Notes under the pieces: generated by a model
Databases searched by the model: none
What the model saw: the letters and a program-made list of their open reading frames with translations, nothing else
Told to the model about the DNA's origin: nothing
Program-made: the position numbers and the translations under genes
Origin: Escherichia phage LH01
Direction: 5' to 3' (one strand)
Length of the DNA: 64,000 nt
Sequence record: PP434429
Part shown: positions 1-64,000 of the stretch, in pieces
How positions within the stretch are numbered: the first letter of the stretch is position 1
Layout: the number at the start of each line of letters is the position of its first letter

Positions 1-2214
1 TTATTTGGCCGCTTCCACGGCCTTCATGAATTTAACGATTTGAGCGACCTGTTCTTTGGAAAGAGTACCACGTCGTCCCATGTATTCTGACACAATATGA
101 TAATTGGTTTCAAATTCAATAACCATTTTATCATCATTATCGTAAGCATTATCTTTAAGCTTATCGAAAATTTTAGCACACAATTCTAACTTCCTGTTAA
201 GGTCTCTGTTATCAGCACCTGCGAATCGATTCCATCCCCAGCGATTATTTACTGTTGAGAGTTTTGCAAAGTCTTTACTGATTTCTTTGTTCTTAGAGCT
301 AAAATACTTACTAAGGAAGTTAAGCTCTTCATTACGAGTAATATGATTCAAATAAGGCTGTGCTCTACGACTTGGTGATACATACTCATCATAATCTACT
401 TTATCGATTAGCATAATATAGTCATTAATTGATTTTTCAAACAAACATTCTACTTCACCAAGTTTACGAACTTTCTTAGCAATCTGTGGACGAACTACAG
501 TGAACTCTTTAATACCTGACAAATCAGCAATACGGGTCAAGAAATTGGAGTCATAGTTCAACCAACCTTTATCTGCGTCAAGACATTCAGCATTAGAACG
601 ATTACGAACTATAGCATAACCTTGGATTTCATCAGCTTCACTCGCTGGAATAAAGAGATCTTCCGATACCCAAACATCGTTTTCGTTCTTGAAGAAACGA
701 TGGGCACTCGGCGATTTAGGACGAGGCTCATTAGTCCGTTTCCTGACTTCAATCCATGGCTTAACGATTTGTAAAAGCTCTGAAGTCTTGTACATGTTAA
801 TGTTGTCGCCATCAAAGATAACTTTAAGGCGTTCCAGAAGTTTCATTGCATCTTCGTCTGTAGGGTCAACGAATAGTACGCTTTTACCAAAACCGCGTGG
901 AACTTTACCGGTTAATTTAACCTCGTCTTTAGACATTTCAATCGAATTAAGAGCTCGCATTAATGGAACGCGTCCCTTAACGTCGTCAATAACAATTTCA
1001 ACGTTTTTAATGTTAATGCCAATCAGGCTGTTAATTGAAATAGTTGATGATGAGCTACCACTTTCACGAATACGACGAAGACGAGGGGATTCAACGATAT
1101 CGTATACGACGCCAAGATTACACCATTCGGGCCCCATTTTAAAACGTTTGTACAACTCAGAATAAGTTAGTTGTTCTTTAGAGTATTTCAGTGATTCAAT
1201 ATTAGACCCAGCCTTTTCCATGTATTTACGAGCGGTATAGCCGAGAGAATCAATTTCACGGAATACATGACGCGGGTATTTACAATCAATCCATTTCTTA
1301 GAATCTTCAGCAAATAATTTTGCATCAATTTCTGCAACACGTTTATGGATATTTGCTACTGTACGTTTATCAAATGACAATGCTTCACGAGACGGGGCTA
1401 CATCTAGTTCACCCATAGGGAATTTAATATAAGCTGTAGTGCATCGCGTCATCATCCATGTCTGTTCTTTAATAACACTTCCGATTGGATATACAATACC
1501 ACCATAAACAGCCATGATATTACCACGTTCACCCCATGGAGCTTCCTTGGCTAAATATACATCGTCAAATTCAGGAAAGTATTTGATATCTTTAACACCA
1601 CGAACTTCTGCAATATCGCCGAGAGGACGCATAACATATGCAATTTCGGATGCGAACTTTTCAAAATCTTCCGGGTTAACCGGTACAACTACTTCTACAC
1701 CCGTACGGTCATCAGGACCCATCTTATCTACAAAGGTCGGCTTAATTTGTGGACCTGTGTCATCTTGGTAGATTACGTAACCACGAACTTCACCATTATG
1801 ATAAGACGTAAGGTTAAACGTATCAGTATATGCTAATGGAGCTTTAGAGCCGAGTCCGAATCCACCAATGAAATCGTTACTCGATGTTTTAGTTGAAGCA
1901 AAATATGAGTTATAAATTCCTGGCTCTTCGTCATTACCACGAATAGTGAAATCACTCATACCAGGTCCAAAATCACGAACTACAAAACGTGGGTCTAAAC
2001 GACCTGGAGCCTGAACAATAAACTTATCAGTGCAACCATTAAGAATTTGCCCATCAATACAGTTTGTGATTAATTCACGTACACAAGCCAATTCTTTGTT
2101 TGTATAAAGGTCATTAGACAAAATCTTATAAACTTTACTATTGCCTTGAATAGTAAATGCTGTGCTTTTACCACCAGAACCAATAATCGTTTCTTTAGCC
2201 GTTTCAATAATCAT
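1..2214 (-). CDS. rIIA: rIIA protein (lysis-inhibition/membrane-associated, GHKL-like ATPase N-terminus)
   Basis: 737-aa ORF, ATG at 2214, stop at window position 1-3; N-terminal Bergerat-fold-like motifs; sits directly upstream of the topoisomerase II gene as in T4-like genomes. Confidence 0.8.
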   Translation of the reverse strand: MIIETAKETIIGSGGKSTAFTIQGNSKVYKILSNDLYTNKELACVRELITNCIDGQILNGCTDKFIVQAPGRLDPRFVVRDFGPGMSDFTIRGNDEEPGIYNSYFASTKTSSNDFIGGFGLGSKAPLAYTDTFNLTSYHNGEVRGYVIYQDDTGPQIKPTFVDKMGPDDRTGVEVVVPVNPEDFEKFASEIAYVMRPLGDIAEVRGVKDIKYFPEFDDVYLAKEAPWGERGNIMAVYGGIVYPIGSVIKEQTWMMTRCTTAYIKFPMGELDVAPSREALSFDKRTVANIHKRVAEIDAKLFAEDSKKWIDCKYPRHVFREIDSLGYTARKYMEKAGSNIESLKYSKEQLTYSELYKRFKMGPEWCNLGVVYDIVESPRLRRIRESGSSSSTISINSLIGINIKNVEIVIDDVKGRVPLMRALNSIEMSKDEVKLTGKVPRGFGKSVLFVDPTDEDAMKLLERLKVIFDGDNINMYKTSELLQIVKPWIEVRKRTNEPRPKSPSAHRFFKNENDVWVSEDLFIPASEADEIQGYAIVRNRSNAECLDADKGWLNYDSNFLTRIADLSGIKEFTVVRPQIAKKVRKLGEVECLFEKSINDYIMLIDKVDYDEYVSPSRRAQPYLNHITRNEELNFLSKYFSSKNKEISKDFAKLSTVNNRWGWNRFAGADNRDLNRKLELCAKIFDKLKDNAYDNDDKMVIEFETNYHIVSEYMGRRGTLSKEQVAQIVKFMKAVEAAK

Positions 2215-2226
2215 ATTTTTCTCTCA

Positions 2227-2427
2227 TCACAAGTTACGTTTAAAAATTTCTGCCACTTCGAGAAGTTCTTCTTTAGTAGCTGTATCGGTTTGTATTTTAT
2301 ATCGAATTTCCTTAAAGCGTTCTTTAAAGGCTTCAGCTGATTCGATATCAAAAAATCTTTGGATAAGCCGGAATTCCCGGAGCACTGCTTTATCAAAAAG
2401 TTCCAAGTCCACGTTATATGTTCTCAT
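2227..2427 (-). CDS. small protein at the rIIA.1 position
   Basis: 66-aa ORF with ATG start immediately upstream of rIIA; assignment by synteny only. Confidence 0.45.
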   Translation of the reverse strand: MRTYNVDLELFDKAVLREFRLIQRFFDIESAEAFKERFKEIRYKIQTDTATKEELLEVAEIFKRNL

Positions 2428-2519
2428 AATATTCTCTTCAGTAGATTCCTAGGGCACTATTACTAAAGACTATATAATCTATCATCTTATGTGTAATAGT
2501 GCCTCAGGCGATTCAGGAT

Positions 2520-2840
2520 TTACGCTGTGAAGATTTTATCCCACATCGCAACAACTGCATCTCGGTTATACTTCTTCCATACCGCTTCAGCACGTTTAAC
2601 TCGAGCTTCGTATGTGTCAGTGAATTCTAATACAGCTTTTGTGTAAAGCGCAACTACTTCTTTCTTAGGAGTAGAGGAATCAATTTCTACACGCACAGTA
2701 TCTGGGTCGTATTCGAATGTCGCATGAGGATAATCCTTAAAAACTAACTGGATTACAGGGACACCTTTAGAGATGGCTTCAATAGAACTATTCTCTACCG
2801 TACCTGTGTCAGGACACGTATTGATAAGTGCTTTAGCTGT
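2520..2840 (-). pseudogene. C-terminal glycosyltransferase fragment in alternate frame (continuation of 2795..3619)
   Basis: 106 sense codons ending at TAA 2520-2522 with no ATG/GTG/TTG near the 5' end; encodes ...VENSSIEAISKGVPVIQLVF..., a GT-B C-terminal signature; overlaps the upstream ORF in a different frame over about 2798-2840. Confidence 0.5.
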
Positions 2841-3619
2841 TTAAGACGTTCCATGATTTCACTGTGTGGAGCATCAATAATAACAGGATACTTAGCCGGT
2901 GGTGCCCATTTACTAGGACAGTATCCTACACCATTTTCGCCTAGTGCTTTAATCGCTTCAAGAGCAACATCAGTACGACGCATTTTAGTGTCATAACGTT
3001 GTGCACTAATAATCAGATCAGTCGCCGGAAGAACTTCAGGTTTATCATTCAAACAAATAACCGGATAATCTTCGGCTTCAAACAACGGATTTGCTCGCCA
3101 ATAATCATAATCAATTTTGTCAGTCAGACCTGAAGTCATATAACAATATTTGCGTTCAAATTCACGGAAGGCTTTAGTAGGAGCATAACTCTTACCACCG
3201 TTCTTATGAATTTGAATAGTCTGGTCCCAAATTTGAACAATGCCACGAGACACCGGTTCAAATGGTGTTGCCATAAAATTCTTATGAACTTTAGAGAGAC
3301 CCGCGTCTTTAATTGCCTGAACGGTTAGTTTGGTCGGTTCCATTGTAACAACGAAATCGTACTCATTAATGCCGGCTAGTTCAACAATCTTACGAGCCAT
3401 AGTATAACTCATACCTAGACTGAATTTAGTCAGATGACCAACAGGATGATGATTAACCTTCCAGTCACCAAACGTGTCATTATCAAAGCCGATATAATCA
3501 ATATCAGCACCGATGGACACAAGATATTTCAATACATTTAAATGTACTGCTTCAAGACCACCTTGTACACGTTCTGGGTTAAATGGGACTGCGCGAGATG
3601 GGATAAACATAACTTTCAT
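2795..3619 (-). CDS. glycosyltransferase-like protein, N-terminal portion of a frame-interrupted gene
   Basis: 274-aa ORF, ATG at 3619; Rossmann-like half typical of GT-B enzymes; frame terminates at TAG 2795 while the C-terminal GT motif continues in another frame. Confidence 0.55.
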   Translation of the reverse strand: MKVMFIPSRAVPFNPERVQGGLEAVHLNVLKYLVSIGADIDYIGFDNDTFGDWKVNHHPVGHLTKFSLGMSYTMARKIVELAGINEYDFVVTMEPTKLTVQAIKDAGLSKVHKNFMATPFEPVSRGIVQIWDQTIQIHKNGGKSYAPTKAFREFERKYCYMTSGLTDKIDYDYWRANPLFEAEDYPVICLNDKPEVLPATDLIISAQRYDTKMRRTDVALEAIKALGENGVGYCPSKWAPPAKYPVIIDAPHSEIMERLKQLKHLSIRVLTQVR

Positions 3620-3645
3620 AATTAAGCCTTATTAAAATTAAAATG

Positions 3646-3663
3646 AAGCTCCCGAAGGAGCTT
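3646..3663 (-). terminator. C(UUCG)G tetraloop hairpin at 3' end of topoisomerase gene
   Basis: perfect 7-bp inverted repeat AAGCTCC/GGAGCTT around CGAA (UUCG on the transcript), overlapping the gene 39 stop codon. Confidence 0.4.
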
Positions 3664-5479
3664 AGGACATCCATTCTTTACGAAGTTCTGAATCATCACC
3701 CATCAGCATTTCAAAGAGTTCTTTCCAATTTTCAGGAAGTTTAACTACGTCGTACACAGGGTTCTGAATCATTTCACGATACTCTGACTTTTCAAGGGAG
3801 CCTAATCCCTTGATGTATCGAATACTATGCTTAGGCAGTGTATCTTTAACTTCTTCATACTCAGCTACAGTATAAAACCATTTTTGAGTTTTGCCAATTT
3901 GTGCAATAATTACAGGTGTTTTAACAAAGCGAATACGTCCTTGTTCAAACAATTCAGGCCAATTACTAAAGAAAGCAAGCAAAGCAGGATAAATACTTCC
4001 AAGACCGTCATGATCGGCATCAGTCATAATTGCAATATTACGATAGTTCGTATTCTCTGCCTTTTCACCAAGAATAAGACCCGTGATAGCACAGATATCA
4101 AAGAGCTCTTTGTTCTTCATCATATCAGCATATGACATACCCCAGCTATTCATCACCTTACCACGTAATGGGAATCCGCCGTGTAGTTCACGGTCACGAA
4201 CATCAATGAGATAACCAATTGCCGAATCACCTTCTGTTAAAAACAATGTCGTATCTGCATCTTTACCACATTGGTTAGCTTTAATATGCTTATGAACCTT
4301 AGCTTTAGTTGCCTTTTTAGCTGCTTTAGTTTCTGCAGCCTTTTCTGCCGCCAATTTACGAGCTAATGCTGCTTCAACAATAGGCATAATCAAGGCTTCA
4401 TTTTTAAGAAGTGCCTGAGCAATTTTCTTAGCATCTAATTGGATATGATTACGAATATCACCATACGTTGACGTTAAACGTTCTTTAGTCTGGGAATCAA
4501 AACGCATGTTGCTCATGTCTCTAATAAACATCAACATTGTGAGACATTCTTTAACACGAGCTTTAGTGACTTCAATACCCTTATATTTCTTTTTAATACC
4601 CGGCAAAAGATGTTCGCAGATATCGTCCATTACACATTCAACATGATGTCCACCATTTTTAGTATGGATGTTATTCACATAAGTTAAATGACGGAAGCCA
4701 TCTGGTGATGTTGTGAATGCTATAGAGACTTTATCATTTTCTTGAATGATGTTATCTTCACCAAATTGTTTAGCAAATCGTTTAAAATTACCATCGACCT
4801 TTTTACCATTAAATGTGAACTTGATATCAGGATAAACGACTGCCAATGTTTGAAGTCGGTCTAAAGTAATATCTAAATAAATTTGAGATAAATTATGATC
4901 TTCAAATGAAGTGAAATCAGGAGTGAAGATTACTTTAGTGCCTTTACCTTTAGATTTCTTAGAAGACCATGATTTGTTTTCCATTCCGTTTGAACAGTTA
5001 ACAGTGATTTCATTTTCGCCATCTGACGTGATGCCTGTAAACAACGTAGAGAAGATATTAGTCAAACTACTCCCGACGCCGTTCATACCACCAGTCTTGC
5101 GTTCAGAGTCATCGCCAAAGTTACCACCAGCTTTTGGAATAGTCCAGGCTGCTACAGGACCAGGAATTTGTTCACCTGTTTGGTCGGTAACTAAACCTTG
5201 AGGAATACCACGTCCGTTATCTTCCACCGAAACTTGATTATTTTTAATTTGCACATCAATTTTATTTGCAAACTTAAATGATGTACGAATAGCTTCATCA
5301 ACCGAGTTGTCAATAATCTCATCGATTAATTTAACCAGACCAGGAACATATTCAACTTGTTGATATTTACCAAACAAAAAACGCTCATGTGCTTCTTTAG
5401 CAGAAGAACCAATATACATGCCACTACGTTTCTTAATATGTTCTACATCTGACAGTACCTTAATTTCATTTTTAATCAT
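3662..5479 (-). CDS. 39: DNA topoisomerase II large subunit (GyrB-like ATPase), single continuous ORF
   Basis: 605-aa ORF; GHKL ATPase and GyrB-type motifs (DNGRGIP, GGMNGVGSS); AGGAG RBS before ATG 5479; the size equals T4 gp39 plus gp60. Confidence 0.9.
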   Translation of the reverse strand: MIKNEIKVLSDVEHIKKRSGMYIGSSAKEAHERFLFGKYQQVEYVPGLVKLIDEIIDNSVDEAIRTSFKFANKIDVQIKNNQVSVEDNGRGIPQGLVTDQTGEQIPGPVAAWTIPKAGGNFGDDSERKTGGMNGVGSSLTNIFSTLFTGITSDGENEITVNCSNGMENKSWSSKKSKGKGTKVIFTPDFTSFEDHNLSQIYLDITLDRLQTLAVVYPDIKFTFNGKKVDGNFKRFAKQFGEDNIIQENDKVSIAFTTSPDGFRHLTYVNNIHTKNGGHHVECVMDDICEHLLPGIKKKYKGIEVTKARVKECLTMLMFIRDMSNMRFDSQTKERLTSTYGDIRNHIQLDAKKIAQALLKNEALIMPIVEAALARKLAAEKAAETKAAKKATKAKVHKHIKANQCGKDADTTLFLTEGDSAIGYLIDVRDRELHGGFPLRGKVMNSWGMSYADMMKNKELFDICAITGLILGEKAENTNYRNIAIMTDADHDGLGSIYPALLAFFSNWPELFEQGRIRFVKTPVIIAQIGKTQKWFYTVAEYEEVKDTLPKHSIRYIKGLGSLEKSEYREMIQNPVYDVVKLPENWKELFEMLMGDDSELRKEWMS

Positions 5480-5501
5480 GTTGTCTCCTCGTTATGAAGG
5501 T

Positions 5502-5528
5502 ATTCTATCATCCGAAATCTAAAGCAAA
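5502..5528 (-). promoter_or_regulatory. MotA-box middle promoter candidate upstream of gene 39
   Basis: minus strand reads TTTGCTTTAG, 12 nt, TAGAAT, about 20 nt before the ATG; matches T4 middle promoter architecture. Confidence 0.4.
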
Positions 5529-5542
5529 AAGGGCCGAAGCCC
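5521..5542 (-). terminator. intrinsic terminator, GGGC(UUCG)GCCC hairpin plus U-tract
   Basis: stem-loop immediately after the stop of 5543..5965, followed on the transcript by UUUUUGCUUU. Confidence 0.6.
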
Positions 5543-5965
5543 TTATTTAAATTTAATTTTCTGAAGTGCATCAATTGCAGCCAAACGCCCTTGTTCACTT
5601 TTAACTGTAATGACCACATCGCCTGATACGATCACCGAACCATCAACAAATTCTATAGAGCCTTTTTTGAAATCGACAGCTGTATCTGGTTCCGGAACTT
5701 CTTCAAAGAATTTAAATTCTGCACCATAAAGCAGAATATCACCTTGCATACTAATGATTGTACGTCCAGGTCCATCGGTTTCAGCGGCAATCATTGAAAC
5801 ACCGTAGCCAATCATCTCTTCTACAATAAAATCTCTTGATAATAAAACCGTATGCAGAGTAGTGTTAAGACGTTTACCAGTCGTATTAAGAATTCTCAAG
5901 AAATTATCTTCCTGTCCTTTGATAATACGATATTTCTTACCAACTTCAAAACCTTTAAAAGCCAT
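5543..5965 (-). CDS. hypothetical protein (syntenic with T4 goF/comC-alpha position)
   Basis: 140-aa ORF with ATG start directly upstream of gene 39; no diagnostic motif recognised. Confidence 0.5.
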   Translation of the reverse strand: MAFKGFEVGKKYRIIKGQEDNFLRILNTTGKRLNTTLHTVLLSRDFIVEEMIGYGVSMIAAETDGPGRTIISMQGDILLYGAEFKFFEEVPEPDTAVDFKKGSIEFVDGSVIVSGDVVITVKSEQGRLAAIDALQKIKFK

Positions 5966-5967
5966 AA

Positions 5968-6147
5968 TTAACCCTTCTTAAGTAAGTCGTAAAAACCACC
6001 GTTCACATGTTTAGGAGCAGAAACCCGACGAGTAGACAGACGATGACATTCAGGGCAAACATCGTTTTCTCGTTCAGAAATCCTTTTAATTTTTTCATAT
6101 TCATGACCACAATCTTCAGATTGGCATTTATAGTCGTATAACGGCAT
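5968..6147 (-). CDS. FmdB-type zinc-ribbon small protein
   Basis: 59-aa ORF below the track threshold: MPLYDYKCQSEDCGHEYEKIK...CPECH; two CxxC pairs and the MP-x-Y-x-Y-x-C N-terminus typical of FmdB-family zinc ribbons. Confidence 0.5.
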   Translation of the reverse strand: MPLYDYKCQSEDCGHEYEKIKRISERENDVCPECHRLSTRRVSAPKHVNGGFYDLLKKG

Positions 6148-6149
6148 TA

Positions 6150-6560
6150 TTATTCCTTAAAATGTGCTTTCAACATTTGATACAAAGACCATGCCTGGTC
6201 GTTATTTTCGATAGTAATTGTCATCACCGGAAATTCAGACAATTCGCCAAGTTCACCAGAATCTTGCTCTTCGGACGCTTGATACGGATTTCCCACTTCA
6301 TCAAAAAACTCTGCTTCACTAGTAGAGAGCCAGATAAAGTTTTCATCAAGGATATCACCGCCTGTTGCGTATCCAACCATGCCAGTAGATGTCACAATTT
6401 TAGTAGGACGTCCAAGATGGTCAACATCTAATACTTTAAATGGTTCCATGCCAAGACGTCGTGCATAAATCCCATTATCAGTGTGGTCTTTAATAAACTC
6501 TTCTTGGGCACGTTTATCTTTAAATTGGTACCATGAATTAACGCGGAATTTATTAGCCAT
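6150..6560 (-). CDS. hypothetical protein
   Basis: ORF 6150..6578; ATG for MANKF at 6560 overlaps the stop of the upstream gene (TAATG). Confidence 0.5.
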
Positions 6561-6787
6561 TAGTAAGTTTCCTTCCAATAAGTTGTACCGTTTTCAGTGA
6601 TTTCACGGAAGATACCATAGATAGGCATTTCATCACCGAGTTTTTCGTAAACGTAAACCACTTCGGTGTAGCATAAAAATCCGGTCCAGTTTTTCTGTAC
6701 AACAACTAAATCAGGATTAAACAGAACATCTTCAAACTCATCGATGTTTGAATCAGTAGTTACGTTTTTAATGATTTGACGTTTCAT
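6560..6787 (-). CDS. hypothetical protein
   Basis: internal ATG (MKRQII) at 6787 preceded by AGGAG RBS and an early-type promoter; longer track ORF extends into the promoter. Confidence 0.45.
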
Positions 6788-6815
6788 AATATTCTCCTCT
6801 TGTTTTGATAGGTCT

Positions 6816-6844
6816 ATAGTATCATAGACCATAGTTGTTGTACA
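6816..6844 (-). promoter_or_regulatory. early-type promoter (-35 TGTACA, 17-nt spacer, -10 TACTAT)
   Basis: motif read on the minus strand between the 6845..7369 stop and the 6787 start. Confidence 0.45.
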
Positions 6845-7369
6845 TCATTTTAGCAAAATAAAATCAACTTGTTCTGCCAATGAACGTCTAAACATTAATT
6901 GACAACTTCCGAGGATGAAATCAGGTGCTTCATAGACCGCGATGTAGTATCCTTTAGCTTTCAAGAGTTCAACATCCACTTGGTCATCAAACCATGCATA
7001 AACCGCATCAACACTTTCAAATCCAAAATAGAACCCTTGAGCCCAATCTTCACTCAATTCAAATGTGTGCTCAATTCTATAGTATCTTAAGATATTTTGT
7101 TCAAGGAGTTTGTCTTCATTTACTGTAGGACGATTAGGGACATTATAGTTGTCGCCGTGATGGTAGAAGTTACCTGAGAGTATTCCATGTTTATCAAGGA
7201 ACTCCCATGTTTCTTCAGAGTTGTCGGTGCCTGACCAACCGTACGGCGAGCGAGGTTCTTTATTCCAAGAGGTTTCCCAAATTCTGACGGCTTTACCGTC
7301 TTCGATAGCAATTCCTGGTAATGATTCACGTTGAGTACAAAAACTACGTTCTACGCGGTAAACTAACAT
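6845..7369 (-). CDS. hypothetical protein
   Basis: 174-aa ORF, ATG at 7369 with AGGAG RBS 7 nt upstream. Confidence 0.55.
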   Translation of the reverse strand: MLVYRVERSFCTQRESLPGIAIEDGKAVRIWETSWNKEPRSPYGWSGTDNSEETWEFLDKHGILSGNFYHHGDNYNVPNRPTVNEDKLLEQNILRYYRIEHTFELSEDWAQGFYFGFESVDAVYAWFDDQVDVELLKAKGYYIAVYEAPDFILGSCQLMFRRSLAEQVDFILLK

Positions 7370-7395
7370 ATTATTCTCCTCTGGTTGATATGGTT

Positions 7396-7424
7396 ATAAT
7401 ATCAAAACCGGAGGAGAAGTAAAC
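7396..7424 (-). promoter_or_regulatory. early-type promoter (-35 GTTTAC, -10 TATTAT)
   Basis: GTTTAC, 17 nt, TATTAT on the minus strand about 25 nt upstream of the 7369 ATG. Confidence 0.45.
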
Positions 7425-7428
7425 AACT

Positions 7429-7848
7429 TTATGCGAAAGCAGCTGGGCTATATTTTTTAATTTGGAATTCAGGAACTACCATGAACTGACCAGCGAAAAC
7501 GATGTTATAAAGCTTAACACCATCTTCTACCCAACGGTCGCTAATAAATCCGGCGATTTGCTTAGTTTTCCATGGCGATCCATCAGTTGCCGCAGCAATA
7601 GTGAATTCATGGTCTTTTTCAACAGAAACTGATCTGCATAGTCCCCATTTGAACGCTTTTTCTTCTGGCTCAATGAACTGGCTTGAGACGTAGCCAATAT
7701 TACCATTAGCATCACGAACTTTAACTTGGTTACGACCAAAAACAGGATCACTCACAGAAAGAACTTCAACCAACTTCCCGGCAACTTTAGAGCGAGAAGC
7801 AACAGATACATATACGTAATCACCTGTAGAGAGATTTACAATATTCAT
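7429..7848 (-). CDS. hypothetical protein, member of a tandem paralog family (copy 1)
   Basis: 139-aa ORF; C-terminal motif GFISDRWVEDGVKLYNIVFAGQFMVVPE shared with the next two genes. Confidence 0.6.
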   Translation of the reverse strand: MNIVNLSTGDYVYVSVASRSKVAGKLVEVLSVSDPVFGRNQVKVRDANGNIGYVSSQFIEPEEKAFKWGLCRSVSVEKDHEFTIAAATDGSPWKTKQIAGFISDRWVEDGVKLYNIVFAGQFMVVPEFQIKKYSPAAFA

Positions 7849-7857
7849 AATAATTCC

Positions 7858-8313
7858 TTAAGCTTTACGAGGAGACACATAGCGAGTGATTTCAGATTCT
7901 TCAACAACTCGGAAGTCACCTAAGAATACAATATTGTATAGCTTTTTATCATCTTCAACCCATTGGTCGCTGATGAAGCCGCACATAGTATCAGTTTTGC
8001 TTGGATAACCGTATTCATCGATGAAGTCAAATTCTTTATCAGTCTGGAATTCAACACCTTTACACAAGGCCCATTTGAACTGTACATTAGGTTCAGTAGA
8101 AGCAAAATGAGCGCTCACATGAGTTTCCAAGAATTTAGGACTTACGTAAGCGTACTGAGTTTCAGTTTTTCCAGAACTAGGAATGATTCGAACTTTAACT
8201 TCTTTAACACGACCAGTACCATTAGTACGAAGTCCTACCACTTCAACTAGACGACCTGCAGCTTTAGAACGAGATGCAGACGATACACGCTTAATTTCAC
8301 CAATATTAATCAT
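7858..8313 (-). CDS. hypothetical protein, tandem paralog family (copy 2)
   Basis: start taken at internal ATG (MINIGEIKRV) with AGAG RBS; shares the SASRSKxAG..LVEV N-terminus and GFISDQWVEDDKKLYNIVFLGDF C-terminus with copy 1. Confidence 0.6.
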   Translation of the reverse strand: MINIGEIKRVSSASRSKAAGRLVEVVGLRTNGTGRVKEVKVRIIPSSGKTETQYAYVSPKFLETHVSAHFASTEPNVQFKWALCKGVEFQTDKEFDFIDEYGYPSKTDTMCGFISDQWVEDDKKLYNIVFLGDFRVVEESEITRYVSPRKA

Positions 8314-8343
8314 ATTTTTTCTCTCTTTGTTTAAGTTGAATTC

Positions 8344-8372
8344 ATTATACTCCAACCATCCTTGGTTGTACA
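8344..8372 (-). promoter_or_regulatory. promoter/stem-loop cassette, copy 1 (-35 TTGTACA, CAACCA/TGGTTG hairpin, -10 TATAAT)
   Basis: contains the 25-nt motif tatactccaaccatccttggttgta also present near 8903, 51088 and 52108. Confidence 0.5.
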
Positions 8373-8375
8373 ACA

Positions 8376-8870
8376 TTAATTAAGGATATTAACCACAGCA
8401 CTACGTGGAACTACACTAAAATCACCTGCATGAACAACGTTCAGAAGTTCAACACCGTCTTCAATCCATTGGTCAGTTACCCATCCATTTACTGGACCAG
8501 CGAATAGGCGTCGAATTGAAACATATTTACACAACAAATCAGTAGGCTCAATAGGCTTAATCAGAGTACCGTACATACAAGCGATATCCATATCAATACA
8601 GATATCTTTAACGGGTTCTACTTCTTCAATCAACAGTTCAAAGTCGGTGCTTGGAAGGGCGGTAGTAGAAATTGTACCATATGAATTTTTAATTTCTAAG
8701 AATAACCAAGGGCCTTCAACTTGTTTGATGAAGTTAACAATAGTGAAACTATTACCTTGAGTGGCACCTAAAATTTCACAAAACTTTTCATAAGCTCGCA
8801 CTGAAGCACCGTACCAGTTGATTTGTTTTTCATCTTTCAGGATGTAAGTAGCCGTGGTATTGATATTCAT
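8376..8870 (-). CDS. hypothetical protein, tandem paralog family (copy 3, divergent)
   Basis: start taken at internal ATG (MNINTTA) with RBS; C-terminal WVTDQWIEDGVELLNVVHAGDFSVVP resembles copies 1-2. Confidence 0.55.
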   Translation of the reverse strand: MNINTTATYILKDEKQINWYGASVRAYEKFCEILGATQGNSFTIVNFIKQVEGPWLFLEIKNSYGTISTTALPSTDFELLIEEVEPVKDICIDMDIACMYGTLIKPIEPTDLLCKYVSIRRLFAGPVNGWVTDQWIEDGVELLNVVHAGDFSVVPRSAVVNILN

Positions 8871-8900
8871 AATGTTTTCCTGTTTGGTTAAGATAGAAAG

Positions 8901-8930
8901 ATTATACTCCAACCATCCTTGGTTGTAAAC
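8901..8930 (-). promoter_or_regulatory. promoter/stem-loop cassette, copy 2 (-35 GTTTACA, hairpin, -10 TATAAT)
   Basis: same 25-nt core as 8346-8370, located between the dexA stop and the 8870 start. Confidence 0.5.
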
Positions 8931-8935
8931 TGGTT

Positions 8936-9613
8936 TTATCGCTGTTTTACACTTAACGGGTCAGGATTCTCAGGGACATCTTCAAGGCCAAGCGCATAAC
9001 GCTGAGCATATTTTAACATCAAAATATCTTTAGCACAATCATGAACACTATCATGGGCAATGAATCCTTTTAGCGTACCCATTGGTAACGGACACATACT
9101 TAATCCTCGTGTCAACGAGTAAGCTTCGATTGCCGTACGAATATCACGTTGAGCCCAGAATTTAACCGGTTCTAATTTATCAGTATCAATATCTGGTTCA
9201 AGAACACCTTCATCACGATAGAGGTCACGAATCAAATCGACCAAGATCGGGAAGTCAAAGCTCATACCACGGCACCACATCTGTGATTTCCATTGGTCAA
9301 CTTTATTAGCTCGACAATAATCTAAAAAGATTTTAATGCCTTCAAGCGTAGTGACATCGTCTTCAGACGGAGCCAGGTTTTTACGTGCTTCTGCAGATTG
9401 TTCTTTCCACCATTTCATAGTGGATTTAGCGAAAACTCGCTTCCCTTTCTGAGAAGCTAAATTAAATTTAATTCGCTTACCTCGTTGAACAAGTTCTTCG
9501 AATGATTCAACAATTTCAGGGTCCGAATTATATGCAATAACCGCAAGGTCAATAACAGCAGCTTTTGACGTATTGCCGAATGTTTCAAAATCTATAATAA
9601 CATCAGTGCTCAT
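8936..9613 (-). CDS. dexA: exonuclease A (DnaQ-like 3'-5' exonuclease)
   Basis: 225-aa ORF; N-terminal DFETFG exo I motif; size and position next to dda as in T4. Confidence 0.75.
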   Translation of the reverse strand: MSTDVIIDFETFGNTSKAAVIDLAVIAYNSDPEIVESFEELVQRGKRIKFNLASQKGKRVFAKSTMKWWKEQSAEARKNLAPSEDDVTTLEGIKIFLDYCRANKVDQWKSQMWCRGMSFDFPILVDLIRDLYRDEGVLEPDIDTDKLEPVKFWAQRDIRTAIEAYSLTRGLSMCPLPMGTLKGFIAHDSVHDCAKDILMLKYAQRYALGLEDVPENPDPLSVKQR

Positions 9614-9622
9614 AATTTTCTC

Positions 9623-10936
9623 TCAAATAAAATGGACGTCAAAACGACCACGAGTTGTGCCGACATATAATAACTGTTTAGCTAATTCTGAATCAGCATA
9701 ATGGATGCACGGTGTATAAACAAAGGCCGTGTCAACAGACATACCCTGAGCCTTATGGAAGGTTGATACTGGTAGTGCCTTCACCTTAGTGAACATACGT
9801 TTAGCATCCCAGAATTCACTCCATGGAGCTTTACCACCTTTATTCCAGAATTTGTATGTTTCTGCAGTCTTAGCCAAAAACAAATTGAATTTATAAAGCT
9901 CTTCTTCAGAAGAAATAACCTTTATATCTTCGCGGACGTATTCTTCATCATCGCCATATGTTTCTACTGTAAGATTCCAGTATCGTATCATATATTCGCC
10001 TGAAACACCACGTGCTTTAACAAATGTAGACGTTTCTACAGCATCTCGAATACGAACGAATTGCCCGTTATTGAAAAGCATTTCGGTCATATTTTTGCCA
10101 TCTAGCTTATATGTCTTAGTAAGTGGCTCTTGTAGAACAATGACTTCGTCTTTAATAAATGGCTTTTCTGTTTCAAAAAGTTTTCGGCGAATAATTGAAT
10201 TCAACTTGTCCACCGACTTATTTGTGAATGCCATCATTCGATTTTCGAAAAGGTCTTCAGGAGTTTTAACGATGTTAAAATAGTTCATCATATACGATTT
10301 AAGGTCTGTATATCCGTGAACACCGTGTCCATCAACTACTTTATCGTAAATCCATTTGCCATTACGAATATCAGTCGCAACATCAATAATTGGTGCATTG
10401 CTACGTTTAACTTCTGTAAGGTTGCATTGCACGAAGTCTTTGTGAGTGAAGAAAGGACTTAGATACGCAGTTGATTCGCCTGGGTCTACCGGTCGAATCT
10501 GGCATCGGTCGCCGATTCCAATTACTGTACACCATTTAGGGATACTAGCTAACATTATTTTAAACAGAGAACGGTCGCACATTGACGCTTCATCAAATAA
10601 CAGTACACGACACAAGGCTAAGTCGGGAACCTTTTTCTGTTCAAACAATACGTTTTCTTCGTATGTAGTTGGGTTGATTTTAAGAATGCTATGAATAGTC
10701 GATGCTTCTTGACCCGCAAGTTTGCTTAGAACCTTTTTAGCAGCATGTGTAGGGGCTGCTAAAATAATACCTGATTCTCCAGAAGAAATAAGGGCTTCAA
10801 CGATGAATCTAGTAAGGGTTGTTTTACCTGTACCAGCAGGCCCATTAATAGTTACGTGATGTTTCTTTTCTTTAATAGCTTTCATAACAACGTTGAAGGC
10901 GTTTTTCTGGCCTTCGGTCAAATCATCAAATGTCAT
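9623..10936 (-). CDS. dda: Dda DNA helicase (SF1B)
   Basis: 437-aa ORF; Walker A GPAGTGKTT, Walker B LLFDEASM; ATG overlaps the upstream stop (ATGA). Confidence 0.85.
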   Translation of the reverse strand: MTFDDLTEGQKNAFNVVMKAIKEKKHHVTINGPAGTGKTTLTRFIVEALISSGESGIILAAPTHAAKKVLSKLAGQEASTIHSILKINPTTYEENVLFEQKKVPDLALCRVLLFDEASMCDRSLFKIMLASIPKWCTVIGIGDRCQIRPVDPGESTAYLSPFFTHKDFVQCNLTEVKRSNAPIIDVATDIRNGKWIYDKVVDGHGVHGYTDLKSYMMNYFNIVKTPEDLFENRMMAFTNKSVDKLNSIIRRKLFETEKPFIKDEVIVLQEPLTKTYKLDGKNMTEMLFNNGQFVRIRDAVETSTFVKARGVSGEYMIRYWNLTVETYGDDEEYVREDIKVISSEEELYKFNLFLAKTAETYKFWNKGGKAPWSEFWDAKRMFTKVKALPVSTFHKAQGMSVDTAFVYTPCIHYADSELAKQLLYVGTTRGRFDVHFI

Positions 10937-11244
10937 CGTAAAGTCCCTGCAATTGGAATACTAACAATACGGCCTGTGTCCAGGATTCGTTGATACAATC
11001 TTTGCGTCTCCGCATCTAGTTTAACGTGTTTCATTTCAAGCTTATTAAACCAGAACTTACGCGGAGTTTCGACCATTCTTAGAACTCCCATTTTTAAATC
11101 TGTTTTATACTGTGTTTTCAAAGTATCGAAAACTTTATCTGCAATATCCTTTCTAAAAAATACTGCAGGACGATGCTCATCAAGTGGAACCGGGACAGTA
11201 AATCCTTCCATATCTCGATAAACTATTGCATATACATAAACCAT
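10933..11244 (-). CDS. hypothetical protein (dda.1 position)
   Basis: 103-aa ORF, ATG start; synteny only. Confidence 0.5.
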   Translation of the reverse strand: MVYVYAIVYRDMEGFTVPVPLDEHRPAVFFRKDIADKVFDTLKTQYKTDLKMGVLRMVETPRKFWFNKLEMKHVKLDAETQRLYQRILDTGRIVSIPIAGTLR

Positions 11245-11246
11245 AA

Positions 11247-11993
11247 TTAACCTTTAATCAGTTGGAATAATGATGCGCTAAGTGGTAAGCCACGTTTCAA
11301 TTTTAATTTACCAATGAAACCAATCTTTTCAAAACGTTGCAGACCTTGGATAACTTTATCATATGTATCGAAAAGCGATTCAGCGTCAGTTAATTTAGTT
11401 TTAGTTTTCCAGTCAGAGCCTTTAAGAAGAACGTTGAGTTTAGTAAGTTCATGGCCTTCTGCTTGATGTGAGCCATTAATGCGTGCTTTCAAAGCAACAA
11501 TTCTAAGTTTAGATTCGTTAGATAAAGGTTGATTTTTCATCATGTTCGCCATATGCTTAACACGATTTTCACGTTTTGCTCGGATTTTTAAAATAGTATC
11601 ATAAACCTTTTTGATTTGGGCCCATTTCTTCTCGTCGAGATTAAGTTTCTCTACTTTACGGACAGAAGGATTAGCGATACGTCTTGCAATGGCATCACGT
11701 TTCTCAATAAGTTCTTCTAATGTTAAATCAGAACGAGCCGTGTTATATTTTTTCTTAACTGGGATAACATTACCTTTAATGTAGCCTATATCGTTATTAA
11801 AACGTTCTAAGGATAATTTCTCACCTTCAACAGAGTTATTGAAAGATTCACCTGAGTAAGCGCAGACCTTTTGATCAAGAACGTTTTTAAGGTAATTAAA
11901 GTCTAAGTTAAAATCCTTAGAGCGTCTCTTCGCAGAAGCTCTAGTGTGGTCAAGACGACGATTGATTTTGTTAATTTTATTATTTGATAACAT
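11247..11993 (-). CDS. hypothetical basic protein (position of T4 srd)
   Basis: 248-aa ORF, ATG at 11993; Lys/Arg-rich; a CAYSGE...NDIGYIKGNV segment vaguely resembles HNH/AP2-type DNA-binding modules but lacks clear catalytic residues. Confidence 0.5.
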   Translation of the reverse strand: MLSNNKINKINRRLDHTRASAKRRSKDFNLDFNYLKNVLDQKVCAYSGESFNNSVEGEKLSLERFNNDIGYIKGNVIPVKKKYNTARSDLTLEELIEKRDAIARRIANPSVRKVEKLNLDEKKWAQIKKVYDTILKIRAKRENRVKHMANMMKNQPLSNESKLRIVALKARINGSHQAEGHELTKLNVLLKGSDWKTKTKLTDAESLFDTYDKVIQGLQRFEKIGFIGKLKLKRGLPLSASLFQLIKG

Positions 11994-12042
11994 AATATTT
12001 TCCTCTGTCTTACGGACGTTAGGTCATTTAGCTGATAGGCCT

Positions 12043-12070
12043 ATAATATCATGCCCTCAGGTAGTGTACA
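12043..12070 (-). promoter_or_regulatory. early-type promoter (-35 TGTACA, -10 TATTAT)
   Basis: minus-strand motif about 50 nt upstream of the 11993 ATG. Confidence 0.4.
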
Positions 12071-12145
12071 CTCTTTTTTCATAAAATGCTTTAATTTTTT
12101 ATGTGTTATAATGGTTCTGAGTTCCATCCGGTTATTCCAATCCAG

Positions 12146-12754
12146 TCAGTAACCGACAATAGACAGATTCCAGATTGTATAACGTCCATCTTGAATAATA
12201 GAATCTACACGCAGTGTAGTCCCTATAGGGAGCATAAATTCACATTCGTCAGATATAAGTCTAGCATTAGACCGTCTTGTCGCTTCAGGGAAAGCTCCAT
12301 TGAACTCACAAGATGGCGCAGCCAGAATCATGTTAAGCATATGTTCACGGAAGTTGAAAGCAAATGGTGCATCTTTGATGCAGAACATATTAAATGTTCC
12401 ATAAAAATTATATGAAGCGAAGTTACGTGCTACACCAAACACCGGACTAAAGCTCATTACTCTGTCAAATTTAATAATACTACCAATGCCTTTATCATCG
12501 AGTGTGGCCATAGTTTTCTTAGAGATTCCACGATACATTGTCTCAGGAACTGAAGACGTCCAATTTCTACGAACGATTGAACTTAACTCCTGTTGAATAC
12601 AGTCTGGCTTGTTTTCCATACACTGCCAAAGGATGCTTTGTTCATTATCGTTGAATTGACTATCAATTTCGTACTGCAATTCATCTTGATATTCGGGGCA
12701 TTGAGCACGGCGAACCATTTCCTCAATTTCACATTCATTATACGGCATAAACAT
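12146..12754 (-). CDS. ModA/ModB-family ADP-ribosyltransferase
   Basis: 202-aa ORF; R-S-E triad pattern: MYRG (Arg), SFSPVFG (S-x-S), DECEFMLP (E-x-E); AGGAG RBS. Confidence 0.7.
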   Translation of the reverse strand: MFMPYNECEIEEMVRRAQCPEYQDELQYEIDSQFNDNEQSILWQCMENKPDCIQQELSSIVRRNWTSSVPETMYRGISKKTMATLDDKGIGSIIKFDRVMSFSPVFGVARNFASYNFYGTFNMFCIKDAPFAFNFREHMLNMILAAPSCEFNGAFPEATRRSNARLISDECEFMLPIGTTLRVDSIIQDGRYTIWNLSIVGY

Positions 12755-12782
12755 TTAGGTTTCTCCTGTGGTTGATAAAGGT

Positions 12783-12811
12783 ATAGTATCATCGTCGGTA
12801 GAGTTTGTACA
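12783..12811 (-). promoter_or_regulatory. early-type promoter (-35 TGTACA, -10 TACTAT)
   Basis: TGTACA, 17 nt, TACTAT in the 57-nt gap between the two ART genes. Confidence 0.4.
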
Positions 12812-13393
12812 CTAAAAATTCAACATTTTTAAATGAATGATTTTGTATAATCGAGATAAAGGGTCATATTCTAAGTCTTCAATTTCCACAATCTCAAATC
12901 GAGAGATGCCTGAGACCATGTACTCTTGTTCAGATTCAATCATATCTAGGACGTCAACACGCGTTTCTTCCATAACATGCTTAGGATTCTTTCCGGCGAG
13001 TACAATGTTAACCATGTTTTGGTAGTAATCAAAAATGAATGGAGCATTCCTGAGACTAAGAATAGTGTACGTCTGATATTCCCATCTCCCAGAGAATTGA
13101 CGAGCTGTACTGAAATCAGTTGTGAACGATGTTACTCGTCCAGGAGACCAATGACATCCAACAGAAAGAAGGGAAAGACGTTCTACTTCTTCTGGAGTTA
13201 CACCACGGTAGAGTTCTACTGGTACTGCAGAAGTCATATGCTTACGAACAAGATGGTCTAATTCATAGTGGAAATCCGGGTCTTCCTTAGAATCAGTGCA
13301 AGCCCAGAGAATGTTTTGTTCTTGGCGGGTGAATTTGCTATCAATCAGATTTGTTAGGTATTCGCGTTCTTGAAGTTCAGATTGACATGTCAT
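12812..13393 (-). CDS. ModA/ModB-family ADP-ribosyltransferase (second copy)
   Basis: 193-aa ORF; LYRGV, SFTTDFSTA, ESEQEYMVSG (R-S-EXE); GGAGG RBS before ATG 13393. Confidence 0.7.
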   Translation of the reverse strand: MTCQSELQEREYLTNLIDSKFTRQEQNILWACTDSKEDPDFHYELDHLVRKHMTSAVPVELYRGVTPEEVERLSLLSVGCHWSPGRVTSFTTDFSTARQFSGRWEYQTYTILSLRNAPFIFDYYQNMVNIVLAGKNPKHVMEETRVDVLDMIESEQEYMVSGISRFEIVEIEDLEYDPLSRLYKIIHLKMLNF

Positions 13394-13420
13394 GATAGAC
13401 CTCCATTTAAAGATAAGCCT

Positions 13421-13449
13421 ATCATAACACGAGAGGAGGGAATGTAAAC
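13421..13449 (-). promoter_or_regulatory. early-type promoter (-35 GTTTAC, -10 TATGAT)
   Basis: GTTTAC, 17 nt, TATGAT about 28 nt upstream of ATG 13393. Confidence 0.4.
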
Positions 13450-13609
13450 TACTTTTTAAGCTTTCCTACTAAAGGACCATCAGGACCGGGTTGTTCTAAC
13501 ATGAATAAAGATGCTTTAAAAAGCAATGTCAACCCTTTCACCATTCGATACCATGTCTCAAAGTCTTTTTCCTTGATTTCTAGTAAGAATTTCTCTTTAA
13601 ATTTCTCTT

Positions 13610-13798
13610 TCATTTCCAAGGACTCCATGGTGGAGGGTCGTCATAATAAGAGGCTAGGTCTTTCAGGACTTCTAATGGTAAACTAAAACCGTGACGTTGT
13701 ATAATACTATCAATTTCATCAACAAGCTCGCCACGTTGTTCTTTAGGAGCCTTGACTTCAGGCTCATCAAACATACTCATCAAGTCCATATTATTCAC
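13610..13798 (-). CDS. hypothetical small acidic protein
   Basis: 62-aa ORF from the track; no motif. Confidence 0.3.
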   Translation of the reverse strand: MNNMDLMSMFDEPEVKAPKEQRGELVDEIDSIIQRHGFSLPLEVLKDLASYYDDPPPWSPWK

Positions 13799-14255
13799 CG
13801 AGATAAAAACTAGCCGGTTCAGAGAATGTTTCTAGCGCTACACCTTTTGTCTTAAAAAATTTCCAAATAGCTCGTTGCAAATGGACTAAATCTGCTAATG
13901 TTGTAATAAAGTATTTCTTGGCAAAATACTTATGGTCCCGCTTTTCAAACAGGTCTAAACGCTTTTCAGGATTCACATAAACAGCATTTTCTGTAGATTC
14001 GTACCCTAAATCCTTTATGCCTTCTTCAAGACTAAACGGAGAATTTTTAGAACGAGTAATAGCTCCAACTCGCTCTACACGAATTTTGTAACCTTTAGGA
14101 ATCTGCAATTTGCAGAATTCTTCTACGATATATTGTGGATTATTTAGACTTTTGTTAATGAGAATAGCTATTTCTAGTGGAGTCTTATCTTCTACTGGTA
14201 TATGTTTAAATGACTTGGCTTCAAGCAAATACATTTTAAATAGCATAGCATCCAT
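13791..14255 (-). CDS. hypothetical protein
   Basis: 154-aa ORF from the track; no motif recognised. Confidence 0.45.
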   Translation of the reverse strand: MDAMLFKMYLLEAKSFKHIPVEDKTPLEIAILINKSLNNPQYIVEEFCKLQIPKGYKIRVERVGAITRSKNSPFSLEEGIKDLGYESTENAVYVNPEKRLDLFEKRDHKYFAKKYFITTLADLVHLQRAIWKFFKTKGVALETFSEPASFYLGE

Positions 14256-14461
14256 TATAATTTCCTCGATGGTTCACCCATATAAAGTTTTACAATACGT
14301 TCGCCTTCATCTTCGACGAGCTTTTCTTCATGTTTCTGGAATTCTTTAGCCATATTCTCTTCAAGAACATCCAGCCAATCTTCTGGACCGACACCATCGT
14401 CCCAGCTTTTAAACCATTTAACTATCTTGTTCATTCGCAGCTCCCTGAGCTTGAACCACAA
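14255..14461 (-). CDS. hypothetical small protein
   Basis: 68-aa ORF; start overlaps the upstream gene. Confidence 0.35.
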   Translation of the reverse strand: MWFKLRELRMNKIVKWFKSWDDGVGPEDWLDVLEENMAKEFQKHEEKLVEDEGERIVKLYMGEPSRKL

Positions 14462-14619
14462 TCAGAATAACTTGACCCGGAATCACCAGGCCAAGACGAT
14501 ACGTATGAATGATTATAACTTGAAGAGCTTGAAGCAGACTTAGGACGAACAACTTCTTCCATCATGCCGTCACCAATGTATTCCCAACTTTTTTCGTGTG
14601 TATCAGGAATAGGCATCAT
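14431..14619 (-). CDS. hypothetical Ser-rich small protein
   Basis: internal ATG pair (MMPIPD) preceded by GAAGG; the longer track ORF overlaps its neighbour in another frame. Confidence 0.3.
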   Translation of the reverse strand: MMPIPDTHEKSWEYIGDGMMEEVVRPKSASSSSSYNHSYVSSWPGDSGSSYSDCGSSSGSCE

Positions 14620-14632
14620 ACCTTCGCCTGGT

Positions 14633-14860
14633 TTAACAGCAAATAACTTCTTCAGTATCGTAAGCATTAATTGTTCCTCGAACAAAACGAACACCACCAT
14701 CATCCCAACGGATTTCGGCATTAAATTTGACGTCTTCACCATCCATCATGAATGAGTGTACGACTACATCATCGTAATATCCAAGACCGTATTTCAACGA
14801 AACTTCTTGAGCAATCAAAGCACCTAATGTGTTATTAGGTTTAATCCAACGATTTAACAT
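14633..14860 (-). CDS. hypothetical small protein
   Basis: internal ATG (MLNRWIKP) with GAGGAG RBS; the upstream extension of the track ORF looks non-coding. Confidence 0.35.
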   Translation of the reverse strand: MLNRWIKPNNTLGALIAQEVSLKYGLGYYDDVVVHSFMMDGEDVKFNAEIRWDDGGVRFVRGTINAYDTEEVICC

Positions 14861-14922
14861 ATTGTTCTCCTCTTGAGTAAGTAAGAATATCTTAACACAG
14901 TTTTTAGTGGTTGTAAACTGTA

Positions 14923-14952
14923 GAAACAAAAAAAGGAATCCCGAAGGATTCC
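14923..14952 (-). terminator. intrinsic terminator, GGAAUCC(UUCG)GGAUUCC hairpin plus U-tract
   Basis: perfect 7-bp stem with UUCG loop about 10 nt after the soc stop, followed by a U7 run on the transcript. Confidence 0.6.
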
Positions 14953-14961
14953 TTAAATTAT

Positions 14962-15198
14962 TTAACCACTTACTGGTGTAGGGGTAAACATTGCAGCGTT
15001 CTTAGTTTTCCAGTCAGCTGCATCAGAAACTACAGTAGAATAAGCTGCCTTTTCTGATGGAAAGATTTGGTAATGAGAATCTGCAATCCGATGTTCGTTT
15101 GAATAAATCTCAAACGGCACAGAAACTTCCATACCTTTAACTTCTTTACCTTCACCAGCAGGATGCGTAAAGGTTTTGATGTTTACATAACCACCCAT
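14962..15198 (-). CDS. soc: small outer capsid protein Soc
   Basis: 78-aa ORF; GYVNIKTF...HYQIFPSEKAAYSTV matches the Soc family as I recall it; AGGAG RBS; late promoter upstream. Confidence 0.8.
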   Translation of the reverse strand: MGGYVNIKTFTHPAGEGKEVKGMEVSVPFEIYSNEHRIADSHYQIFPSEKAAYSTVVSDAADWKTKNAAMFTPTPVSG

Positions 15199-15200
15199 AA

Positions 15201-15425
15201 TTAACTCCTTTGTTGTTTAATTACAGGTGTATTTATAATGAATTTCTTCGGGACAATAAAATATCCGAATTTAGCTAATATAACAACACCACCGTTAATT
15301 ATTACCGGAGAATAATCATCTGGAGTATTAAATTTCCAGTGGAGTCTAGTATTATATCCATCAGAGCCGAATGCTTTATTAGCCGGTCTCCCGGCTTTTT
15401 GCCATGCATAAAAATCAAGTTTCAT
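15201..15425 (-). CDS. hypothetical small protein
   Basis: start at internal ATG (MKLDFYAWQ); the longer track ORF 15201..15539 overlaps a coupled small ORF in another frame. Confidence 0.35.
   Translation of the reverse strand: MKLDFYAWQKAGRPANKAFGSDGYNTRLHWKFNTPDDYSPVIINGGVVILAKFGYFIVPKKFIINTPVIKQQRS
15230..15237 (-). promoter_or_regulatory. late promoter TATAAATA upstream of soc
   Basis: exact TATAAATA on the minus strand about 30 nt upstream of the soc ATG. Confidence 0.55.
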
Positions 15426-15588
15426 TTGCAACCCAATCAACCATATGTAGATGGTCTGATAATTGACTAACATGCTGAAGCTGATTAGACAGGAGTTTAC
15501 AAATAAGCTCACTGTTATCATTTTTAAATAGTTGGTCAATACGTTTCTTATGAGCTTTCTTAAGCTGACGTTTATTTAAACGAGCCAT
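15415..15588 (-). CDS. hypothetical small basic protein
   Basis: 57-aa ORF (MARLNKRQLKKAHKK...) below the track threshold; its ATG overlaps the stop of gene 56 (TAATG). Confidence 0.35.
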   Translation of the reverse strand: MARLNKRQLKKAHKKRIDQLFKNDNSELICKLLSNQLQHVSQLSDHLHMVDWVANET

Positions 15589-16109
15589 TAATAACCTCGG
15601 TCTTGACGTGCGAAATTTTCAGCATTTTTCAGGTAATAAAGTTTAAAGATTTCTTCTGCTGTAAGACCAAGACCTTGGAACATGTTCAGAACGAAATGGA
15701 GAATATCAATCATTTCAAACTTAATTTCCAGTTGGTCTTCAGGAGACAGTTCATCGATACGACGATTTCGATATTCAGCATGTTGTGCTTTCCATGGCTT
15801 CCATACAGAGCTAGCGGCTTTTTCACCATTGCTCATACCACCAAGTGAAGTCAGCAGTTCACGGAATTCATCATCAATATAATCTTTCTGATTACGCAGC
15901 CAATCAACAACATCACCAGCAGTAGCCAATTCATCAGGATGTTTGTTATGTTCAGGCTTGTCATTTGCCAGACGAACTTGTAAAGATTTCTGCATATCAA
16001 GCATTACCTGCAGTGGGTCTTTATCTTCGTGAATCAGAGCATTAAAATAAGCTTCTTCTGCTTTATCAACACCAGAAATAAGTTGTGAACATTCGTTAAA
16101 GTGTGCCAT
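15588..16109 (-). CDS. 56: dCTP pyrophosphatase (MazG-like)
   Basis: start at ATG for MAHFNECSQL with AAAGGA RBS; MazG-like helical NTP-PPase pattern; position adjacent to gene 61. Confidence 0.75.
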   Translation of the reverse strand: MAHFNECSQLISGVDKAEEAYFNALIHEDKDPLQVMLDMQKSLQVRLANDKPEHNKHPDELATAGDVVDWLRNQKDYIDDEFRELLTSLGGMSNGEKAASSVWKPWKAQHAEYRNRRIDELSPEDQLEIKFEMIDILHFVLNMFQGLGLTAEEIFKLYYLKNAENFARQDRGY

Positions 16110-16197
16110 TATTTTTCCTTTCAATTCAGTATAAGAGAGTTAATTCTAACATTAATTTTATAAAGCGTAATAAATAATAGGTAACTAAGGAGATATT

Positions 16198-16395
16198 ATG
16201 TTTAAACTTCCATCGTTAATCAACGCTATTAAAGGCAATAAAAAGAAAACTGCTATCGCTGCAATAGTTGTAGGCGGCATTATTTCATGGAACTTCGGGA
16301 TTGCACCATTGTTAGTTGCCCATGGTATTATAGTTCCTTCTGTTCCATTGGATACTGTAGTTGATTTGGCCTTTGCTATTATAGGACTTGTTTAA
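16198..16395 (+). CDS. small hydrophobic membrane protein (plus strand)
   Basis: 65-aa ORF with strong AAGGAG RBS 5 nt before the ATG; two predicted TM segments; one of the very few plus-strand genes here, convergent with gene 61. Confidence 0.5.
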   Translation: MFKLPSLINAIKGNKKKTAIAAIVVGGIISWNFGIAPLLVAHGIIVPSVPLDTVVDLAFAIIGLV

Positions 16396-17414
16396 ATCTT
16401 CGAATAACGAGATAATCTCATTTTAGCATGCAACCCACTTGAAATATTCTGTTTCATATATTCTAAAATTTCTTGTGGTGTTGCATTTTCTTTCATTACC
16501 ATATCATTCACATCCTTTGATCTCCATGGAGCTCGGTCCCAGAACATGACACGTTCGCCTGCATCAACTAATCGCTTCATACGAGCTATAGTATCCGGAT
16601 GCCTAGGTTCATTATCCATTACCCATACCCGACGTTCTTTAAATGGTACCACATCTAAATCTATTGAGCCGCCTGTAATAGCGATTGCATTGGGTATGAA
16701 TAAACTATCAATAGGGCCTTCCATTACCCAGACGTCTCCTTCCTTAACACGTTCAACACCATAAATTTTTGTTGCAGACTCAAACGCTTTAATAGTGATA
16801 TATTTCTGAGGAGCATCTTTACGAAGTGCACGTCCTTGGAATGACTCGGCCTTCCCATCTTTATTAAAAATAGGAATCACTAAACGCGGTTCAGGAATCT
16901 CTTTCTTATACGTACCAGGTTGAATCTTGTTGACCAATTTGGGCCATTCTAATGTGAACCATAATCTGTTCCATGATTCTTTAGGAATACACCGAGACTT
17001 AACATATTTCACAATAGGATGCTCTTCAGGCAACTTGTCCAGACGAGAACAAGACGGCAAAGAATTTATAGTCTTTTTCTCTGGCTCCGGCTTAGCTTCA
17101 GGAACCTTTTCAATCTTTGGTTCCATTCTAGCTTTTTCTTTACGAACTTCCATTAGATACTCGCGATAAAGCTCTTCATCGTACTCTTTTAAGTATCCAG
17201 AAATTGTATTATGATATTGACAGTTATAGCAATGCACATTACCTGGAGTACCGCCATAATACCATCCGCGGGCTTTCATTGCATCTGTCTGAGAGTCGCC
17301 ACAAACTGGGCATCGAAATGTTAATTTAAATGTGCTTGAATTATTGATTTGTCTAAAACGAGGTAGGTGAGAAAACGCACGATAAGCAAATTCATTATCT
17401 ATCCATTCAGCCAT
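16392..17414 (-). CDS. 61: DNA primase
   Basis: 340-aa ORF; N-terminal zinc ribbon CPVCGDS...CYNC followed by a Toprim region (VWVMEGPID). Confidence 0.85.
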   Translation of the reverse strand: MAEWIDNEFAYRAFSHLPRFRQINNSSTFKLTFRCPVCGDSQTDAMKARGWYYGGTPGNVHCYNCQYHNTISGYLKEYDEELYREYLMEVRKEKARMEPKIEKVPEAKPEPEKKTINSLPSCSRLDKLPEEHPIVKYVKSRCIPKESWNRLWFTLEWPKLVNKIQPGTYKKEIPEPRLVIPIFNKDGKAESFQGRALRKDAPQKYITIKAFESATKIYGVERVKEGDVWVMEGPIDSLFIPNAIAITGGSIDLDVVPFKERRVWVMDNEPRHPDTIARMKRLVDAGERVMFWDRAPWRSKDVNDMVMKENATPQEILEYMKQNISSGLHAKMRLSRYSKI

Positions 17415-17453
17415 AGTATTCTCCAGAGGCCTTAAATTAATAAGGCCATCTTA

Positions 17454-17921
17454 TCACAACTTATTAATATTTACTTTAATTCGCTTTCTTTTCTTGGAAG
17501 GAATTTGTTCTGGACCTTTATTTACGACTGCACCTGTAGTTGTTCCTGATGCAATAGCTTGAGGACTGCCACCTGAATCACCAGCAACCATATCCTCAAA
17601 TAAAGGGAGTTCTTTAAATATTTCTTTCTGTTGTTCTTCAGTAATGTTATAGCGTGAAGCTACAGCACTCCAGGCAGACATCATTGAGGCCATTCCATTA
17701 AGACCTGGAACAGTACTCATCATTCGCTTCATTGAACGAACTGAAGCATGAAAAGGTGTATAAGCCGCTTTCTCTTCGGGAGTAGAAGGACGTTTAAGAA
17801 CACTTCCACGTTCGTCGATTATTTTGGCTTCGTACGCTTTCCATTCGGTAAAAGGTTTTTGCATTAGTCGAATAAACTTATATGCGTAAACAGAATCTAT
17901 TGCAGTGTTAATAATACCCAT
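17454..17921 (-). CDS. hypothetical protein (61.1 position)
   Basis: start at internal ATG (MGIINTA) with GGAGG RBS; the track ORF begins at an upstream TTG. Confidence 0.5.
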   Translation of the reverse strand: MGIINTAIDSVYAYKFIRLMQKPFTEWKAYEAKIIDERGSVLKRPSTPEEKAAYTPFHASVRSMKRMMSTVPGLNGMASMMSAWSAVASRYNITEEQQKEIFKELPLFEDMVAGDSGGSPQAIASGTTTGAVVNKGPEQIPSKKRKRIKVNINKL

Positions 17922-17940
17922 AGGTACCTCCTGAGTATAT

Positions 17941-18138
17941 TTAATCAATCACAAAGATCGCTTTATCACCGTTCGCATCTGTGACTTCATATGTAGTGTC
18001 TTCATAGTGTGGAATATTCCAAATTACACCATCATTAGCTTTTACGCTAATATTGTATTGGTGTTTTGAAACAACTTCATAATCTTCAAAACTTGTAAAA
18101 ACACTAATTTTAGAACCAGTGCAAATTGCAGTAGTCAT
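17941..18138 (-). CDS. hypothetical small protein
   Basis: 65-aa ORF from the track. Confidence 0.35.
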   Translation of the reverse strand: MTTAICTGSKISVFTSFEDYEVVSKHQYNISVKANDGVIWNIPHYEDTTYEVTDANGDKAIFVID

Positions 18139-18139
18139 T

Positions 18140-18790
18140 TTAACCTCGATTCATAAATGCATTAAATATTTGGTCATCAACAGAAATTTCTAATTCGACT
18201 TCAATTGCTTCAACCTTTTCTTCAGGTGGTAATTCGTATCCACACACTACAATTTTTTCATCGATATCAAAATATACAGAAGCAATACGATTAATGTTAC
18301 TTTCAGTTAAGTCTAAATCAACATCAACATCTTTTTGACCTACACTTAAAGGATAACTAATACGAGTTATTTTATTATCTTTAACAAAGAGTCCACCAAC
18401 ATACTCTGTACTACGTTTGAAGTTTACACGTTTCCGAATTGAAAGATATGATACATCTTTACCGTGAGCTCGGCTCATAGGACATAATGAATAACTAGAA
18501 TAAGAGATGTCAAATCCTACGCCTTCAACATGTGCTAGAGTATCATGAGTAAACCAATTATAGTCGTATGCTAAATCCATTAAATTATAATATGTGAAAG
18601 GCACTGGATTAACATCATATGTTGTACCTTTAAAATCTGCCCAGGCAACAATTTCGTTATCTTTAACAATTACAAAAATTACACCAATATGGTATCCGTT
18701 ATTATTTTCATTCGGCGTTATATTATAACATTGTGCATTAGGAAATTTACCATATTTAAATGGTGCGTTTTTGTGCATATAATAAATCAT
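18140..18790 (-). CDS. hypothetical protein
   Basis: about 216 aa; track ORF starts at GTG 18799, the first ATG is at 18790. Confidence 0.5.
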   Translation of the reverse strand: MIYYMHKNAPFKYGKFPNAQCYNITPNENNNGYHIGVIFVIVKDNEIVAWADFKGTTYDVNPVPFTYYNLMDLAYDYNWFTHDTLAHVEGVGFDISYSSYSLCPMSRAHGKDVSYLSIRKRVNFKRSTEYVGGLFVKDNKITRISYPLSVGQKDVDVDLDLTESNINRIASVYFDIDEKIVVCGYELPPEEKVEAIEVELEISVDDQIFNAFMNRG

Positions 18791-18791
18791 A

Positions 18792-19085
18792 TTATTCACC
18801 TGTGATTTCGGTTACGATATCTTTGTTATCGAAATTAGGGTCACAATACAAAACATAGTTGTACTGCATGATACCGCCAGACTTAAGTTGTTCAACAACT
18901 TTATTAACCATATTAGGACGGTCTCGTTTAGTGATGTTCATGATATCAGAGAAGATTTGTTGTTCAACCTCTTCTTGATTTGCAGTCATTGACCACTCAC
19001 AGAGGTCTTTATCATAACCTGCTGTAACTGGAGCCGGTGCACATGATACTGCAAGTAAGATTGCTGCCAATGATAACTTTTTCAT
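18792..19085 (-). CDS. secreted periplasmic protein, Sp (spackle)-like by size and position
   Basis: 97-aa ORF with an N-terminal signal peptide (MKKLSLAAILLAVSCAPAPVTAG); T4 Sp is a similar-size periplasmic preprotein in the 61-41 interval. Confidence 0.5.
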   Translation of the reverse strand: MKKLSLAAILLAVSCAPAPVTAGYDKDLCEWSMTANQEEVEQQIFSDIMNITKRDRPNMVNKVVEQLKSGGIMQYNYVLYCDPNFDNKDIVTEITGE

Positions 19086-19114
19086 TTTAACTCCTTAGTT
19101 GATTTGATAGGACT

Positions 19115-19144
19115 ACTATACTATAGACCATCTATAATGTAAAC
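19115..19144 (-). promoter_or_regulatory. early-type promoter (-35 GTTTAC, -10 TATAGT)
   Basis: minus-strand motif upstream of the 19085 ATG. Confidence 0.4.
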
Positions 19145-19148
19145 AAGT

Positions 19149-19397
19149 TTATTCTTTTTCGCGAATAATAATTACTTGTTGAGGCTGCTGAGCAGATTTC
19201 TTTTCGGCGACGATAGACCAAATTAAAGTTCCAATCCAACCAATCATCGTCCAGTTAAAGAGTAAAGATACAAAGAAGATTGCTGTTGTGCTTTTTGTGC
19301 CACGAATAAGTGCGATTACCCAAGGCAACATGTAAATGATGATTGAACCAATACCTGCGATTAAAACTGCTACTGAACTAGCTACGAATAATTCCAT
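19149..19397 (-). CDS. small inner-membrane protein
   Basis: 82-aa ORF; two hydrophobic helices with GWIGTLIW segment, polar C-terminus. Confidence 0.5.
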   Translation of the reverse strand: MELFVASSVAVLIAGIGSIIIYMLPWVIALIRGTKSTTAIFFVSLLFNWTMIGWIGTLIWSIVAEKKSAQQPQQVIIIREKE

Positions 19398-19458
19398 GTT
19401 AATTTCCTCTTGATTTGTTATGTTTATAGTATCTTGGTTTAACTTTGGTGTAAACCAA

Positions 19459-19827
19459 TTAATTAAATTTGTTTAAACGTTCAATACACTGGACGTAGTT
19501 ATTCGCGATTTGTTTCTGGGTAGGCTCTTTACCAGTTGTTTCAACATAGCGAATAAATGCGATTTCAGTAGCCTGTAGACAATGTTCTTTAACGCGTTGT
19601 TCTTTTGACATAGCTACAGTATCAGAGTCACGATAACGTTGAGCATGAGCATCAGCTTGAATCATTCGATTACCTACAGTAACCGGGTCTTCCACTTCAA
19701 CTTTAGGTTGGTTGTACTGTTTAACATTCGGATTGTAAATCAGTTGGCCAACGTTATTAGGGATAAAACCATGAGCACCACATCCGGTTAATCCAAATAC
19801 CATTGCTAAAGCGATTAATTTTTTCAT
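19459..19827 (-). CDS. lipoprotein
   Basis: start at ATG for MKKLIALAMVFGLTGC (lipobox LTGC) with GAGGAA RBS. Confidence 0.55.
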   Translation of the reverse strand: MKKLIALAMVFGLTGCGAHGFIPNNVGQLIYNPNVKQYNQPKVEVEDPVTVGNRMIQADAHAQRYRDSDTVAMSKEQRVKEHCLQATEIAFIRYVETTGKEPTQKQIANNYVQCIERLNKFN

Positions 19828-19855
19828 TTCAATTTCCTCTATAGTTGATAGGTCT

Positions 19856-19885
19856 ATAGTATCACTACCATAGACCCCTGTAAAC
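19856..19885 (-). promoter_or_regulatory. early-type promoter (-35 GTTTAC, -10 TACTAT)
   Basis: GTTTAC, about 18 nt, TACTAT upstream of the lipoprotein gene. Confidence 0.45.
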
Positions 19886-19897
19886 AATTATTTTATT

Positions 19898-20038
19898 TTA
19901 TTCCTCGTCTTCATGCTCGTAAGCATGTTCTTCAGATTCACGGTCGCAGTCTAAACAAGTCGCATTATCATATGCATCGAAAACAGCTTCGTCTTCATAG
20001 ACGCTACAACCACACACTACACATTCTACTTCTTCCAT
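19898..20038 (-). CDS. small acidic Cys-rich (zinc-ribbon-like) protein
   Basis: 46 aa from internal ATG (MEEVECVVCGC...CLDCD); RBS and spacer nearly identical to the next gene. Confidence 0.4.
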   Translation of the reverse strand: MEEVECVVCGCSVYEDEAVFDAYDNATCLDCDRESEEHAYEHEDEE

Positions 20039-20039
20039 T

Positions 20040-20243
20040 TTAGATTTCCTCTTTACGCCAATCGGATTCAAAAACTTTCTTATCATCAACAAATGCTTCA
20101 ACTAAAGCTTTATTTACTTCAGCAAATTGAGAAGTGGCCCGTAGGATTTGGTCTTTATCAGACACGTCCATGGTAACTTCTTTGGTAAACATATTCCCAT
20201 TTTCAAACCAACCAATAAACAACACTTTAGCCATATTTTCCAT
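20040..20243 (-). CDS. Dmd-like antitoxin candidate
   Basis: 67 aa from ATG for MENMAKVLFIGWF...EVNKALVEAFVDDKKV; size, composition and location between 61 and 41 fit T4 Dmd as I recall it. Confidence 0.45.
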   Translation of the reverse strand: MENMAKVLFIGWFENGNMFTKEVTMDVSDKDQILRATSQFAEVNKALVEAFVDDKKVFESDWRKEEI

Positions 20244-20244
20244 T

Positions 20245-20562
20245 TTAGATTTCCTCACAGAAGGCCCATTCAGCGTGATAAACTGTAGCACCTTTAGTAT
20301 CATTCATTTGAACTACGTCTACCGGAGAAATTACTCGATAGAGACGTGGTTCACCTCCATAAGAGCGTGCTGCTCGTCCTGCATAAATCTTTGCTAAACC
20401 GATATCTTCAGTAAAGAATACACGATCCAAGTTTTTCTTACGTCCAGTTTCAGACAGAACTCCTGTTTCTTCAGGAGGACAAAGCATGTTTTCGATGTTA
20501 GCTGAACTACTTGAACCGTGATAAAAAATCTTAAATTCTGCTTTACAATCGATGGTTTTCAT
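20245..20562 (-). CDS. hypothetical protein with HGS/FFT/E motifs
   Basis: 105-aa ORF; FYHGSSS, RVFFTED and YHAEW segments loosely reminiscent of minimal ART/2'-phosphotransferase-type NAD-binding folds. Confidence 0.5.
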   Translation of the reverse strand: MKTIDCKAEFKIFYHGSSSSANIENMLCPPEETGVLSETGRKKNLDRVFFTEDIGLAKIYAGRAARSYGGEPRLYRVISPVDVVQMNDTKGATVYHAEWAFCEEI

Positions 20563-20588
20563 TTTGTTCTCCAGTAGTTGATAGGTCT

Positions 20589-20617
20589 ATAATAACACAA
20601 CTACTGGAGAAGTAAAC
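20589..20617 (-). promoter_or_regulatory. early-type promoter (-35 GTTTAC, -10 TATTAT)
   Basis: minus-strand motif about 27 nt upstream of ATG 20562. Confidence 0.4.
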
Positions 20618-20992
20618 TTAAAAACGTAATTTAGATATATCTGCGTTGATTTCGTTTTGGTTTGCGTCGTATGCAATTAAACGAACCGCTTTAGATGGGT
20701 CATTCAATGCATAGAAATGATGGAACATTGCTCGAACGATATCACCATTTACGAGTTCTACCTGGATAGGAGAACCTTTTTCGAGTTGGAAATGTTCATA
20801 AGCTTTGATGGTTCGCAGATAATCAAGTTTTTGATTTCCGGCTCCGACAATTTGTACGATACGTTTGCCCATGTTTTCCATACGAGATACAATAGTTTTA
20901 GGGGCAAGAATAACGTAGGTTGCCAGTGGAGAAACTACTTCAACAGTTGTGTTTTCTGTGATTGCAGTAAAAATTGCTTGAGACATATTCAT
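20618..20992 (-). CDS. hypothetical protein
   Basis: 124-aa ORF with ATG start. Confidence 0.5.
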   Translation of the reverse strand: MNMSQAIFTAITENTTVEVVSPLATYVILAPKTIVSRMENMGKRIVQIVGAGNQKLDYLRTIKAYEHFQLEKGSPIQVELVNGDIVRAMFHHFYALNDPSKAVRLIAYDANQNEINADISKLRF

Positions 20993-21021
20993 AATGTTTT
21001 CCTCTTGGTTGGTGTAAGTTC

Positions 21022-21051
21022 ATCATATCATGCCTAGAGGAAGATGTAAAC
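21022..21051 (-). promoter_or_regulatory. early-type promoter (-35 GTTTAC, -10 TATGAT)
   Basis: motif between the gene 41 terminator hairpin and ATG 20992. Confidence 0.4.
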
Positions 21052-21058
21052 CCCGAAA

Positions 21059-21074
21059 GGAGACCGAAGTCTCC
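21059..21074 (-). terminator. GGAGAC(UUCG)GUCUCC hairpin after gene 41
   Basis: perfect 6-bp stem with UUCG loop 7 nt downstream of the gene 41 stop. Confidence 0.35.
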
Positions 21075-21080
21075 TTTTTA

Positions 21081-22523
21081 TTAAAATTTTAGCTCATTGG
21101 CTAAGCTATCTAGGTCAGCACGTGTTGCTTTGGCTTTACCTACGCGTTCCGTACGATTCACCTCTGCCTGACGCATCTGAGCACCTGCGTTTTCATTTAC
21201 GGTGTTAGGTGTGTTCATGCCTTCTTGCTCAATCTCAATCCATTTCTGGTTGCCTTTACGTACACCCATCAGGAATTTATTCCACTTATTCTTATCACCA
21301 TATCGTGATTTGATTTGTTTGATAAGTTGTTGTTCAGCTTGTGCAAGTTCTTCGGTTTCAATTACGGCCAACATGAAATCTGCCGTTGCTGGTAAACCTG
21401 CTGATTCTGCAATATCACTCATGTTCATATCCGAAGCATCCCATGCTGCACGTCCTACTTGAGCTGCAGTCCATAGAACTGTTTCAGATTCTACTGCTAA
21501 TGCACGAAGTTCTTCTGCGATAGCTTTAACTAATGTGTAGCTATTTTCAGTGTAAACTCTGATACGACAAGACCCACAAATACCTAAGTAATCAACCATG
21601 ATTACAGATGGCACAAAGTTCTTCTTGAGTTTCAATTCATTAAGCAATGCACGGAATGTATTAGCATTAGCTCCGCCGGTAGGATACTGTTTAACTACTA
21701 AACGTCCTAATGTGGATTTTGAACGCCATTTTTCCATCTTGGCTTTATATTCAGCATAAGATACGTTACCATCATCAATATCATCAAGTGATACATCAAG
21801 CATGTTTGCATCTATACGCTTAGCGCAAACTTCTTCGGCCATTTCCATGGAAATATAAAGAACATTATGACCTGTTTGAAGATAATCTGCAGCAAGTGAA
21901 CAAAGGCCTAAAGATTTACCAACGTTAACACCCGCCATTAAAACGTTTAGTGTACCGGTTTCGGCACCACCTTTGGTGATTTTATTCAAAATGTTTAATT
22001 TGAACGGGACCTTACGTGCTTTATTTAGATAAGAAAGCCAGCGTGCTTCGTAGTCTTCCATCCAGTCATGTCCAACATAACTATCGAACGAAATTGAAAG
22101 CGCTTGACGCATAATATCAGGAATAGCTCCTACGTCAGGCATTTTCTTGTTACGTTGTTCTGGAGGTAGTTCAGCATTAGACTGAATCTCAATGATTTTG
22201 GATGTAGCATTATACATCGCTTTTTGCTGGACATATTTCTCAGTTTCTTTAACCAGCCATTCATGGTCTTCAGGAGTATCAGCCAATTTTTCAATTAGGT
22301 CTGAAGTTCCTTTATATTCAGCTTCAGTTAAAGAACTGTTATCTAAAGCCACCTTTAATGCATTGATAGATGGCATTGCATTATATTCGTTAACGTGGCT
22401 CTTTATAATTTTAAAGACGTTTTTTGCCGGTCCACGCTCAAAGTAATCAGAATCCATATAAGGCCAGACCTTAGAAAAATAAGCCTGGTCGTATACTAGA
22501 TGAGACAAAATAATTTCTACCAC
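21081..22523 (-). CDS. 41: replicative DNA helicase (DnaB-like)
   Basis: 480-aa ORF; Walker A GVNVGKS, RecA-like core; GTG start preceded by TAAGGAG. Confidence 0.9.
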   Translation of the reverse strand: MVEIILSHLVYDQAYFSKVWPYMDSDYFERGPAKNVFKIIKSHVNEYNAMPSINALKVALDNSSLTEAEYKGTSDLIEKLADTPEDHEWLVKETEKYVQQKAMYNATSKIIEIQSNAELPPEQRNKKMPDVGAIPDIMRQALSISFDSYVGHDWMEDYEARWLSYLNKARKVPFKLNILNKITKGGAETGTLNVLMAGVNVGKSLGLCSLAADYLQTGHNVLYISMEMAEEVCAKRIDANMLDVSLDDIDDGNVSYAEYKAKMEKWRSKSTLGRLVVKQYPTGGANANTFRALLNELKLKKNFVPSVIMVDYLGICGSCRIRVYTENSYTLVKAIAEELRALAVESETVLWTAAQVGRAAWDASDMNMSDIAESAGLPATADFMLAVIETEELAQAEQQLIKQIKSRYGDKNKWNKFLMGVRKGNQKWIEIEQEGMNTPNTVNENAGAQMRQAEVNRTERVGKAKATRADLDSLANELKF

Positions 22524-22532
22524 GATAACTCC

Positions 22533-22895
22533 TTAAAAGAATTTAAATTTTTTCTTGGTTCGTTCATTAAAAGCTTGTTGTACTTGCATTGTAACACATT
22601 TTTCAACGTGTGGTGCAAGTTCTGCTTTTCTGTCCTGGTCAAGAACTGCAAAGTCCATTACGATTTTACCATCAACCCAGTCTAGTTTTGTAATATAGAC
22701 TATATGATGGGAACCGTCTTCAAGTGTAATCAGAATCTCTTGAATGACATTTTCCATTGCTGAACGGACAATTTTAAGAGATTCATTAAACACTCGTTCT
22801 TTGCGAATGTCCTCCCCTTCCAAAGAAGGGGATTCATCAACGATTTCTAGATTTAAATCATCGAGATTATTCATCGAAATCTTCCATTTCGTCAA
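22533..22895 (-). CDS. hypothetical protein at the T4 gene 40 position
   Basis: 120-aa ORF between 41 and uvsX; synteny only. Confidence 0.4.
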   Translation of the reverse strand: MTKWKISMNNLDDLNLEIVDESPSLEGEDIRKERVFNESLKIVRSAMENVIQEILITLEDGSHHIVYITKLDWVDGKIVMDFAVLDQDRKAELAPHVEKCVTMQVQQAFNERTKKKFKFF

Positions 22896-24039
22896 GGTCG
22901 TTTTCTATATCTGCTGCAGACGGAGCATCAGAAGTTTTAACCGGAACTTTAGTTGTTGCTTTGCAATTAATAAGGTCGTTAACAGCGTCATCAACTTCTT
23001 TAATAGACGAGATGGCGCCTAGCTTATATTTCATTTCAATCGCATCACGGAAAGGTTTGTGTTTAAACAAAGGTCCCCAGAATTCTACACAATCAGTAGC
23101 TTTAGCACGCCACGATTTCTCTTCACGAATCATTTCACCTGTTTCTTCGTCAAGGAATTCGCGAGCATACCAACCGGCTTTAGGCTTAACAACAAATCCA
23201 ATTTCAGTTGCCATTTCTAACAAGCCACTGAATGGATCAATACCGCCATCAAAATTAACCGTGATTGGGAAAGTAGATTTCTCTTTAACTGTACGAGATT
23301 TTTCTGCTTTCAACGTGAAGTCATAACCGGTCAATTCTGTACCTTCTTTAACCTGACGTTTAGAGATAAAGAATACAGTGTTAGCAGAGTAAAGAATACC
23401 TGTACCACCACCCATAATCTCTTTAGGATATAGTCCGCCGATTTCCATTGCTGTATGGTTGATTGCAACACATGGAATATCTTTAATAGTCAGATAAGGA
23501 GTCACAATACGGAACAGAGATTTAAGTGCCTTAGCACGAGACATATCACCTACGACTTTCTCGTTCAATGCATCTTCGGTTTCTTTCTTAGATGCAGTAT
23601 TACCGATTGAATCGATAAAGATAATAACTTTATCACCGCGTTCAATAGCGTCAAGCTGATTAGTCATATCAACTTTAAGTTGTTCGACAGATTGAATCGG
23701 AGTATGAACTACACGGTCTAAATCAACACCCATTGAACGAAAATAAGATTCTGAAGCACCGAATTCTGAGTCATAAAACAAACAGATTGCATCTTTATAT
23801 TTCTTCATATACGCTGCAACCATAGTTAGCCCAAACAATGTTTTAAAATGTTTAGAAGGTGCAGCAAAAATAGTCAAGCCTGATTGCAATCCTGCATTCA
23901 GAGCACCACCTAGTGCGATATTCAACATCGGAATACGAGTAGGGACTTCATCACGATTATTAAACAGCTTAGACTTAGTCAAGTCTGCAGTCATTTTAGA
24001 AGTAGAAGCTTTAATCAGACGAGATTTTAAATCAGACAT
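22867..24039 (-). CDS. uvsX: UvsX recombinase (RecA-like)
   Basis: 390-aa ORF; RecA-fold P-loop region and acidic C-terminal tail. Confidence 0.9.
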   Translation of the reverse strand: MSDLKSRLIKASTSKMTADLTKSKLFNNRDEVPTRIPMLNIALGGALNAGLQSGLTIFAAPSKHFKTLFGLTMVAAYMKKYKDAICLFYDSEFGASESYFRSMGVDLDRVVHTPIQSVEQLKVDMTNQLDAIERGDKVIIFIDSIGNTASKKETEDALNEKVVGDMSRAKALKSLFRIVTPYLTIKDIPCVAINHTAMEIGGLYPKEIMGGGTGILYSANTVFFISKRQVKEGTELTGYDFTLKAEKSRTVKEKSTFPITVNFDGGIDPFSGLLEMATEIGFVVKPKAGWYAREFLDEETGEMIREEKSWRAKATDCVEFWGPLFKHKPFRDAIEMKYKLGAISSIKEVDDAVNDLINCKATTKVPVKTSDAPSAADIENDLDEMEDFDE

Positions 24040-24137
24040 TGTATTTTTCCATAGGCATCATTATATTTTACTCATGTTTAAAAGATAAGACGATTATATA
24101 TTAAGGGTTATACAGCATTTAAAACTTTAAATGGCTC

Positions 24138-24686
24138 TTAACGAGCCCATTTGATGATTTCTGTAATCAAACCATTACGTTCGCTTGCATTAAATCCTAT
24201 AACTTTGTTAGCACCATCATGATTAAGTAATTGATATGTTTGGATTTTGTTATGAATTGCAAACTCTTCAAAATGTGAAATGACTGTATTAAAACCGAAT
24301 GAAGACAAAGTAATAAGGTCGTCTTCAAAACTTTCAGTCATTTCGTTACGTGTTAAAATAATTGTGAACACATCATGGTTTTGGCAAAGACGAACATAGT
24401 CCTGTTCATAAACGTCAAGAACCGAGTCCGCATCTTGTCGAATACGCCCATAAACCCAGTTACTAATATATCCACGGTCTAACAGATAAATCTTAGTAGG
24501 GTCTAAATAATTCAACATCGTTTCGAAACAGCCAACTTCATTTCGAGACTTAACATCGAAACGCCCATCAACTGTTCGTTTAGGGAAATCAATCTTTACA
24601 TATCTTTCACTAATTTCCATTATGTCATTAATGAAAGTTGTTTTACCAGCATTATCTGGGCCGTCTACTAAAATAATTTTAGCCAT
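24138..24686 (-). CDS. P-loop nucleoside-monophosphate kinase, thymidylate-kinase-like
   Basis: 182-aa ORF; Walker A GPDNAGKTT and a DRGYIS segment resembling the TMPK DRY motif; ATG lies 1 nt after the upstream stop. Confidence 0.6.
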   Translation of the reverse strand: MAKIILVDGPDNAGKTTFINDIMEISERYVKIDFPKRTVDGRFDVKSRNEVGCFETMLNYLDPTKIYLLDRGYISNWVYGRIRQDADSVLDVYEQDYVRLCQNHDVFTIILTRNEMTESFEDDLITLSSFGFNTVISHFEEFAIHNKIQTYQLLNHDGANKVIGFNASERNGLITEIIKWAR

Positions 24687-24687
24687 T

Positions 24688-25587
24688 TTATTCCTCGATT
24701 ACGACATCTTCGTATTTAGGTATATTATACGGTGAAGAAATTAAAGCATTAAAGTAGATGAACTCACCAAGACCTGGATGGAATACTTCTTCAGGATTTT
24801 CGAAATATTGAATTTTCGGACGTCCTTTAAGAATTTGATAGTACTCAGTTTTAGTTGGTTTAAAAATTCGAATCAGCGCTTCTTCAGGATACTTATTTCT
24901 GTCGAAGCTATTATTTGGATCGGTTATATAAAGCGGTTGACCTAATTGAATTGCACATTCAACCACTTGTTCAAAACGATAACATGGGTCACTAATTCGA
25001 AATGGATGAAAAATACCATCTAGATGAATAGGAGCCAAATCACCTACAAGACGCTGCATGATGGAAGGACGTATAACTTTCTGAGTTACGATAATCTTAT
25101 TACCATCTGCACCGGCGTTAACCAGCACTTCTTTTTGACGTTCATTCAACACAGTAGTTTGAAGTGAACGATTAACCGACAACATATCGGTTTTTAAGAA
25201 TTCGTCAATATAAAAACGTGGTTTATTAGGGTCTGCCGTGATATTGAAATTGAATTCTACATCAAAAGCGCCGTCATATCCAGTGATATCTGTTATTAGA
25301 AAATCACAATCATAATAAGCAATTAATGAATCAACCACAAATTCATTTTCAGACCAGAAATATTTACGAGTGTTATACGCGTTATCTTTATACCATAATG
25401 GAACAAACTTAAATTCTGGGAAAAGACGTTCACATTCTTTAATATCAGATGCATTACGTGGATATGTAATCACATCACCCGGATTAGCACGGTGCAAATG
25501 AAGTTGGAAGTTGCCATCCTTAAGGATAGCATACTGTCCAGTTTCATAAGACCGCATACTCAAGATAGGTACGCGGAAAATAGCCAT
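24688..25587 (-). CDS. hypothetical protein translationally coupled to gene 42 (candidate DNA-modification enzyme)
   Basis: 299-aa ORF whose ATG overlaps the gene 42 stop (TAATG); occupies the locus where T4 has beta-gt; no recognisable motif. Confidence 0.55.
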   Translation of the reverse strand: MAIFRVPILSMRSYETGQYAILKDGNFQLHLHRANPGDVITYPRNASDIKECERLFPEFKFVPLWYKDNAYNTRKYFWSENEFVVDSLIAYYDCDFLITDITGYDGAFDVEFNFNITADPNKPRFYIDEFLKTDMLSVNRSLQTTVLNERQKEVLVNAGADGNKIIVTQKVIRPSIMQRLVGDLAPIHLDGIFHPFRISDPCYRFEQVVECAIQLGQPLYITDPNNSFDRNKYPEEALIRIFKPTKTEYYQILKGRPKIQYFENPEEVFHPGLGEFIYFNALISSPYNIPKYEDVVIEE

Positions 25588-26303
25588 TAGTCAAGGAATC
25601 CTTTAACATAATCAAAATCACGTTCAAACACATGGGCACTTACCATGGTATGAGTATAATCACCAACTTCTACACCACATTCGTTAGCGATATAATGAAG
25701 TAATTTTCCTTGGAGATAAAAATCCAACTGCATAACAACAGCACAGTTCTGAGAACGCATATGACAGTGGGTATAAAGCTTACCATCACGAATATAATAA
25801 GTTACTGAGTCAGTACATGGATATTCAAGTGTTTCGTCCGAATCAAGCAAAGCCTGATCAGAACTTTCTAGAATTTGGAACACAACTCTTCGGGAGTTAG
25901 GCTTCTCTTTAAGTTCTTTTAGAAGAGCTGGTAATTGGGCCGCAATGCGAGGACCATAGAAAGTGTTGAAGTTCGCCGGCAAAACATCTGATTTTGGTTT
26001 AGAAATAAATTTAGCGACATTAGGATATGCCTTAAACGCTTCTTCTGCGTTGGTACCACCAGAAATCATAAACTTCCAGAAGTCTTCGGCATATTCATAA
26101 GAGATGCGGTTAATACGTGGGTCGGTCATTTTGAATGATGATGGAGTGTCAACAACTACTGTCATAGACCCAATTTCATTACAACGTCCAATACGAGAAT
26201 CAGTTACGAATTCGGGGTTTTCTAAAATTTCACGATTGACTGCTTTAAATGCGGTTTGAAAATCTGCGGCTTTGATATATTTCATTGTGTTATGTTTTCC
26301 CAT
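25587..26303 (-). CDS. 42: dCMP hydroxymethylase (thymidylate-synthase fold)
   Basis: 238-aa ORF; TS-like catalytic region EYPCTDS...HMRSQN with Asp where TS has Asn (QLDFY) by my alignment; position between uvsX and 43. Confidence 0.65.
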   Translation of the reverse strand: MGKHNTMKYIKAADFQTAFKAVNREILENPEFVTDSRIGRCNEIGSMTVVVDTPSSFKMTDPRINRISYEYAEDFWKFMISGGTNAEEAFKAYPNVAKFISKPKSDVLPANFNTFYGPRIAAQLPALLKELKEKPNSRRVVFQILESSDQALLDSDETLEYPCTDSVTYYIRDGKLYTHCHMRSQNCAVVMQLDFYLQGKLLHYIANECGVEVGDYTHTMVSAHVFERDFDYVKGFLD

Positions 26304-26345
26304 GTTTACCTCAATACAATTTATTATATACTCAATTCATAAAGC

Positions 26346-26585
26346 TTATTTGAATTTCTTGGCAATGTTGATATAACGTAAAGCTTCAGAATCTATACTT
26401 CCAAGAACACTATGAAGGAATGCATCAGTGTAGTATTCCAATTGAACAGGTTCTTTAATCACTTTAGCCGCTTTGGTTTCAAACAGGCCCATAAGGGCCT
26501 TTTTAAGAATTTGTTCGTTAGTGTTCAGTTTCATAGTCAAAATCTCTTTGTTAAGTTTATAATTAAAACTTTTTCTAGAAATCAT
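26346..26585 (-). CDS. hypothetical small protein
   Basis: 79-aa ORF from the track. Confidence 0.35.
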   Translation of the reverse strand: MISRKSFNYKLNKEILTMKLNTNEQILKKALMGLFETKAAKVIKEPVQLEYYTDAFLHSVLGSIDSEALRYINIAKKFK

Positions 26586-27751
26586 TCCGGGTACCTCAAA
26601 GCGTCATCAGAGTTAGTTATATCAATAATAGATATGGAGTTTTCTGCTAACCCGTTTTTAGATAATTGACGTTTATAATACCTTTCACAATATGTACACG
26701 TTGACCCACAGATTTCATTAGCACAATCAAAATCTGGATGTCTGAACCACCTTTTTTCTAAAAAGCCATCTAACAAAGAGGTTTCAATATTTACTGTATG
26801 TGAAAACTCAGTCTCATTTTCAAGAGTGAAAATAGTCTCTAAAGGCTTCCACAGTTCTAACAAATTACCTTCAAACTTTTCAGAAGCGTATGCTTCAAGA
26901 ACTTTCAAAATGTAGTCTGTGCTACCTGTACGTCCTGAAACTTTGAATTGAGTGATACCAATATCATTATAAAGTTTCAAATCTTGAGGACGAACAAAAC
27001 GAGTTCTCAACCAGTTAAATGGGTCTGTATCACGAGCTTTAATGCAGTGTTGCATTGGATATCCATTTAAGGATTTAGCATCATCAGCTGTAACATCAGT
27101 ACTATGGAAAATATAGCAAGAGTCACGATAACTGCAATGTGTTGTATACCCTTTACCAGCATTAGAACAGAACTCATTTACAAGAACTTCAAATATTATA
27201 TTGTTCTTATTGCAAAACTCTGCTGCACGCTTCAGGAAAGAAACTGAACGGTTCTTATGAATTCCACAGCAGACCTTTTTGATATTGTATTGGTCATGTA
27301 AGTATTTTATTTGAGTTACAGCATCGACATGTAGAATTGTTGAAACTTCAATCTCAATGTCTTTATTGACTTCACGAACAATTTCCATAACAACAGGGTT
27401 AGCGATAGTAATACGCCATACGCCTATTGACCAAAGATACTGAACATAATCCTGAATAGCTTTCTTCTTCCACTCGACTAGTTCTCTTTTTGAACCAGGA
27501 TTTATCGTGTTGAGTGTATAGTTAAAGCAAATACCTAATTCGTTACAACGTTTAACGTAATCTTCTAACATCTTTTTGTCAACGTCAGGAAGCCTAAAAT
27601 CAGGTCTGGCTGCTACAAAAGCCATTTCTCTTGTAGAGCCGTATACTTCGTTTATCAAGCTGTTAGGATAAGTTTTATTGAGCTCTACGATTTTATCAAG
27701 AAGAGCTAAATCAAAATTCGTTCCGATTTTAAAAGTATTCATTTTTTGCAT
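26582..27751 (-). CDS. Cys-rich protein of unknown function (candidate modification enzyme)
   Basis: 389-aa ORF; C-terminal CGSTCTYC (CxxxCxxC) plus further conserved-looking Cys; no confident family call. Confidence 0.55.
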   Translation of the reverse strand: MQKMNTFKIGTNFDLALLDKIVELNKTYPNSLINEVYGSTREMAFVAARPDFRLPDVDKKMLEDYVKRCNELGICFNYTLNTINPGSKRELVEWKKKAIQDYVQYLWSIGVWRITIANPVVMEIVREVNKDIEIEVSTILHVDAVTQIKYLHDQYNIKKVCCGIHKNRSVSFLKRAAEFCNKNNIIFEVLVNEFCSNAGKGYTTHCSYRDSCYIFHSTDVTADDAKSLNGYPMQHCIKARDTDPFNWLRTRFVRPQDLKLYNDIGITQFKVSGRTGSTDYILKVLEAYASEKFEGNLLELWKPLETIFTLENETEFSHTVNIETSLLDGFLEKRWFRHPDFDCANEICGSTCTYCERYYKRQLSKNGLAENSISIIDITNSDDALRYPE

Positions 27752-27797
27752 CTCGCGTTAATTGATGCGATGGTTTTTGCAGGTCTTACTTAAATTA

Positions 27798-28184
27798 TTA
27801 TAGATTCGGTTTATATGATTTAAATGTTTCGAATTCGCCTTTATTCATAAGAGCTTTGAATTCGTCAGGACGCATAGCTTTGTCGTCGATAATCCAATCA
27901 TATACTGGTTTATGTGTTAGCAAATTATGGTACTTCAAGCCAATGTTTGCCAAGTTCTGAATCAGACTTGGGAGAATGTCAATTGCTATACGACCAGGAC
28001 CTACTGACTTCATACCACGAGCAGTGTAAAGCGTTATGGTATGCCCTGCATCATACAGGGCATTAATGGCAGACACCATTTCGACGTCTGGTTTGAAGTT
28101 CACGTAATCACGATTGTTATTCCACTCTGTTATACAATCATCGACATCAAAACAAAGATTAAGCATGTTTTCTACACGGTGCAT
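27798..28184 (-). CDS. HAD-superfamily phosphatase (small, KdsC-like size)
   Basis: start at ATG for MHRVENMLNLCFDVDDCIT (HAD motif I DxDx[T/C]); later LYTARG and DWIIDDKA motifs; ATG overlaps the upstream stop. Confidence 0.6.
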   Translation of the reverse strand: MHRVENMLNLCFDVDDCITEWNNNRDYVNFKPDVEMVSAINALYDAGHTITLYTARGMKSVGPGRIAIDILPSLIQNLANIGLKYHNLLTHKPVYDWIIDDKAMRPDEFKALMNKGEFETFKSYKPNL

Positions 28185-29869
28185 TAGATTCGTTCCCATT
28201 GATGAGTGATATCGCCACCGATTGGACGATAGGAAACACCAGTTTCTTTATCAGTTAGTACCCATTTACCAGGATTTTTTGTAATCAGAGTAGCCGTTAC
28301 AGGTTCTGCTACGTCATAACTAATAGAGCCGTCTTGAAGTACACGGCCCATGTTGCGTAATTGCTTAGTCAGAAGTTCCATACCTTTATAATATGCGGCT
28401 ACCGCTTTAAGTGGATTATTCTTGAAATAACCACCTAATGCAATCCAGATAATTGCCACCGCCAAATGATGATACTCGTTAAACGAACTCATCTTTCCAT
28501 ATTTGTAAATTAATGGATTGATGTTAATAGTCACATTACAAGTTGTTTCATCAATAGTAAACTGTCCCCAGGTCGGATTAGCATTGAATTCATCATAACC
28601 TGAAACGGCATAAAGCACTTTAGCTTCATCATACAATTTTGGCCCGTAAATCTTGGTTTCGCCAAAATATCCACGAGGGTCGATAAACTTGACTTCGCCG
28701 TTATCAGTAATCATAGTATTACTGAAGTTCGGGTCACCATGAATAACAGAGTACTGTCCCTGAGAACGATTATGATAACGAATAAGGTGTTCTAAAGCTT
28801 GTTTCAGCATTGGCTTCAGACGTCCAATCTTAGTGTAGTTCACATGTGTGATTTTACCAAATGAATCAATCAATGGTTGAATACTTTCACAACGATCAAT
28901 AACTTTCGTATAGAATTCTTTAGTGAAATCACGACGAACAGTTTCAGGACTTACAAAATACGTGTCTGTGCTGAATTTCAGTGCATCTAAAATTGCATCA
29001 ACAATTTGTGGACGAGCAAGACTTGATTTGGATTTAATATATTCAAATGCCGGCTTACCTTTAATGCGTTCCATTTCAAAGTTATTTTCATTAACAGAAA
29101 CTAACTGAGGAACTGAATCTGATTTCACTTTCAAATACCACGAAATCTCATCTTTCTGAAGAGCTCGTCCCTGTTCGGTTAATGCGAATTTAGTTACAGT
29201 TTCTTCACCAATTTCAACTGCATTAAAACTACGATTAAGTTCACGAACTTCATGAGCTTTTTCAAGTTTAGGCATATCACCTAAATCAATTAGATTCATA
29301 AGCTCTGATTTATTGAATGCGCCGCTGTAAAGGAATTCTACGAAATCACGTCCTTTGCAGTATTCATGAATTTCCTCATCGGTAGAACCCATATAGAATT
29401 CCCAGTCTTTGAACTGATAAATTCCTACAACATTACCACCTGTTGAACCTACGTTAGTGATATTTTCACCGTCGAAATTATACCGACATTCGTCACCCTT
29501 AACATAGATTGCGTTAACATTCCAAGACCATGAACCAAAATCAGGAATAATATCACACCAGTTAACAATTACATTATGGCCATCTAAATCTTTGTGTAAT
29601 TTAGCAAGAGCATAAGCAGAACCATACGCTTCATCAACTGTACGAATAGTCACATTGAACCCTTCTTGCTCACAATAAGCTCGAACAGTTTCAGCAAATT
29701 TTGAATGAACTACTACAATAATTTCATCTGCGCCAAGGTCAGAATAAATTGTATACAAATTGCTCAGAATAGTGTCTTGTTTATAGTTAACAAGCACCTT
29801 AGGAATATGATGCGTTATTGGATACAAACGAGTTGCCAGTCCAGCACCAAGAATAACAGCTTTTTTCAT
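28184..29869 (-). CDS. bifunctional sugar-1-phosphate nucleotidyltransferase / sugar kinase (APH-ChoK-like)
   Basis: 561-aa ORF; N-terminus ILGAGLATRLYPIT...PKVLV (NTP-transferase signature); C-terminus VIHGDPNFSNTMI...FIDPRGYFG (Brenner HGD-N and DFG-like motifs of APH/choline-kinase fold). Confidence 0.75.
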   Translation of the reverse strand: MKKAVILGAGLATRLYPITHHIPKVLVNYKQDTILSNLYTIYSDLGADEIIVVVHSKFAETVRAYCEQEGFNVTIRTVDEAYGSAYALAKLHKDLDGHNVIVNWCDIIPDFGSWSWNVNAIYVKGDECRYNFDGENITNVGSTGGNVVGIYQFKDWEFYMGSTDEEIHEYCKGRDFVEFLYSGAFNKSELMNLIDLGDMPKLEKAHEVRELNRSFNAVEIGEETVTKFALTEQGRALQKDEISWYLKVKSDSVPQLVSVNENNFEMERIKGKPAFEYIKSKSSLARPQIVDAILDALKFSTDTYFVSPETVRRDFTKEFYTKVIDRCESIQPLIDSFGKITHVNYTKIGRLKPMLKQALEHLIRYHNRSQGQYSVIHGDPNFSNTMITDNGEVKFIDPRGYFGETKIYGPKLYDEAKVLYAVSGYDEFNANPTWGQFTIDETTCNVTININPLIYKYGKMSSFNEYHHLAVAIIWIALGGYFKNNPLKAVAAYYKGMELLTKQLRNMGRVLQDGSISYDVAEPVTATLITKNPGKWVLTDKETGVSYRPIGGDITHQWERI

Positions 29870-29910
29870 GTTGTGGTCCTCATTGGTAAGTAGGAGTATT
29901 GTACACTATT

Positions 29911-30054
29911 CTAGTTAAAGCATTCATACTTTGCTTGTAGTCCAATCATAGTCCATCCGATTATAAGAGTCGGAATCATTACTGGAGCCGTTAAGCTCCA
30001 GTAGATAGTCATGACAAGCATCAATAGTAAAAGTCCTATTGTTATTGCTTTCAT
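29911..30054 (-). CDS. small membrane protein
   Basis: 47-aa ORF below the track threshold (MKAITIGLLLLMLVMTIYW...); ATG overlaps the SIS gene stop (ATGA). Confidence 0.35.
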   Translation of the reverse strand: MKAITIGLLLLMLVMTIYWSLTAPVMIPTLIIGWTMIGLQAKYECFN

Positions 30055-30686
30055 TGCTCGCCTCGTAACATGGCACCTAGTGCACCGCCTGGATGGAACT
30101 TAAGGAAATCATTAGAGGTAAATCCACGTTCAGACGAAAGGTTGATAGCAAAAGTATCGATAAGCGCTAACAATAATGTAGTGGACATAGTCGGAGCCAG
30201 AGAATTCTCATCAACCTCTACTGCGATGCCTGTACAGAACGTATAATCAAAAAGAGCTTCGTATTCTTGTGGAATGTCTGGGTTACAATGCAACAGAATC
30301 TGTTTGACGTTCGGACGAATCATTTTAAGATGCTTAGCCACGCCTATCATTTCTTCAGTTTTACCAGAACGACTAATATGAATCAACACATCATTAGGCG
30401 CAATGAATCCTGCATCACCGTGAGAATAATGCCCAGTGTTCAAGTACATACTCGGGATACCGAGTGAAGCAAATGTCTCAGAAGCTTTAGTTGCAATATT
30501 AGCATTCTTACCAACACCTGTAATAATTACTCGGCTTTCATAATTACTAAGTCCAGGGCGTCGAAGAGTTTCTAGAATAGCATTATAACGAGCAGGGTTT
30601 TGACTAATTACTTTGGCCATAGCGGCCAAAGAAGAAGCTTGTTTTATGATTGCGTCAATAGCGATATTAATAGGAGTAGTTTTCAT
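30051..30686 (-). CDS. SIS-domain sugar-phosphate isomerase, KdsD/GutQ-type (single domain)
   Basis: 211-aa ORF; ITGVGKNANIATKA...HGDAG...ISRSGKTEE...APTMSTT...HPGGALG matches the arabinose-5-phosphate isomerase SIS pattern; no CBS domains. Confidence 0.75.
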   Translation of the reverse strand: MKTTPINIAIDAIIKQASSLAAMAKVISQNPARYNAILETLRRPGLSNYESRVIITGVGKNANIATKASETFASLGIPSMYLNTGHYSHGDAGFIAPNDVLIHISRSGKTEEMIGVAKHLKMIRPNVKQILLHCNPDIPQEYEALFDYTFCTGIAVEVDENSLAPTMSTTLLLALIDTFAINLSSERGFTSNDFLKFHPGGALGAMLRGEQ

Positions 30687-30726
30687 ATTTCTCTCATTTA
30701 ATTAGTTTACCGTCCATGGCATTATA

Positions 30727-33438
30727 TCAAAAATCGAACATATCGAAGAGAGATGCTTTCTTCTCGTAATCGAGTTTCGCTGCTGATGTGAATCCTTCAA
30801 GTGGTTTAATAAATGTCTTCTCAAGGAGAACAGTGTAGTCCATCCAATGAAGTACGTCGTCTTTAATTAAATCTGTGATTTCAGTACCAGAAGGCCATGC
30901 GATACATTTATCACCGAATGGGTTTCCTTCACGTAAAGGCAGAACATATACTTTTTCACCTTCTACAACTTGTGGAGCATCAATATTACCTTTGATAGCT
31001 CGGTTATATGTCAGAATTCCACGAATATGGAACGGACATTTAGGACCAGGGAATCCACCAACGTCATATTTAGCAATGTTATTCGCAGAAGATACCGACG
31101 CGATGCTAATATAATTCAATTGACGGAATTCTTTTTCAAACTCTTTAAAATATTCTTGTAATGATTCTTCACCTTCTTGAAGCATACGGCGAATACATTC
31201 TTTAAGAGCTTTCTGTACTGCTTTAGGGGTCGAAGATTTCTGTGTTTCGAGACCCATGATTTTGAGTTTAGGCTCAGCGTATCTGGTTCCTTCCATATCC
31301 CACACGTTTAATGCATAACGTTTCTTACCAGTCCAGAATCCGCCAATACCTTTAGAACCGAGTGGAGGACCAGCGATAGCTTCTCGGTCCATGAACATTA
31401 AGTGTTGTTTATTGTTCATGTATTCACACATTTCACGGAAACCTCTATCAATAGCCGGTTCCATACGTTCACGAGCGAACTTATCTAAGAAGTCTACCCA
31501 ATGGTTGGTATCACGGAATTTAGATTCACCAACCTTATCAATAATTTTATCTGCAGATACGTAAATAGAGTCTGTATCACCATAAAGAACGAAAGCTTCA
31601 CCTTCTGTACCACAAACTTCGTTCAGATATTCATTAACTTTACGTTCAATCCACTGTAAAGCCATTTGCCCGAATGTTGTGATTGCAGTAGCATTACGCA
31701 AATCATAATAACGGAACCAAACGTTGCCAAGTGCACCATAAAGTGAGTTGATAAGCAATTTACGGTTAATTTGTGCAGTCATACCTGCAACTTCAGTACG
31801 TTGAGCTCTAAACAACATTTCATTAAGAGATTTAGCAGACAACTTTTTAATCTTTTCTTTAATCTCATCGCTGAAGTCGAAACGATAATCAACATCTAAT
31901 GGTTCGTCAACAGAAAGATTAGGATTATGCAATGCCTCTTTAATTATTTCACCATTACGTTGAGCAGCAAGCATATAACCTTTATGTTCTTTACGTTGAT
32001 TAAAGACTTTAGTGATTTCGGTTGGAACTACACCATCACGGTCTTTATAATACATCATGCCGTTAGGAGAACAACTGTACACATCTGAAGGACGTTCAGC
32101 GATTGCGTTAATATAATCATGCAGTGGAGCTACTTTAAACGTTCCTGCTATTGTTTCCGGGCTAATATTCACTTGGCGAATAATACTTGGATACAGGGAT
32201 GTAAGGTCGAAACTCATTACATATTTGTATCGATTTGGAATAGGTTCCTTAACAAAAGCACCGGGATAAGGTTGAACCGGGTGAGAACGACCTTGTGGAA
32301 TCACCTTGCTCTGCTCTTTAAGGCTATTAAAAATAATAGCATCCCATGTTTTAATTGGGCTAAACACAGATTGAATCTGTATCTTAGCATAATAACCCAT
32401 GTCCAAACTCAAGTTGATGAACTGACGCTTAGCATCAATTTGCAATACACGATACACGTCGATAATGTTATAAGAAATATACCGTTGGTGATTGCTTTCA
32501 CGAAGCTTAGAAATAGGGCCGTCATATTTCAGTTTACCAACGTTCAATTCAAATTCTGAAATGTAATCCAGAGAATACGACGGTTGATTGGTAAAAGAGA
32601 ATTTTTTGTAAAGGTCGATATAATCAAGAACAGAGATACCGAACAATGTAATGATTTCACGAGAACCATACATGTTTTCGATAACTTTAACACGAGTTTT
32701 ACGATGTGGTGATAAACGTTTCGCAGTAGATTCGCCAAAAATATTCTTGATTCGGTTATACACATATGGAATATCAAATGACTCAACGTTCCATCCAGTC
32801 AAAATGACAGGAGTTTTCTGTTGCCAGAAGTTGAGATATTCCATCAACAATTCTTTTTCGTTATCGAACGGCATATAAATGATTTTATCGATAATTTCGG
32901 ATGGAACTTCATCACCACCTTGTTCTTGAAGCTTAGCCGCAATTTCGATAGACCATTCTTCTACATTACCGTATGGAGAATTCAAAAGGTCAAATACATA
33001 AAACCTGTCATCAATTGAGTCATAATGGGTGATAGCATCAATCGGATGTTTTGCTTGTGACGGCTCAGGGAACCCGTCCGGAGATGTTACTTCGATGTCG
33101 AAGTTAGCCACACGAATTTTTGTATGGTCGTATTTGATTTCATAGTTATAAGTGTCAGACAAATACGCCAATTTGAAATCGTCCATGCCAAGTGCTTCAA
33201 GTCCGATATCTTCCATGCGTTTAATCCATTGGGAGGCATCACGCATATTAGCGAACAACTTACGAGTGCACGGCTTACCGTAGATATCGAAATATTTCGT
33301 AGCCTGACTTTCTGGACAATGAGCAAACAGTGATGGTTTATATTCTACTTCACGAGTACGTTCACGGCCATTAGAATCGATGTAACGTTCAAAAATTGAA
33401 TCACCAATCTGTTCAACCGTTAGGTAAAATTCTTTCAT
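30727..33438 (-). CDS. 43: DNA polymerase (family B) with 3'-5' exonuclease
   Basis: 903-aa ORF; exo motifs (FDIEV, YNIIDV), pol motifs DLTSLYPSII, KxxxNSLYG, YGDTDS; sequence reads like RB69 gp43 from memory. Confidence 0.95.
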   Translation of the reverse strand: MKEFYLTVEQIGDSIFERYIDSNGRERTREVEYKPSLFAHCPESQATKYFDIYGKPCTRKLFANMRDASQWIKRMEDIGLEALGMDDFKLAYLSDTYNYEIKYDHTKIRVANFDIEVTSPDGFPEPSQAKHPIDAITHYDSIDDRFYVFDLLNSPYGNVEEWSIEIAAKLQEQGGDEVPSEIIDKIIYMPFDNEKELLMEYLNFWQQKTPVILTGWNVESFDIPYVYNRIKNIFGESTAKRLSPHRKTRVKVIENMYGSREIITLFGISVLDYIDLYKKFSFTNQPSYSLDYISEFELNVGKLKYDGPISKLRESNHQRYISYNIIDVYRVLQIDAKRQFINLSLDMGYYAKIQIQSVFSPIKTWDAIIFNSLKEQSKVIPQGRSHPVQPYPGAFVKEPIPNRYKYVMSFDLTSLYPSIIRQVNISPETIAGTFKVAPLHDYINAIAERPSDVYSCSPNGMMYYKDRDGVVPTEITKVFNQRKEHKGYMLAAQRNGEIIKEALHNPNLSVDEPLDVDYRFDFSDEIKEKIKKLSAKSLNEMLFRAQRTEVAGMTAQINRKLLINSLYGALGNVWFRYYDLRNATAITTFGQMALQWIERKVNEYLNEVCGTEGEAFVLYGDTDSIYVSADKIIDKVGESKFRDTNHWVDFLDKFARERMEPAIDRGFREMCEYMNNKQHLMFMDREAIAGPPLGSKGIGGFWTGKKRYALNVWDMEGTRYAEPKLKIMGLETQKSSTPKAVQKALKECIRRMLQEGEESLQEYFKEFEKEFRQLNYISIASVSSANNIAKYDVGGFPGPKCPFHIRGILTYNRAIKGNIDAPQVVEGEKVYVLPLREGNPFGDKCIAWPSGTEITDLIKDDVLHWMDYTVLLEKTFIKPLEGFTSAAKLDYEKKASLFDMFDF

Positions 33439-33485
33439 TTAATTTCCTTTAGACGAGTTATTGTCTTTTGTTTGTTTATGAACTT

Positions 33486-33515
33486 ATTATACTCCAAATG
33501 GGACCGAAGTCCCAT
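33486..33515 (-). promoter_or_regulatory. -10 TATAAT element preceded by C(UUCG)G hairpin upstream of gene 43
   Basis: ATGGGAC(UUCG)GUCCCAT hairpin immediately upstream of TATAAT, about 48 nt before ATG 33438. Confidence 0.35.
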
Positions 33516-33519
33516 TGCT

Positions 33520-33888
33520 TTAATTACCAATTGTATATTTTGCTTTCAAAGTCCAGTCATCTTTCTGTTTAAAAGAGATAACACGGAAGTTATTAGTCAG
33601 GCTAAATAGATCTTCACGAGCAGAGTCTTCAATAATAATTAACCCCCAGTCTTCAAGCAACTGAGCAATCGAATCACGTCGCTGATAGTCTTCACCGTCG
33701 ATATCAACCTGACGTCCGTCCATACGCAGCATTTCTTTAAAGTGGACGATGTAATATTTACCTTGCTTTTGGAGGATATGACAAGACTGGTAAAGGACTT
33801 TATCCTTGTTATTAGCGATGCCCATACGGGTCAAAGTCTCTTTGACTTTCAGAAAATCTTCAGGGTTCTTCAATTTAATTTCAATCAT
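33520..33888 (-). CDS. regA: RegA translational repressor
   Basis: start at ATG for MIEIKLKNPEDFLKVKETLTRMGIANNKDKVLYQSCHILQK...; strongly conserved RegA sequence and position after 62. Confidence 0.85.
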   Translation of the reverse strand: MIEIKLKNPEDFLKVKETLTRMGIANNKDKVLYQSCHILQKQGKYYIVHFKEMLRMDGRQVDIDGEDYQRRDSIAQLLEDWGLIIIEDSAREDLFSLTNNFRVISFKQKDDWTLKAKYTIGN

Positions 33889-33890
33889 TT

Positions 33891-34454
33891 TTACCATTCC
33901 AATGCTAATTTTTTAAATTGTTTTTGTTCTTTTACGTTTTTAGTAACTTCTTTGAGAAACTCATCAGTGACCATGGCCTTCAGTTCTTTAAGGACTATTG
34001 GCAACTTGTTATTTTTTTCAAGGAGCCGCTTATACTCGGTAGCATCATTCATGTTGATTGTGTAATGTTTCATCAACAGTTTGATAACTAGTAACTCTGA
34101 AGTGTCTTCGACTAGTTTAGCCCATTTAGAGAATCGACGACCACGCGGAATTGCCGCCATCATATAGTTGAAGTGCGCTTCATCACTTAATTCAGAACCG
34201 ACTAAGTTCATCATGTAAACAGCTGGCATACATTCTGGGAACTGGGATAATGAGTTCTCAACCATAAATTTTGAGTAGTCGACCTGAGCAATTGACATAG
34301 GTTTCTTTTCATTAATAGCATTAATGATTTTAAAGAATTCGTTCTCAGGTTTTTCTTTAAACATATCAGCACATTTTTGAATCGCATCAGCGTCATTAGA
34401 CTTCCATGCAATTTGGTGCTCGTTAAGCTGGACGTCATCATCGAATAAGTTCAT
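33891..34454 (-). CDS. 62: clamp-loader small subunit
   Basis: 187-aa ORF; conserved ...[11 protein letters not shown]...LKKLALEW as recalled for T4 gp62; upstream of regA. Confidence 0.85.
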
Positions 34455-34455
34455 A

Positions 34456-35418
34456 TTATTTCCAAGTCAGTTCGCAGGTCAGTTGAAGAAGCATATACAT
34501 AACATGTAATTCAATATTACTTGCTAGTCCATGAAACTTATTGTTTTCGCCTGCAATTTCGTAAAGCGAAATAATACTTTTACCAGGTGCAACTTGGTCA
34601 TAACATTCTGAAACTAATTTATCGATGAACCATGAATAATCTGCAGCATATTTTGGAGCTAATGCACGAAGCTGTTTAATATCTTTGTTCTTCATTGCTT
34701 CGATAACATCAGAGACTGTGCCACGGTCATTAGTTACGATAGACAAAATACCTGCATCAAGAACACCTTTAGACGAGTATTGGTCTAATTGTCCAATTGT
34801 ACGACGAAAGTCCGGGAAGTTCTTTTTAACCAGAGCTGCAACAACTTTCATATCAGCGATTTCGATATTTTCGTTCTTACAGATTTCAACCATACGATGA
34901 ATCATTTTCTTCATCATCGAGATTTTATCTTCTTCGGTTGGACGTCCGAATTCGATAACTCGACAACGGCTACGTAATGGTTCAATAATTCCATCAATAT
35001 TGTTAGCAGTGATAATAATAGAGCAGTTACTAGAGAATTCTTCCATGAATGTACGAAGGTGACGTTGTGATTCGGCGAGGCCACTACGGTCAAATTCATC
35101 AATAACAATAACTTTAGGCTTGCCTTCCATTGAGACTGAACGAGCGAATGCAGTTAACGGACCACGCACAAAATCAATCTTACAATCAGAACCGTTGACG
35201 AACATCATTTCGGCATTGATATCATTACATAATGCTTTTGCCACGGTTGTTTTACCTGTACCAGGAGAAGGAGAGTGCAAAATAATATGAGGAAGTTTTC
35301 CTTTAGATACTAAAGACTTGAACGTTTCATGGTCATACGCAGGCAGAATACATTCGTCAATGGAAGAAGGACGATATTTCTGTTCTAGAATGTGTTCTTT
35401 GGAATTGATAGTAATCAT
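34456..35418 (-). CDS. 44: clamp-loader large subunit (AAA+ ATPase)
   Basis: 320-aa ORF; Walker A SPGTGKTT, Walker [12 protein letters not shown]-like LRSRC. Confidence 0.9.
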
Positions 35419-35493
35419 GTAATTTTCCTCATTATCATTAATCTGGAGGATTTCTCCTCCATAATCATACTACATTAAACGTAAAGCTTTGTC

Positions 35494-36180
35494 TTAGAAG
35501 TCGTGAGTAGAATCGGCTTCCATTGCAATAACATAACTTACTTGAGAGCTTTCAAACTTGGCTGCAACTTTATCACCAGCTCCCCACAACATTACTTTAT
35601 AGTTACCTGGCTGGATTTTCATATTAGCCATATTGATTACGAAGTTAAAGTTGTTAGAACCGTCATAATCGGTAAGAGTCAAAGAATACTTAGGACGAGT
35701 TAGTCCAGAATCTTCAACTTTATTGTAACCATTGATAACAATTTTACCATCTTTATTTGTAATAGCAATTGTATCAATCTGGAGACCACGTGAAACTCGA
35801 AGCAATTGTTGAAGGTCTTCAGCTTTAATTTCAGTAATCACAGAAGCCACTGGGAATTGAATTGGCTTATTAGGAAAAACAATGGTGCTCTTGTCGGCAG
35901 CAGGCCAATAAACTGTGGAACGTGTATCTGCAATTTTAATATTGCCATCAGTGTGCATTGAAATTTCAGCATCATCAGACACTAGACTCAAAATGCTTAA
36001 GAAGCTATTCAAATCATAAAGTGCTACGTCAAAATCAATTTCATCAGAGATATTTGCTTCCGCATAAGTGGTGCCATTAACTGCACGGGTCATAATAAAT
36101 TTACCTTGACTCAGCAGAATACCGGAGTTAATAGAGGCAAAGTTTTTCAGAATAGCGATAGTATCTTTAGACAGTTTCAT
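35494..36180 (-). CDS. 45: sliding clamp
   Basis: start at ATG for MKLSKDTIAILKNFASINSGILL; about 228 aa; position upstream of 44. Confidence 0.9.
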   Translation of the reverse strand: MKLSKDTIAILKNFASINSGILLSQGKFIMTRAVNGTTYAEANISDEIDFDVALYDLNSFLSILSLVSDDAEISMHTDGNIKIADTRSTVYWPAADKSTIVFPNKPIQFPVASVITEIKAEDLQQLLRVSRGLQIDTIAITNKDGKIVINGYNKVEDSGLTRPKYSLTLTDYDGSNNFNFVINMANMKIQPGNYKVMLWGAGDKVAAKFESSQVSYVIAMEADSTHDF

Positions 36181-36222
36181 TTTATTTCCTTTCAAGACAA
36201 TTCAAAGTTTATAACAAATTTA

Positions 36223-36639
36223 TTACGCAGCAACCATCTGCTTTTTAATAGCTTCAGGTAGTGATTCAATATATTCTGGAATTTTAGAAGCAACAATTTC
36301 GCCGGCTGCAATTAATTGTTCGTCGGCATCAACACAGTAGAAATCTTCCAGACGCTCAGAACCATCTTTATCAAGAACGATTTTTCCACCGGCTTCAATA
36401 GAATCTTTATAGTGCTTACGCATCAGATGAATCCACATATCAGATACATCGTTGTCGATAAAACCATAAATCATAAAACGAGTTTCTTGTGGCAAAGATT
36501 GAAGCTTTTTAGCACTCGCGTCATCACAATGCAGGACCCATGCTTTACGAACACGATTATGGTTATGCGGGTTAGCGTCAGTACGGATAGAAGTAACTTT
36601 CAGATCAGCAGCAGTGAAACCTTTAGCAGTAGTAAACAT
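36223..36639 (-). CDS. hypothetical protein at the rpbA position
   Basis: 138-aa ORF between 45 and 46; synteny only. Confidence 0.45.
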   Translation of the reverse strand: MFTTAKGFTAADLKVTSIRTDANPHNHNRVRKAWVLHCDDASAKKLQSLPQETRFMIYGFIDNDVSDMWIHLMRKHYKDSIEAGGKIVLDKDGSERLEDFYCVDADEQLIAAGEIVASKIPEYIESLPEAIKKQMVAA

Positions 36640-36651
36640 ATTATTTCTCTC

Positions 36652-36852
36652 TTATTCGTAGAAGTCAGTAACTGTCCATGCGGAATTGCGATTAGACATT
36701 ATTTTATTATACTCATCTTTAAAAGCAGATTTGAGCATTTGTTCAGTAACAATATGTTCTTCACCTGAAAACGTATTGGTCAAAACATATTTTTTAATTT
36801 CAGGGACAACGAGAAGATGTTGTCCGGTTGAATACTCCATGTTGTTCTCCAT
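36652..36852 (-). CDS. hypothetical small protein (45.2 position)
   Basis: 66-aa ORF from the track. Confidence 0.4.
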   Translation of the reverse strand: MENNMEYSTGQHLLVVPEIKKYVLTNTFSGEEHIVTEQMLKSAFKDEYNKIMSNRNSAWTVTDFYE

Positions 36853-36894
36853 TTAATTTGATGTGGTCATTATAACCACATCGTGTTAAAGCGT

Positions 36895-38583
36895 TTATGA
36901 AACAGTCATCACAGTAAATCGTCCAACTTTGCTCATTTGAAGATGTTGTCCATAAGCTTGTGGGTCATGGTCTCTGTGACTAATTATAAACACGTTTGCA
37001 TCGGTTAGAGAGTTAAGAATTGTTGAAATAGCTTTAATACCTTCAGAATCAGTCGCGGAATCCATGACTTCGTCCATAATTAATGTATTGATTCTAACAC
37101 CAGAGACCTTTTCAGCAATATCTCGCCATGTAAACAACAATGCGATATCGATACGTGCCTTTTCACCTTGACTAAATGAAGCATAACTGAACTCTTCACG
37201 GCCACGTGATTTTATAGATTCATTGAATTCTTCATCAATAGAAAACACGTAATCAGCTTCCATGATTTTAAGGTAATGGTTAATCTGCTTGTTGAACAGA
37301 GGCACATATTTTTTAATGATAGCACCTTTAATACCAGAATCTTTTAACATATCTGTTATAATACCACGATGGTATTTTTCAAGAACGATATCCGATTTTG
37401 TTTTAATGATTTTATCAAGTTCTTTTTGAAGCAAAGCTATCTCATCGGCATGGTCGATAAATTCCGCCGAGGCTTGTTCTATTGCAGCTTTAACTTTCTT
37501 AGCTTTATCAATAGTGGCAATCATTGCTTGTTTCTTGGTACGAATATCAGATGCAAGGTCCTGTTTAGTCTTAACATTAGCTCTATATTCGTCCACTAGG
37601 ACACTCAGATTATCTCTGTGACAGGTAAGTTGCTCGAATGAGTGATTACATTCATGAAGCTTATCGGTAATCTTAGAGACAATAGGGTCACCCTGGTGCA
37701 ACTGTGATGCGCAAGTAGGACATGTACCGCCATCATGATACATCTTAATAACTTTGTTATATGAGTCGATTTTAGATTTAATCAAGAATGCTTCTTGTCC
37801 GATCTTGTTGAATGCCTCAGTAGGGTCTTCGTCAAGAACGATATTAAGTAGACGCTCATTAGCTTCTTCAATTTCTGCTTTTAATGAACGAGCTTCTTTG
37901 GCTAGGTCGTCATACATATTCTGTAGACGTGCTACATTATCGCCAGATAATTTCTTTTGGCGTTCGATATTCTCGTTATAAATCTTAATTTGTTGGATAA
38001 TACCATCTTTCTTGGCATCGAGAACTTGCCCCTGGGAATTAAGTTCTCGAACTTGAGACTTATTGATTTTATCCATTTCAGCGAGTGTGCCGACTTCTAA
38101 AAGGTCTTCGACAAGTTTTCTACGAGCAGGGGTGCTAAGAGCCATGAAAGGGGTATACCCTGCCGTCCCAAGCACAACGATCTGTTTAAAAGACGCGTAT
38201 GACATTCCGATGCTACGTTCAAATTCTTCTTGGAAGTCACGACTGCTGGCAGATTCATCAAGACGAACACCGTCAACGGAGATTTCGAAAATATTGGGCT
38301 TTTGGCCACGTTTAATGAAGTATTTTTTATCATCGAATTCCATCCAAAGCTCAACTAAGAGCTCTTTCTTGTTCGTGCTATTAATGATTTGTCCTTTCTT
38401 AACATCACGAAATGGTTTACCGAAAAGTCCGAAAGTAATGGCTTCTAACATCGTAGATTTACCACCACCATTTTTACCAGTGATTAATGTCTTTTGGACT
38501 TTATCTAATTGGATATCAATAGGATTCCCACCTACCGACATGATGTTTTGATAACGAACACGATTTAATTTAAATGATTTCAT
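36895..38583 (-). CDS. 46: recombination endonuclease subunit (Rad50/SbcC-like ATPase)
   Basis: 562-aa ORF; Walker A GKNGGGKST, central coiled coil with CPTC zinc hook, C-terminal ABC signature/D-loop region. Confidence 0.85.
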   Translation of the reverse strand: MKSFKLNRVRYQNIMSVGGNPIDIQLDKVQKTLITGKNGGGKSTMLEAITFGLFGKPFRDVKKGQIINSTNKKELLVELWMEFDDKKYFIKRGQKPNIFEISVDGVRLDESASSRDFQEEFERSIGMSYASFKQIVVLGTAGYTPFMALSTPARRKLVEDLLEVGTLAEMDKINKSQVRELNSQGQVLDAKKDGIIQQIKIYNENIERQKKLSGDNVARLQNMYDDLAKEARSLKAEIEEANERLLNIVLDEDPTEAFNKIGQEAFLIKSKIDSYNKVIKMYHDGGTCPTCASQLHQGDPIVSKITDKLHECNHSFEQLTCHRDNLSVLVDEYRANVKTKQDLASDIRTKKQAMIATIDKAKKVKAAIEQASAEFIDHADEIALLQKELDKIIKTKSDIVLEKYHRGIITDMLKDSGIKGAIIKKYVPLFNKQINHYLKIMEADYVFSIDEEFNESIKSRGREEFSYASFSQGEKARIDIALLFTWRDIAEKVSGVRINTLIMDEVMDSATDSEGIKAISTILNSLTDANVFIISHRDHDPQAYGQHLQMSKVGRFTVMTVS

Positions 38584-38828
38584 ATGTATTCTCTTCGAAT
38601 GAAGTCCTCTACATATTTTAACATGTCATCCCTATCAGCAAAATATTCATCTAGTTCTGCATACATAACAACACCCGGTGCGTACTCACAGGTAACATAC
38701 ATTGTTCCAAAGAAACGAGGAGTTGTCTCCTCGTAATTCTCAGTCCATTCAACGATACCAATATAACCGTCACCAATACTAAATTCATGACGATGGATTT
38801 CATAATCAGTCTTCGTCATTATACGCAT
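38580..38828 (-). CDS. hypothetical small protein (46.1 position)
   Basis: 82-aa ORF; start overlaps the upstream gene. Confidence 0.4.
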   Translation of the reverse strand: MRIMTKTDYEIHRHEFSIGDGYIGIVEWTENYEETTPRFFGTMYVTCEYAPGVVMYAELDEYFADRDDMLKYVEDFIRREYI

Positions 38829-39063
38829 CCTTGATACATGCTTCAGCCATTTTAAGAATAGAGCCAGGAGTATCGTTGTCCATTATATTAAAGCTAAATT
38901 CAATAGCCCAGTCGGTGTAGACATGAACTGCTTTAACTTCATTGCCTTCAACGCGTAATGGCTCAATCCAATACTTGATAGTGTTCTCGAATCCATCATC
39001 ATCTTTAACGTCCATTTCAACTTCAAGCCCGAGCCCAGCATTATTAAATTCATCTAAAGTCAT
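38806..39063 (-). CDS. hypothetical small protein (46.2 position)
   Basis: 85-aa ORF from the track. Confidence 0.4.
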   Translation of the reverse strand: MTLDEFNNAGLGLEVEMDVKDDDGFENTIKYWIEPLRVEGNEVKAVHVYTDWAIEFSFNIMDNDTPGSILKMAEACIKDAYNDED

Positions 39064-40079
39064 TGTGTTGCCTCAATATAAAGTTCGTTGGAATATTTGA
39101 CCAGCGCTTCTCTGTCTTCGTCTGAGATATCTGGAATCGCGTCAATATATTCTTTAATGATATCTTGAAGTGATTTAATCTCGATTTCCTGGTCGTCATC
39201 AGATTCAACACTGTTATCAACTTTAGAAACCATACGAAGAGAGTGAACTACTTTTTCAAGTTCAGATTCAAACTTAGTCAACTCTGAATCAATTTCTGAT
39301 ACTATAACACGTACGGCTAGATTGGTATAATCAGAATAATTGATTTTGCCTTTAAACGGATAAGTGATTCGTCGATGCCATGTTGTTTCATTAGGAATAA
39401 ATTCCATACGTTCAACATCAGTGTCAAATACCCAGAACCCGCGCGGGTCGTTCTCATCACCTGCAGTAAGGGTCCATGGTGTCCCAATATATTTGACGTT
39501 AGCAGCTTCAGAGATTGTGTGGAAGTGGCCAGACCAGACTTGTTTATAAGTCTTTAAGAAATCAGGTTCAAGCCCATGAGACTTCATCCCTTTATAGAAA
39601 TAAAAGCCGTTCAGTTCCCAGTGCCCAACACAATACGCAGCAGAAGAAGTCTTGATGTGCTCTAAGATTTCACCTGTATTTTCTTCACACATCCATGGAA
39701 CGATATCAATCAGACATCCGTCAAAATCTACAGTAGTTGGATGTTCGTAAATAGTAAAGTTTTCAAATTGAGTTAACAATTCAGAAACAGTGTTAGGTGT
39801 TATTGTATTCTTAAACGCCATGTCATGGTTTCCTATCGTGACATGAACGTGAATGCCTGCTTTAGAAATCATATCAACTATTTCACGATTGAATTCCATT
39901 GTACGATGTGTTATTGCTTTACGGACGTCGAACCAATCACCGTACTGAATCCAAGTTTTAATCCCGTGTTTCTTAGAGTATTCAATTGCTTGACGAATAC
40001 CATCGCGTTGAATATCTTGAACCCATGGGTCGTCTTGTTTGACTCCGATATGGAAGTCGCCTAAGTGCAAAATTTTCAT
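39060..40079 (-). CDS. 47: recombination nuclease subunit (Mre11/SbcD-like phosphoesterase)
   Basis: 339-aa ORF; N-terminal MKILHLGDFHIG, later GNHD and GHWE/GHFH metallophosphatase motifs. Confidence 0.85.
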   Translation of the reverse strand: MKILHLGDFHIGVKQDDPWVQDIQRDGIRQAIEYSKKHGIKTWIQYGDWFDVRKAITHRTMEFNREIVDMISKAGIHVHVTIGNHDMAFKNTITPNTVSELLTQFENFTIYEHPTTVDFDGCLIDIVPWMCEENTGEILEHIKTSSAAYCVGHWELNGFYFYKGMKSHGLEPDFLKTYKQVWSGHFHTISEAANVKYIGTPWTLTAGDENDPRGFWVFDTDVERMEFIPNETTWHRRITYPFKGKINYSDYTNLAVRVIVSEIDSELTKFESELEKVVHSLRMVSKVDNSVESDDDQEIEIKSLQDIIKEYIDAIPDISDEDREALVKYSNELYIEATQ

Positions 40080-40102
40080 ATTATTTCCTCATTAGTTAAT
40101 TC

Positions 40103-40126
40103 ATTCTATCATCCGTTTATAAAGCA
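40103..40126 (-). promoter_or_regulatory. MotA-box middle promoter candidate upstream of gene 47
   Basis: TTTTGCTTTAT, 11 nt, TAGAAT about 25 nt upstream of ATG 40079; shares GGATGATAGAAT with the gene 39 promoter. Confidence 0.45.
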
Positions 40127-40149
40127 AAAAAGGAACTCCGAAGAGTTCC
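40121..40149 (-). terminator. intrinsic terminator, GGAACUC(UUCG)GAGUUCC hairpin plus U-tract
   Basis: perfect 7-bp stem, UUCG loop, followed on the transcript by UUUUUUGCUUU. Confidence 0.55.
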
Positions 40150-40322
40150 TATCCACATAGTACACCGTACAGAGGCTCATTTGAACTTTTAAATCGAATG
40201 GGCTTGTACGTAATAGTTCCTTCGGCTTTAGCTTTATCATAAGACTCTTTAAAACGTCTCATTCTTTCTGCTTTGCCTTTACGGATTTTATCGAAATTTT
40301 CAGAAGTCGGGATGTTCGTCAT
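40149..40322 (-). CDS. hypothetical small protein
   Basis: 57-aa ORF below the track threshold (MTNIPTSENFDKIRKGKAERMRRFK...), ATG start. Confidence 0.35.
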   Translation of the reverse strand: MTNIPTSENFDKIRKGKAERMRRFKESYDKAKAEGTITYKPIRFKSSNEPLYGVLCG

Positions 40323-40361
40323 GCATAAGCACCTCTCAGAAAATGCCTAAATCGATTTCTC

Positions 40362-40568
40362 TCATCGTTTCCACCATTTCTTAACTTGAAATGAATCAAC
40401 CCACACGAGTTGTTTTGGGTCTGCCTTTACAATAGGCGGACAAATTTCTGTAATAGAACCGTCGTGATATTCCTTTTCAGAAATTTTAACACAAAGAGGA
40501 CCACCCAATTTAATGGTGAACCCTGCGTTCAGCTTCAGACGTTTAAACTTTGTTTGAACTAGCGCCAT
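40362..40568 (-). CDS. hypothetical small protein
   Basis: track ORF 40362..40583 trimmed to internal ATG; weak. Confidence 0.25.
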   Translation of the reverse strand: MALVQTKFKRLKLNAGFTIKLGGPLCVKISEKEYHDGSITEICPPIVKADPKQLVWVDSFQVKKWWKR

Positions 40569-40866
40569 TAATGATGTCCTCAATAGCCTGACGAGTAGTA
40601 ATCCACTGGATTTTAATTAACTTGTCATTATATGGTTGTCGTAGAATATCCCGAGATTTCTTAATAGCATATTCGTAAGCTTCGAAGTTGTTTTGAATTG
40701 CTGCTTCTTGAGCATGAGCATAAAGTCGATTTAGTTCGAAACGATTCTTTTTAAGAATCTTTTCAGATTTTTTACGTGCTTCTGCTTCATTTTTCTTTTG
40801 TATTTCTTGTAGCATTTTAGCTACTGCATCTTCTGCTTCTTTATTTTCAATAATCTCGGTAGTCAT
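40543..40866 (-). CDS. hypothetical protein (Lys/Glu-rich helical)
   Basis: 107-aa ORF from the track. Confidence 0.45.
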   Translation of the reverse strand: MTTEIIENKEAEDAVAKMLQEIQKKNEAEARKKSEKILKKNRFELNRLYAHAQEAAIQNNFEAYEYAIKKSRDILRQPYNDKLIKIQWITTRQAIEDIINGASSNKV

Positions 40867-40867
40867 A

Positions 40868-41083
40868 TTATCTCATTAAATTAAAATAAAAACGTCCGTC
40901 CTCTTCAATGCAGAACTCGTACTCAACTGGAGTCCCATTTATCGAAAATGACACGTCATGTGGGTTCAAAGGGTCGATGTCAAAATTAATTTTAAATTCT
41001 CGACCCAACAGTTTTACCAAATAAGGGATTGCTTCGTCAAAAGGTTCTTCTAAGTAGTTAGAGATATCAATTGTCATCCTCAT
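40868..41083 (-). CDS. hypothetical small protein
   Basis: track ORF trimmed to an internal ATG just downstream of the gene 55 stop. Confidence 0.3.
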
Positions 41084-41624
41084 ATAAAAAATCCAAACTA
41101 GGCGAATCGCTAACAACTTCCTTCTTTTCAGCCCCAGGAGCTTTATAAGCGGATTCTTCATAATGCGTCATTTTATCGTAGATGTCTTGAATAAACGTTT
41201 CATCTACCAACGCTACCATATCATCGTCATGACTGTCGTAGACATTATGAACGAAGTAACTATATTTCTTTGCAACTTCCTTACGTTCTTTTTTGATACG
41301 TTGGACAAAAGCATTAAAACAAGCTCGAGTTATGTATGCATGTGGGTTATTGTACTTAGTTTCGTCGAAATTATGAAGTCCCTTAATAGAGGCTTCAATC
41401 CCATCTGCAATCATCTCCTGCTTCCAAGACTGGGTATATCCTGAAAAGTTGAAACGTTTGGACAGGCCTTCGGCGATAAGCATAATTGCTAAACCGATGG
41501 TATCATTCTGACGAATAATTTTGTTTGGGTCTTTATTATTTAAGAGCTCCTTTTTCCACTCGATTATAGCGGCGAGAAGCTCTTTATTATTCACATAGTT
41601 ATTTTTAGGTTTTTGTTCAGTCAT
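41067..41624 (-). CDS. 55: late sigma factor gp55
   Basis: start at ATG for [17 protein letters not shown] with AAGAGG RBS; sequence closely follows T4 gp55 as I recall it. Confidence 0.85.
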
Positions 41625-41696
41625 AAGTACCTCTTGGCTCAATTCATAGGTCTATTATATCATAATATTTAGAGACCTATCTTAAAGCACGAGATA

Positions 41697-41966
41697 CTAT
41701 CGGAGCAAACAATAAGCCTGAAACACTTTTTCCATTAAACGTTTGAACTCATGGATATCGATATAAAGCTCAGTAAGACCGGCGTTATAAAGAAAATCTA
41801 AAAAGTTCTCATGTGTTTCGTTATAGTCGCCTTCGTTTAATTGAGATACATGAGTTTCCCAAAAACCGACACCTTTAACAAATGGAAAATACGTAACTTT
41901 CATAAAGTTGTCGACGTAAAATTCGCCCAGCTTTTCTTCAGTTATACTGATTCGAGTTAATTTCAT
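41697..41966 (-). CDS. hypothetical small protein
   Basis: 89-aa ORF from the track. Confidence 0.4.
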   Translation of the reverse strand: MKLTRISITEEKLGEFYVDNFMKVTYFPFVKGVGFWETHVSQLNEGDYNETHENFLDFLYNAGLTELYIDIHEFKRLMEKVFQAYCLLR

Positions 41967-42190
41967 TCTAGTTCCTTTGCTGCAAATAAGGCAGCATCCA
42001 ATGAATCAAATTGGTCAACGAAATCAATATTCAACGCATCGTCAACCGTAGCATATAACCACCATTGTTTGAATTCGTATTCTAGAATAAATCCAGGACC
42101 TTCAATCTGAGGAAGACCTAGGCTATTTGTACCAACTTCGTAACCAGCTAGACGCAGGTCATTAATCAAAGTTTCTGTTAATACGCTCAT
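41963..42190 (-). CDS. hypothetical small protein
   Basis: 75-aa ORF from the track. Confidence 0.4.
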   Translation of the reverse strand: MSVLTETLINDLRLAGYEVGTNSLGLPQIEGPGFILEYEFKQWWLYATVDDALNIDFVDQFDSLDAALFAAKELE

Positions 42191-42519
42191 TTTACCGCCT
42201 TAACAATTTTCAGGTCAACGAATTTTTTCTTACGTTGGTTTTTCATACGACGGATAGTCTTTTCAGAGATTTCATGTTTCTGATAAGCTTTAGATTCAAC
42301 ACCAAATGCAGCAACGTCAAATTCAGAAAGAATATATTGCACTAGAATTTCACGAATAGAATTACGTCCAATTTTCTGGTTGTGTTTTTGCATGATTTCA
42401 TAAAGACGGAATTCCCACGCGTCAAGAACTTGAGGAGTAACAATATTGCCGGATTCCAGAAGAGCAACAACTTTATCGAAAGCGAAAGAATTAACTACGT
42501 TTTTGATTTTAGTAGACAT
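42187..42519 (-). CDS. hypothetical protein
   Basis: start at internal ATG (MSTKIKNV) with GAGGAA RBS. Confidence 0.45.
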   Translation of the reverse strand: MSTKIKNVVNSFAFDKVVALLESGNIVTPQVLDAWEFRLYEIMQKHNQKIGRNSIREILVQYILSEFDVAAFGVESKAYQKHEISEKTIRRMKNQRKKKFVDLKIVKAVK

Positions 42520-42585
42520 ATTATTTTCCTCGGTTATTTTATTATCCAACGAGAGAATTATACTCATCTCTCAAGAGTTTGTATA

Positions 42586-42825
42586 TTATTTTTTAAGCAT
42601 GAAAAGTAAGTAATTTGTATCACGTGGAGTAATATCAACACCCATATCAAAGATGCCTTTATAGATTGGGTATTTGTTTTCGGTTGTATCGAAGCTGAAA
42701 CTATTTCCATCACAACTAACAGTAATAGCATCTGTTAAAATGTCATACTCAATCCTAACAATTGAATTCCCAATTTTAACGTCGAGGTGTTTTTTGAATT
42801 TGATAAAATCTAATTCTTGGGCCAT
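42586..42825 (-). CDS. hypothetical small protein
   Basis: 79-aa ORF; early-type promoter (TGTACA ... TATTAT) about 35 nt upstream. Confidence 0.4.
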   Translation of the reverse strand: MAQELDFIKFKKHLDVKIGNSIVRIEYDILTDAITVSCDGNSFSFDTTENKYPIYKGIFDMGVDITPRDTNYLLFMLKK

Positions 42826-42888
42826 GATATTTTCCTCATTTTAAGACGATAGGAAGATAATAACATGTCTTCCTATCGTTGTACATTA

Positions 42889-43101
42889 TTAACCGAACTT
42901 TTTAGCGCCTTTCCAGCCTTCGTACATAGCTGCACAAGTCAATAGTACAGCGTGCTGGCATTCTTTGTATTTGTAAATCCAGAACCAGCGTAAAAAGTCT
43001 TCATCCTCAACACCATTGAGTTTCATGTTGGCAAAGAATTCGGCACGTTCTTCACGAAGTTGCCATGACACAATATTTTCAGGATTCATTTTGTGTTCCA
43101 C
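42889..43101 (-). CDS. hypothetical small protein
   Basis: 70-aa ORF from the track. Confidence 0.4.
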   Translation of the reverse strand: MEHKMNPENIVSWQLREERAEFFANMKLNGVEDEDFLRWFWIYKYKECQHAVLLTCAAMYEGWKGAKKFG

Positions 43102-43313
43102 GCCCCATTTTCATCGATGAACTTAATCCAGTCATTTACAGACCATTTAGTTGTATCACCCTTTGGATTAACATTTAAAGTATATAATCCCTGCTTAAAA
43201 AGCATTCGTTTGATATTCATAATTTCCTCAACTGTAACGATAACATTCGTTAGCTTTACGTTTGGCTTCAGTATGAGAAGTATTATAATCATACTCTTCT
43301 TTACTGTAAACAT
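43086..43313 (-). CDS. hypothetical small protein
   Basis: 75-aa ORF from the track; N-terminal hydrophobic segment. Confidence 0.35.
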   Translation of the reverse strand: MFTVKKSMIIILLILKPNVKLTNVIVTVEEIMNIKRMLFKQGLYTLNVNPKGDTTKWSVNDWIKFIDENGAWNTK

Positions 43314-43548
43314 CTTTTTTCAACTTACGAACTTCTTTGCGGAGTTGTCGATTCATTTCATTCTTGACTTCAGAATCAACTCCTTTCATACGTTTCCATT
43401 TATCTGAGCGGAAAATGTTTTCAACCATGTCTTTGTGGCTAACACCGTCAGGAGCTTTACGCTTACCAAAATAGTCATAATCGCGAACTTTCAAATCTTT
43501 ACGACGATATGTTTTACCCATAAGTACCTCAGAGGTTGATTGATACAA
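43228..43548 (-). CDS. hypothetical basic protein
   Basis: 106-aa Lys/Arg-rich ORF; overlaps its neighbour, start uncertain. Confidence 0.4.
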   Translation of the reverse strand: MYQSTSEVLMGKTYRRKDLKVRDYDYFGKRKAPDGVSHKDMVENIFRSDKWKRMKGVDSEVKNEMNRQLRKEVRKLKKDVYSKEEYDYNTSHTEAKRKANECYRYS

Positions 43549-43777
43549 TGCGTTTGATAAAATTCACTTCACTTACTGAAAGGTCTTTAAGACCGATTGA
43601 TTCTAAACGCTGAGTAAGCGTCAACATCGGGATATAATCCCAATGAGTTTTATTTGCTTGATAAGTACGAACGCCATTAGCAATTTCAACATGCAAATCT
43701 GAAATGGTAACGAATACCAGACGCTCATCATTAACTTTAAGGGTTAGAACAACTTTCTTTGAATCTAAACTAATCAT
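43529..43777 (-). CDS. hypothetical small protein
   Basis: 82-aa ORF from the track. Confidence 0.35.
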   Translation of the reverse strand: MISLDSKKVVLTLKVNDERLVFVTISDLHVEIANGVRTYQANKTHWDYIPMLTLTQRLESIGLKDLSVSEVNFIKRIVSINL

Positions 43778-44049
43778 AGTTTAATTTCCTTCGCGATTGA
43801 ACAGAAGATACCACGGTCACAAAGCATTTCACCAATTTCTGGATATTTGATTGAACGATACCAAACATCCAGGCTTGAAATTCTGGTTATCCGTACTGCA
43901 TTACCATTGACAGAATAATACTGGTCAACCTTAATTTCTTTATCTTCAATTTTCATTTTGTTTTCCTCTATAGCAGATGGTTTAATCTTAACACATCTAT
44001 TGAGGATGTAAACTGTTTTATGAAAATATTTTCGATTTGAGAGGGGCAC
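43774..44049 (-). CDS. hypothetical small protein
   Basis: 91-aa ORF from the track. Confidence 0.4.
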   Translation of the reverse strand: MPLSNRKYFHKTVYILNRCVKIKPSAIEENKMKIEDKEIKVDQYYSVNGNAVRITRISSLDVWYRSIKYPEIGEMLCDRGIFCSIAKEIKL

Positions 44050-44118
44050 AAGGAGATAGTGAAGTGAAGATTCTAATGGATTATATTAGAAATAGGATAA
44101 AGAAGACCAGGCACCTGG

Positions 44119-44442
44119 TCAATCTTCTATGATATCAGAGTCGTATCCTAATGAAATCAAGGACTTTTTAAACTCTGCAATATTCTTTTGTTTCTTATCA
44201 TTTAAAAATATGACAGGATAACGAATATTAAGTGAAGTGAATCCTGCACGTTTAGCAAGAGATACGATTAAAGGACGATCATATTCAATCTTACCATTAT
44301 TAGTGAGGACTTTATAAAATGTATAAGGAGCATTGAGCTCCTTTAAAAGTTTTGTAACAGTATAACATCCTGGACAACGTCCAACTTCTTCAGGGATGCC
44401 ATAAATTTCAATCTTGTTCTTTAAGTTCGAGTTTTGTTCCAC
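44119..44442 (-). CDS. thioredoxin-fold redoxin (NrdH/glutaredoxin-like), probable GTG start
   Basis: IEIYGIPEEVGRCPGC active-site region; no in-frame ATG upstream; GTG at 44442 preceded by AAGGA is the most plausible start. Confidence 0.5.
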   Translation of the reverse strand: MEQNSNLKNKIEIYGIPEEVGRCPGCYTVTKLLKELNAPYTFYKVLTNNGKIEYDRPLIVSLAKRAGFTSLNIRYPVIFLNDKKQKNIAEFKKSLISLGYDSDIIED

Positions 44443-44725
44443 GAGAAATAATTCCTTGATAAGCCCAATAAGGAGGATTAACAGAATCCTCACCAGAGTT
44501 TTCTTCAGGAAAATAAACCTGGATAACAAATCCGGATGCATCAAATGTAAAATAAACTGTAGGCAGTTCACCTAACAATTCGGCACGAGCATTAATTTCT
44601 TCGAGATCTCGTTCACGTCCAGCCCAAAAACTAGGATTTAGATTACATTCGTAAAAATAATAGTCATTACCGAACATATCAAACCCCTTCCAACTCTCTA
44701 CCACATACCGCTCAAAACTAATCAT
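44408..44725 (-). CDS. hypothetical protein
   Basis: 105-aa ORF; its 3' end overlaps the redoxin start region. Confidence 0.45.
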   Translation of the reverse strand: MISFERYVVESWKGFDMFGNDYYFYECNLNPSFWAGRERDLEEINARAELLGELPTVYFTFDASGFVIQVYFPEENSGEDSVNPPYWAYQGIISRGTKLELKEQD

Positions 44726-44727
44726 AA

Positions 44728-44943
44728 TTAAGCCTTTTTATCAAGAACAGAATTCAGTTTGTTAGTAATTTTATCCAGACGCTCATTGAACTCATTAGAA
44801 GATAAGCCCTTTTCTGGAGAAATTAAACTAATCACGAAAAATACACCAGTAAAAGGAATAAGAAAAATAGCTCCAACTGCCATAAACAGAAAGAATGTTA
44901 CAGTTGTAAGAAAATCAGCTAAACCTTTACGAAATTTATACAT
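44728..44943 (-). CDS. small membrane protein
   Basis: 71-aa ORF with two hydrophobic helices. Confidence 0.4.
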   Translation of the reverse strand: MYKFRKGLADFLTTVTFFLFMAVGAIFLIPFTGVFFVISLISPEKGLSSNEFNERLDKITNKLNSVLDKKA

Positions 44944-45050
44944 ATTTACCCTTAATTAACCAAGCGTTGATAAGCAAACCATATTGCGAATAAAATTCTG
45001 GACCAAAATGAAAAATCATATCATTTATAGTATCCATAATGTAATTCAAT

Positions 45051-45521
45051 TTAATCATGTTTCCACACCCCATCGGTATTTGACCAAAGTCGCTGATTAT
45101 CTGATCCTCGCCACAACTTTTTGGTCGGAAGATTTTTCTCATACTTCCCATCAATAATAACATCAACATATTTAAGCATTTCTAGCTGTTTAATATCTTC
45201 AAACTTATATCCTGTCCACAACCAAATGCTTTTATTGGGATAAAGATTTTTAATAGTTTGAACTACAGAGCGAATAACATCTCGGTTATCAGGATAGAGA
45301 GGGTCTCCTCCGGTTATAGTTAATCCTTCTATATAATCATTATTCAAGCATTCAATTAATTGTTCTAGTGTCTCTCCAGTGAATGGAATACCATTTCTAG
45401 CGTTCCATGTTGATTTATTATAACACCCTTCACATTTATGCAAACAACCTGTAACGAAAAGAACGACCCTGCAACCAGGGCCATTCACAAAATCGCAAGG
45501 ATAAAATCTATCATAATTCAT
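45051..45521 (-). CDS. nrdG: anaerobic ribonucleotide reductase activating protein (radical SAM)
   Basis: 156-aa ORF; CDFVNGPGCR and CxxxCxxC (CLHKCEGC); ATG overlaps the nrdD stop (ATGA). Confidence 0.85.
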   Translation of the reverse strand: MNYDRFYPCDFVNGPGCRVVLFVTGCLHKCEGCYNKSTWNARNGIPFTGETLEQLIECLNNDYIEGLTITGGDPLYPDNRDVIRSVVQTIKNLYPNKSIWLWTGYKFEDIKQLEMLKYVDVIIDGKYEKNLPTKKLWRGSDNQRLWSNTDGVWKHD

Positions 45522-47335
45522 TGGTGTTTAACTCTATGCATGATTTCTTTATTTTTACCGAGATTAAATCCGCGTTCGTTCGGATTTCCCAAATAACCGC
45601 ATGTTCTTCTTATGGTGTTCATCTTTTTAGGATCAGTTTCTCCGCAAACTGAACAAACAAATCCGTTTTCAGTAGGAGTCATTTCATGAGTACTTCCACA
45701 TGTAAAACATTTATCTACTGGCATATTAACACCAAAATAATCTAAATGTTGTGCAGCATAATCCCAGACAGCCTCAAGTCCCTTTAAATTGTTTTTCATA
45801 TCTGGAAGTTCAACATAAGAAATGTGACCACCTGTCGCAATGAAATGATATGGCGCTTCACGAGAAATCTTTTCAAACGGAGTAATATTTTCTTCTACTG
45901 AAACGTGGAAACTATTAGTGTACCAGCCTTTATCGGTAACATCTTTTACGCTTCCATATTTTTCTGTATCAAGTTTACAGAAACGATAACACAAGTTTTC
46001 AGCAGGAGTAGAATATAAACTAAAAGCAAATCCAGTTCTTTCGGTCCACTGTTTAAGATGAGCATTCATTTTAGTTAAAATTTCTTGCCCAATATCACGA
46101 CCGACAAGAATATTCAATTCGTGAATACCAATGTATCCCAAAGACACTGAACTTCTACCGTTTTTAAATAACTCAATTATGTCGTCATCAGGTTTAAGAC
46201 GGGCCCCGAATGCACCTTCTTGGTAAAGAATAGGAGCAACAGTCGCTTTAACTCCTTTTAAGGAACTAATTCTACACATCAAAGCTTCAAAACACAGGTC
46301 CATTCGTTCGTTAAATAGCTCAACAAATTTCTGTTCATTGAACTGTGTTCCAATATAAGAATCTAACGCAATACGAGGAAGATTCAGTGTTACAACACCA
46401 AGATTATTACGTCCATCAAGAATTTCATTACCAGTCGAATCTTTCCATACGCTCAAGAAACTACGGCAACCCATCGGAGAAACAGGAACTGAAGAACCGG
46501 TAATAGCTTTATTATTCTTAACCGAAATAATGTCAGGATACATTCTTTTGCTTGCACATTCTAACGCAAGTTGTTTAATATCATAGTTTGGATCATCTTT
46601 ATAAAGATTAACACCTTCTTCAACAAACATAACAAGTTTAGGAAAAATAGGAGTTATCCCATCACGTCCAAGACCTTTAATACGATTTTTCAGAATTGCT
46701 TTCTGAATCATTCGTTCAGTCCAGTCAGTTCCCGTACCAAATGTAATTGTTACAAAAGGCGTTTGCCCGTTTGAACTAAAGAGAGTATTTACTTCATATT
46801 CGTAAGCTTGGAATGCGTCATAGACATCTTTTTCTGTTTTAGATTGAGCATAATTCAACGCATCAGTGATTTGCCATTTTTCTGCATCCTCAATATGTTT
46901 TGCATAGGTGCGTTTAACATAAGGAGAAAGTACTTTATCTACATTAGCAAAAGTCGTTCCGCCGTATTGATGGGAAGCAACTTGTGCAGTAATTTGTGCC
47001 ATAATTGCAGTAGCAACACCAATCGATTTAGGCGTTTCAATTTGAGCATTGCCTAATTTAAATCCGTTCTCAAGCATCCCCTTTAAATCGACTAAACAGC
47101 AATTAGTAAATGGAAGAGCAGGGGAATAATCAATATCGTGGAAATGGATAATTCCGCTTTCATGTGCTTTCATAATAAAAGACGGGACCATATTTTTGGC
47201 AATGTGTTTAGACACAATACCGGCCATAAGGTCCCGTTGAGTTGGAAAAACACGAGAATCTTTATTAGCATTCTCGTTTAAAAGGTCTTTATTAGTTTTA
47301 TGAATCAATCCTTCAATTTCTTTTTCAATTGTCAT
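45518..47335 (-). CDS. nrdD: anaerobic ribonucleoside-triphosphate reductase (class III), uninterrupted
   Basis: 605-aa ORF; C-terminal zinc ribbon CFTCGS...CSVCGE and glycyl-radical segment RRTCGYLG. Confidence 0.9.
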   Translation of the reverse strand: MTIEKEIEGLIHKTNKDLLNENANKDSRVFPTQRDLMAGIVSKHIAKNMVPSFIMKAHESGIIHFHDIDYSPALPFTNCCLVDLKGMLENGFKLGNAQIETPKSIGVATAIMAQITAQVASHQYGGTTFANVDKVLSPYVKRTYAKHIEDAEKWQITDALNYAQSKTEKDVYDAFQAYEYEVNTLFSSNGQTPFVTITFGTGTDWTERMIQKAILKNRIKGLGRDGITPIFPKLVMFVEEGVNLYKDDPNYDIKQLALECASKRMYPDIISVKNNKAITGSSVPVSPMGCRSFLSVWKDSTGNEILDGRNNLGVVTLNLPRIALDSYIGTQFNEQKFVELFNERMDLCFEALMCRISSLKGVKATVAPILYQEGAFGARLKPDDDIIELFKNGRSSVSLGYIGIHELNILVGRDIGQEILTKMNAHLKQWTERTGFAFSLYSTPAENLCYRFCKLDTEKYGSVKDVTDKGWYTNSFHVSVEENITPFEKISREAPYHFIATGGHISYVELPDMKNNLKGLEAVWDYAAQHLDYFGVNMPVDKCFTCGSTHEMTPTENGFVCSVCGETDPKKMNTIRRTCGYLGNPNERGFNLGKNKEIMHRVKHQ

Positions 47336-47805
47336 TTTAAACTCTTTTTAAGCTGCTTTTTGAATGAAGCTATTAATTGTGTTTTAGTATCAGATTTATT
47401 ATATTCAAATCCTCTTTGAAGCATCTCAGCCATCATTTCCTCTTTACCTAGTCTTGAGAACTCTTTAGTTTTGTCTGGAACAAAATTAGGATGGATATTA
47501 TTATCAGAATAATCTTGTTTCAAATAAGCAAGAAGAGCTTCAAGCCATTCGAGGTAATCAACGTTTTGACCTTTAAGACCAGAACGGTTGAACTTATGCT
47601 TCATTTGACCTTCTGCTGCATTGCACAGATTACAGAGTAATCCACGAACTCTACCGGCTTTTGGCCCGTTTAATTCATGGTCGTGGTCAAGATGGTTACC
47701 TTGAACATCAGGGTCTAATTCACGGTGGCAAATAGGACACTTACCGTTCTGTGCATCATAAAATTTTTGTTTTTCTTCTTTGTATTTTGCGCCTGATAAT
47801 AACAT
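47332..47805 (-). CDS. 49: endonuclease VII (Holliday junction resolvase)
   Basis: 157-aa ORF; zinc/His-Me finger region CPICHREL...HLDHDH...CNLCN; late promoter upstream. Confidence 0.85.
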   Translation of the reverse strand: MLLSGAKYKEEKQKFYDAQNGKCPICHRELDPDVQGNHLDHDHELNGPKAGRVRGLLCNLCNAAEGQMKHKFNRSGLKGQNVDYLEWLEALLAYLKQDYSDNNIHPNFVPDKTKEFSRLGKEEMMAEMLQRGFEYNKSDTKTQLIASFKKQLKKSLK

Positions 47806-47834
47806 GATAAACCCTTACCTTAAATAGATAAGGG

Positions 47835-47842
47835 TATTTATA
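47835..47842 (-). promoter_or_regulatory. late promoter TATAAATA upstream of gene 49
   Basis: exact TATAAATA about 30 nt upstream of ATG 47805. Confidence 0.5.
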
Positions 47843-47844
47843 AT

Positions 47845-48024
47845 TTAGTAAACGTTATAAAAGTCTCGATGGAAACGCTTATACTGACGAATCATTCTTT
47901 TAGTAGGACGAGTTTCTGAAATAATTGAAGTCCTCATATTTGGATTGTTTGGGGCCCCAATCATAATAAATTTCCAAGATTTTTGACCGTTTGTTCTTTC
48001 GCCAAAAAATAATGCAGTTTTCAT
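47845..48024 (-). CDS. small basic protein, RPTKR paralog family (copy 1)
   Basis: 59-aa ORF below the track threshold; ...TRPTKRMIRQYKRFHRDFYNVY C-terminus resembles 48449..48619. Confidence 0.35.
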   Translation of the reverse strand: MKTALFFGERTNGQKSWKFIMIGAPNNPNMRTSIISETRPTKRMIRQYKRFHRDFYNVY

Positions 48025-48033
48025 AATAAGCCC

Positions 48034-48447
48034 TTAACTTAAACGTCTTTCTAAATATTCAATGTATTCCGCTGCGGCTTGCATCAGATTACCTTCATAA
48101 CCGTCATTATTTTCTTGACCGGCTAATTTAGCTAAAGCATAAGAAATACGTTCACCTTCGAATTCGCCAAGTCCACCATCACAAACTACCTGGTCAATTT
48201 CTTCGAGTTCATCTATTGAATGGGATTCCCAGAAGCACCAAAGAGAAGTATCACGGTCATAGATGCAAAGTTTCTCACCTGTGTTCAACATCACTTCGAT
48301 AATGCCATGGTCGCCATAACCATCTTCGGTAGTAGTACCAATTACCTTGATGATTGTTCCTTTCTTTAATTCAGGAAACTTGACTTGTAGTTCTTCATCT
48401 TCTTTAACAATCTTGAACCATTTACCGCGAGTTTCAGAAATATTCAT
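48034..48447 (-). CDS. hypothetical acidic protein
   Basis: start at internal ATG (MNISETRG); the upstream part of the track ORF is a hydrophobic read-through of the intergenic region. Confidence 0.45.
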   Translation of the reverse strand: MNISETRGKWFKIVKEDEELQVKFPELKKGTIIKVIGTTTEDGYGDHGIIEVMLNTGEKLCIYDRDTSLWCFWESHSIDELEEIDQVVCDGGLGEFEGERISYALAKLAGQENNDGYEGNLMQAAAEYIEYLERRLS

Positions 48448-48448
48448 A

Positions 48449-48619
48449 TCAATATTCTCTATAAAAGTTACGATGAGAACGTTTAGCTTTGCGAAGCTGA
48501 CGTTTAGTAGGACGAACTGTAAATGGTTGTCCAGAGAAAAAATTAGGATCGGTTTTAATAAGCAAATACCAATCATGCTTGTCATTTTTTAATAAACGGT
48601 ACAATAATTTAACTTGCAT
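48449..48619 (-). CDS. small basic protein, RPTKR paralog family (copy 2)
   Basis: start at internal ATG (MQVKLLY) with GGAAGAG RBS; ...TVRPTKRQLRKAKRSHRNFYREY C-terminus. Confidence 0.35.
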   Translation of the reverse strand: MQVKLLYRLLKNDKHDWYLLIKTDPNFFSGQPFTVRPTKRQLRKAKRSHRNFYREY

Positions 48620-48920
48620 AATAATCTCTTCCCATTTCCATATCAATTAATTCATTTATTGAAGGTTCATCATAACACGTTTCTTCGTCGTTGTAAACTG
48701 TTTCAACGTCTGGCTCGACAGTCTCCCATCGAGCGACATACCATGGCTTAACCGCGGAGCTTATTGAGCTCTTCATAATCAACCCAGGATTCTAGCCCAG
48801 ATGGCAAATCAGATTCAATTTCCCAAAGAAGCTCTTCAATTTTCTGAAGACGATCTAATTCTTCAACAGGAATAGTAACCATTGATGGAGCTCTTGCTGC
48901 ACTAATATCGTAAATCATAT

Positions 48921-49136
48921 TTACCCCAGTTTAACCATGCAATCGCCGTATTTCCATTTAGAAATAGACTTTTCGCCATTAGAATAATAAACTTCGAGTT
49001 TAGCACGATTATTTTTAATTTGAATAACCTTGGATGTCATCAAAGTTCCATACCCATAGTAAACTGCAACTTCATCACCTACATATACCGCGTTTCCACG
49101 GTAGTCGTGGATATAATCAGTTCCTTCAAGCATCAT
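48921..49136 (-). CDS. hypothetical small protein
   Basis: 71-aa ORF from the track. Confidence 0.4.
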   Translation of the reverse strand: MMLEGTDYIHDYRGNAVYVGDEVAVYYGYGTLMTSKVIQIKNNRAKLEVYYSNGEKSISKWKYGDCMVKLG

Positions 49137-49396
49137 TTAAAATATTCTCGCAGTTGATCAAATCCACCAATGTGACTTCCGTCAGGAGCAAACACTTGAG
49201 GCATAGTCAATCCAACTTGTGATTCGCGTCCAAGCTTAACAAGAAGCTCAGTAATTTTCTCATCGTCGAACACACCTTTTTCTGGCATAACATTAATGAA
49301 TTCGAATGGCTGTTTCTTAACAGTCAGCAATCGTTTCGCATTATCACAATAAATGCATTTATGAATAGTAGAGTCATACCCGTACACTTTAAACAT
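49133..49396 (-). CDS. nrdC: thioredoxin/glutaredoxin-like protein
   Basis: start at ATG for MFKVYGYDSTIHKCIYCDNAKRL (CxxC active site); about 87 aa. Confidence 0.75.
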   Translation of the reverse strand: MFKVYGYDSTIHKCIYCDNAKRLLTVKKQPFEFINVMPEKGVFDDEKITELLVKLGRESQVGLTMPQVFAPDGSHIGGFDQLREYFK

Positions 49397-49802
49397 TATT
49401 TTTCCTTTCATCGATTAAATATGCAACGCCAAATACAATACATGTAATAAAACCTGTGATACAGATAGAAACCAACAACACTGTACCAAAGAACCAAATC
49501 AGGTTATCTTTAGTAGTTTGTTTTATATCCATCTCACGAATTTCTATAGCTATAGTATCACCTTTATTCAGAAGCGTATAAAACGACGGTGATACATGCC
49601 TGTCAAAAACTCGTCCTTGCTCATCTTTATAGATGGCAATAAATTCTAATTTAGAATATTTTCCTGTAGATTGACCTGAGATTAATTCCACTACCTCCAC
49701 AGGAATTACTTTAGTTTCCATGTAAGTATTTTGACTGTTCCAAATGAATGGAATAATAGCAAAAACTAAAGCTGCGATAAAACAACGAAGGCTATATCTC
49801 AT
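49389..49802 (-). CDS. membrane protein
   Basis: 137-aa ORF with N- and C-terminal hydrophobic helices. Confidence 0.45.
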   Translation of the reverse strand: MRYSLRCFIAALVFAIIPFIWNSQNTYMETKVIPVEVVELISGQSTGKYSKLEFIAIYKDEQGRVFDRHVSPSFYTLLNKGDTIAIEIREMDIKQTTKDNLIWFFGTVLLVSICITGFITCIVFGVAYLIDERKNNV

Positions 49803-50107
49803 TATAATGTTCTCTCAAATTTGTGGAAGCATTTACGGCATTTCAATTTCAAGTTATCACTGGTCCAGTTAACCAGTTGGACTTGGATAGTTCCACATTC
49901 CGGACATGGATGTTTTGCTGCCGATTTGGCAGCATTTTCACGTCGTTCAACCATTTTCATTATTTCGTTCCATGCTGGAGGAACGAACTCTTCTTCACCA
50001 TGAATTTTATCTCGCTGAACAAATTCAATCTTTGAACTATCATCAATAAACTTAACCAAGCCATGATTAGTGCTCATATCAATATCCTCTAGAAGACGTA
50101 GGTTCAT
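49802..50107 (-). CDS. zinc-ribbon protein
   Basis: 101-aa ORF; CPECG...CRKC pairs near the C-terminus. Confidence 0.45.
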   Translation of the reverse strand: MNLRLLEDIDMSTNHGLVKFIDDSSKIEFVQRDKIHGEEEFVPPAWNEIMKMVERRENAAKSAAKHPCPECGTIQVQLVNWTSDNLKLKCRKCFHKFERTL

Positions 50108-51057
50108 TATAACACCTCAATGGCATTTCGTAAACCGTCCGCTTTCGCATTCAGAGCTTTTAACGATTTAGTTTGTTCTGCAATCTGGGCTTCGACTTCT
50201 TTCAGACGAGATTTGAGGTACTCACGTTCTTCAGCCATGATATCAACCTTTTCTGCTTTAGGTTCTTTAATAAGCTTAGGTTTATACGTATTAGGGTTCT
50301 TCAGCTTAATTCGGGTACGAGAACTGTATAACATTGAACCGTTATCTTCGGATTCGTCGAACGTTTCAACAACATCCATAGTCTCTAACAATGTAATAAG
50401 TTTATAAGACAATGAACGAACGGTTTTGTTGTGCTTATTAATTTCTTCGGCTTTCATAGTACCGAGATTACGTGAGTAGTAATAAGGAACCTGGATATCA
50501 ATTGATAATGATGCGTTACCATTACCTGTTGGTTTGAATACTGCAGTAACCCAATCTTTAACATGAACTTTATTTGTACGACCATCACCGCCAGTGAATA
50601 ATTTACGAGAATGTTTAAAAAGCATATTCACTTGGTTATTGAATTCACAAGCAAATTTATCAGCAAATTTAGTTTCAGGAATGGTAGATAACCAATCAGC
50701 CAAATGAGCCTTTTTAACATCATTAACAATAGTGAATTCAACCAAATCGGTTTTAGATGTCACAGATTTAATAAAGCTCGGCTTCATAAAGTTTTTAATA
50801 TTATCGCGAGCTACAGTAGAAGATAATAAACGAGAACGTTTGAACCATTGAAGCAGTGTCCCTAATGAATGAGAATACGCATTCTGAGTATCTTTACAGA
50901 TATGATTTTCTTGGCCTGTGTATGTACCAAAATCGCGAAGAATACCACTTACTACATCTCGGTGTGGAACATCAAATCCTAGTGCACCAGAAGCACGTTG
51001 GGCATGAACGTTAGCGATAAGACCTGCAAAGTATTCAATGTAATGTGAACGTGTCAT
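50107..51057 (-). CDS. hypothetical protein with C-terminal coiled coil
   Basis: 316-aa ORF; heptad-rich C-terminus; preceded by promoter/stem-loop cassette copy 3. Confidence 0.55.
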   Translation of the reverse strand: MTRSHYIEYFAGLIANVHAQRASGALGFDVPHRDVVSGILRDFGTYTGQENHICKDTQNAYSHSLGTLLQWFKRSRLLSSTVARDNIKNFMKPSFIKSVTSKTDLVEFTIVNDVKKAHLADWLSTIPETKFADKFACEFNNQVNMLFKHSRKLFTGGDGRTNKVHVKDWVTAVFKPTGNGNASLSIDIQVPYYYSRNLGTMKAEEINKHNKTVRSLSYKLITLLETMDVVETFDESEDNGSMLYSSRTRIKLKNPNTYKPKLIKEPKAEKVDIMAEEREYLKSRLKEVEAQIAEQTKSLKALNAKADGLRNAIEVL

Positions 51058-51085
51058 AATATTTTCCTCTCGTTAAGATAGATTC

Positions 51086-51115
51086 ATTATACTCCAACCA
51101 TCCTTGGTTGTAAAC
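51086..51115 (-). promoter_or_regulatory. promoter/stem-loop cassette, copy 3
   Basis: identical 25-nt core tatactccaaccatccttggttgta; -35 TTTACA, -10 TATAAT. Confidence 0.5.
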
Positions 51116-51119
51116 TATT

Positions 51120-52079
51120 TTATGATTTTAATGCATTCATTGCGTTAAAAAGTTTAGAATACTGCAACTGGAGATTCGTTACAACACTTTGAGCATCACG
51201 AAGCTTAGCTTGTGCTTTGTCAAGTTCAACAGACAGTTGGTCCATAGTGGCCTTGATTTGATTGTAATGGTAATCTTCGGCAGGAAGAAGGTCATTAGAA
51301 ACATTTAGTTTTACTGCCGACAGTTTGCACACATTTGGCAAACCTTTAAACATTGATTTACCCGAAGTAGAATATGCACCTAGAACTTCAGCATTGCCAA
51401 TTGGGGTTGCAGTAATTGACGCTTCGAACGTTGCATTTTCCTTTTTAAGATTTTGATAGTATTCAGAGTCTTTGTGCCACCATGGCGCAGGAACCTTTTT
51501 ACCAATAGATACACGAGCCTGGATAGCGATATGGCCCTTATTCTTGATAGGGTCGATAATATTAAGCTCACGAGAATAAATTGCTTTAATCTGGTGGATA
51601 TTATCACCTAAAACTTCCAACGCTTGGTGGAATACACGAGCAACGTTATCATTCTTAGGTTTATACGTAAGAGTGAACTCGTTCTCACTGATAACCATGA
51701 TTTCTAACTTATCGTAAGTATATTTCAAATGTTTCATGTTAATTGCTTGAGGACGAATACGAGAAGCAATGGCCATCAGATTGTTAAGGTTATTCCGGAA
51801 CTGCTTAGCGAAATATTGACCTTCACCGCCAATACAAAAATTACGAAGTTTCTGTTTGGCCAATAAACGGCTGAACTCACCATTTTTAATGAACTCTTTA
51901 ACGGGTGTGTTAGTAACGCATTCAAATTGGGTAAACATACGAGAAGTAATCCCATAATACGAACAGACTTCCTCAATCTCTTCAGGAGTCTTTACAGGCA
52001 TACGGATAGGATTAGGTCCTGGAGTATATGCGTTCGAGGTAAATTCTTTGATAAGTTCTCTACGTGTAATAAAAGCCAT
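51120..52079 (-). CDS. hypothetical protein with C-terminal coiled coil
   Basis: 319-aa ORF; preceded by cassette copy 4. Confidence 0.55.
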   Translation of the reverse strand: MAFITRRELIKEFTSNAYTPGPNPIRMPVKTPEEIEEVCSYYGITSRMFTQFECVTNTPVKEFIKNGEFSRLLAKQKLRNFCIGGEGQYFAKQFRNNLNNLMAIASRIRPQAINMKHLKYTYDKLEIMVISENEFTLTYKPKNDNVARVFHQALEVLGDNIHQIKAIYSRELNIIDPIKNKGHIAIQARVSIGKKVPAPWWHKDSEYYQNLKKENATFEASITATPIGNAEVLGAYSTSGKSMFKGLPNVCKLSAVKLNVSNDLLPAEDYHYNQIKATMDQLSVELDKAQAKLRDAQSVVTNLQLQYSKLFNAMNALKS

Positions 52080-52105
52080 TTTATATTCCTCATGTTGAAA
52101 AATTT

Positions 52106-52134
52106 ATTATACTCCAACCATCCTTGGTTGTACA
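52106..52134 (-). promoter_or_regulatory. promoter/stem-loop cassette, copy 4
   Basis: identical 25-nt core; -35 TGTACA, -10 TATAAT. Confidence 0.5.
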
Positions 52135-53130
52135 TCATTCCTTAAGAAGTTTTACTACTTGAATAAGATTAGCTCGTTCTGTTTTATTTTTACCGTTTAA
52201 GCCTGCTAATCGTGAGATTTCATCGTCAGTCTGTTGAATAGTTACATTAAGTTCGTTAATCAAAGCTTCAAAGTATTTAATTTGCTCAGCATGTTTTGAT
52301 TCAAATTTCTGAACCGGAATAACGTCTTGGTTCAGTTCATCAATAAGGTCTTTAAGAGCATCTTCTTGGTTGATATCATATTCAACTTCTTTTATTTCTT
52401 CAACGAGCTCGTCTTTATATCTAACGTCTTTTAGTCCTGGTGCTGGTCCTGAAATCTCTTCTTTAAGAGTACAAACATACCCAATACGGTATCCAATGCC
52501 GTCTCGCTTGATATCAACTTCGTCGATAAATCCGCAATGTTTAAGACCAGAGCCAATTAGGTCAAAATATCCTTGACGTCGTCCTTCAAACGTTACACGA
52601 ACTACTAAGAAAGTTTTGCCTGCAACCTTTTGAAGCTCACATTTATAAAAGTCTGTTGAACCTGAATAACGTGGATGAGTTTTAAAGTTCATCTGACGAT
52701 CTAGGCCCATTTGTAAACGTGCTGTTACGGCCATAAAACGTGTTTGGTTCTCGTTAAGATGAGCAACAATCCATTTCAAAGGCATTTTACACTGTTCACG
52801 ACCGAACAAATCAGTACGTCCTAGATTACGCAGGATGTTGTTAGAGTTAATCATCGACAGAACGTTAAGTTTATTCAGCGCGCTGAAGATTCCGTCAGCC
52901 ATTGATTTTCCATAACCTTTACACGCTTTAATAAGTGCTCGCGGCAGATTAGTATAGATTTCAGACGGCATATGAAAATCAAATTTACTAGTCAGTAATT
53001 GATGAACTTGGATAGCAATTTGCTCATAATTAAGTGCTCTGCGATCGTTATGGTCTTTAAACCACACTTTAATCTGTGAAGCACATAAACCGTTAATTTC
53101 ATGTTTTACCGCATCAGATGTAATGCTCAT
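52135..53130 (-). CDS. hypothetical protein with C-terminal coiled coil
   Basis: 331-aa ORF from the track. Confidence 0.55.
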   Translation of the reverse strand: MSITSDAVKHEINGLCASQIKVWFKDHNDRRALNYEQIAIQVHQLLTSKFDFHMPSEIYTNLPRALIKACKGYGKSMADGIFSALNKLNVLSMINSNNILRNLGRTDLFGREQCKMPLKWIVAHLNENQTRFMAVTARLQMGLDRQMNFKTHPRYSGSTDFYKCELQKVAGKTFLVVRVTFEGRRQGYFDLIGSGLKHCGFIDEVDIKRDGIGYRIGYVCTLKEEISGPAPGLKDVRYKDELVEEIKEVEYDINQEDALKDLIDELNQDVIPVQKFESKHAEQIKYFEALINELNVTIQQTDDEISRLAGLNGKNKTERANLIQVVKLLKE

Positions 53131-53192
53131 AACTATTTCCTCAGATTGAATTGGAACTCAAAACCATTATAACCCGTCCTTGGGTAAAGCGT

Positions 53193-53720
53193 TTATGCGT
53201 GAACCGTCTTTAAACGTTCTTCAAATTTCCGAAGAGTACTAATACGTTCTGCTTTCTGTTTTGTATAGTTTGCAATACGTTCTGAAGTGAGAGCGTATCG
53301 TTCGTTTACTGTTTCTTTCATGAAGTCAGGGATTTCACGAGAAGCTTTAATTTCATCAAACTTATCGAGTACTGCCTGGTCTTCAGCGATTAAATTTTCG
53401 TACATCTCGATATCTTTCTTAATGAAGTCGATATCTTCCTGGGTTACTTTGGATAAACGAGATGCTTTATCCTTTTTGTACTGCTCGTTAGTTTCACGAG
53501 ACCAGAATAATGTACGTTTTTTGTTAGTGTTTTTGTAGACTTCCACAATTCCAACTGAATCGATGATAACAATCCAATTCCAGCGAGATTTGAAAATCTG
53601 ACCTCCATCTACGGTAATCTCGTTACCATAAGCAACGTCATTAAAGAACTTGCTCTGTGCTTCAGATTTAAATTTACCGTCGTTATAATTTACCAGGTTG
53701 AAAATATCTTTAGCGTTCAT
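53193..53720 (-). CDS. hypothetical protein
   Basis: 175-aa ORF with ATG start; helical Lys/Glu-rich C-terminus. Confidence 0.5.
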   Translation of the reverse strand: MNAKDIFNLVNYNDGKFKSEAQSKFFNDVAYGNEITVDGGQIFKSRWNWIVIIDSVGIVEVYKNTNKKRTLFWSRETNEQYKKDKASRLSKVTQEDIDFIKKDIEMYENLIAEDQAVLDKFDEIKASREIPDFMKETVNERYALTSERIANYTKQKAERISTLRKFEERLKTVHA

Positions 53721-53747
53721 GTTTTACCTCCAGTAGTTGATAGGTCT

Positions 53748-53776
53748 ATAATAACATAACCATAGACCTTGTAAAC
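53748..53776 (-). promoter_or_regulatory. early-type promoter (-35 GTTTAC, -10 TATTAT)
   Basis: motif about 28 nt upstream of ATG 53720. Confidence 0.45.
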
Positions 53777-53778
53777 AA

Positions 53779-54066
53779 CTAAAAGAAACTTTTTTCGGTA
53801 TTTTTTCCACTGAACCAAACAGACTTCGGGATTTTTTGTAATTTTTCAGATTTAAGTTTCTCTTCCTGTTCTTTCTTATATACACTCTTGTCGTACTGGA
53901 GCATCTCTATGGCATTCTTTTGCAAATGATCTAAGGTAATTAAGGCTTTAGTTTTTCCTTTCAAGGAAGAGTCCTGGCGAACTTCCTCGCTATATTGCAT
54001 CGTAGAACTAACCATACGATGTGCATAGAGTTCGACTGCGGCTTTAATTTTTTGCATAAAATCCAT
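53779..54066 (-). CDS. hypothetical small protein
   Basis: 95-aa ORF from the track. Confidence 0.4.
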   Translation of the reverse strand: MDFMQKIKAAVELYAHRMVSSTMQYSEEVRQDSSLKGKTKALITLDHLQKNAIEMLQYDKSVYKKEQEEKLKSEKLQKIPKSVWFSGKNTEKSFF

Positions 54067-54204
54067 AACATATCCTCTTTGATTTGTACATCATTATTTT
54101 TAAATATTTCTATGCCCTCAGTAGGTTCCTGGTGTCCTTCTTTGAGGTAAGCCATATGATTATTCATCTTTATGGCTTTTGTTACCTCAGAACTTCCTAT
54201 AAGC

Positions 54205-55206
54205 TTATTTCAGTAAAGTAACTTCCGAGATTTCTTCCCAACCATCTTTATCAGTTGAAATAAAATCTGCTACATAAAGAGCCGTACGTAATGATACATT
54301 GCGAAGACGAGATACGTTAGCCTTCATCCAGGACAATGCTTTATACGTTTCTGCATCCGTCAAGCCACGTTTCTGCATCATGTCAGTAGATAATATTACA
54401 TCTTCAACTCGAACCATAATCTCTTCATTAGAGTGTACTCCAAGGTCGAGATACACTGAACGAGATACTAAAGCTTGAAGGTGTGGAGCAAGTTTCGAAC
54501 CCCGTTCTAACTCTTTATCGATATCAACGTTTGTAATGAAAACGATAGTACCTTCAAACTCAAATTCTTTATCAATACCCTTATCCTCGAGATAAGATGA
54601 CGCAGTGCTCCAACAAACTTTGCGTTTATCTCCGGTATCTAATGCTGCTTTAAGAAGGTTCAGGATGTCCATATCTGAGAATACGTCAACGTCATCGATT
54701 AAGAGAACGCTGTCTGCATCACGGTTGAGCCAAAGTTGTTCGTAAAGGCCAATACCAGAGATTTTACCATTAATGCTTTTGTATTTGATGAAACCATTAT
54801 CATTAGCATTACTAAGTGCTTTATCCAGAGAATACGTCTTACCAATACCAGCTGCACCTGAAATAATGAGTGAACGAATTTTGCCATCGATAATGCCATT
54901 CGTCATCATGTTCATTACTTTAAAGCGTTTGTTGATACGAGTTTTCATATCTTCAGTGCTTTCAACAACTGCAACTGGTGACGTCTCAACTCCTTCCATT
55001 ACGATGTCTGATTTGAAGACCCATACTCCACGTTCAGAACCATCAATCATAACGAAAATTTTACCATCACCTAAGTGGGAACATTCAGGATTAAGCTTTG
55101 CCGGGAACCATGTCTTTGTGGCAACATAAGAACCAGAGATTTCGTTATTACGATAGATACCTTTTTTGATTTGAACGTTGAACATTTTATTCTCCAATTT
55201 ACTCAT
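54205..55206 (-). CDS. P-loop NTPase (AAA-like ATPase)
   Basis: 333-aa ORF; Walker A SGAAGIGKTYS and Walker B VLLIDDVD after an N-terminal domain of about 110 aa. Confidence 0.6.
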   Translation of the reverse strand: MSKLENKMFNVQIKKGIYRNNEISGSYVATKTWFPAKLNPECSHLGDGKIFVMIDGSERGVWVFKSDIVMEGVETSPVAVVESTEDMKTRINKRFKVMNMMTNGIIDGKIRSLIISGAAGIGKTYSLDKALSNANDNGFIKYKSINGKISGIGLYEQLWLNRDADSVLLIDDVDVFSDMDILNLLKAALDTGDKRKVCWSTASSYLEDKGIDKEFEFEGTIVFITNVDIDKELERGSKLAPHLQALVSRSVYLDLGVHSNEEIMVRVEDVILSTDMMQKRGLTDAETYKALSWMKANVSRLRNVSLRTALYVADFISTDKDGWEEISEVTLLK

Positions 55207-55223
55207 TTCGTTTCGATAGGTCT

Positions 55224-55251
55224 ATAGTATCATATCCTAAAAGCATGTACA
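55224..55251 (-). promoter_or_regulatory. early-type promoter (-35 TGTACA, -10 TACTAT)
   Basis: motif upstream of ATG 55206. Confidence 0.4.
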
Positions 55252-55282
55252 CTACTTTTTAAAAATATTTTGACCCCCTAAA

Positions 55283-55298
55283 GGGACCCGAAGGTCCC
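55283..55298 (-). terminator. GGGACC(UUCG)GGUCCC hairpin
   Basis: perfect 6-bp stem with UUCG loop just downstream of the 55304..55564 stop. Confidence 0.4.
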
Positions 55299-55303
55299 CA
55301 CAT

Positions 55304-55564
55304 TTACTTATCGCACTTAGCAACATAATTAGGCATATCACAGAATACGGAGCGTGTAACTACTCGACCCTTTGACCATGCTTCAGTTGCTTGTCCGGCA
55401 GTGCTATTAATATAGCTCGATTTGATATTCTCAATACCCTGAGAATGTGATGCATTTACCGAACCGTTGGAAGGCCCAGAAGACTGGTTACCACCAGCTC
55501 CTGTGGTAGCACCAACAGAGAATGCCATCATTACTGCGAATAAACCAATTGCTAATTTTTTCAT
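55304..55564 (-). CDS. small secreted protein
   Basis: 86-aa ORF; signal peptide MKKLAIGLFAVMMAFSVGA; two C-terminal Cys; late promoter upstream. Confidence 0.45.
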   Translation of the reverse strand: MKKLAIGLFAVMMAFSVGATTGAGGNQSSGPSNGSVNASHSQGIENIKSSYINSTAGQATEAWSKGRVVTRSVFCDMPNYVAKCDK

Positions 55565-55595
55565 ATTTACCTCAAGTTAAGGGTTATTTATCTAC

Positions 55596-56585
55596 TTATT
55601 TATAGTAAGAATTATGATTTTCGAGATAGACTTGCTCAAGGAAATCATCCCAGAAACTCATATCTACTTTTTGTTGCATACCATTCTTGGCAGCTTGTTC
55701 TGACGCATGTTCAACTTGGTCAACGATATCTTCTAGGAATTCTTGTACAGTTTTAAACGTATGTTTACCAAGCTTAACATCGAGAATAAATGGAGCATCC
55801 TGAAGTGGGTAAACCAGGTCGCCGGTTTTGTAAATTTCCAATAATTGAAGTCCACCACGACATGCATGACTCAATGCTTTCCAGTCAATACCTTCGTTAG
55901 CTTCTGCTTTACGAGCACGTTCACCATAGTTCTCTTCCAGTTTAACCAGGATAGCATTGAACTCTTTATTGGTTAACGTGTCTTGGAATTTACGGTCTAA
56001 CAGACTATAGAATGTTTGCTTACCTGTTTTCTCGTTTTCGGTTTCAACCCACGAAGCAAATTCACCTACAGGCAGAACATTCTTCATATGTGATAAACGA
56101 ATTACTGCACCATTATCAAAGTATTGTCCCCATTCATTAGAACGTTTAAGGGCTTGACGAAGAACAGCCAGTCGAGAACCCTTGACACCGTATTTAGAAG
56201 CTTGCTTACGGACATACCCTAAATAAGATTTCATGTTAGTGGTATAGAAACGAGACCTGTTATCTTGAATATACTTCCATACATCAGGCAAATCAGATTT
56301 AACTATTAGACTTGGTGGAGTGTGAAGCATATCTAATGCGACAGTTTCACCATCTGCAGCTAGTTTAAAGAAATATTTGAGACTATATAACTCATGGTCC
56401 ACATCGTCTTTTGTGTTCTTAGAAGATGTGTTATTCGTGTTCTTGCTCATATGTTCTTTAACGTTACCGGTCAAAATATCACGAGCATGAGGGACATAAA
56501 TTTCTTTAAAATCGACGTCAGATTCAGGAGTAGACGTTCCATAAAGGTGGCTACCAAAGTAGCTTTTCATAATTGTTTTCATCAT
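55596..56585 (-). CDS. Pol-beta-superfamily nucleotidyltransferase
   Basis: 329-aa ORF; N-terminal FGSHLYGTSTPESDVDF (GS ... D-x-D nucleotidyltransferase signature) followed by a helical domain. Confidence 0.6.
   Translation of the reverse strand: MMKTIMKSYFGSHLYGTSTPESDVDFKEIYVPHARDILTGNVKEHMSKNTNNTSSKNTKDDVDHELYSLKYFFKLAADGETVALDMLHTPPSLIVKSDLPDVWKYIQDNRSRFYTTNMKSYLGYVRKQASKYGVKGSRLAVLRQALKRSNEWGQYFDNGAVIRLSHMKNVLPVGEFASWVETENEKTGKQTFYSLLDRKFQDTLTNKEFNAILVKLEENYGERARKAEANEGIDWKALSHACRGGLQLLEIYKTGDLVYPLQDAPFILDVKLGKHTFKTVQEFLEDIVDQVEHASEQAAKNGMQQKVDMSFWDDFLEQVYLENHNSYYK
55597..55604 (-). promoter_or_regulatory. late promoter TATAAATA
   Basis: exact TATAAATA about 33 nt upstream of ATG 55564, within the 3' end of the nucleotidyltransferase gene. 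Confidence 0.4.
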
Positions 56586-57055
56586 TTAGCCTTATATTCA
56601 AGAGTAGGACAGACTTTTTCTTTACGAGCTTTAAGGTATTCACCTATTAATGATTTCTTACGTTCAATAGGCTCAAGTCCATTTTTAATTCGTTCTTGGT
56701 TTTGCGCAATGAGCTCAATTTCTTTATAATATTTTCTGTCGTTATATTTGTCTAACAACCAAGACGGACCAATTACTAACCCGGTAGCAATAAAAGCCAT
56801 GACTGCTACAATTAAAATGCCTACACCAATTGAGGCTGGAACTAATGTCCATAGACTGCTAAAAACAAAGAATTTAGTTAAAATTTCGTGGCCAAAGATT
56901 GTGACTGCTGCTAAAATCGCAAATCCAATAATTGAAACAGCCAATACCGGGATTAACGTTTTCCAAAAATAAGCACACAACGTTTTCGGACGATTCCATG
57001 TACTATTGAACGCGGCATAAATTTTAAAGTGCCAAGAGTTTTCATTGATAATCAT
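56582..57055 (-). CDS. membrane protein
   Basis: 157-aa ORF with several hydrophobic helices. Confidence 0.5.
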   Translation of the reverse strand: MIINENSWHFKIYAAFNSTWNRPKTLCAYFWKTLIPVLAVSIIGFAILAAVTIFGHEILTKFFVFSSLWTLVPASIGVGILIVAVMAFIATGLVIGPSWLLDKYNDRKYYKEIELIAQNQERIKNGLEPIERKKSLIGEYLKARKEKVCPTLEYKAK

Positions 57056-57064
57056 AATAATTCC

Positions 57065-57595
57065 TTATTTCAAAGTTGGGATAATAGAATCGAGATAAGC
57101 TTTAAGAGCAACTGCTTCATCTTTGTCTAATGTAACGATATGTTGACGAAGGTCATCAATTTGACGAATAACTACAACATCGCCATCTTCATAAGAAGGA
57201 TTAACGCCTAGGACTGTTGTATAGTCAGGGCGGTCCTGATTTGTAATAAAAGCATTACGGCATTTAGCCCATTGAAGTTTGGCCTTTTTGGCTATTTCAG
57301 ATTCCATTAATTCTTTCACCTTAGTGACGAATGTTTTCCAATTATTGATAGAAAGGCATTCATCTTCTGTTTCGATATTAACCCCACTATAAAGACCGTG
57401 ATAAAAACGAACTTGAAGGTCTTCATCGATGTTAATTACAGATGCATGGCCTGGCGGATTGAGTTTCAAAATCTTGTCCAGTTCCATAGGAAGAATAGTA
57501 ACAGAATCATCTTCTTGTGTCAGAACGTAAGCATAACCACGTTTTTCGATACATAAATCACCAAACAACTCGGTTGTTTCAATTACAATTTTCAT
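57065..57595 (-). CDS. hypothetical protein
   Basis: start at first ATG (MKIVIETTE); the track ORF begins at an upstream TTG. Confidence 0.5.
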   Translation of the reverse strand: MKIVIETTELFGDLCIEKRGYAYVLTQEDDSVTILPMELDKILKLNPPGHASVINIDEDLQVRFYHGLYSGVNIETEDECLSINNWKTFVTKVKELMESEIAKKAKLQWAKCRNAFITNQDRPDYTTVLGVNPSYEDGDVVVIRQIDDLRQHIVTLDKDEAVALKAYLDSIIPTLK

Positions 57596-57596
57596 A

Positions 57597-57776
57597 TTAT
57601 TCACCAATTAAAGTTTCAACAAAATTCACCAAAGCATTCTGGCACGCATCAACCTGATTTTCATAAAAGTCTCCGTTATCATTTACCGCGTGATAAGCTA
57701 CATCATTCAAATCTGAATCGGCTTCACGTAGGTCACGGATAAGGTCCATCAATTTATTAGCTTGTTCACGGGTCAT
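57597..57776 (-). CDS. hypothetical small protein (MTR paralog, copy 1)
   Basis: about 59 aa, below the track threshold (MTREQANKLMDLIRDL...); ATG overlaps the stop of an upstream mini-ORF. Confidence 0.3.
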   Translation of the reverse strand: MTREQANKLMDLIRDLREADSDLNDVAYHAVNDNGDFYENQVDACQNALVNFVETLIGE

Positions 57777-57911
57777 TTTACCATACTCGTTTCAATAAGA
57801 TTCACTATGCCGTTTACCATGTTATAAGTAAACATCGGATAATTGTATTGTACTACAACATAAGCGATAAGCAAAAGTTTCATTTTGTTCTCCGTTTGTT
57901 TTGGTAGGACT

Positions 57912-57941
57912 ACTATAACATAGTCCTACCAAGATGTAAAC
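57912..57941 (-). promoter_or_regulatory. early-type promoter (-35 GTTTAC, -10 TATAGT)
   Basis: motif upstream of the small ORFs at 57600-57885. Confidence 0.35.
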
Positions 57942-58147
57942 TACCGATTGTGTTTTAAATGTTGATAAAGTTCTTCAACTTGTTTTGGGTCTAAAACAAT
58001 TAGGTCATTTTCTTGACGAAGATAAATCCATCCCTTATCCCCAGGACCATTTTTACAAAACATTGCCACCATATCATCATCTTCAGCGCTTTCAGGTAAA
58101 AGTTCAACCACACCGTCTTCAGATTTTCCGGTATAATCGTAAAGCAT
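57941..58147 (-). CDS. hypothetical small protein
   Basis: track ORF trimmed to internal ATG (MLYDYTGK). Confidence 0.35.
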   Translation of the reverse strand: MLYDYTGKSEDGVVELLPESAEDDDMVAMFCKNGPGDKGWIYLRQENDLIVLDPKQVEELYQHLKHNR

Positions 58148-58154
58148 AATATCC

Positions 58155-58334
58155 TCACATAATCTCGTTAACATACATTTGCAATTCAGTGTGGGCGTCG
58201 GCCATCTTTTTCATAGCTCTGTTAATGTCGATGTCTCCATCTTCGCACCCGTGAGCATTTTCCCAATCAGATACCGCATTAGCATACTCTTCAATCAAAA
58301 ACATCAACTTAGAAATCTTTTCTTTACGTGTCAT
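58155..58334 (-). CDS. hypothetical small protein (MTR paralog, copy 2)
   Basis: about 59 aa, below the track threshold (MTRKEKISKLMFLIEEY...); N-terminus similar to 57597..57776. Confidence 0.3.
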   Translation of the reverse strand: MTRKEKISKLMFLIEEYANAVSDWENAHGCEDGDIDINRAMKKMADAHTELQMYVNEIM

Positions 58335-58361
58335 AGCGTTCTCCTATAGTAAGTAAGGACT

Positions 58362-58390
58362 ACTATAACACAACCTGAGGAGAAGTAAAC
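58362..58390 (-). promoter_or_regulatory. early-type promoter (-35 GTTTAC, -10 TATAGT)
   Basis: GTTTAC, 17 nt, TATAGT about 28 nt upstream of ATG 58334. Confidence 0.4.
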
Positions 58391-58401
58391 TGATAGATGC
58401 C

Positions 58402-58428
58402 AAAAAGCCCCAACCATAAGGAAGGGGC
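58402..58428 (-). terminator. intrinsic terminator (GCCCC stem, 12-nt loop, U-tract)
   Basis: GCCCC/GGGGC inverted repeat followed on the transcript by UUUUUGG, just downstream of the 58436..58738 stop. Confidence 0.5.
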
Positions 58429-58435
58429 TAGTAAA

Positions 58436-58738
58436 TTAGATAGATGTAGGCTCTAATTTTATTTTCATGAACTCAGCAAATTGTCTGGCAGTTTTTATGC
58501 CTTGTTCATGACATTCAAATGCATCATCACAGGGGCTATTTTTGTAATGCTTTGCCATATACTTATAGAATTTTTCAGAATTCTCGACATTTTGAATTTC
58601 AAACAAAGTATATACGTTTTTAATCCCTGATTCCATAAAGTTATCAAAATATGGGTCAATATGTGCAGTACCAACGATAGGAGTTGTTGCTGCAAAAAAC
58701 CCCAGCATCGCCATGACAGCTATCGCTCTTAAGGCCAT
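58436..58738 (-). CDS. periplasmic protein with signal-anchor, rI-like by size and position
   Basis: 100-aa ORF; N-terminal hydrophobic segment MALRAIAVMAMLGFFAATTPIVG; lies next to tk, as T4 rI does. Confidence 0.45.
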   Translation of the reverse strand: MALRAIAVMAMLGFFAATTPIVGTAHIDPYFDNFMESGIKNVYTLFEIQNVENSEKFYKYMAKHYKNSPCDDAFECHEQGIKTARQFAEFMKIKLEPTSI

Positions 58739-58750
58739 ATAGGCCTCCTG

Positions 58751-58963
58751 TTAATTTTGGCCAGTATTTATTTTTCGCCTTTGGACGGCCTTAACATCTG
58801 CGAGGTATTTTTCCAGCTTGCGCTTGCGTGTATAATCAGCTTTAGAACCAGTTTGACGGATATCCTCGTTTAAATGAGAAATAGAATGTCCTAATTCTCT
58901 TCGGATTTCATCCAATTGGGTTACAGTAAGATTACGAAGTTGTCTTTCGTTTAATTGCTGCAT
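58751..58963 (-). CDS. hypothetical small basic protein
   Basis: 70-aa ORF from the track. Confidence 0.4.
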
Positions 58964-58990
58964 ATATACCTCTTGGTTAGATATTAGTAT

Positions 58991-59572
58991 TTATAACAAC
59001 CCTGTCAAATCATTCCAATGCTTCCGGCATAATGACACATATCTATCGGTATCACCAATTTCAATTTGACTGCCATCTGTAATTGGAAGTCCGTCTTCCG
59101 TGACTCTAGCTACCATTGTGGCCTTTTTACCGCAATGACAGACACCTTTAAGTTCAACAAGCTTATCGGCAATAGCCATTAATGCTTGAGAACCTTCAAA
59201 TAGATTACCTTTAAAATCTGTTCGTAGTCCATATGCCATTACCGGCACATTGTATACGTCAACAATACGACTAAGTTGATACACCTTTTCAGTAGTTAAG
59301 AACTGAGCTTCGTCAACAAATACACAGTGAATATCCTTTTGTGCTGCAGCCCATTTATAGAATTCAAAGATATCCATGTCTTTTGTAATTATATTGGCAT
59401 CCTGACGAATACCAATACGAGAGACTATTTCACCTTTTGAATCACGAGTATCAATAGCCGGTTTAAGAACTAATACACCCATGCCACGTTCTTTATAGTT
59501 ATGTGCGGCAGTAAGTAATGAAGCAGACTTACCAGCGTTCATAGCGGCATATGTAAAAATTAAACTAGCCAT
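58991..59572 (-). CDS. tk: thymidine kinase
   Basis: 193-aa ORF; P-loop AMNAGKS, VDEAQF, C-terminal zinc site CHCGKKA. Confidence 0.9.
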   Translation of the reverse strand: MASLIFTYAAMNAGKSASLLTAAHNYKERGMGVLVLKPAIDTRDSKGEIVSRIGIRQDANIITKDMDIFEFYKWAAAQKDIHCVFVDEAQFLTTEKVYQLSRIVDVYNVPVMAYGLRTDFKGNLFEGSQALMAIADKLVELKGVCHCGKKATMVARVTEDGLPITDGSQIEIGDTDRYVSLCRKHWNDLTGLL

Positions 59573-59581
59573 AAGAGTCCC

Positions 59582-59764
59582 TTATAGTGAATTCACGTAG
59601 TCAATGAGTTCTTGTTCTTTCCTGTCAAATGATTCCAACAATGCTTGATATTCTTCATCTGTTAAAGGAGCATATTCATCGTACGCATTGGTGGCTGCTT
59701 GCTCATCCAATAGGTCATGGATAAGTTCGAACAGTTTAGTTTTCTCTTCTTTAGTCAATTTCAT
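59582..59764 (-). CDS. hypothetical small acidic protein
   Basis: 60-aa ORF from the track. Confidence 0.4.
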   Translation of the reverse strand: MKLTKEEKTKLFELIHDLLDEQAATNAYDEYAPLTDEEYQALLESFDRKEQELIDYVNSL

Positions 59765-59988
59765 TTAGGTTCACCTTCTTTAACGAAATCTGGGTAAGGG
59801 TAAAATCCTGAGTAAAACCCTTCACCTTTATGATTGCTACAACCTTTGTTCGAACAGTAACACCAATAATCAAAATCACAGGCCATTTCGTCATTGCATA
59901 GAGCAAAAACTACAGGCCATTCGCATTTTTCGCATTTAGCACCTGTAAGAATTTTTGTTTGACTCATAACCACGTCACCTGCATGCAA
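59761..59988 (-). CDS. Cys-rich small protein
   Basis: 75-aa ORF with multiple Cys pairs (CEKCEW...CYCSNKGC). Confidence 0.4.
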   Translation of the reverse strand: MHAGDVVMSQTKILTGAKCEKCEWPVVFALCNDEMACDFDYWCYCSNKGCSNHKGEGFYSGFYPYPDFVKEGEPK

Positions 59989-60191
59989 TATTCTTCGACA
60001 TGCTTTTTACGACCTTTCTTATCGATAAAGGTGTATTCCATAAAGCGTCCATGATAACGACGTTCAACATCGTGAGGGGTGTTAATAGGACACTTAGTCT
60101 GACGAATTTCTTCCCATTCACGAATAATAACTGCTTTATTCTTTGGGTCATATGGGTGCGGATAGTGTACATTCATAACAATGGTTCCCAA
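59964..60191 (-). CDS. hypothetical small protein
   Basis: 75-aa ORF from the track; start uncertain. Confidence 0.35.
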   Translation of the reverse strand: MGTIVMNVHYPHPYDPKNKAVIIREWEEIRQTKCPINTPHDVERRYHGRFMEYTFIDKKGRKKHVEEYCMQVTWL

Positions 60192-60640
60192 TCAACAATC
60201 ACAATTTCTAGTTTAGTGGAATACGTATCCAGAATCTCTTCGATAATATCCCAGTTTCCACCGCCTATACCTGCACCAATTCTTGGCATGTAAATCACAG
60301 GCTTTGTTATCTTATTCTTTCCGAATTCATTTAATTCTATTATACAATTCATTAAAGCAGAGTACTCAAAATTAGGTCCCGGCTCAAACTGCGTATAAAG
60401 ATTAAAGCAATAAGCTTTATGGGTCTTAAAATATTTTTCATAAACCGAATAAGTCCCGAGTTTAGACTCGTCTCCGAATTCGGTTTGAAGTTTATCGGCT
60501 TCCAGAATTTTTGGATAAGCCTTTGCTAATTGTCCTGCCACACCGGCGCCCATTGTATGAAAACAATTACACCCATGAGCAATATTATTACCTTTAGAAA
60601 ACAGGGCGACAATATCGCCCTTGATATAGTTTTTAATCAC
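60173..60640 (-). CDS. macro-domain protein (ADP-ribose binding/processing)
   Basis: N-terminal NNIAHGCNCFHTMGAGVAGQL and C-terminal PRIGAGIGGG match the two macro-domain glycine-rich motifs; no ATG start, so GTG at 60640 or TTG at 60670. Confidence 0.6.
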   Translation of the reverse strand: MIKNYIKGDIVALFSKGNNIAHGCNCFHTMGAGVAGQLAKAYPKILEADKLQTEFGDESKLGTYSVYEKYFKTHKAYCFNLYTQFEPGPNFEYSALMNCIIELNEFGKNKITKPVIYMPRIGAGIGGGNWDIIEEILDTYSTKLEIVIVDWEPLL

Positions 60641-60980
60641 TTGCTGCAAGTCCTCTAGTATAAGAGTCAACTAGGCGGTCCACCATAGAATTGCATGCTG
60701 CCTTATCTTTAGGTTCCGCCACCGAGCATTCTAATATTTGCCATTTTTTATAGTATCTTTTAATTAAGGTAGACGCCTTGAACCTACTAGACGCCCCATC
60801 TTTTTCTCCGTCTTTATACGCATATAACAATTTTTGTGAAAAATCTACTTTACACTCTTGACTTTTACCACAATAATCAGACGCCGTTCTGTTTGTATAC
60901 TCCGTTACATCAGTATATGTAGTATTAGCAAGAGCGTTAAATGAAACCAAGCCAACTATTAAAGCTAACATTTTGGTCAT
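60633..60980 (-). CDS. secreted protein
   Basis: 115-aa ORF; signal peptide MTKMLALIVGLVSFNALA; four Cys; ATG overlaps the upstream stop. Confidence 0.45.
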   Translation of the reverse strand: MTKMLALIVGLVSFNALANTTYTDVTEYTNRTASDYCGKSQECKVDFSQKLLYAYKDGEKDGASSRFKASTLIKRYYKKWQILECSVAEPKDKAACNSMVDRLVDSYTRGLAASD

Positions 60981-61519
60981 TCTTTTATTTCCAGTAGTTT
61001 ATTTGATTTAAGGTAATTAGCCTTTTCTAGGACTTCAGAAGCATATTTACTTCCAGCACCTGTCTTCCATCCCGCATTATATGAGGATACAGCTTTTCTT
61101 ATATCCCCGTTATGTATATTTAACCAATAAGAAAATTCGATATAAGCCCATCTGGCTGAATTAGACCGCTTAGATAGCATTTTCTTAATTTGGGCATCAG
61201 TCATATTATAACCAAGCTGGTTAATTCTTGCCCTCATTGTCGGTAGATAATTTTGGAACATTCCATACGCATGGTGACCTTTCTTATCTTTAAGATTAAT
61301 ACCGGCAGATGATTCCTGCCATAGTATTGCGGCCATTATGTATCCAAGTCCTTTCTTATGCATATTTTCATGCGTTTTAAATTTTCCATCCTTAGAAAAC
61401 TGTTCCCCAAACTGATAAGCATAATTCAAGTTATCGAGTTGGACATTACTAAAAGTATGCTCGGAGCTATGTGCTGATAACGAAAGAGCAAATAGACCAG
61501 CGAGTAGTGCTTTTCTCAT
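60977..61519 (-). CDS. secreted lytic-transglycosylase-like protein (SLT/lysozyme fold)
   Basis: 180-aa ORF; signal peptide MRKALLAGLFALSLSAHS; ILWQESS...YGMFQ resembles the SLT catalytic Glu-Ser and GLMQ motifs. Confidence 0.5.
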   Translation of the reverse strand: MRKALLAGLFALSLSAHSSEHTFSNVQLDNLNYAYQFGEQFSKDGKFKTHENMHKKGLGYIMAAILWQESSAGINLKDKKGHHAYGMFQNYLPTMRARINQLGYNMTDAQIKKMLSKRSNSARWAYIEFSYWLNIHNGDIRKAVSSYNAGWKTGAGSKYASEVLEKANYLKSNKLLEIKE

Positions 61520-61527
61520 GTTTACCT

Positions 61528-61986
61528 CTAGATTTTAATCACTGCTTTAGAAGCTTTTCCTGGTAGCCGTTTACTGTTAATAATAGCCATTCTGCATTGA
61601 AGAGTCTTCATTTTGAATGCTGGATTTTCGCGACAAACTGTAAGTCCTAACCAAAGATTTCCATCAGTTATTTCTAAACGGCCTGGGCGATATTCGACAC
61701 CTTCGACAAAATCTTCATCAACATCTGGACGTGCCGGCATTGATAAAAATTCTGCAACTTCTTTAACATGATTTTTTACTTTATGAAATAATTCAAAAAC
61801 GTAATTCTCATCTATTTCTCTCTGGATGGCACGATCTAAGAGATGTTGAGAATACTTGATATGAAAGCCTGGTAGTCCAAGAGACTTTGCAGCATCTTTT
61901 ATACCGGCATTTATTTTGCGGAACTCCGTTTCAAAGATTCGACGGAGTTTATTACGGCGGATAAAAACTTCCGAATTGATAGTCAT
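61528..61986 (-). CDS. hypothetical protein at the regB (endoribonuclease) position
   Basis: 152 aa from ATG for MTINSEVFIRRNKLRR; size and location fit T4 RegB; GAGGAG RBS and early promoter upstream. Confidence 0.5.
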   Translation of the reverse strand: MTINSEVFIRRNKLRRIFETEFRKINAGIKDAAKSLGLPGFHIKYSQHLLDRAIQREIDENYVFELFHKVKNHVKEVAEFLSMPARPDVDEDFVEGVEYRPGRLEITDGNLWLGLTVCRENPAFKMKTLQCRMAIINSKRLPGKASKAVIKI

Positions 61987-62014
61987 TTTGATTTCTCCTC
62001 TAGTTGACAAGTCT

Positions 62015-62043
62015 ATAGTAACACAACTAGAGGAGAAGTAAAC
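62015..62043 (-). promoter_or_regulatory. early-type promoter (-35 GTTTAC, -10 TACTAT)
   Basis: GTTTAC, 17 nt, TACTAT about 29 nt upstream of ATG 61986. Confidence 0.45.
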
Positions 62044-62342
62044 TACTCTTTGAAAGGAATTAACTTTTTAACTGCTTTAGATACTTCGTCACGAACCTGA
62101 TGGAAGTTCTTGAGCTGTTCAAGGCGTTGTTCGTAATACGCAATCTCATCTTCTTCAAGACAATCGTCAGCGTCTTCTTTCAGATATGCCTTGTACTCAT
62201 TAAAGAGGACCCATAGGCGGTTCTCAAAGTCATCAAGGCTTTGAATTTTCTTGTGCTTCGGAACAAGGCCAAAAGGATTGCTTTCAGTTATGCGTCTAGA
62301 CGCTTCATAATGAGTTCCAAAGCCTGATAGGATTTGAGCCAT
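62043..62342 (-). CDS. hypothetical protein
   Basis: 99 aa from ATG for MAQILSG; ATG overlaps the upstream stop (TAATG). Confidence 0.45.
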
Positions 62343-62587
62343 TAGTATTTTTCCTCTGGTTGAAATACCGCACGACAAGCCCACATACTAGCTTCCTTTA
62401 GGCGTTCTTTAGCACAGTTCAATTGGGACAAAGCTGTCAAAGCTTCAGGAGTATTCGCAGACAACGCTTCTTCCGCCAAGGCATCGAAAATAAGCCCTAA
62501 TCGAACTTCTGCATCTTTAATAGCGTTCACTTTACCGATTTTATCATCGGTATGCGGCTTGTAGCCTTTGATGTCTTCAATCGACAT
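62342..62587 (-). CDS. hypothetical small protein
   Basis: track ORF trimmed to internal ATG (MSIEDIKG); overlaps a neighbour, weak. Confidence 0.3.
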
Positions 62588-62801
62588 AAGGAATTTCCTC
62601 ATCGGTGGCAAGGTCATATTCGACCAATTGGATAGGCTCATTAATACCATATCCACGTACAGTGATATCAGTTGCCGGATAGTTTCCAGTAATATCACCC
62701 ATTCTAAATGCTTCAATGAATGATTGCTCGCCTGAGCAACTAAACCAGGCGGCAAAACATTTTAAAACATCTTCAGACCCTTCTATAATCAATTTAGCCA
62801 T
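62577..62801 (-). CDS. hypothetical small acidic protein
   Basis: 74-aa ORF; ATG overlaps the stop of the GrcA-like gene (TAATG). Confidence 0.35.
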   Translation of the reverse strand: MAKLIIEGSEDVLKCFAAWFSCSGEQSFIEAFRMGDITGNYPATDITVRGYGINEPIQLVEYDLATDEEIPYVD

Positions 62802-63163
62802 TATAGACTCTCAGTAAAGGTACGAGCGATAACGTCACGCTGCTGTTCCGGAGTCAGAGAGTTAAAGCGAACTGCATAACCGGATACACGGATGGTCAAC
62901 TGCGGATATTTTTCTGGATGCTTAACTGCATCTTCCAGAGTTTCACGACGCAGAACATTAACGTTCAGGTGTTGACCACCTTCAATTTTAACTTTAGGTT
63001 GATGTTCAATTTCAATTTCACGGGCATTCAAACCGTAGAAAATTTCCGGGTCTACAATAGCGTCTTCTTTAAAAGTCTTAGAGACAATAATCCGGGCTTG
63101 AGTACCGTCTTCAAAATAAATAGTGCCTTTATGTGCACCTTCAAGAATTTGATATGCTTTCAT
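62801..63163 (-). CDS. grcA: autonomous glycyl-radical cofactor (GrcA/YfiD-like)
   Basis: 120-aa ORF; C-terminal ...[59 protein letters not shown] carries the RVSGY glycyl-radical motif and reads like enterobacterial GrcA. Confidence 0.85.
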
Positions 63164-63169
63164 ATAACC

Positions 63170-63526
63170 TCAATTAGAAAATAAATTTATCCAAGTTTTT
63201 TCTTTAATCAAAAATGGGTCGGAATTAAACGCCATTAAACTTTGAGTGATTAATCCCTTAAATGGTCCATCAATAAATTCCATTTTGAAATGCGGAATAC
63301 TAGTCATCAACCGTGCATTAGGAGCAGTACAAAGAACCTGCTGCCCCGCGAACGGACCTTTAGTCAAACGGTATCGTTTAGGTTTAAAATGGTAAATCTC
63401 GTAATTTTCTACAAGAGCCCTTTTATTGCATACTGGGCTGTTATAACAATATTCAAAAACTTCAATAGTGGTCATCATTGCATTCCAATCACAAAAAATT
63501 GAGGACGAGCATTGCCGCCGATGCAA
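63170..63526 (-). CDS. hypothetical protein
   Basis: 118-aa ORF from the track; start uncertain. Confidence 0.4.
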   Translation of the reverse strand: MHRRQCSSSIFCDWNAMMTTIEVFEYCYNSPVCNKRALVENYEIYHFKPKRYRLTKGPFAGQQVLCTAPNARLMTSIPHFKMEFIDGPFKGLITQSLMAFNSDPFLIKEKTWINLFSN

Positions 63527-63978
63527 TATTTGCTTTTGCAGCAGTACTGTACTGTTTTAATATGGACATTGTAAATCTTATCCATATCAGGAGCTTTAAT
63601 AGGCTCGTCAATTATATACAGAATACGAGAAAGCGTTAATCCACGGAATTTAGAACCTTCATTGCCAATAAAACTACGAACAGAATCAGTAAATAAACGG
63701 AATCGAATATCGTCGCTAGAATAACGAGAAAATTCTTTTTCAATATTGTCAGCAGAAATTTTAGCATAAGCTGAAGTATTGGAAAGAACAATAATTGTTC
63801 CACCATCATACAGCCAATTAGCAGCAAAGTTAGTCACAGCAATTGATTTACCTGATTGTCGGCCGCCGTCTAAACGAAGTGTACAGTACTGCTTGAGTAC
63901 GTCTTCAAACGGTGGGATATAACCGTTCTTACAAATTTCTTCTACTCTAGCATCAGAATGGTGTGTAAAAGCATTCAT
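63475..63978 (-). CDS. P-loop NTPase of unknown function
   Basis: 167-aa ORF; Walker A DGGRQSGKS and Walker B-like ILYIIDEP. Confidence 0.45.
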   Translation of the reverse strand: MNAFTHHSDARVEEICKNGYIPPFEDVLKQYCTLRLDGGRQSGKSIAVTNFAANWLYDGGTIIVLSNTSAYAKISADNIEKEFSRYSSDDIRFRLFTDSVRSFIGNEGSKFRGLTLSRILYIIDEPIKAPDMDKIYNVHIKTVQYCCKSKYCIGGNARPQFFVIGMQ

Positions 63979-64000
63979 CAGGGATAGATAAGGTCCAGTT

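What the first reader, a model, noticed from the sequence alone, without database searches (positions are those of the whole stretch)
30051..30686. Single-domain KdsD/GutQ-type arabinose-5-phosphate isomerase in a phage
The 211-aa protein has the SIS motifs of arabinose-5-P isomerases (GVGKN..IATKA, HGDAG, SRSGKTEE, APTMSTT, HPGGALG) but lacks the tandem CBS domains of canonical KdsD. It sits immediately upstream of the DNA polymerase gene, with a 47-aa membrane ORF coupled to its stop. This points to a pentose rather than hexose donor for DNA modification.
Basis: partly seen in the sequence, partly recalled or inferred. Interest (0 to 1): 0.6.

Follow-up and report, generated by a model that had tools for sequence, protein, structure and literature searches.

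The report
Phage arabinose-5-phosphate isomerase, already known

Summary
Window 30051..30686 (minus strand) encodes a 211-aa protein with one SIS domain, no CBS domains and every quoted motif. A 47-aa membrane ORF starts in an ATGA overlap with its stop.

The window is an RB69-like Mosigvirus, and the protein is 98.6% identical to RB69 ORF055c (gp55). Sequence, profile and fold comparisons all place it with arabinose-5-phosphate isomerases (KdsD, GutQ, c3406, B. fragilis API) and not with GmhA or DiaA. The five KdsD active-site residues are invariant across 22 phage homologues.

It heads a module of kinase/nucleotidyltransferase, HAD phosphatase, ThyA-like dCMP hydroxylase and glycosyltransferase. 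Published work assigns this module to UDP-arabinofuranose synthesis and arabinosylation of 5-hydroxycytosine.

Corrections:
- The gene lies downstream of the polymerase gene in the direction of transcription.
- The modified base is 5-hydroxycytosine, not hydroxymethylcytosine.
- The 47-aa ORF is a T-even backbone gene, also present in T4.
- Shewanella phage Thanatos has the module but no isomerase, so the gene is accessory.

Verdict: correct and already known. No paper I could read has assayed the enzyme. Side observations on the neighbouring U32 gene and on four-domain fusion proteins may be newer.

The parts
30051..30686 (-). Single-SIS-domain arabinose-5-phosphate isomerase, the orthologue of RB69 ORF055c/gp55 (211 aa). 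Predicted reaction: D-ribulose-5-P <-> D-arabinose-5-P.
   Evidence: ORF; Pfam SIS only; NCBIfam KpsF/GutQ, KdsD, GutQ; PHROG 5670 at 2.8e-116; PDB sequence hits 3etn, 5uqi, 2xhz; hhalign to KdsD 99.8%; Foldseek top hits are APIs; 98.6% identical to RB69 gp55; K60, H89, E112, E157, H198 invariant in 22 homologues.
29911..30054 (-). 47-aa hydrophobic (membrane) ORF whose ATG overlaps the isomerase stop (ATGA). It is a conserved T-even backbone gene and not part of the arabinose pathway.
   Evidence: ORF and overlap; PHROG 3610 at 6e-27; tblastn hits in 577 phage records, including glucosylating T4-like phages; follows imm with the same overlap in vB_EcoM_RZ and in T4, where it is unannotated; the RB69 record calls ORF054c 'similar to T4 42-imm intercistronic region'.
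28184..29869 (-). 561-aa bifunctional protein: N-terminal sugar-1-P nucleotidyltransferase plus C-terminal kinase-like domain. Orthologue of RB69 gp52:53 and equivalent to HY126 AfhE. Predicted steps: Ara-5-P -> Ara-1,5-P2, and Ara-1-P + UTP -> UDP-Araf.
   Evidence: Pfam NTP_transferase 8.5e-10 plus weak kinase families; NCBIfam nucleotidyltransferases; about 99% identical to RB69 gp52 and gp53 as one continuous ORF; function as described in PMC13326640.
27798..28199 (-). HAD-type sugar phosphatase, orthologue of RB69 gp51 and equivalent to AfhF. The RB69-equivalent start is at 28184. Predicted step: Ara-1,5-P2 -> Ara-1-P.
   Evidence: NCBIfam TIGR01689 capsule biosynthesis phosphatase 4.3e-13; PHROG 1238; 99.2% identical to RB69 gp51; role as described in PMC13326640.
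26582..27751 (-). U32 'peptidase'-family protein, orthologue of RB69 gp50. Function unproven; see the items noticed in passing.
   Evidence: Pfam Peptidase_U32 7.4e-11; 99.2% identical to RB69 gp50; 221 phage records, all >= 80% identical.
25587..26303 (-). Thymidylate-synthase homologue, orthologue of RB69 gp48. Published as the flavin- and O2-dependent 5-hydroxy-dCMP synthase.
   Evidence: Pfam Thymidylat_synt 2.3e-15; 99.2% identical to RB69 gp48; PMC13326640.
24688..25587 (-). 299-aa orthologue of RB69 gp46:47, proposed in the literature as the first DNA arabinosyltransferase.
   Evidence: tblastn with RB69 gp46 (100%) and gp47 (98.9%) maps them to one continuous ORF; assignment from PMC13326640. 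No Pfam hit.
2523..3619 (-). Orthologue of RB69 ORF003c/gp3 (proposed second arabinosyltransferase). In this window it is split by a 1-nt deletion (A3 instead of A4) near 2825-2840.
   Evidence: tblastn maps residues 1-265 and 261-366 to two different frames; DNA alignment with RB69; the closest records are all 1 nt longer over this stretch.

Best explanation
The gene encodes a stand-alone (CBS-less) D-arabinose-5-phosphate isomerase.

Proposed mechanism: during infection the enzyme pulls D-ribulose-5-phosphate out of the host pentose-phosphate pathway and converts it to D-arabinose-5-phosphate. The 5-phosphate keeps the sugar in the furanose form. The next genes finish the activation. The 561-aa kinase/nucleotidyltransferase phosphorylates C1. 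The HAD phosphatase removes the 5-phosphate. The nucleotidyltransferase domain then makes UDP-arabinofuranose. Phage glycosyltransferases put one or two arabinoses on 5-hydroxycytosine in phage DNA, which blocks host nucleases.

The logic is isomerase, then kinase, then phosphatase, then nucleotidyltransferase. This is a pentose version of the ADP-heptose pathway.

The host already makes arabinose-5-P with KdsD and GutQ, and at least one arabinosylating relative lacks the gene. The phage copy is therefore best seen as an auxiliary flux booster and not as an indispensable step.

What is shown here: family placement, conserved catalytic residues, fold, orthology to RB69 gp55, and linkage or fusion with the downstream enzymes. 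What is inferred: the enzymatic activity itself, the flux-boosting role, and co-transcription with gene 43.
For: - Family placement: best matches are APIs in NCBIfam, PDB sequences, hhalign (KdsD 99.8%, E 2.9e-28) and Foldseek (5uqi, which is c3406 with bound A5P, then 2xhz and 3etn).
- Catalytic residues: the equivalents of KdsD K59, H88, E111, E152 and H193 are K60, H89, E112, E157 and H198. They are invariant in 22 homologues that are 40-80% identical. K60 and D91 are absent from the Listeria SIS protein 3fxa, which I recall was reported as a glucose-6-P isomerase.
- Orthology: 98.6% identity to RB69 gp55, with the whole RB69 gp45-gp55 module colinear.
- Linkage beyond T4-like phages: in a 310-kb viral contig a 47%-identical SIS gene sits two genes from the kinase/nucleotidyltransferase.
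- Fusions: 900-955-aa proteins join HAD, SIS, nucleotidyltransferase and kinase in one chain, and their SIS part is 32% identical to the phage protein.
- Literature: arabinose is in RB69 DNA and ORF055c was named as a candidate (PMC6024577). Arabinosyl-5-hydroxycytosine and the proposed Ru5P to UDP-Araf route through gp55, gp52:53 and gp51, with AfhE and AfhF of phage HY126 characterised biochemically, are in PMC13326640.
Against: - No enzymatic assay of this protein or a close homologue appears in any paper I could read.
- Scores fall below the curated NCBIfam cut-offs for KpsF/GutQ, KdsD and GutQ, because those models include the CBS pair.
- Shewanella phage Thanatos-1 has the kinase/nucleotidyltransferase, U32, ThyA homologue and glycosyltransferase but no SIS gene anywhere in its genome. 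Coliphage JS10 has none within 7 kb of its module. The gene is therefore not required for the pathway as such.
- SIS-family substrate specificity cannot be read with certainty from sequence.
Confidence: 0.85

Rival explanations
1. The protein is a sugar-phosphate isomerase with a different substrate, for example glucose-6-P/fructose-6-P as I recall was reported for the Listeria SIS protein 3fxa, or a heptose phosphate as for GmhA. It would then feed some other sugar.
For: 3fxa is among the sequence and fold hits (E 2.6e-13). The downstream HAD and kinase/nucleotidyltransferase resemble the ADP-heptose pathway enzymes, and database records mislabel the HAD as 'phosphoheptose isomerase'.
Against: The hits to true APIs are much stronger. 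The API residues K60 and D91 are present here but replaced in 3fxa. GmhA similarity is negligible. Chemical analyses of RB69 and phage NP DNA find arabinose (PMC6024577, PMC13326640, PMC13390438).
Confidence: 0.07
2. The enzyme makes arabinose-5-P for Kdo, and so manipulates host LPS or capsule (for example for superinfection exclusion) instead of phage DNA.
For: That is the canonical role of KdsD, KpsF and GutQ (PMC10448790). The gene occupies the slot that holds the superinfection-immunity genes imm.1 and imm in T4.
Against: No KdsA, KdsB or KdsC homologues were noted in the module. The gene is linked or fused to a kinase, HAD phosphatase and nucleotidyltransferase that activate the sugar at C1. 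The module also carries the dCMP hydroxylase and DNA glycosyltransferases.
Confidence: 0.05
3. It is a non-catalytic SIS protein, such as a DiaA-like DnaA binder or an RpiR-type ligand sensor, acting in replication control next to the polymerase gene.
For: It sits next to the replication genes 43, regA, 62 and 44. There are weak NCBIfam hits to the SIS domains of HexR/RpiR regulators (E 1e-6 to 1e-3) and a 30-residue BLAST match to DiaA (E 0.002).
Against: All five API catalytic residues are invariant across the family. There is no DNA-binding domain. DiaA similarity is confined to 25 columns. Regulator hits are 20 to 25 orders of magnitude weaker than API hits.
Confidence: 0.02

Closest known systems
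RB69 ORF055c / gp55 and its orthologues (PHROG 5670; DLP3 gp83)
   Same: 98.6% identical over all 211 residues, with the same position and neighbours. It is proposed in the literature as the arabinose-5-P isomerase that starts UDP-arabinofuranose synthesis for arabinosyl-5-hydroxycytosine (PMC6024577, PMC13326640).
   Different: Nothing of substance. This is the same gene in a different Mosigvirus isolate. The nearest record over this stretch, LF82-1, is 99.0% identical in DNA.
Single-domain bacterial APIs: E. coli CFT073 c3406 (PDB 5uqi) and Bacteroides fragilis API (PDB 3etn)
   Same: A stand-alone SIS domain of about 200 aa without CBS domains. These are the best sequence and fold matches (E 5e-25 and 6e-23, TM up to 0.90), and the catalytic residues are shared.
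   Different: Only about 30% identity. In the all-library search the phage family forms its own group of 14 representatives at E <= 1e-30, followed by a score gap. The bacterial enzymes serve Kdo, capsule or genomic-island functions (from memory), not DNA modification.
Canonical KdsD / GutQ / KpsF (TIGR00393)
   Same: The same SIS catalytic domain: 40% identity to KdsD and 35% to GutQ over about 160 residues. All of K59, H88, E111, E152 and H193 are conserved.
   Different: It lacks the C-terminal tandem CBS domains that define the canonical architecture (PMC10448790). It scores below the curated cut-offs. Its genomic context is DNA modification and not LPS, capsule or the gut operon.
ADP-heptose pathway (GmhA isomerase, HldE kinase/adenylyltransferase, GmhB HAD phosphatase)
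   Same: The same four-step logic with the same enzyme superfamilies: a SIS isomerase, a kinase at C1, a HAD phosphatase that removes the distal phosphate, and a nucleotidyltransferase. This pathway is established knowledge. The analogy of gp51 to GmhB is noted in PMC13326640.
   Different: The substrate is a pentose, not a heptose. The isomerase belongs to the API branch, not the GmhA branch. The kinase is APH/choline-kinase-like, which from memory differs from the ribokinase-like kinase of HldE. The product is used on DNA.

Membership tests
Arabinose-5-phosphate isomerase clade of SIS proteins (KdsD, GutQ, KpsF, c3406, B. fragilis API) | SIS fold | tested here: met
   Pfam PF01380 at 1.5e-10. 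An AlphaFold2 model with pLDDT 93.8 superposes on 5uqi, 2xhz and 3etn with target-normalised TM 0.81-0.91.
Arabinose-5-phosphate isomerase clade of SIS proteins (KdsD, GutQ, KpsF, c3406, B. fragilis API) | Closest relatives by sequence and profile are APIs rather than other SIS families | tested here: met
   NCBIfam top three hits are KpsF/GutQ, KdsD and GutQ. PDB hits at E <= 0.001 are 3etn, 5uqi, 2xhz and 3fxa only. hhalign gives KdsD 99.8% and GutQ 99.3%.
Arabinose-5-phosphate isomerase clade of SIS proteins (KdsD, GutQ, KpsF, c3406, B. fragilis API) | Active-site residues equivalent to E. coli KdsD K59, H88, E111, E152 and H193. The residue list is recalled from the 2xhz study; the 2xhz chain does carry K59A. 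| tested here: met
   K60, H89, E112, E157 and H198 align to them and are invariant in 22 phage homologues.
Arabinose-5-phosphate isomerase clade of SIS proteins (KdsD, GutQ, KpsF, c3406, B. fragilis API) | Catalyses D-ribulose-5-P <-> D-arabinose-5-P | not testable with these tools
   This needs an enzyme assay or complementation of an E. coli kdsD gutQ mutant. No such assay was found in the papers I could read.
Canonical KdsD/GutQ/KpsF family (NCBIfam TIGR00393, NF008141, NF008581) | SIS domain followed by tandem CBS domains | tested here: not met
   The protein is 211 aa, Pfam finds SIS only, and the sequence ends 7 residues after HPGGALG. Matches cover only model positions 2-153 of 268.
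Canonical KdsD/GutQ/KpsF family (NCBIfam TIGR00393, NF008141, NF008581) | Whole-protein score above the curated cut-off | tested here: not met
   112.7 against 203.7, 106.9 against 505, and 79.9 against 481 bits.
GmhA (sedoheptulose-7-phosphate isomerase) | Profile or sequence similarity to GmhA exceeding that to APIs | tested here: not met
   No NCBIfam hit. hhalign probability 1.4%, and the only BLASTP match to GmhA is 9 residues at E 9.3. Foldseek rank 35 or lower with TM 0.54-0.57.
DiaA (DnaA initiator-associating SIS protein) | Full-length similarity to DiaA | tested here: not met
   hhalign probability 28% over 25 columns only, and BLASTP E 0.002 over 30 residues. No NCBIfam hit.
Phage arabinosyl-5-hydroxycytosine DNA modification module (RB69 gp45-gp55 type) | Orthology and synteny with RB69 gp55 and with the kinase/nucleotidyltransferase, HAD phosphatase, ThyA-like hydroxylase and glycosyltransferase genes | tested here: met
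   RB69 gp45-gp55 all map colinearly at 88.6-100% amino-acid identity (gp49 88.6%, gp54 94.4%, the others 98.6-100%), and gp43 at 99.8%. Domain content confirmed.
Phage arabinosyl-5-hydroxycytosine DNA modification module (RB69 gp45-gp55 type) | Virion DNA carries arabinosylated 5-hydroxycytosine | not testable with these tools
   Shown chemically for RB69, DLP3 and NP in PMC13326640 and PMC13390438. Not determinable for the source of this window.

The most novel reading that the evidence does not exclude
The isomerase-led pathway may not be confined to T4-like phages. The same four activities are fused into single 900-955-aa polypeptides in the order HAD phosphatase, API-type SIS, nucleotidyltransferase, kinase. 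One of these lies on a 103-kb contig whose neighbours (Rpb2, Rpb10, a MutS with an HNH domain) look like a giant virus. Another comes from a slime-mould (Ceratiomyxa) transcriptome. If these fusions make NDP-D-arabinofuranose from ribulose-5-P, there is an unrecognised D-arabinose activation route in eukaryotic viruses or eukaryotes, and the phage gene is its unfused form.
Probability: 0.4. Interest if true: 0.5.

Novelty: already known. Interest (0 to 1): 0.15.

Why it matters
The gene explains where RB69-type phages get the pentose for their arabinosylated DNA, a modification that defeats many restriction and CRISPR nucleases. That connection has been in the literature since 2018 and was refined in 2025-2026, so this finding only re-derives it from raw sequence.

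Three points are still open:
- The enzyme activity itself appears unassayed in the papers I could read.
- It is unclear why some arabinosylating phages do without the gene.
- It is unknown whether losing the CBS pair frees the enzyme from host feedback control.

The neighbouring U32 gene and the fusion proteins are likelier sources of new biology than the isomerase.

Tried and rejected
- Origin of the phage family. I tried to decide whether it arose from single-domain APIs or from a KdsD that lost its CBS pair. A neighbour-joining tree of 95 sequences over 163 columns put mostly ~200-aa proteins next to the phage clade, but bootstrap support was 0-43% for all the deeper nodes, so I draw no conclusion.
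- Own promoter. The consensus scan found fewer promoter-like sites than in shuffled sequence and none between gene 43 and the SIS gene. No terminator-like site lies there either. Co-transcription with gene 43 therefore remains an inference.
- The 79-aa ORF at 26346..26585. I tested whether it is a diverged chorismate mutase like the gene in the same slot of Serratia phage LC53. Results were negative: no Pfam hit even at E 10, no BLASTP similarity, and hhalign probability 0.2%. Its homologues are Mosigvirus-only and often truncated.
- Fe-S ligands of the U32 protein. BLASTP and MAFFT alignment to E. coli UbiU and UbiV were too weak to map them.
- Key papers. He et al. 2026 (Nat Chem Biol) and Mahler et al. 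2025 (Cell Host Microbe) are not held. A search for further 'Afh' gene names returned only unrelated papers, and a search for the single-domain API literature returned nothing.
- Rejected readings: GmhA, DiaA and regulator-type SIS proteins.
Full report
**What is there**

Window 30051..30686 on the minus strand is a 211-aa ORF. Pfam finds one SIS domain (residues 51-181, E 1.5e-10) and nothing else, and the protein ends 7 residues after HPGGALG, so there are no CBS domains.

A 47-aa hydrophobic ORF (29911..30054, minus) starts in an ATGA overlap with the isomerase stop codon.

The DNA polymerase gene is at 30727..33438, also on the minus strand. The SIS gene therefore lies 40 nt downstream of it in the direction of transcription. 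It is 'upstream' only in window coordinates.

**Where the window comes from**

The 4.5 kb around the gene is 95-99% identical to more than 150 Escherichia and Shigella T4-like phage records. Many of them already label this gene 'arabinose 5-phosphate isomerase'.

Mapping the RB69 proteins onto the window shows gp45 to gp55 and gp43 colinear. Most are 98.6-100% identical at the amino-acid level; gp49 is 88.6% and gp54 is 94.4%. The SIS protein is 98.6% identical to RB69 ORF055c. The original RB69 record already described ORF055c as 'similar to bacterial polysialic acid capsular expression protein GutQ'.

**Which SIS family**

- NCBIfam: the best hits are the KpsF/GutQ subfamily (2.3e-32), KdsD (1.2e-30) and GutQ (1.7e-22). 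The next hits are 16 or more orders of magnitude weaker, and GmhA and DiaA are absent. All scores fall below the curated cut-offs because the matches cover only the SIS half of models that include the CBS pair.
- PHROGs: family 5670, 'arabinose 5-phosphate isomerase', at 2.8e-116.
- PDB sequences: the only hits at E <= 0.001 are 3etn (B. fragilis single-domain API), 5uqi (E. coli CFT073 c3406), 2xhz (KdsD SIS domain) and 3fxa (a Listeria SIS protein).
- Profile comparison: I fetched E. coli K-12 kdsD, gutQ, gmhA and diaA and compared them with a profile of 22 phage homologues. hhalign gives KdsD 99.8% (E 2.9e-28, 186 columns), GutQ 99.3%, GmhA 1.4%, and DiaA 28% over 25 columns. BLASTP identity is 40% to KdsD and 35% to GutQ.
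- Fold: an AlphaFold2 model (pLDDT 93.8, pTM 0.89) searched against the PDB returns 5uqi (c3406 with bound arabinose-5-P), 2xhz, 3etn and 3fxa as the top nine chains. GmhA first appears at rank 35 with TM about 0.55.

**Catalytic residues**

The residues probed in the KdsD active-site study behind 2xhz are, from memory, K59, H88, E111, E152 and H193. The 2xhz chain does carry Ala at position 59 where native KdsD has Lys.

These residues align to K60, H89, E112, E157 and H198 of the phage protein. All five are invariant in 22 phage-type homologues that are only 40-80% identical to the query.

K60 and D91 are replaced in 3fxa, which I recall was reported as a glucose-6-P isomerase. That argues for true API specificity but does not prove it.

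**Context and mechanism**

Downstream on the same strand, tightly packed, lie:

- the 47-aa ORF;
- a 561-aa nucleotidyltransferase plus kinase-like protein (28184..29869);
- a HAD phosphatase (27798..28199);
- a U32-family protein (26582..27751);
- a 79-aa ORF (26346..26585);
- a thymidylate-synthase homologue (25587..26303);
- a 299-aa ORF equivalent to RB69 gp46:47 (24688..25587);
- a 182-aa ORF orthologous to RB69 ORF045c, which Lee et al. list as thymidylate-kinase-like (Pfam finds nothing).

Thomas et al. 2018 found arabinose in RB69 DNA and named ORF055c and ORF53_52c as candidates for UDP-arabinose synthesis (PMC6024577).

Lee et al. 2026 showed that the base is arabosylated 5-hydroxycytosine, mono- and poly-arabinosylated. 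The base is made by the ThyA homologue gp48 with flavin and O2. They proposed the route Ru5P to Araf-5-P (gp55), to Araf-1,5-P2 (gp52:53 kinase), to Araf-1-P (gp51), to UDP-Araf (gp52:53 nucleotidyltransferase). They cite biochemical work on the HY126 enzymes AfhE and AfhF by He et al. 2026 (PMC13326640). In that paper gp55 is a structure-based prediction only.

PMC13390438 confirms mono- and di-arabinosyl-dC in another Mosigvirus.

**Independent support found here**

- In a 310-kb viral contig, a 47%-identical SIS gene sits two genes upstream of a kinase/nucleotidyltransferase homologue.
- Homologues of the 561-aa protein include 900-955-aa proteins that fuse HAD, SIS, nucleotidyltransferase and kinase in one chain. 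Their SIS part is 32% identical to the phage protein and keeps the GxGK, HGD, E..E and HPGG motifs. This is Rosetta-stone evidence that the four activities form one pathway.

**Is the gene required?**

By tblastn the SIS gene is in 275 phage records, while the kinase/nucleotidyltransferase is in 368.

Shewanella phage Thanatos-1, which Lee et al. describe as mono-arabinosylated, has the kinase/nucleotidyltransferase (54% identity), U32 (82%), ThyA homologue and glycosyltransferase. It has no SIS homologue anywhere in its 160.6-kb genome, by tblastn or by profile search. Coliphage JS10 has none within 7 kb of its module.

Gram-negative hosts make arabinose-5-P for Kdo (PMC10448790). I therefore infer that the phage enzyme supplements the host supply.

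A rough estimate supports this. About 63,000 cytosines per genome (37% GC), nearly two arabinoses each, and a burst of 100-200 phages imply roughly 10^7 arabinose units per infected cell. From memory of typical LPS numbers, that is several-fold more than the Kdo a cell makes per generation. This is inference, not measurement.

**The 47-aa ORF**

It belongs to PHROG 3610 and occurs in 577 phage records, including glucosylating T4-like phages.

- In vB_EcoM_RZ it follows imm with a 4-nt overlap.
- In T4 an unannotated 49-aa ORF (T4 coordinates 26227-26376) with the same C-terminal KYEC motif fills the 'gap' between imm and gene 42. It again has an ATGA overlap.
- The RB69 record notes ORF054c as 'similar to T4 42-imm intercistronic region'.

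It is a backbone gene translationally coupled to whatever lies upstream, not a component of the sugar pathway. In RB69-type phages imm.1 and imm have moved elsewhere, and the isomerase occupies their slot.

**Comparison and novelty**

The protein is a member of the API clade of SIS proteins, and specifically of the CBS-less kind already known from c3406 and B. fragilis. It is not a member of the canonical SIS+CBS KdsD/GutQ/KpsF family as those models define it.

In the all-library search the phage-type family stands apart: 14 representatives at E <= 1e-30, then a gap. After the gap come mixed ~200-aa and ~320-aa proteins. A tree could not resolve its origin.

The gene, its predicted function and its role in a pentose DNA modification are all published. 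The finding is correct but already known.

**Side observations**

1. The U32 'peptidase' gene next to the module.
   - It is strikingly conserved: at least 80% identity in all 221 phage records, and 82% between coliphage and Shewanella phage, where the neighbouring kinase/nucleotidyltransferase is only 54%.
   - The host genera named in the search output are all, from general knowledge, facultative anaerobes. Acinetobacter phages, which account for 57 records with the rest of the module, are not in the top-10 organism list, and a count of 57 would have placed them there.
   - In Serratia phage LC53 and 53 other records it is followed, with overlapping codons in LC53, by a bona fide chorismate mutase gene (PF01817, 1.7e-11).
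   - U32 relatives include RlhA (required for 5-hydroxycytidine in rRNA; PMC5727448) and TrhP (tRNA uridine hydroxylation; PMC6599085). Both papers came up only as search results. From memory, TrhP depends on prephenate, and UbiU/UbiV are O2-independent hydroxylases.
   - This suggests an anaerobic route to 5-hydroxycytosine that would complement the O2-dependent ThyA homologue. No paper in the library makes this link. Lee et al. list gp50 as 'sugar or heterocycle reductase'. It is a hypothesis only.
2. One HAD-SIS-nucleotidyltransferase-kinase fusion lies on a 103-kb contig among Rpb2, Rpb10 and MutS-HNH genes. That looks like a giant virus. Another is from a Ceratiomyxa transcriptome.
3. The second arabinosyltransferase gene, the RB69 gp3 orthologue, is frameshifted in this window by a 1-nt deletion in an A4 run. 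None of the closest records shares the deletion.

Noticed in passing
window 26582..27751 (-); L014 5992..7502; L009 11428..12818: The U32 'peptidase' gene (RB69 gp50 orthologue) is at least 80% identical in all 221 phage records that have it, and 82% identical to the copy in Shewanella phage Thanatos, where the neighbouring kinase/nucleotidyltransferase is only 54%. The host genera named are, from general knowledge, facultative anaerobes, and Acinetobacter phages that carry the rest of the module do not appear among them. In 54 records (LC53, CHI14, Klebsiella, Yersinia, Proteus and Thanatos phages, among others) a chorismate mutase type II gene follows it directly. U32 relatives RlhA, TrhP and UbiU/V are hydroxylases that, from memory, work without O2 and use prephenate. 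This may therefore be an anaerobic route to 5-hydroxycytosine.
   Followed up: partly
L006 4228..4377 (-), which is T4 NC_000866 26227..26376; window 29911..30054 (-): T4 has an unannotated 49-aa membrane ORF (MKSKIIAALLLILMIIISIYYSVTVPLMIPTIILGWSLLLLQVKYECIN) in the 'intergenic' gap between imm and gene 42, with its ATG overlapping the imm stop. It is homologous to the 47-aa ORF coupled to the isomerase here and occurs in 577 phage records, mostly unannotated.
   Followed up: yes
P0204, P0208, P0209, P0211, P0212, P0216, P0229; L015 8001..10781: Single polypeptides of 900-955 aa fuse HAD phosphatase, API-type SIS, nucleotidyltransferase and kinase domains. One sits on a 103-kb contig of assembly GCA_013558355.1 among Rpb2, Rpb10, MutS-HNH and protein-kinase genes, which looks like a giant virus. 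Another comes from the Ceratiomyxa fruticulosa EukProt transcriptome.
   Followed up: partly
window 2523..3619 (-), indel near 2825..2840: The orthologue of RB69 ORF003c/gp3 (proposed second DNA arabinosyltransferase) is split into two frames by a 1-nt deletion, CTTAAACAG against CTTAAAACAG in RB69. All 12 closest records listed are 1 nt longer over this stretch. The deleted variant has no exact match in IMG/VR, while the intact variant has 3. It is either a sequencing error or an isolate expected to make only mono-arabosylated DNA.
   Followed up: partly
L009, L011, L012, L013 (Shewanella phage Thanatos-1, whole genome); L010 (coliphage JS10): Thanatos-1 carries the kinase/nucleotidyltransferase, U32, chorismate mutase, ThyA homologue and glycosyltransferase, but no SIS isomerase anywhere in its genome. 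JS10 (Dhakavirus) has the module without SIS or U32 within 7 kb. The isomerase is therefore an accessory part of the module.
   Followed up: yes
window 27798..28199 (-): The HAD-type phosphatase (RB69 gp51 orthologue; TIGR01689 capsule biosynthesis phosphatase) is labelled 'phosphoheptose isomerase' in PHROG 1238 and in many GenBank records. It has no SIS domain, so this is a propagated misannotation.
   Followed up: partly
window 26346..26585 (-): The 79-aa ORF between the U32 gene and the ThyA homologue occupies the slot that holds chorismate mutase in other genera, but shows no detectable similarity to it. It is restricted to Mosigvirus, is much less conserved than its neighbours (88.6% identical to RB69 against about 99%), and is often truncated to 49-58 aa in relatives.
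   Followed up: yes
window 28184..29869 (-) and 24688..25587 (-): The gene pairs annotated as split in the RB69 GenBank record (ORF052c/053c and ORF046c/047c) are single uninterrupted ORFs of 561 and 299 aa here. This agrees with the published view that the RB69 splits are sequencing errors.
   Followed up: yes

What the first reader, a model, noticed from the sequence alone, without database searches (positions are those of the whole stretch)
54205..56585. P-loop ATPase adjacent to a Pol-beta-type nucleotidyltransferase
A 333-aa Walker A/B ATPase and a 329-aa protein with an N-terminal GS-x10-SDVD nucleotidyltransferase signature plus helical C-terminal domain sit side by side, separated by a late-expressed secreted peptide. 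Nucleotidyltransferases of this fold include CCA-adding, polyA/U-adding, antibiotic-adenylylating and cyclic-nucleotide-synthesising enzymes. A phage copy could repair or tag RNA, or interfere with nucleotide-signalling defences.
Basis: inference. Interest (0 to 1): 0.55.

Follow-up and report, generated by a model that had tools for sequence, protein, structure and literature searches.

The report
T4 NrdC.11 RNA-repair nucleotidyltransferase, unrelated neighbouring ATPase
These are the already catalogued T4-phage genes nrdC.10 (an AAA+ ATPase) and nrdC.11 (an RlaP-family enzyme that probably adds a nucleotide or two to broken RNA ends during tRNA repair). They sit side by side only through local gene order in close T4 relatives, not because they work together.

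Summary
The three ORFs are real and lie at the stated coordinates on the minus strand of a Mosigvirus (RB69/ATK47-like T4 relative). The 329-aa protein is the ortholog of T4 NrdC.11. It passes Pfam's threshold for RlaP (PF10127), and G11-S12, D23, D25 and D63 align with the invariant catalytic residues of canonical RlaP. Its fold is closest to HalB and KNTase-type transferases, not to cGAS/CD-NTase, CCA-adding or poly(A) polymerases.

A December 2025 preprint showed that Pseudomonas RlaP adds 1-2 NMP to RNA 3'-OH ends, and it names T4 NrdC.11 as a family member. Relatives of this clade sit next to RtcB, Pnkp, Hen1, Ro60 or canonical RlaP in bacteria. In some distant phages they form NTase-RNA ligase-Pnkp clusters.

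The 333-aa (more likely 326-aa) protein is the NrdC.10 AAA+ ATPase. The two genes are neighbours only in close T-even relatives. In marine T4-like phages the ATPase sits beside UvsW, UvsY and UvsX instead. There is no evidence for an ATPase-NTase module.

The domain assignments date from 2006. The finding is ordinary and largely already known. The enzyme's role in phage infection is still untested.

The parts
55596..56585 (-). RlaP-family (PF10127) Pol-beta nucleotidyltransferase, 329 aa; ortholog of T4 NrdC.11
   Evidence: ORF. Pfam RlaP 49.4 bits against a gathering cut-off of 23, covering residues 4-138. phrog_388 'nucleotidyltransferase', E 3.3e-126. 78-79% identical to T4/T2-type nrdC.11. 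AF2 model pLDDT 89.2.
56511..56555 (-). Codons for G11-S12 ... D23-V24-D25, the GS and DxD catalytic motif of the NTase
   Evidence: Invariant in 51 and 53 diverse homologs. Aligned to the GS / D39-x-D41 motif of canonical RlaP by hhalign.
56391..56405 (-). Codons for D61-V-D63-H-E65 on beta-strand 62-68; D63 is the predicted third catalytic carboxylate
   Evidence: D61 is invariant and D63 at least 90% conserved. D63 aligns with invariant D72 of canonical RlaP. Strand assignment comes from the AF2 model.
54205..55206 (-). AAA+ ATPase, ortholog of T4 NrdC.10; 333 aa from the first ATG, more likely 326 aa from the ATG at 55185
   Evidence: ORF. phrog_1250, E 1.8e-161, aligned from residue 8. 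Weak AAA_22/AAA_16/STAND Pfam hits. AF2 model pLDDT 89.5 shows an N-terminal beta domain plus an AAA+ core. Foldseek gives generic AAA+ matches: NSF, NtrC1, RFC, RuvB, Hda, ORC.
54835..54858 (-). Walker A codons (GAAGIGKT, residues 117-124 in 333-aa numbering)
   Evidence: Invariant G/K/T in 41 homologs.
54691..54708 (-). Walker B codons (VLLIDD, residues 167-172)
   Evidence: DD is invariant in 41 homologs.
55304..55564 (-). 86-aa ORF with a signal-peptide-like N-terminus (phrog_2243). An accessory insert between the two genes; absent from T4.
   Evidence: Detected in only 2 of 80 viral loci that carry the NTase. T4 has only 114 bp between nrdC.10 and nrdC.11.
55597..55604 (-). TATAAATA, a T4 late-promoter-type box 32 nt upstream of the 86-aa ORF's ATG; it overlaps the last codons and stop codon of the NTase gene
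55272..55299 (-). Two overlapping G+C-rich hairpins (GGGACC-UUCG-GGUCCC and GGTCCC-TTT-AGGGGGTC) followed by an A/T-rich run, between the small ORF and the ATPase gene. Terminator-like or RNA-processing site.
   Evidence: Sequence. Terminator-like call at 55288-55272.
56582..57055 (-). 157-aa membrane protein (phrog_944) immediately upstream. Its TGA stop overlaps the NTase ATG (ATGA), suggesting translational coupling.
   Evidence: A homolog lies upstream of the NTase in 35 of 80 viral loci, almost all of them close relatives.

Best explanation
The region holds two independent early-region genes of a T4-like phage, plus a small inserted ORF.

Gene 55596-56585(-) encodes the NrdC.11 ortholog, a divergent member of the RlaP family of Pol-beta nucleotidyltransferases. 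It most likely uses D23, D25 and D63 to bind two divalent metals (Mn2+ is preferred in the characterised enzymes). With them it would transfer one or two NMPs from NTPs, without a template, onto the 3'-OH of a broken RNA.

During infection this would complement the phage's Pnkp (pseT) and RNA ligase 1 (rnlA), which are encoded elsewhere in the genome. Host anticodon nucleases cut tRNA, and RloC-type enzymes also excise a nucleotide. Pnkp heals the ends, the NTase restores the missing nucleotide on the 5' half, and Rnl1 seals the break.

Gene 54205-55206(-) encodes the NrdC.10 AAA+ ATPase. It is not a partner of the NTase. Its wider family travels with DNA recombination and replication genes (UvsW, UvsY, UvsX), so it more likely acts on DNA or a DNA-bound protein complex.

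Shown here: ORFs, family membership, an intact active site, fold class, gene neighbourhoods, and the lack of linkage between the two genes.
Shown by others: the RNA 3'-end NMP-adding activity, for two Pseudomonas RlaPs only.
Inferred: that the phage enzyme has the same activity, and that it acts in tRNA repair.
For: Identity of the genes:
- The window is 99% identical to Mosigvirus ATK47. The genes are the nrdC.10 and nrdC.11 orthologs.

Family and active site:
- Pfam RlaP scores 49.4 bits against a cut-off of 23.
- G11, S12, D23 and D25 are invariant, and D61, D63 and D85 are invariant or at least 90% conserved, across homologs of 33-74% identity.
- hhalign places D23/D25/D63/D85 on the invariant D39/D41/D72/E94 of canonical RlaP.

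Fold:
- The AF2 model (pLDDT 89) shows an N-terminal NTase domain and a helical C-terminal domain.

Published biochemistry:
- PfRlaP and PaRlaP add 1-2 NMP to RNA 3'-OH, not to DNA or protein. They prefer a cleaved-tRNA mimic and Mn2+, and they restore aminoacylation of a tRNA that lacks one anticodon-loop nucleotide. The preprint lists T4 NrdC.11 as a family member (PMC12776372).
- The same role was predicted earlier for phage RlaPs (PMC7824862).

Neighbourhoods of the same clade:
- Among 80 bacterial or archaeal loci with full-length NrdC.11-like genes, 15 have RtcB, Pnkp, Hen1 or Ro60 within 4 kb, and 30 do when canonical RlaP is counted.
- Viral locus L077 has contiguous NTase-RNA ligase-Pnkp genes, and genome-collection locus L159 has NTase-Pnkp-Rnl. 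Loci L055, L061, L063, L064 and L073 have Rnl or Pnkp within 10 kb.
- HD or DSPc phosphoesterases lie directly beside the NTase gene in several loci.
- The near-identical phage ATK47 encodes rnlA and pseT.

Decoupling from the ATPase:
- The ATPase lies within 10 kb of the NTase in 25/32 loci where the NTase is at least 60% identical, 1/20 at 45-60% and 0/28 below 45%.
- In the reciprocal test, the NTase lies within 8 kb of the ATPase in 9/9 loci with close ATPases and 0/60 with distant ones.
- No ATPase homolog occurs in the 80 genomic loci.
- In Vibrio phage D490 the two genes are 66 kb apart.
- Distant ATPase loci carry a UvsW-family helicase just downstream in 23/60, and UvsY-like and UvsX-like genes nearby.
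Against: - No activity has been measured for any NrdC.11-clade enzyme.
- The Pfam match and the profile-profile match to canonical RlaP cover only the N-terminal ~85-135 residues (hhalign probability 61%). The C-terminal half, which would bind the substrate, may differ.
- The preprint places T4 NrdC.11 in a different sequence cluster (5) from the characterised enzymes (1a).
- In 21 bacterial loci the NrdC.11-like gene sits next to a canonical RlaP. This implies the two are not redundant and may do different chemistry.
- In this phage the NTase gene is not next to rnlA or pseT; they are about 80 kb away.
- T4 tolerates deletion of nrdC.11-mobD.3 in the laboratory.
- The PfRlaP crystal structure is not in the PDB copy searched, so no direct superposition was possible.
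- The DNA-related role proposed for the ATPase rests only on neighbourhood and generic AAA+ similarity.
Confidence: 0.55

Rival explanations
1. The ATPase and the NTase form a two-component module. For example, the AAA+ protein might load or remodel the NTase on its substrate, or the pair might act together as a counter-defence system.
For: The genes are adjacent and on the same strand in this window and in most close T-even relatives: 25 of 32 loci with NTase at least 60% identical, and 9 of 9 with ATPase at least 60% identical.
Against: - The spacing varies from 115 to 2284 bp, with different inserted genes.
- 7 of 32 close relatives keep the NTase without the ATPase.
- Beyond the close relatives linkage almost vanishes: the ATPase is near the NTase in 1/48 distant NTase loci, and the NTase is near the ATPase in 0/60 distant ATPase loci. 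No ATPase homolog occurs in the 80 genomic loci.
- The genes are 66 kb apart in Vibrio phage D490.
- Record counts differ by host: Klebsiella phages 286 against 149, Vibrio phages 59 against 121.
- Here a hairpin and an inserted ORF with a late-promoter-type box separate the two genes.
- Neither protein has a meaningful PADLOC match: none for the NTase, and only a negligible 11-bit SspF hit for the ATPase.
Confidence: 0.06
2. The NTase makes or intercepts nucleotide or oligonucleotide immune signals. It might act like a CD-NTase, or like a HalB-type oligonucleotide synthase that supplies decoy oligonucleotides.
Against: - Identity to HalB is only 16%, over 166 of 329 residues.
- PADLOC gives no hit.
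- Characterised RlaPs stop after 1-2 additions and need an RNA 3'-OH primer.
- The clade's bacterial neighbours are RNA repair enzymes, not signalling effectors.
Confidence: 0.05
3. The NTase nucleotidylates a protein or a small molecule, like MntA-type antitoxins that AMPylate HEPN toxins or like KNTase/Lnu antibiotic transferases.
Against: - These matches are weak (Foldseek E at least 2e-3, TM about 0.26) and reflect the shared minimal NTase plus helical-bundle architecture.
- The MntA score is 13 bits against a cut-off of 60.
- E. coli proteins were not substrates of Pseudomonas RlaP.
- No HEPN toxin partner lies nearby.
Confidence: 0.08
4. The NTase acts on RNA 3' ends but not in anticodon-loop repair. 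It might rebuild damaged tRNA 3'-CCA ends, or tail host or phage transcripts to alter their stability.
For: Pseudomonas RlaPs labelled rRNA, full-length tRNA and single-stranded RNAs, and showed little NTP specificity. The phage gene is not adjacent to rnlA or pseT.
Against: - There is no similarity to CCA-adding or poly(A) polymerase families: no PF01743 hit, and Cid1, CutA and Pla1 have probability at most 0.08.
- The clade co-localises specifically with ligases and end-healing enzymes, including contiguous NTase-Rnl-Pnkp clusters.
- RlaP preferred the 3' end at the break of a cleaved-tRNA mimic over the tRNA 3' terminus.
Confidence: 0.15

Closest known systems
T4 NrdC.11 (NP_049709), with its orthologs annotated 'nucleotidyltransferase' in RB69, ATK47 and other Straboviridae
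   Same: Orthologous: same position between nrdC.10 and the mobD/tk region, and 78-79% identity to the T4/T2-type protein. The ATK47 copy is 99% identical at DNA level. COG3541 NTase similarity was reported in 2006. It was named as an RlaP member in 2025.
   Different: Here an 86-aa signal-peptide ORF lies between nrdC.11 and nrdC.10, and a membrane-protein gene, rather than the mobD homing endonuclease gene, lies upstream.
RlaP (PF10127) nucleotidyltransferases of bacterial RNA repair operons, e.g. Pseudomonas fluorescens and P. aeruginosa RlaP (PMC12776372)
   Same: Passes the Pfam gathering threshold. Shares the GS / DxD / third-Asp set, and the layout of an N-terminal NTase domain plus a C-terminal helical domain. 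Relatives of the same clade sit in RtcB, Pnkp/Hen1 and Ro60 loci.
   Different: Only the N-terminal third to two-fifths aligns significantly. The protein is about 70 residues longer, with an Asn/Ser/Lys-rich loop (residues 48-60) and a beta-hairpin region (residues 177-201) in the C-terminal half. It falls in a different SSN cluster. It often occurs in tandem with a canonical RlaP, so it is probably not functionally identical. Its activity is untested.
Hailong HalB nucleotidyltransferase (PDB 9dbh)
   Different: 16% identity. HalB is 217 aa, makes oligodeoxyadenylate and works with the HalA channel. No HalA-like partner is identifiable here, and the clade's genomic context is RNA repair.
T4 NrdC.10 (NP_049708), AAA+ ATPase of unknown function
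   Same: Orthologous to the ATPase here, at about 78% identity. An AAA match was noted in 2006.
   Different: Nothing substantive. New here: distant members lack the N-terminal beta domain in jumbo phages, and in marine T4-like phages they sit beside UvsW, UvsY and UvsX.
Clamp-loader/initiator-type AAA+ proteins (RFC, Hda/DnaA, Cdc6/ORC, RuvB)
   Same: AAA+ core with a lid domain; Walker A; a 'DD' Walker B; and an S-R-S motif at the position of the clamp-loader SRC / DnaA box VII arginine (my reading of alignment A1). Weak hits to Cdc6, to PHROG 'clamp loader' families, and to RFC, Hda, ORC and RuvB by Foldseek.
   Different: All matches are generic (Foldseek E about 1e-5 to 1e-4, TM about 0.4; sequence E above 0.08). 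NSF, dynein, NtrC1 and NorQ score equally well, so no clade can be assigned.

Membership tests
[quoted passage not shown] | Score above Pfam's curated gathering threshold | tested here: met
   49.4 bits against 23, E 6.4e-13. The match covers only residues 4-138 and profile positions 20-145 of 249. All listed database homologs carry a precomputed PF10127 assignment.
[quoted passage not shown] | Pol-beta catalytic set: G-S helix cap, DxD on strand 2, and a third conserved Asp | tested here: met
   G11, S12, D23 and D25 are invariant and D63 is at least 90% conserved. hhalign puts them on the GS / D39 / D41 / D72 of canonical RlaP.
[quoted passage not shown] | Full-length homology, including the C-terminal helical domain and the terminal helix that packs back on the NTase domain | tested here: inconclusive
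   The AF2 model has a helical C-terminal domain ending in a long helix at residues 309-328. hhalign aligns only 85 N-terminal columns (probability 61%). The PfRlaP structure is not in the PDB copy. afdb50 was unavailable.
[quoted passage not shown] | Gene neighbourhood with RNA ligases and end-healing enzymes | tested here: inconclusive
   Not met in this window: no RnlA or PseT homolog is present, and in ATK47 they lie about 80 kb away. Met for relatives of the same clade: RtcB, Pnkp, Hen1 or Ro60 in 15 of 80 genomic loci, and NTase-Rnl-Pnkp clusters in L077 and L159.
[quoted passage not shown] | Adds 1-2 NMP to RNA 3'-OH (Mn2+-dependent); not active on DNA or protein | not testable with these tools
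   Shown only for P. fluorescens and P. aeruginosa RlaP.
CD-NTase / cGAS-OAS signalling synthases | cGAS/OAS-type fold and sequence-family match | tested here: not met
CCA-adding enzymes and poly(A)/poly(U) polymerases | PolyA_pol (PF01743) or PAP/TUTase family match and fold | tested here: not met
   No such Pfam hit. Cid1, CutA and Pla1 appear only at Foldseek probability at most 0.08 and TM about 0.13.
MNT / MntA antitoxin (minimal NTase of HEPN-MNT modules) | NCBIfam MntA model above cut-off, ~100-150 aa size, adjacent HEPN toxin gene | tested here: not met
   13.1 bits against a cut-off of 60, with only the 18-residue GS-DxD stretch aligned. The protein is 329 aa, and no HEPN gene is adjacent.
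Hailong HalB | HalB-like NTase encoded with a HalA ion-channel partner | tested here: not met
AAA+ ATPases (for the 54205-55206 gene) | Walker A, Walker B, alpha/beta core plus helical lid | tested here: met
   GAAGIGKT and VLLIDD motifs. The motifs are invariant in 41 homologs. AF2 model pLDDT 89.5, with 139 PDB AAA+ matches at E <= 1e-3. All Pfam AAA models score below their gathering thresholds.
Two-gene ATPase-NTase system | Conserved co-occurrence and adjacency across divergent lineages | tested here: not met
   Adjacency in 25/32 close loci, 1/20 intermediate and 0/28 distant. Reciprocal test: 9/9 close and 0/60 distant. 0/80 genomic loci.

The most novel reading that the evidence does not exclude
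The NrdC.11 clade may not be a plain RlaP repair enzyme. It could be a HalB-like, template-independent oligonucleotide synthase that phages use as a counter-defence. For example, it might replenish short (deoxy)adenylate 'guard' oligonucleotides so that Hailong-type channels stay closed while phage exonucleases are active.

The evidence does not exclude this:
- HalB is the closest solved structure.
- The C-terminal, substrate-binding half does not align with canonical RlaP.
- Bacteria often keep an NrdC.11-like gene and a canonical RlaP side by side, which implies different chemistry.
- In this phage the gene is not next to any RNA ligase.
Probability: 0.04. Interest if true: 0.75.

Novelty: already known. 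Interest (0 to 1): 0.27.

Why it matters
T4's Pnkp-Rnl1 pathway is the textbook case of a virus repairing host-inflicted tRNA damage. RloC-type anticodon nucleases were proposed to defeat it by excising a nucleotide. If NrdC.11-type enzymes restore that nucleotide, T-even phages would hold a third repair component and a further move in this arms race.

That idea is already in the literature (Burroughs & Aravind as cited; Carruthers et al. 2025). It is directly testable with a knockout and a simple labelling assay.

This analysis adds several points:
- The neighbouring ATPase should not be treated as part of the system.
- The phage clade is a distinct RlaP subgroup that often occurs in tandem with canonical RlaP in bacteria.
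- Some distant phages carry compact NTase-ligase-Pnkp cassettes that would be good experimental models.
- The NrdC.10 ATPase family tracks with UvsW, UvsY and UvsX in marine T4-like phages, which gives a first lead to its function.

Tried and rejected
- **PDB sequence searches.** Single-sequence and profile searches for both proteins gave nothing significant for the NTase and only weak Cdc6 hits for the ATPase. The PfRlaP crystal structure appears not to have been released.
- **PDB fold searches.** The NTase gave weak KNTase, HalB and LinB matches, with none to CD-NTase, CCA-adding or PAP enzymes. The ATPase gave only generic AAA+ matches. afdb50 was not available, so no structural comparison with bacterial RlaP models was possible.
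- **NCBIfam and PADLOC.** No meaningful hits.
- **First homolog search for the NTase.** It returned only proteins at least 98% identical. Diversity came from the representative-library search and a profile search.
- **Conserved same-strand neighbours of the NTase in distant phages.** No recurrent partner emerged. Only scattered RNA ligase, Pnkp, HD, DSPc and dNMP-kinase genes were found.
- **Separate promoter for the ATPase.** Considered, but the consensus scan called no sigma-70-type promoter between 55207 and 55303. By eye there is only a weak TGTACA-16-TACTAT match, so I do not claim one.
- **Paralogy of the three coiled-coil-tailed ~320-aa proteins downstream (50107-53130).** BLASTP found no similarity between them.


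Full report
**What is there.** The window is a T4-like coliphage of the genus Mosigvirus. Bases 53000-58000 are 99.1% identical to phage ATK47 over their whole length, and 722 phage records match. On the minus strand lie three ORFs: 54205..55206 (333 aa), 55304..55564 (86 aa) and 55596..56585 (329 aa). Each matches a phage protein family end to end: phrog_1250, phrog_2243 and phrog_388, at E 1e-37 to 1e-161.

Comparison with the ATK47 and T4 annotations shows the two large genes are the orthologs of T4 nrdC.10 and nrdC.11. They lie in the nrdC-mobD-tk early region; thymidine kinase is at 58991..59572.
- The NTase motif is GS-x9-SDVD, not x10.
- The ATPase most likely starts at the second ATG (55185). 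A GGAG precedes it, and orthologs are 326 aa.

**The nucleotidyltransferase.** Pfam places the protein in RlaP (PF10127, 'RNA repair pathway DNA polymerase beta family') at 49.4 bits, against a gathering score of 23. Only residues 4-138 align.

The family is large. An exhaustive search found 3257 cluster representatives at E <= 1e-3 and 752 at E <= 1e-30. In alignments of 51 and 53 homologs (33-74% identical, apart from one identical copy):
- G11, S12, D23, D25, N57, R223, K236 and R243 are invariant.
- D61, D63, D85 and H240 are invariant or at least 90% conserved.

An AlphaFold2 model (mean pLDDT 89.2) shows an N-terminal alpha/beta NTase domain. D23 and D25 lie on strand 24-31, D61 and D63 on strand 62-68, and D85 in the following helix. 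A helical C-terminal domain follows.

A profile-profile alignment against 11 canonical, full-length RlaPs (found here next to bacterial homologs) places D23, D25, D63 and D85 on their invariant D39, D41, D72 and E94. The enzyme looks catalytically competent.

**Which kind of Pol-beta enzyme.** The PDB holds no sequence relative.
- Foldseek gives only weak matches. Kanamycin NTase/ANT(4'), the 3c18 NTase-like protein, Hailong HalB and LinB score E 2e-3 to 5e-2. Cid1, CutA and Pla1 poly(U)/poly(A) polymerases have probability at most 0.08.
- No cGAS/CD-NTase/OAS or CCA-adding enzyme appears among the listed matches. PADLOC and NCBIfam give nothing above noise.

So the protein belongs to the 'minimal NTase plus helical domain' group and, by sequence, to RlaP. 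It does not belong to the signalling, CCA-adding or PAP groups.

**What RlaP enzymes do.** RlaP was named for its association with RNA ligase genes. It was predicted to restore nucleotides lost from broken RNA ends before ligation, for example after RloC excises the wobble base. Its distribution in jumbo phages mirrors that of RNA ligases (PMC7824862).

A December 2025 preprint (PMC12776372) characterised the P. fluorescens and P. aeruginosa enzymes:
- They label RNA, but not DNA or protein, from E. coli.
- They add one or two NMPs (or dNMPs) to RNA 3'-OH ends and show little base specificity.
- They prefer the broken end of a cleaved-tRNA mimic, and they prefer Mn2+.
- They raise the aminoacylation of a repaired tRNA-Asp that had lost one anticodon-loop nucleotide.

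The preprint explicitly lists T4 NrdC.11 as a family member, in a different sequence cluster (5) from the enzymes studied (1a). NrdC.11's NTase similarity (COG3541) and NrdC.10's AAA similarity were already reported in 2006 (PMC1524935).

**Independent context test.** I searched 185,579 bacterial and archaeal genomes with the NrdC.11-clade profile. This gave 80 loci with full-length relatives at 33-52% identity. Within 4 kb of the NTase gene were:
- a canonical full-length RlaP directly downstream, in 21 loci (PF10127, 272 bits)
- RtcB, in 7 loci
- Hen1, in 7 loci
- Pnkp, in 6 loci
- an HD_4 phosphohydrolase, in 5 loci
- Ro60/TROVE, in 4 loci

In all, 15 of 80 loci have a ligase, healing or Ro60 marker. 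The count is 30 of 80 when canonical RlaP is included.

Among 80 viral contigs with the NTase:
- L077 carries NTase, RNA ligase (PF09414) and a PseT-like Pnkp as three contiguous genes.
- L055 and L064 have RnlA-like genes, L061 and L063 have PseT-like genes, and L073 has an RNA ligase, all within 10 kb.
- HD or dual-specificity phosphatase genes lie directly beside the NTase gene in several distant phages.

The small contig L159 from the genome collection has NTase, Pnkp and Rnl in a row.

The window itself has no Rnl or Pnkp. The near-identical phage ATK47 does encode rnlA and pseT, about 80 kb away. Rnl1 joins 3'-OH to 5'-P ends, which suits the 3'-OH product that RlaP leaves.

Together these results support the RNA-repair reading for this clade. 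The tandem arrangement with canonical RlaP also shows that the two subgroups are probably not equivalent.

**The ATPase and the supposed pairing.** The 326/333-aa protein has an invariant Walker A (GAAGIGKT), a 'DD' Walker B and an S-R-S motif. The AF2 model (pLDDT 89.5) shows a five-stranded N-terminal beta domain, a disordered linker and an AAA+ core with a lid. Foldseek finds 139 AAA+ structures at E <= 1e-3, but with no preference among NSF, dynein, NtrC1, NorQ, RFC, RuvB, Hda and ORC. Sequence profiles give only weak Cdc6 and 'clamp loader' hits.

Linkage to the NTase was tested in both directions:
- Among the 80 NTase-bearing viral loci, an ATPase homolog lies within 10 kb in 25 of 32 where the NTase is at least 60% identical, with gaps from 115 to 2284 bp. 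The figures are 1 of 20 at 45-60% and 0 of 28 below 45%.
- Among 69 ATPase-bearing viral loci, the NTase lies within 8 kb in 9 of 9 close ones and 0 of 60 distant ones.
- None of the 80 genomic loci has the ATPase.
- In Vibrio phage D490 the two genes are 66 kb apart. Record counts differ by host group: Klebsiella phages 286 against 149, Vibrio phages 59 against 121.

The adjacency is therefore local synteny of the T-even nrdC-mobD region, not a conserved module. In the distant ATPase loci, a UvsW-family helicase follows the ATPase in 23 of 60. UvsY-like, UvsX-like and NrdA/NrdB-type (ribonucleotide reductase-like, by my reading of the sequences) genes lie nearby. This points, weakly, to a DNA recombination or replication role.

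**The small ORF and signals between the genes.** The 86-aa ORF has a typical signal-peptide N-terminus and a conserved family (phrog_2243). T4 has only 114 bp at this position, and the ORF was detected in only 2 of the 80 NTase loci. A TATAAATA box overlaps the NTase stop codon, 32 nt upstream of the ORF's ATG, with a GAGG Shine-Dalgarno sequence in between. The window holds only four such boxes, all on the minus strand, which is fewer than the 7.4 expected by chance. Two overlapping G+C-rich hairpins follow the ORF at 55272-55299. The NTase ATG overlaps the stop codon of an upstream 157-aa membrane-protein gene (ATGA).

**Verdict.** The finding is real but ordinary. It consists of two previously catalogued T4 accessory genes. 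The NTase is already assigned in the literature to a family whose chemistry was recently worked out, and the ATPase is an uncharacterised AAA+ protein.

The most likely mechanism for the NTase is template-independent addition of one or two nucleotides to RNA 3'-OH ends, in support of Pnkp/Rnl1 tRNA repair. I hold this at moderate confidence (about 0.55), for three reasons:
- No NrdC.11-clade enzyme has been assayed.
- The C-terminal half differs from the characterised enzymes.
- T4 tolerates loss of the gene in the laboratory.

The proposed functional link to the ATPase is not supported.

Noticed in passing
Loci L161, L163, L169, L176, L178, L181, L187, L188, L191, L194, L199-L201, L209, L211, L213, L220, L224, L226, L228, L231 (NTase match plus the next gene downstream): In 21 of 80 bacterial loci an NrdC.11-like NTase is immediately followed (median gap 51 bp, same strand) by a canonical full-length RlaP (PF10127, 272 bits). 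This tandem of two RlaP subtypes suggests a division of labour or a heteromeric enzyme. I found no description of it in the papers read.
   Followed up: partly
L077:10001-13161 (IMG/VR contig IMGVR_UViG_3300033153_001952); L159:80-3677: Compact NTase - RNA ligase - Pnkp cassettes: three contiguous genes in a distant viral contig (L077), and an NTase - Pnkp - Rnl cluster in a 4-kb contig binned with a Bathyarchaeota MAG (L159). They would be good models for testing phage RlaP function.
   Followed up: partly
Loci L098-L142 (distant NrdC.10-like ATPase loci), e.g. L114:8402-9859: In marine or environmental T4-like contigs the NrdC.10-family ATPase is followed by a UvsW-family helicase in 23 of 60 loci. 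UvsY-like and UvsX-like genes lie nearby. This is a first functional lead for this uncharacterised ATPase.
   Followed up: partly
window 56582-57055 (-): A 157-aa protein with about 3 predicted transmembrane helices (phrog_944). Its stop codon overlaps the NTase start codon (ATGA). A homolog lies upstream of the NTase in 35 of 80 viral loci (31 of 32 close relatives), but no T4 ORF at that position is annotated as a membrane protein; mobD sits there. An NTase plus membrane-protein pair superficially recalls Hailong HalB/HalA; the membrane protein was not compared with HalA.
   Followed up: partly
window 50107-53130 (-): Three consecutive ORFs of 316, 319 and 331 aa (NrdC.3/.4/.5-type; phrog_1435, DUF7235/phrog_2351, phrog_2257). 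Each ends in a coiled-coil-like heptad segment, yet BLASTP finds no similarity between them. Function unknown.
   Followed up: partly
window 57065-57607 (-): A MobD.1/y05I-like protein with strong matches to the Pfam T4_y05I_N and T4_y05I_C 'putative transcription factor' domains (E 1e-40 and 1e-19). It lies two genes upstream of the NTase.
   Followed up: no
window 55272-55299 (-): Two mutually exclusive G+C-rich hairpins, one with a UUCG tetraloop, directly after the 86-aa ORF and followed by an A/T-rich tract. This could be a terminator or an RNA-processing/stability element separating the NTase and ATPase transcription units.
   Followed up: no
window 15230, 47835, 55597, 58988 (all - strand): TATAAATA occurs only four times in 64 kb (7.4 expected), always on the minus strand. 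The copy at 58988-58995 overlaps the end of tk, just upstream of the rI.1/rI lysis-inhibition genes. This is consistent with late promoters embedded in an early region.
   Followed up: no
L003/L004:7013-7480; L005:6939-7445; L069:10909-11424; L076:10923-11435; L082:9447-9995; L165, L183, L196, L206, L233: Small phosphoesterase genes (HD, HD_4 or dual-specificity phosphatase) sit directly beside the NTase gene in several unrelated phages and bacteria, downstream in most and upstream in L082. They may be end-healing partners that generate the 3'-OH the NTase needs.
   Followed up: partly
phage records hit (H97-H99: Escherichia phage CRJP21, Erwinia phage pEa_SNUABM_12, Pseudomonas phage MIJ3): Jumbo phages carry NrdC.10-like ATPases that match only residues ~80-333. 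They lack the N-terminal beta domain, so that domain is a T4-like-specific addition.
   Followed up: no

Follow-up and report, generated by a model that had tools for sequence, protein, structure and literature searches.

The interval between tk and regB of Escherichia phage LH01 (sequence record PP434429) contains an open reading frame with the signature of a macro domain, which raises the question of what such a protein does for the phage and, if it reverses ADP-ribosylation as had been proposed from the sequence, whose ADP-ribosylation that would be. Here we report the analysis of the 64,000-nt stretch of DNA that carries this frame (hereafter the window, to which all coordinates refer unless another phage is named). 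The gene is already known: it is the counterpart of T4 tk.4 (adfM), whose macro-domain label is about 20 years old, an identity that the original prediction had not recognised. We consider it likely that the product is a stand-alone macrodomain enzyme, an ortholog of Tk.4/AdfM that reverses the DNA modification made by the toxin DarT2.

In the list of open reading frames of the 64-kb window, the macrodomain frame is found on the minus strand at 60173..60670, opened by TTG and 165 aa in length. It lies, as originally stated, in the tk-regB interval, with both flanking genes confirmed by Pfam. The order of the block (regB, vs.1, vs, macro, the tk.3-type DUF7202 gene, a phage zinc-binding domain, DUF7438, tk) is that of T4 and of Escherichia phage vB_EcoM_SQ17, the best match of the window phage, which belongs to the RB69-like T-even genus Mosigvirus. 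The genes referred to below are:

58991-59572: tk, Pfam-confirmed
59964..60176, minus strand: tk.3-type DUF7202 gene (Pfam DUF7202, E=4.2e-37)
60173..60640, minus strand: macrodomain CDS (T4 tk.4 / adfM ortholog), 155 aa, 468 nt, GTG start, TGA stop
60633..60980, minus strand: vs, valyl-tRNA synthetase modifier (PHROG 1256, E=5e-35; synteny with T4 and SQ17)
60977-61519, minus strand: vs.1, upstream of vs
61528-62010: regB, Pfam-confirmed
~12143-12748 and ~12881-13336, minus strand: two adjacent ModA/ModB-like ADP-ribosyltransferase genes (tblastn)

The start of the gene had been left uncertain between GTG and TTG, and sequence comparison now places it almost certainly at the GTG at 60640-60638. 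In the alignment, T4, KMB42, phiR1-RT, Metamorpho and Cronus begin with ATG and 'MI..' at the column of this GTG, and all five have in-frame stops just 5' of the start. SQ17, with 99.4% identity to the window in this region, has the identical GTG and is annotated with a 468-nt CDS; a GAGGA at the position of 60651-60655 is common to T4 and KMB42; and relatives with less than ~85% identity align by tblastn only from residue 11 of the 165-aa frame. From the ATG column of the orthologs, the upstream stops, the SQ17 annotation and the GAGGA, the coding sequence was set to 60173..60640, with the same 155 aa as T4 Tk.4; the range 60173-60670 given originally is a real open frame, but only the maximal one. 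A start at the TTG at 60670 was rejected because the orthologs have stops in the 10-codon extension and this region is vs coding sequence, and the macrodomain protein probably does not include these 10 codons. That the gene lacks an ATG was correct in effect, since the sole in-frame ATG (in HTMGAG) follows the first motif. The features of the start region are:

60638..60640, minus strand: GTG start codon, aligned with the ATG starts of the orthologs
60641..60670, minus strand: 10 extra codons of the maximal frame, from the TTG at 60670; the DNA codes for the Vs C-terminus
60651..60655, minus strand: Shine-Dalgarno sequence GAGGA within the end of vs, 10 nt before the GTG

The overlap with the upstream gene that had been noted is real, but with the GTG rather than the TTG as start it measures 8 nt instead of 38 nt: the vs stop is at 60633-60635, and the last 8 nt of vs (60633-60640) are inside the macrodomain CDS. 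In T4, tk.4 starts with ATG instead of GTG, and from the annotated coordinates its overlap with vs comes to 4 nt. At the other end, the TGA of the macrodomain gene overlaps the ATG of the DUF7202 gene (ATGA, 60173-60176), and the DUF7202 gene is annotated in SQ17 with a start equivalent to 60176. Given the 8-nt overlap, vs and the macrodomain gene are probably translationally coupled. A scan of 58900-62500 for a dedicated promoter recovered 10 sigma-70-type sites versus 11.4 +/- 3.4 expected, and its coverage was limited to this type, which leaves aside the T4-specific early and middle promoter types. The overlapping gene ends and the lack of sigma-70-type promoters above chance point to polycistronic, translationally coupled expression, in which the protein would be made from the GTG within an overlapping minus-strand run of regB, vs.1, vs, tk.4, tk.3 and onward.

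A perfect 8-bp hairpin, AGGGCGAT-ATT-GTCGCCCT followed by GTTTTCT, is present at 60603-60621 on the minus strand, 19 nt downstream of the GTG. It was flagged as terminator-like, with a fold z-score of -1.57, and is kept in T4, KMB42 and SQ17 and absent from phiR1-RT, Metamorpho and Cronus. A role as functional terminator was rejected on the grounds that the z-score is only -1.57 and that the stem is limited to the T-even phages of E. coli; the conserved KGDIVAL codons probably produce the hairpin incidentally.

Both IAHGCNCFHTMGAGVAG and MPRIGAGIGGGNW are present in the macrodomain frame, and the two glycine-rich motifs reported originally, MGAGVAG and PRIGAGIGGG, are read in it. The Pfam family Macro (PF01661) matches with 28.4 bits, where the gathering score is 22 (E=1.7e-6; model positions 2-117 of 118), and PHROG 335 ('phosphatase') matches with E=6.9e-67. 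No second macro domain was found when the family profile was run against all six-frame ORFs of the window. The alignment with T4 Tk.4 (NP_049723) has 132 of 155 residues identical (85%) and 146 of 155 similar, without gaps, and the order vs - tk.4 - tk.3 of T4 matches that of the window; the gene is the ortholog of T4 tk.4 / adfM by position and by sequence, in a Mosigvirus rather than a Tequatrovirus such as T4. The T4 protein is annotated 'phosphatase; contains A1pp phosphatase motif', and a match of tk.4 orthologs to the A1pp (macro) domain has been in print since 2006 (PMC1524935).

Homologs were detected by tblastn in 2798 of 50,697 phage records, from phages of Escherichia, Klebsiella, Salmonella, Pseudomonas, Vibrio, Acinetobacter, Aeromonas and other hosts; identity was 80-90% in 225 of the matched records and below 60% in 2409. 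Macro domains in general were found in ~41% of myoviruses in a 2022 survey (PMC9503650). T4 Tk.4, 85% identical to the window protein, is only 58% identical to that of its fellow Tequatrovirus KMB42 (compared loci: T4 4926-5390; KMB42 601-1077), and the first ~50 nt of the tk.4 coding sequence are identical in the two. Two types of tk.4 allele are thus in circulation, which suggests an exchange of alleles, or mosaicism, between T-even genera.

An AF2 model of the 155-aa protein, computed from an alignment that did not include the T4 sequence, had a pLDDT of 95.9 and consists of a macro domain only, with the three-layer alpha/beta/alpha macro fold. A fold outside the macro superfamily, which was looked for as evidence against the assignment, was not what the model gave; profile, high-confidence model and fold search together bear out the macro-domain reading. 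The top group of the fold search comprised BT1257 (2AFC; score 18.1), yeast Poa1p (17.3), the DarG macrodomain of M. tuberculosis (17.1), and human TARG1 and Thermosipho DarG (16.6 each), and a second group of coronavirus, alphavirus, PARP and MacroD-type macrodomains scored at most 13.7. Foldseek and PDB sequence-profile searches returned the same set plus SCO6735 of S. coelicolor (5E3B, E=1.3e-14), and DarG was the sole match among the models of defence systems. By these structure and profile neighbours, the modelled protein belongs to the TARG1/DarG/Poa1p-like (ALC1-like) macrodomain class, in which TARG1/OARD1, Poa1p and BT1257 are its best neighbours in sequence and structure.

Conservation was counted in 120 homologs retrieved, for the following motifs:

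60533..60577, minus strand: first ADP-ribose-binding loop, H22-G-C-N-C-F-H-T-M-G-A-G-V-A-G36
60389..60403, minus strand: N80-L-Y-T-Q84 motif, with Q84 at the catalytic position
60251..60286, minus strand: second glycine-rich, diphosphate-binding loop, P119-R-I-G-A-G-I-G-G-G-N-W130

In the first loop, H22 is present in 117, N25 in 118, and G33 and A35 in all 120 homologs. N80, Y82 and Q84 are likewise present in 120 of 120, and the second loop has P119, G122 and G124 in 118 and W130 in 117; C26 and D49 are also invariant or nearly so. T4 Tk.4 has the same motifs, including Y-T-Q. In the profile alignment, the catalytic residues Lys84 and Asp125 of TARG1 are matched by Q84 and G126 (position 126 is A or G in 118 of 120 homologs), and Q84 also falls on Gln85 in the 'NMIGQHG' segment of SCO6735. 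The residues numbered Lys84 in TARG1 and Lys80 in DarG are equivalent (PMC5179494), and Gln85 of SCO6735 has been equated with both (PMC9411070). SCO6735 was numbered from Val25 in 'AHVCN'; the 5E3B sequence was obtained through a PDB search with a chimera of window residues 1-114 and a C-terminal fragment of SCO6735, and the conclusions on SCO6735 rest on the later profile alignment and not on this query. As judged from these alignments, the Tk.4 family is of a Gln type in which the lysine is absent from the catalytic position, and only in describing this replacement in T4-type AdfM does the analysis go a little further than the literature accessible to us.

These residues set the protein apart from two of its named relatives. 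Membership in TARG1 was ruled out by the replacement of the Lys84/Asp125 dyad with Q84/G126, and membership in DarG by the catalytic residue, the domain architecture and the family cut-off. Whereas DarG (macrodomain structures 5M31/5M3E of T. aquaticus, 5M3I of M. tuberculosis and 7OMU of Thermosipho) has a catalytic lysine (Lys80 in T. aquaticus), a C-terminal DarT-binding domain and an adjacent darT, the window protein has glutamine at this position and is a macro domain only, with vs and the DUF7202 gene as neighbours; against the DarG equivalog NF048014 it scores 30.5 bits, far below the cut-off of 250, over profile positions 4-146 of 338. The Tk.4 family can plausibly do the job of DarG despite these differences.

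The closer counterpart is SCO6735 (PDB 5E3B), a member of the same macrodomain clade that also stands alone without a partner toxin and has Gln85 where the window protein has Q84. The two share H-x-C-N, a motif also common to BT1257 and Poa1p, and P-R-I-G-x-G-x-x-G-G-x-W. An orphan macrodomain, SCO6735 cleaves ADP-ribose off thymidine in DNA and gives protection against DarT; the Q85A variant is inactive, and catalysis is proposed to proceed through a water molecule (PMC9411070). Its activity was upheld with synthetic substrates. The likeness has limits: identity is ~22%; SCO6735 is a cellular, DNA-damage-regulated protein, whereas the window protein is that of a phage; the second key residue of SCO6735, Val25, has G23 as its counterpart in the phage protein; and the mobile loop after its glutamine is 5 residues longer ('gmktg') and carries Lys89 and Lys94, which aid DNA binding, whereas the window protein has QFEPGPNFE at this place, with no lysine and no counterpart of the insertion. 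The strand itself reads N-L-Y-T-Q-F in the Tk.4 family and N-M-I-G-Q-H-G in SCO6735 and BT1257, so that BT1257 has the N-x-x-x-Q motif of the window protein.

A second phage protein has to be kept apart from this family. PhiKZ gp104 is also a stand-alone phage macrodomain directed against DarTG2; it removes DarT2-made ADP-ribose from DNA in vitro, and was named AdfM in Cell Reports in 2026 (PMC13309987). Unlike the window protein with its glutamine, it has the DarG-type F-P-T-K-x-x-W motif with the catalytic lysine, and it is imported into the phage nucleus (PMC13309987). Its sequence, translated from that printed in the same article, aligns with the window protein in BLASTP with 23.9 bits over 23 residues and scores 34 bits against a profile of the Tk.4 family. 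The name AdfM has thus been given independently to T4 Tk.4 (Gln) and to PhiKZ gp104 (Lys), and two distantly related lineages of phage macrodomains, a Lys type and a Gln type, counter DarTG2. Since the glutamine is invariant where DarG, TARG1 and PhiKZ AdfM have the catalytic lysine, the chemistry of T4-type AdfM should be modelled on SCO6735 and not on DarG.

The evidence for a role against DarTG2 comes from T4. A T4 that lacks both adfA and adfN is still resistant to DarTG2, from which a further T4 factor was predicted (PMC11825919). In HIDEN-SEQ, reported in a preprint of November 2025, a T4 transposon library was screened on a host expressing DarTG2; tk.4 was the sole significant hit, its insertions being depleted specifically with DarTG2, and a clean deletion rendered T4 sensitive to DarTG2 (10.1101/2025.11.20.689424). 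The gene was renamed adfM (anti-DarT factor Macrodomain), and removal of ADP-ribose from DNA was proposed from the analogy with the NADAR protein AdfN, the structural similarity to DarG and the knockout (10.1101/2025.11.20.689424). The earlier suggestion that the protein could reverse ADP-ribosylation has in this way gained support from the literature, through the knockout of T4 tk.4, with phage DNA modified by host DarT2 as the target. By this analogy, the most likely function of the window protein is the removal of DarT2-added ADP-ribose from phage DNA; for T4 Tk.4 itself, too, enzymatic DNA de-ADP-ribosylation is what we infer. The window allele differs from that of T4 at 23 of 155 residues.

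The following course of events is proposed. The host toxin DarT2 of DarTG2 would place ADP-ribose on thymine of single-stranded phage DNA, the two glycine-rich loops of the phage protein would hold the ADP-ribose moiety, and the enzyme would cut the bond between ADP-ribose and thymine, so that replication could continue; in effect it would be a phage-borne orphan antitoxin. With Q84 in place of the nucleophilic lysine, the chemistry would probably differ from that of DarG and TARG1; in the mechanism proposed for SCO6735, the essential glutamine holds the distal ribose in place and an activated water attacks it. Two features speak against this reading: the protein has neither the catalytic lysine found in DarG nor the Lys/Asp dyad found in TARG1, and it lacks the extended lysine-bearing loop that aids DNA binding in SCO6735. 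Substrate specificity, moreover, cannot be read from homology, because the nearest relatives include the phosphatase Poa1p and the uncharacterised BT1257.

Other substrates are to be weighed. There is a small chance that the Tk.4-type macrodomain is a broad-spectrum, lysine-independent eraser of host ADP-ribose marks or of signals derived from ADP-ribose; it might then act on other marks, on RNA, other bases or proteins, rather than being a dedicated anti-DarT2 enzyme, and this, if true, would explain its spread (~2,800 phage genomes) beyond the pressure from DarTG2 alone. T-even phages are blocked by CmdTAC, an mRNA ADP-ribosyltransferase system (PMC11618068); evidently, there are defences based on ADP-ribosylation that Tk.4 fails to neutralise. 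It is distinctly unlikely that the protein is instead a small-molecule enzyme, either an ADP-ribose-1''-phosphate phosphatase like Poa1p or a degrader of immune signals or toxins (cyclic ADPR isomers of Thoeris, ADPr-1''P), whether this were its principal activity or an additional one. Poa1p is indeed among the closest relatives in sequence and structure, and the database label 'phosphatase' derives from a Poa1p-like role. But Poa1p, a small-molecule phosphatase with an extra insertion, has neither glutamine nor lysine at the catalytic position (the strand reads CLFTSSFGG), the invariant glutamine aligns with the SCO6735 residue needed for DNA de-ADP-ribosylation, and the T4 ortholog has a single reported genetic phenotype, which concerns DarTG2, a system that modifies DNA (10.1101/2025.11.20.689424).

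The same phenotype could arise if DarT2 were neutralised mainly by binding of the toxin and not by hydrolysis of the adduct, for which we see a slim prospect. The dead Q85A variant of SCO6735 still inhibits DarT in vitro, and more so than dead DarG or TARG1 (PMC9411070), and the phage factors AdfA and AdfB work through DarT binding; the isolated DarG macrodomain with K80A, however, gave no inhibition of DarT (PMC5179494), and the ADP-ribose loops and N80, Y82 and Q84 are invariant in the 120 homologs, which come from many phage groups. This invariance of the pocket favours a catalytic pocket over a surface that tracks a toxin. The original prediction had also linked the macro domain to two ADP-ribosyltransferases of the same genome. 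Two Mod-like genes are indeed present, 30-38% identical to T4 ModA/ModB in tblastn, but they are unlinked to the macrodomain gene, ~47 kb away, and no evidence ties them to it. We regard it as very improbable that the protein tunes host take-over as an eraser or reader of the protein (or RNA-protein) ADP-ribosylation that the phage itself makes with Alt, ModA or ModB, even though a macro domain and transferases co-occur across T-even phages, as they do in the window; homologs are found in many phages beyond the T-even group. The T4 transferases modify arginine, and the substrates of the characterised members of the TARG1/DarG/SCO6735 clade are Glu/Asp esters and thymidine; macrodomains of this clade are not known to reverse arginine-linked ADP-ribosylation. 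As tk.4 insertions are depleted specifically with DarTG2 (10.1101/2025.11.20.689424), no transferase-linked need is evident.

For annotation, the gene should start at the GTG at 60640 and be labelled a Tk.4/AdfM-type macrodomain (anti-DarTG2 factor), in place of the labels now found on the closest records, which are 'hypothetical protein', 'phosphatase' and, in one preprint, 'putative thymidine kinase'. The last, applied to tk.4 of T2 in 2026, is a mis-annotation; in the 2026 preprint, RIL-seq shows the T2 tk.4 mRNA paired with ArcZ, an sRNA of the host, and the protein level is unaffected. With this gene, Mosigvirus is one more T-even genus with a conserved anti-DarT toolkit.

Two observations concern the genes upstream. 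The gene originally described as coding for a secreted protein is vs, and the Vs N-terminus is signal-peptide-like (MTKMLALIVGLVSFNALA), which is odd for a cytoplasmic role as valyl-tRNA synthetase modifier; in HIDEN-SEQ, no T4 gene was depleted more strongly than vs in minimal medium (10.1101/2025.11.20.689424). The vs.1 protein also has a signal-peptide-like N-terminus (MRKALLAGLFALSLSAHS) and a weak match to the SLT lytic transglycosylases (E=0.0012; 18.8 bits, below the cut-off of 21.3), and weak SLT matches of vs.1 were already reported in 2006 (PMC1524935).
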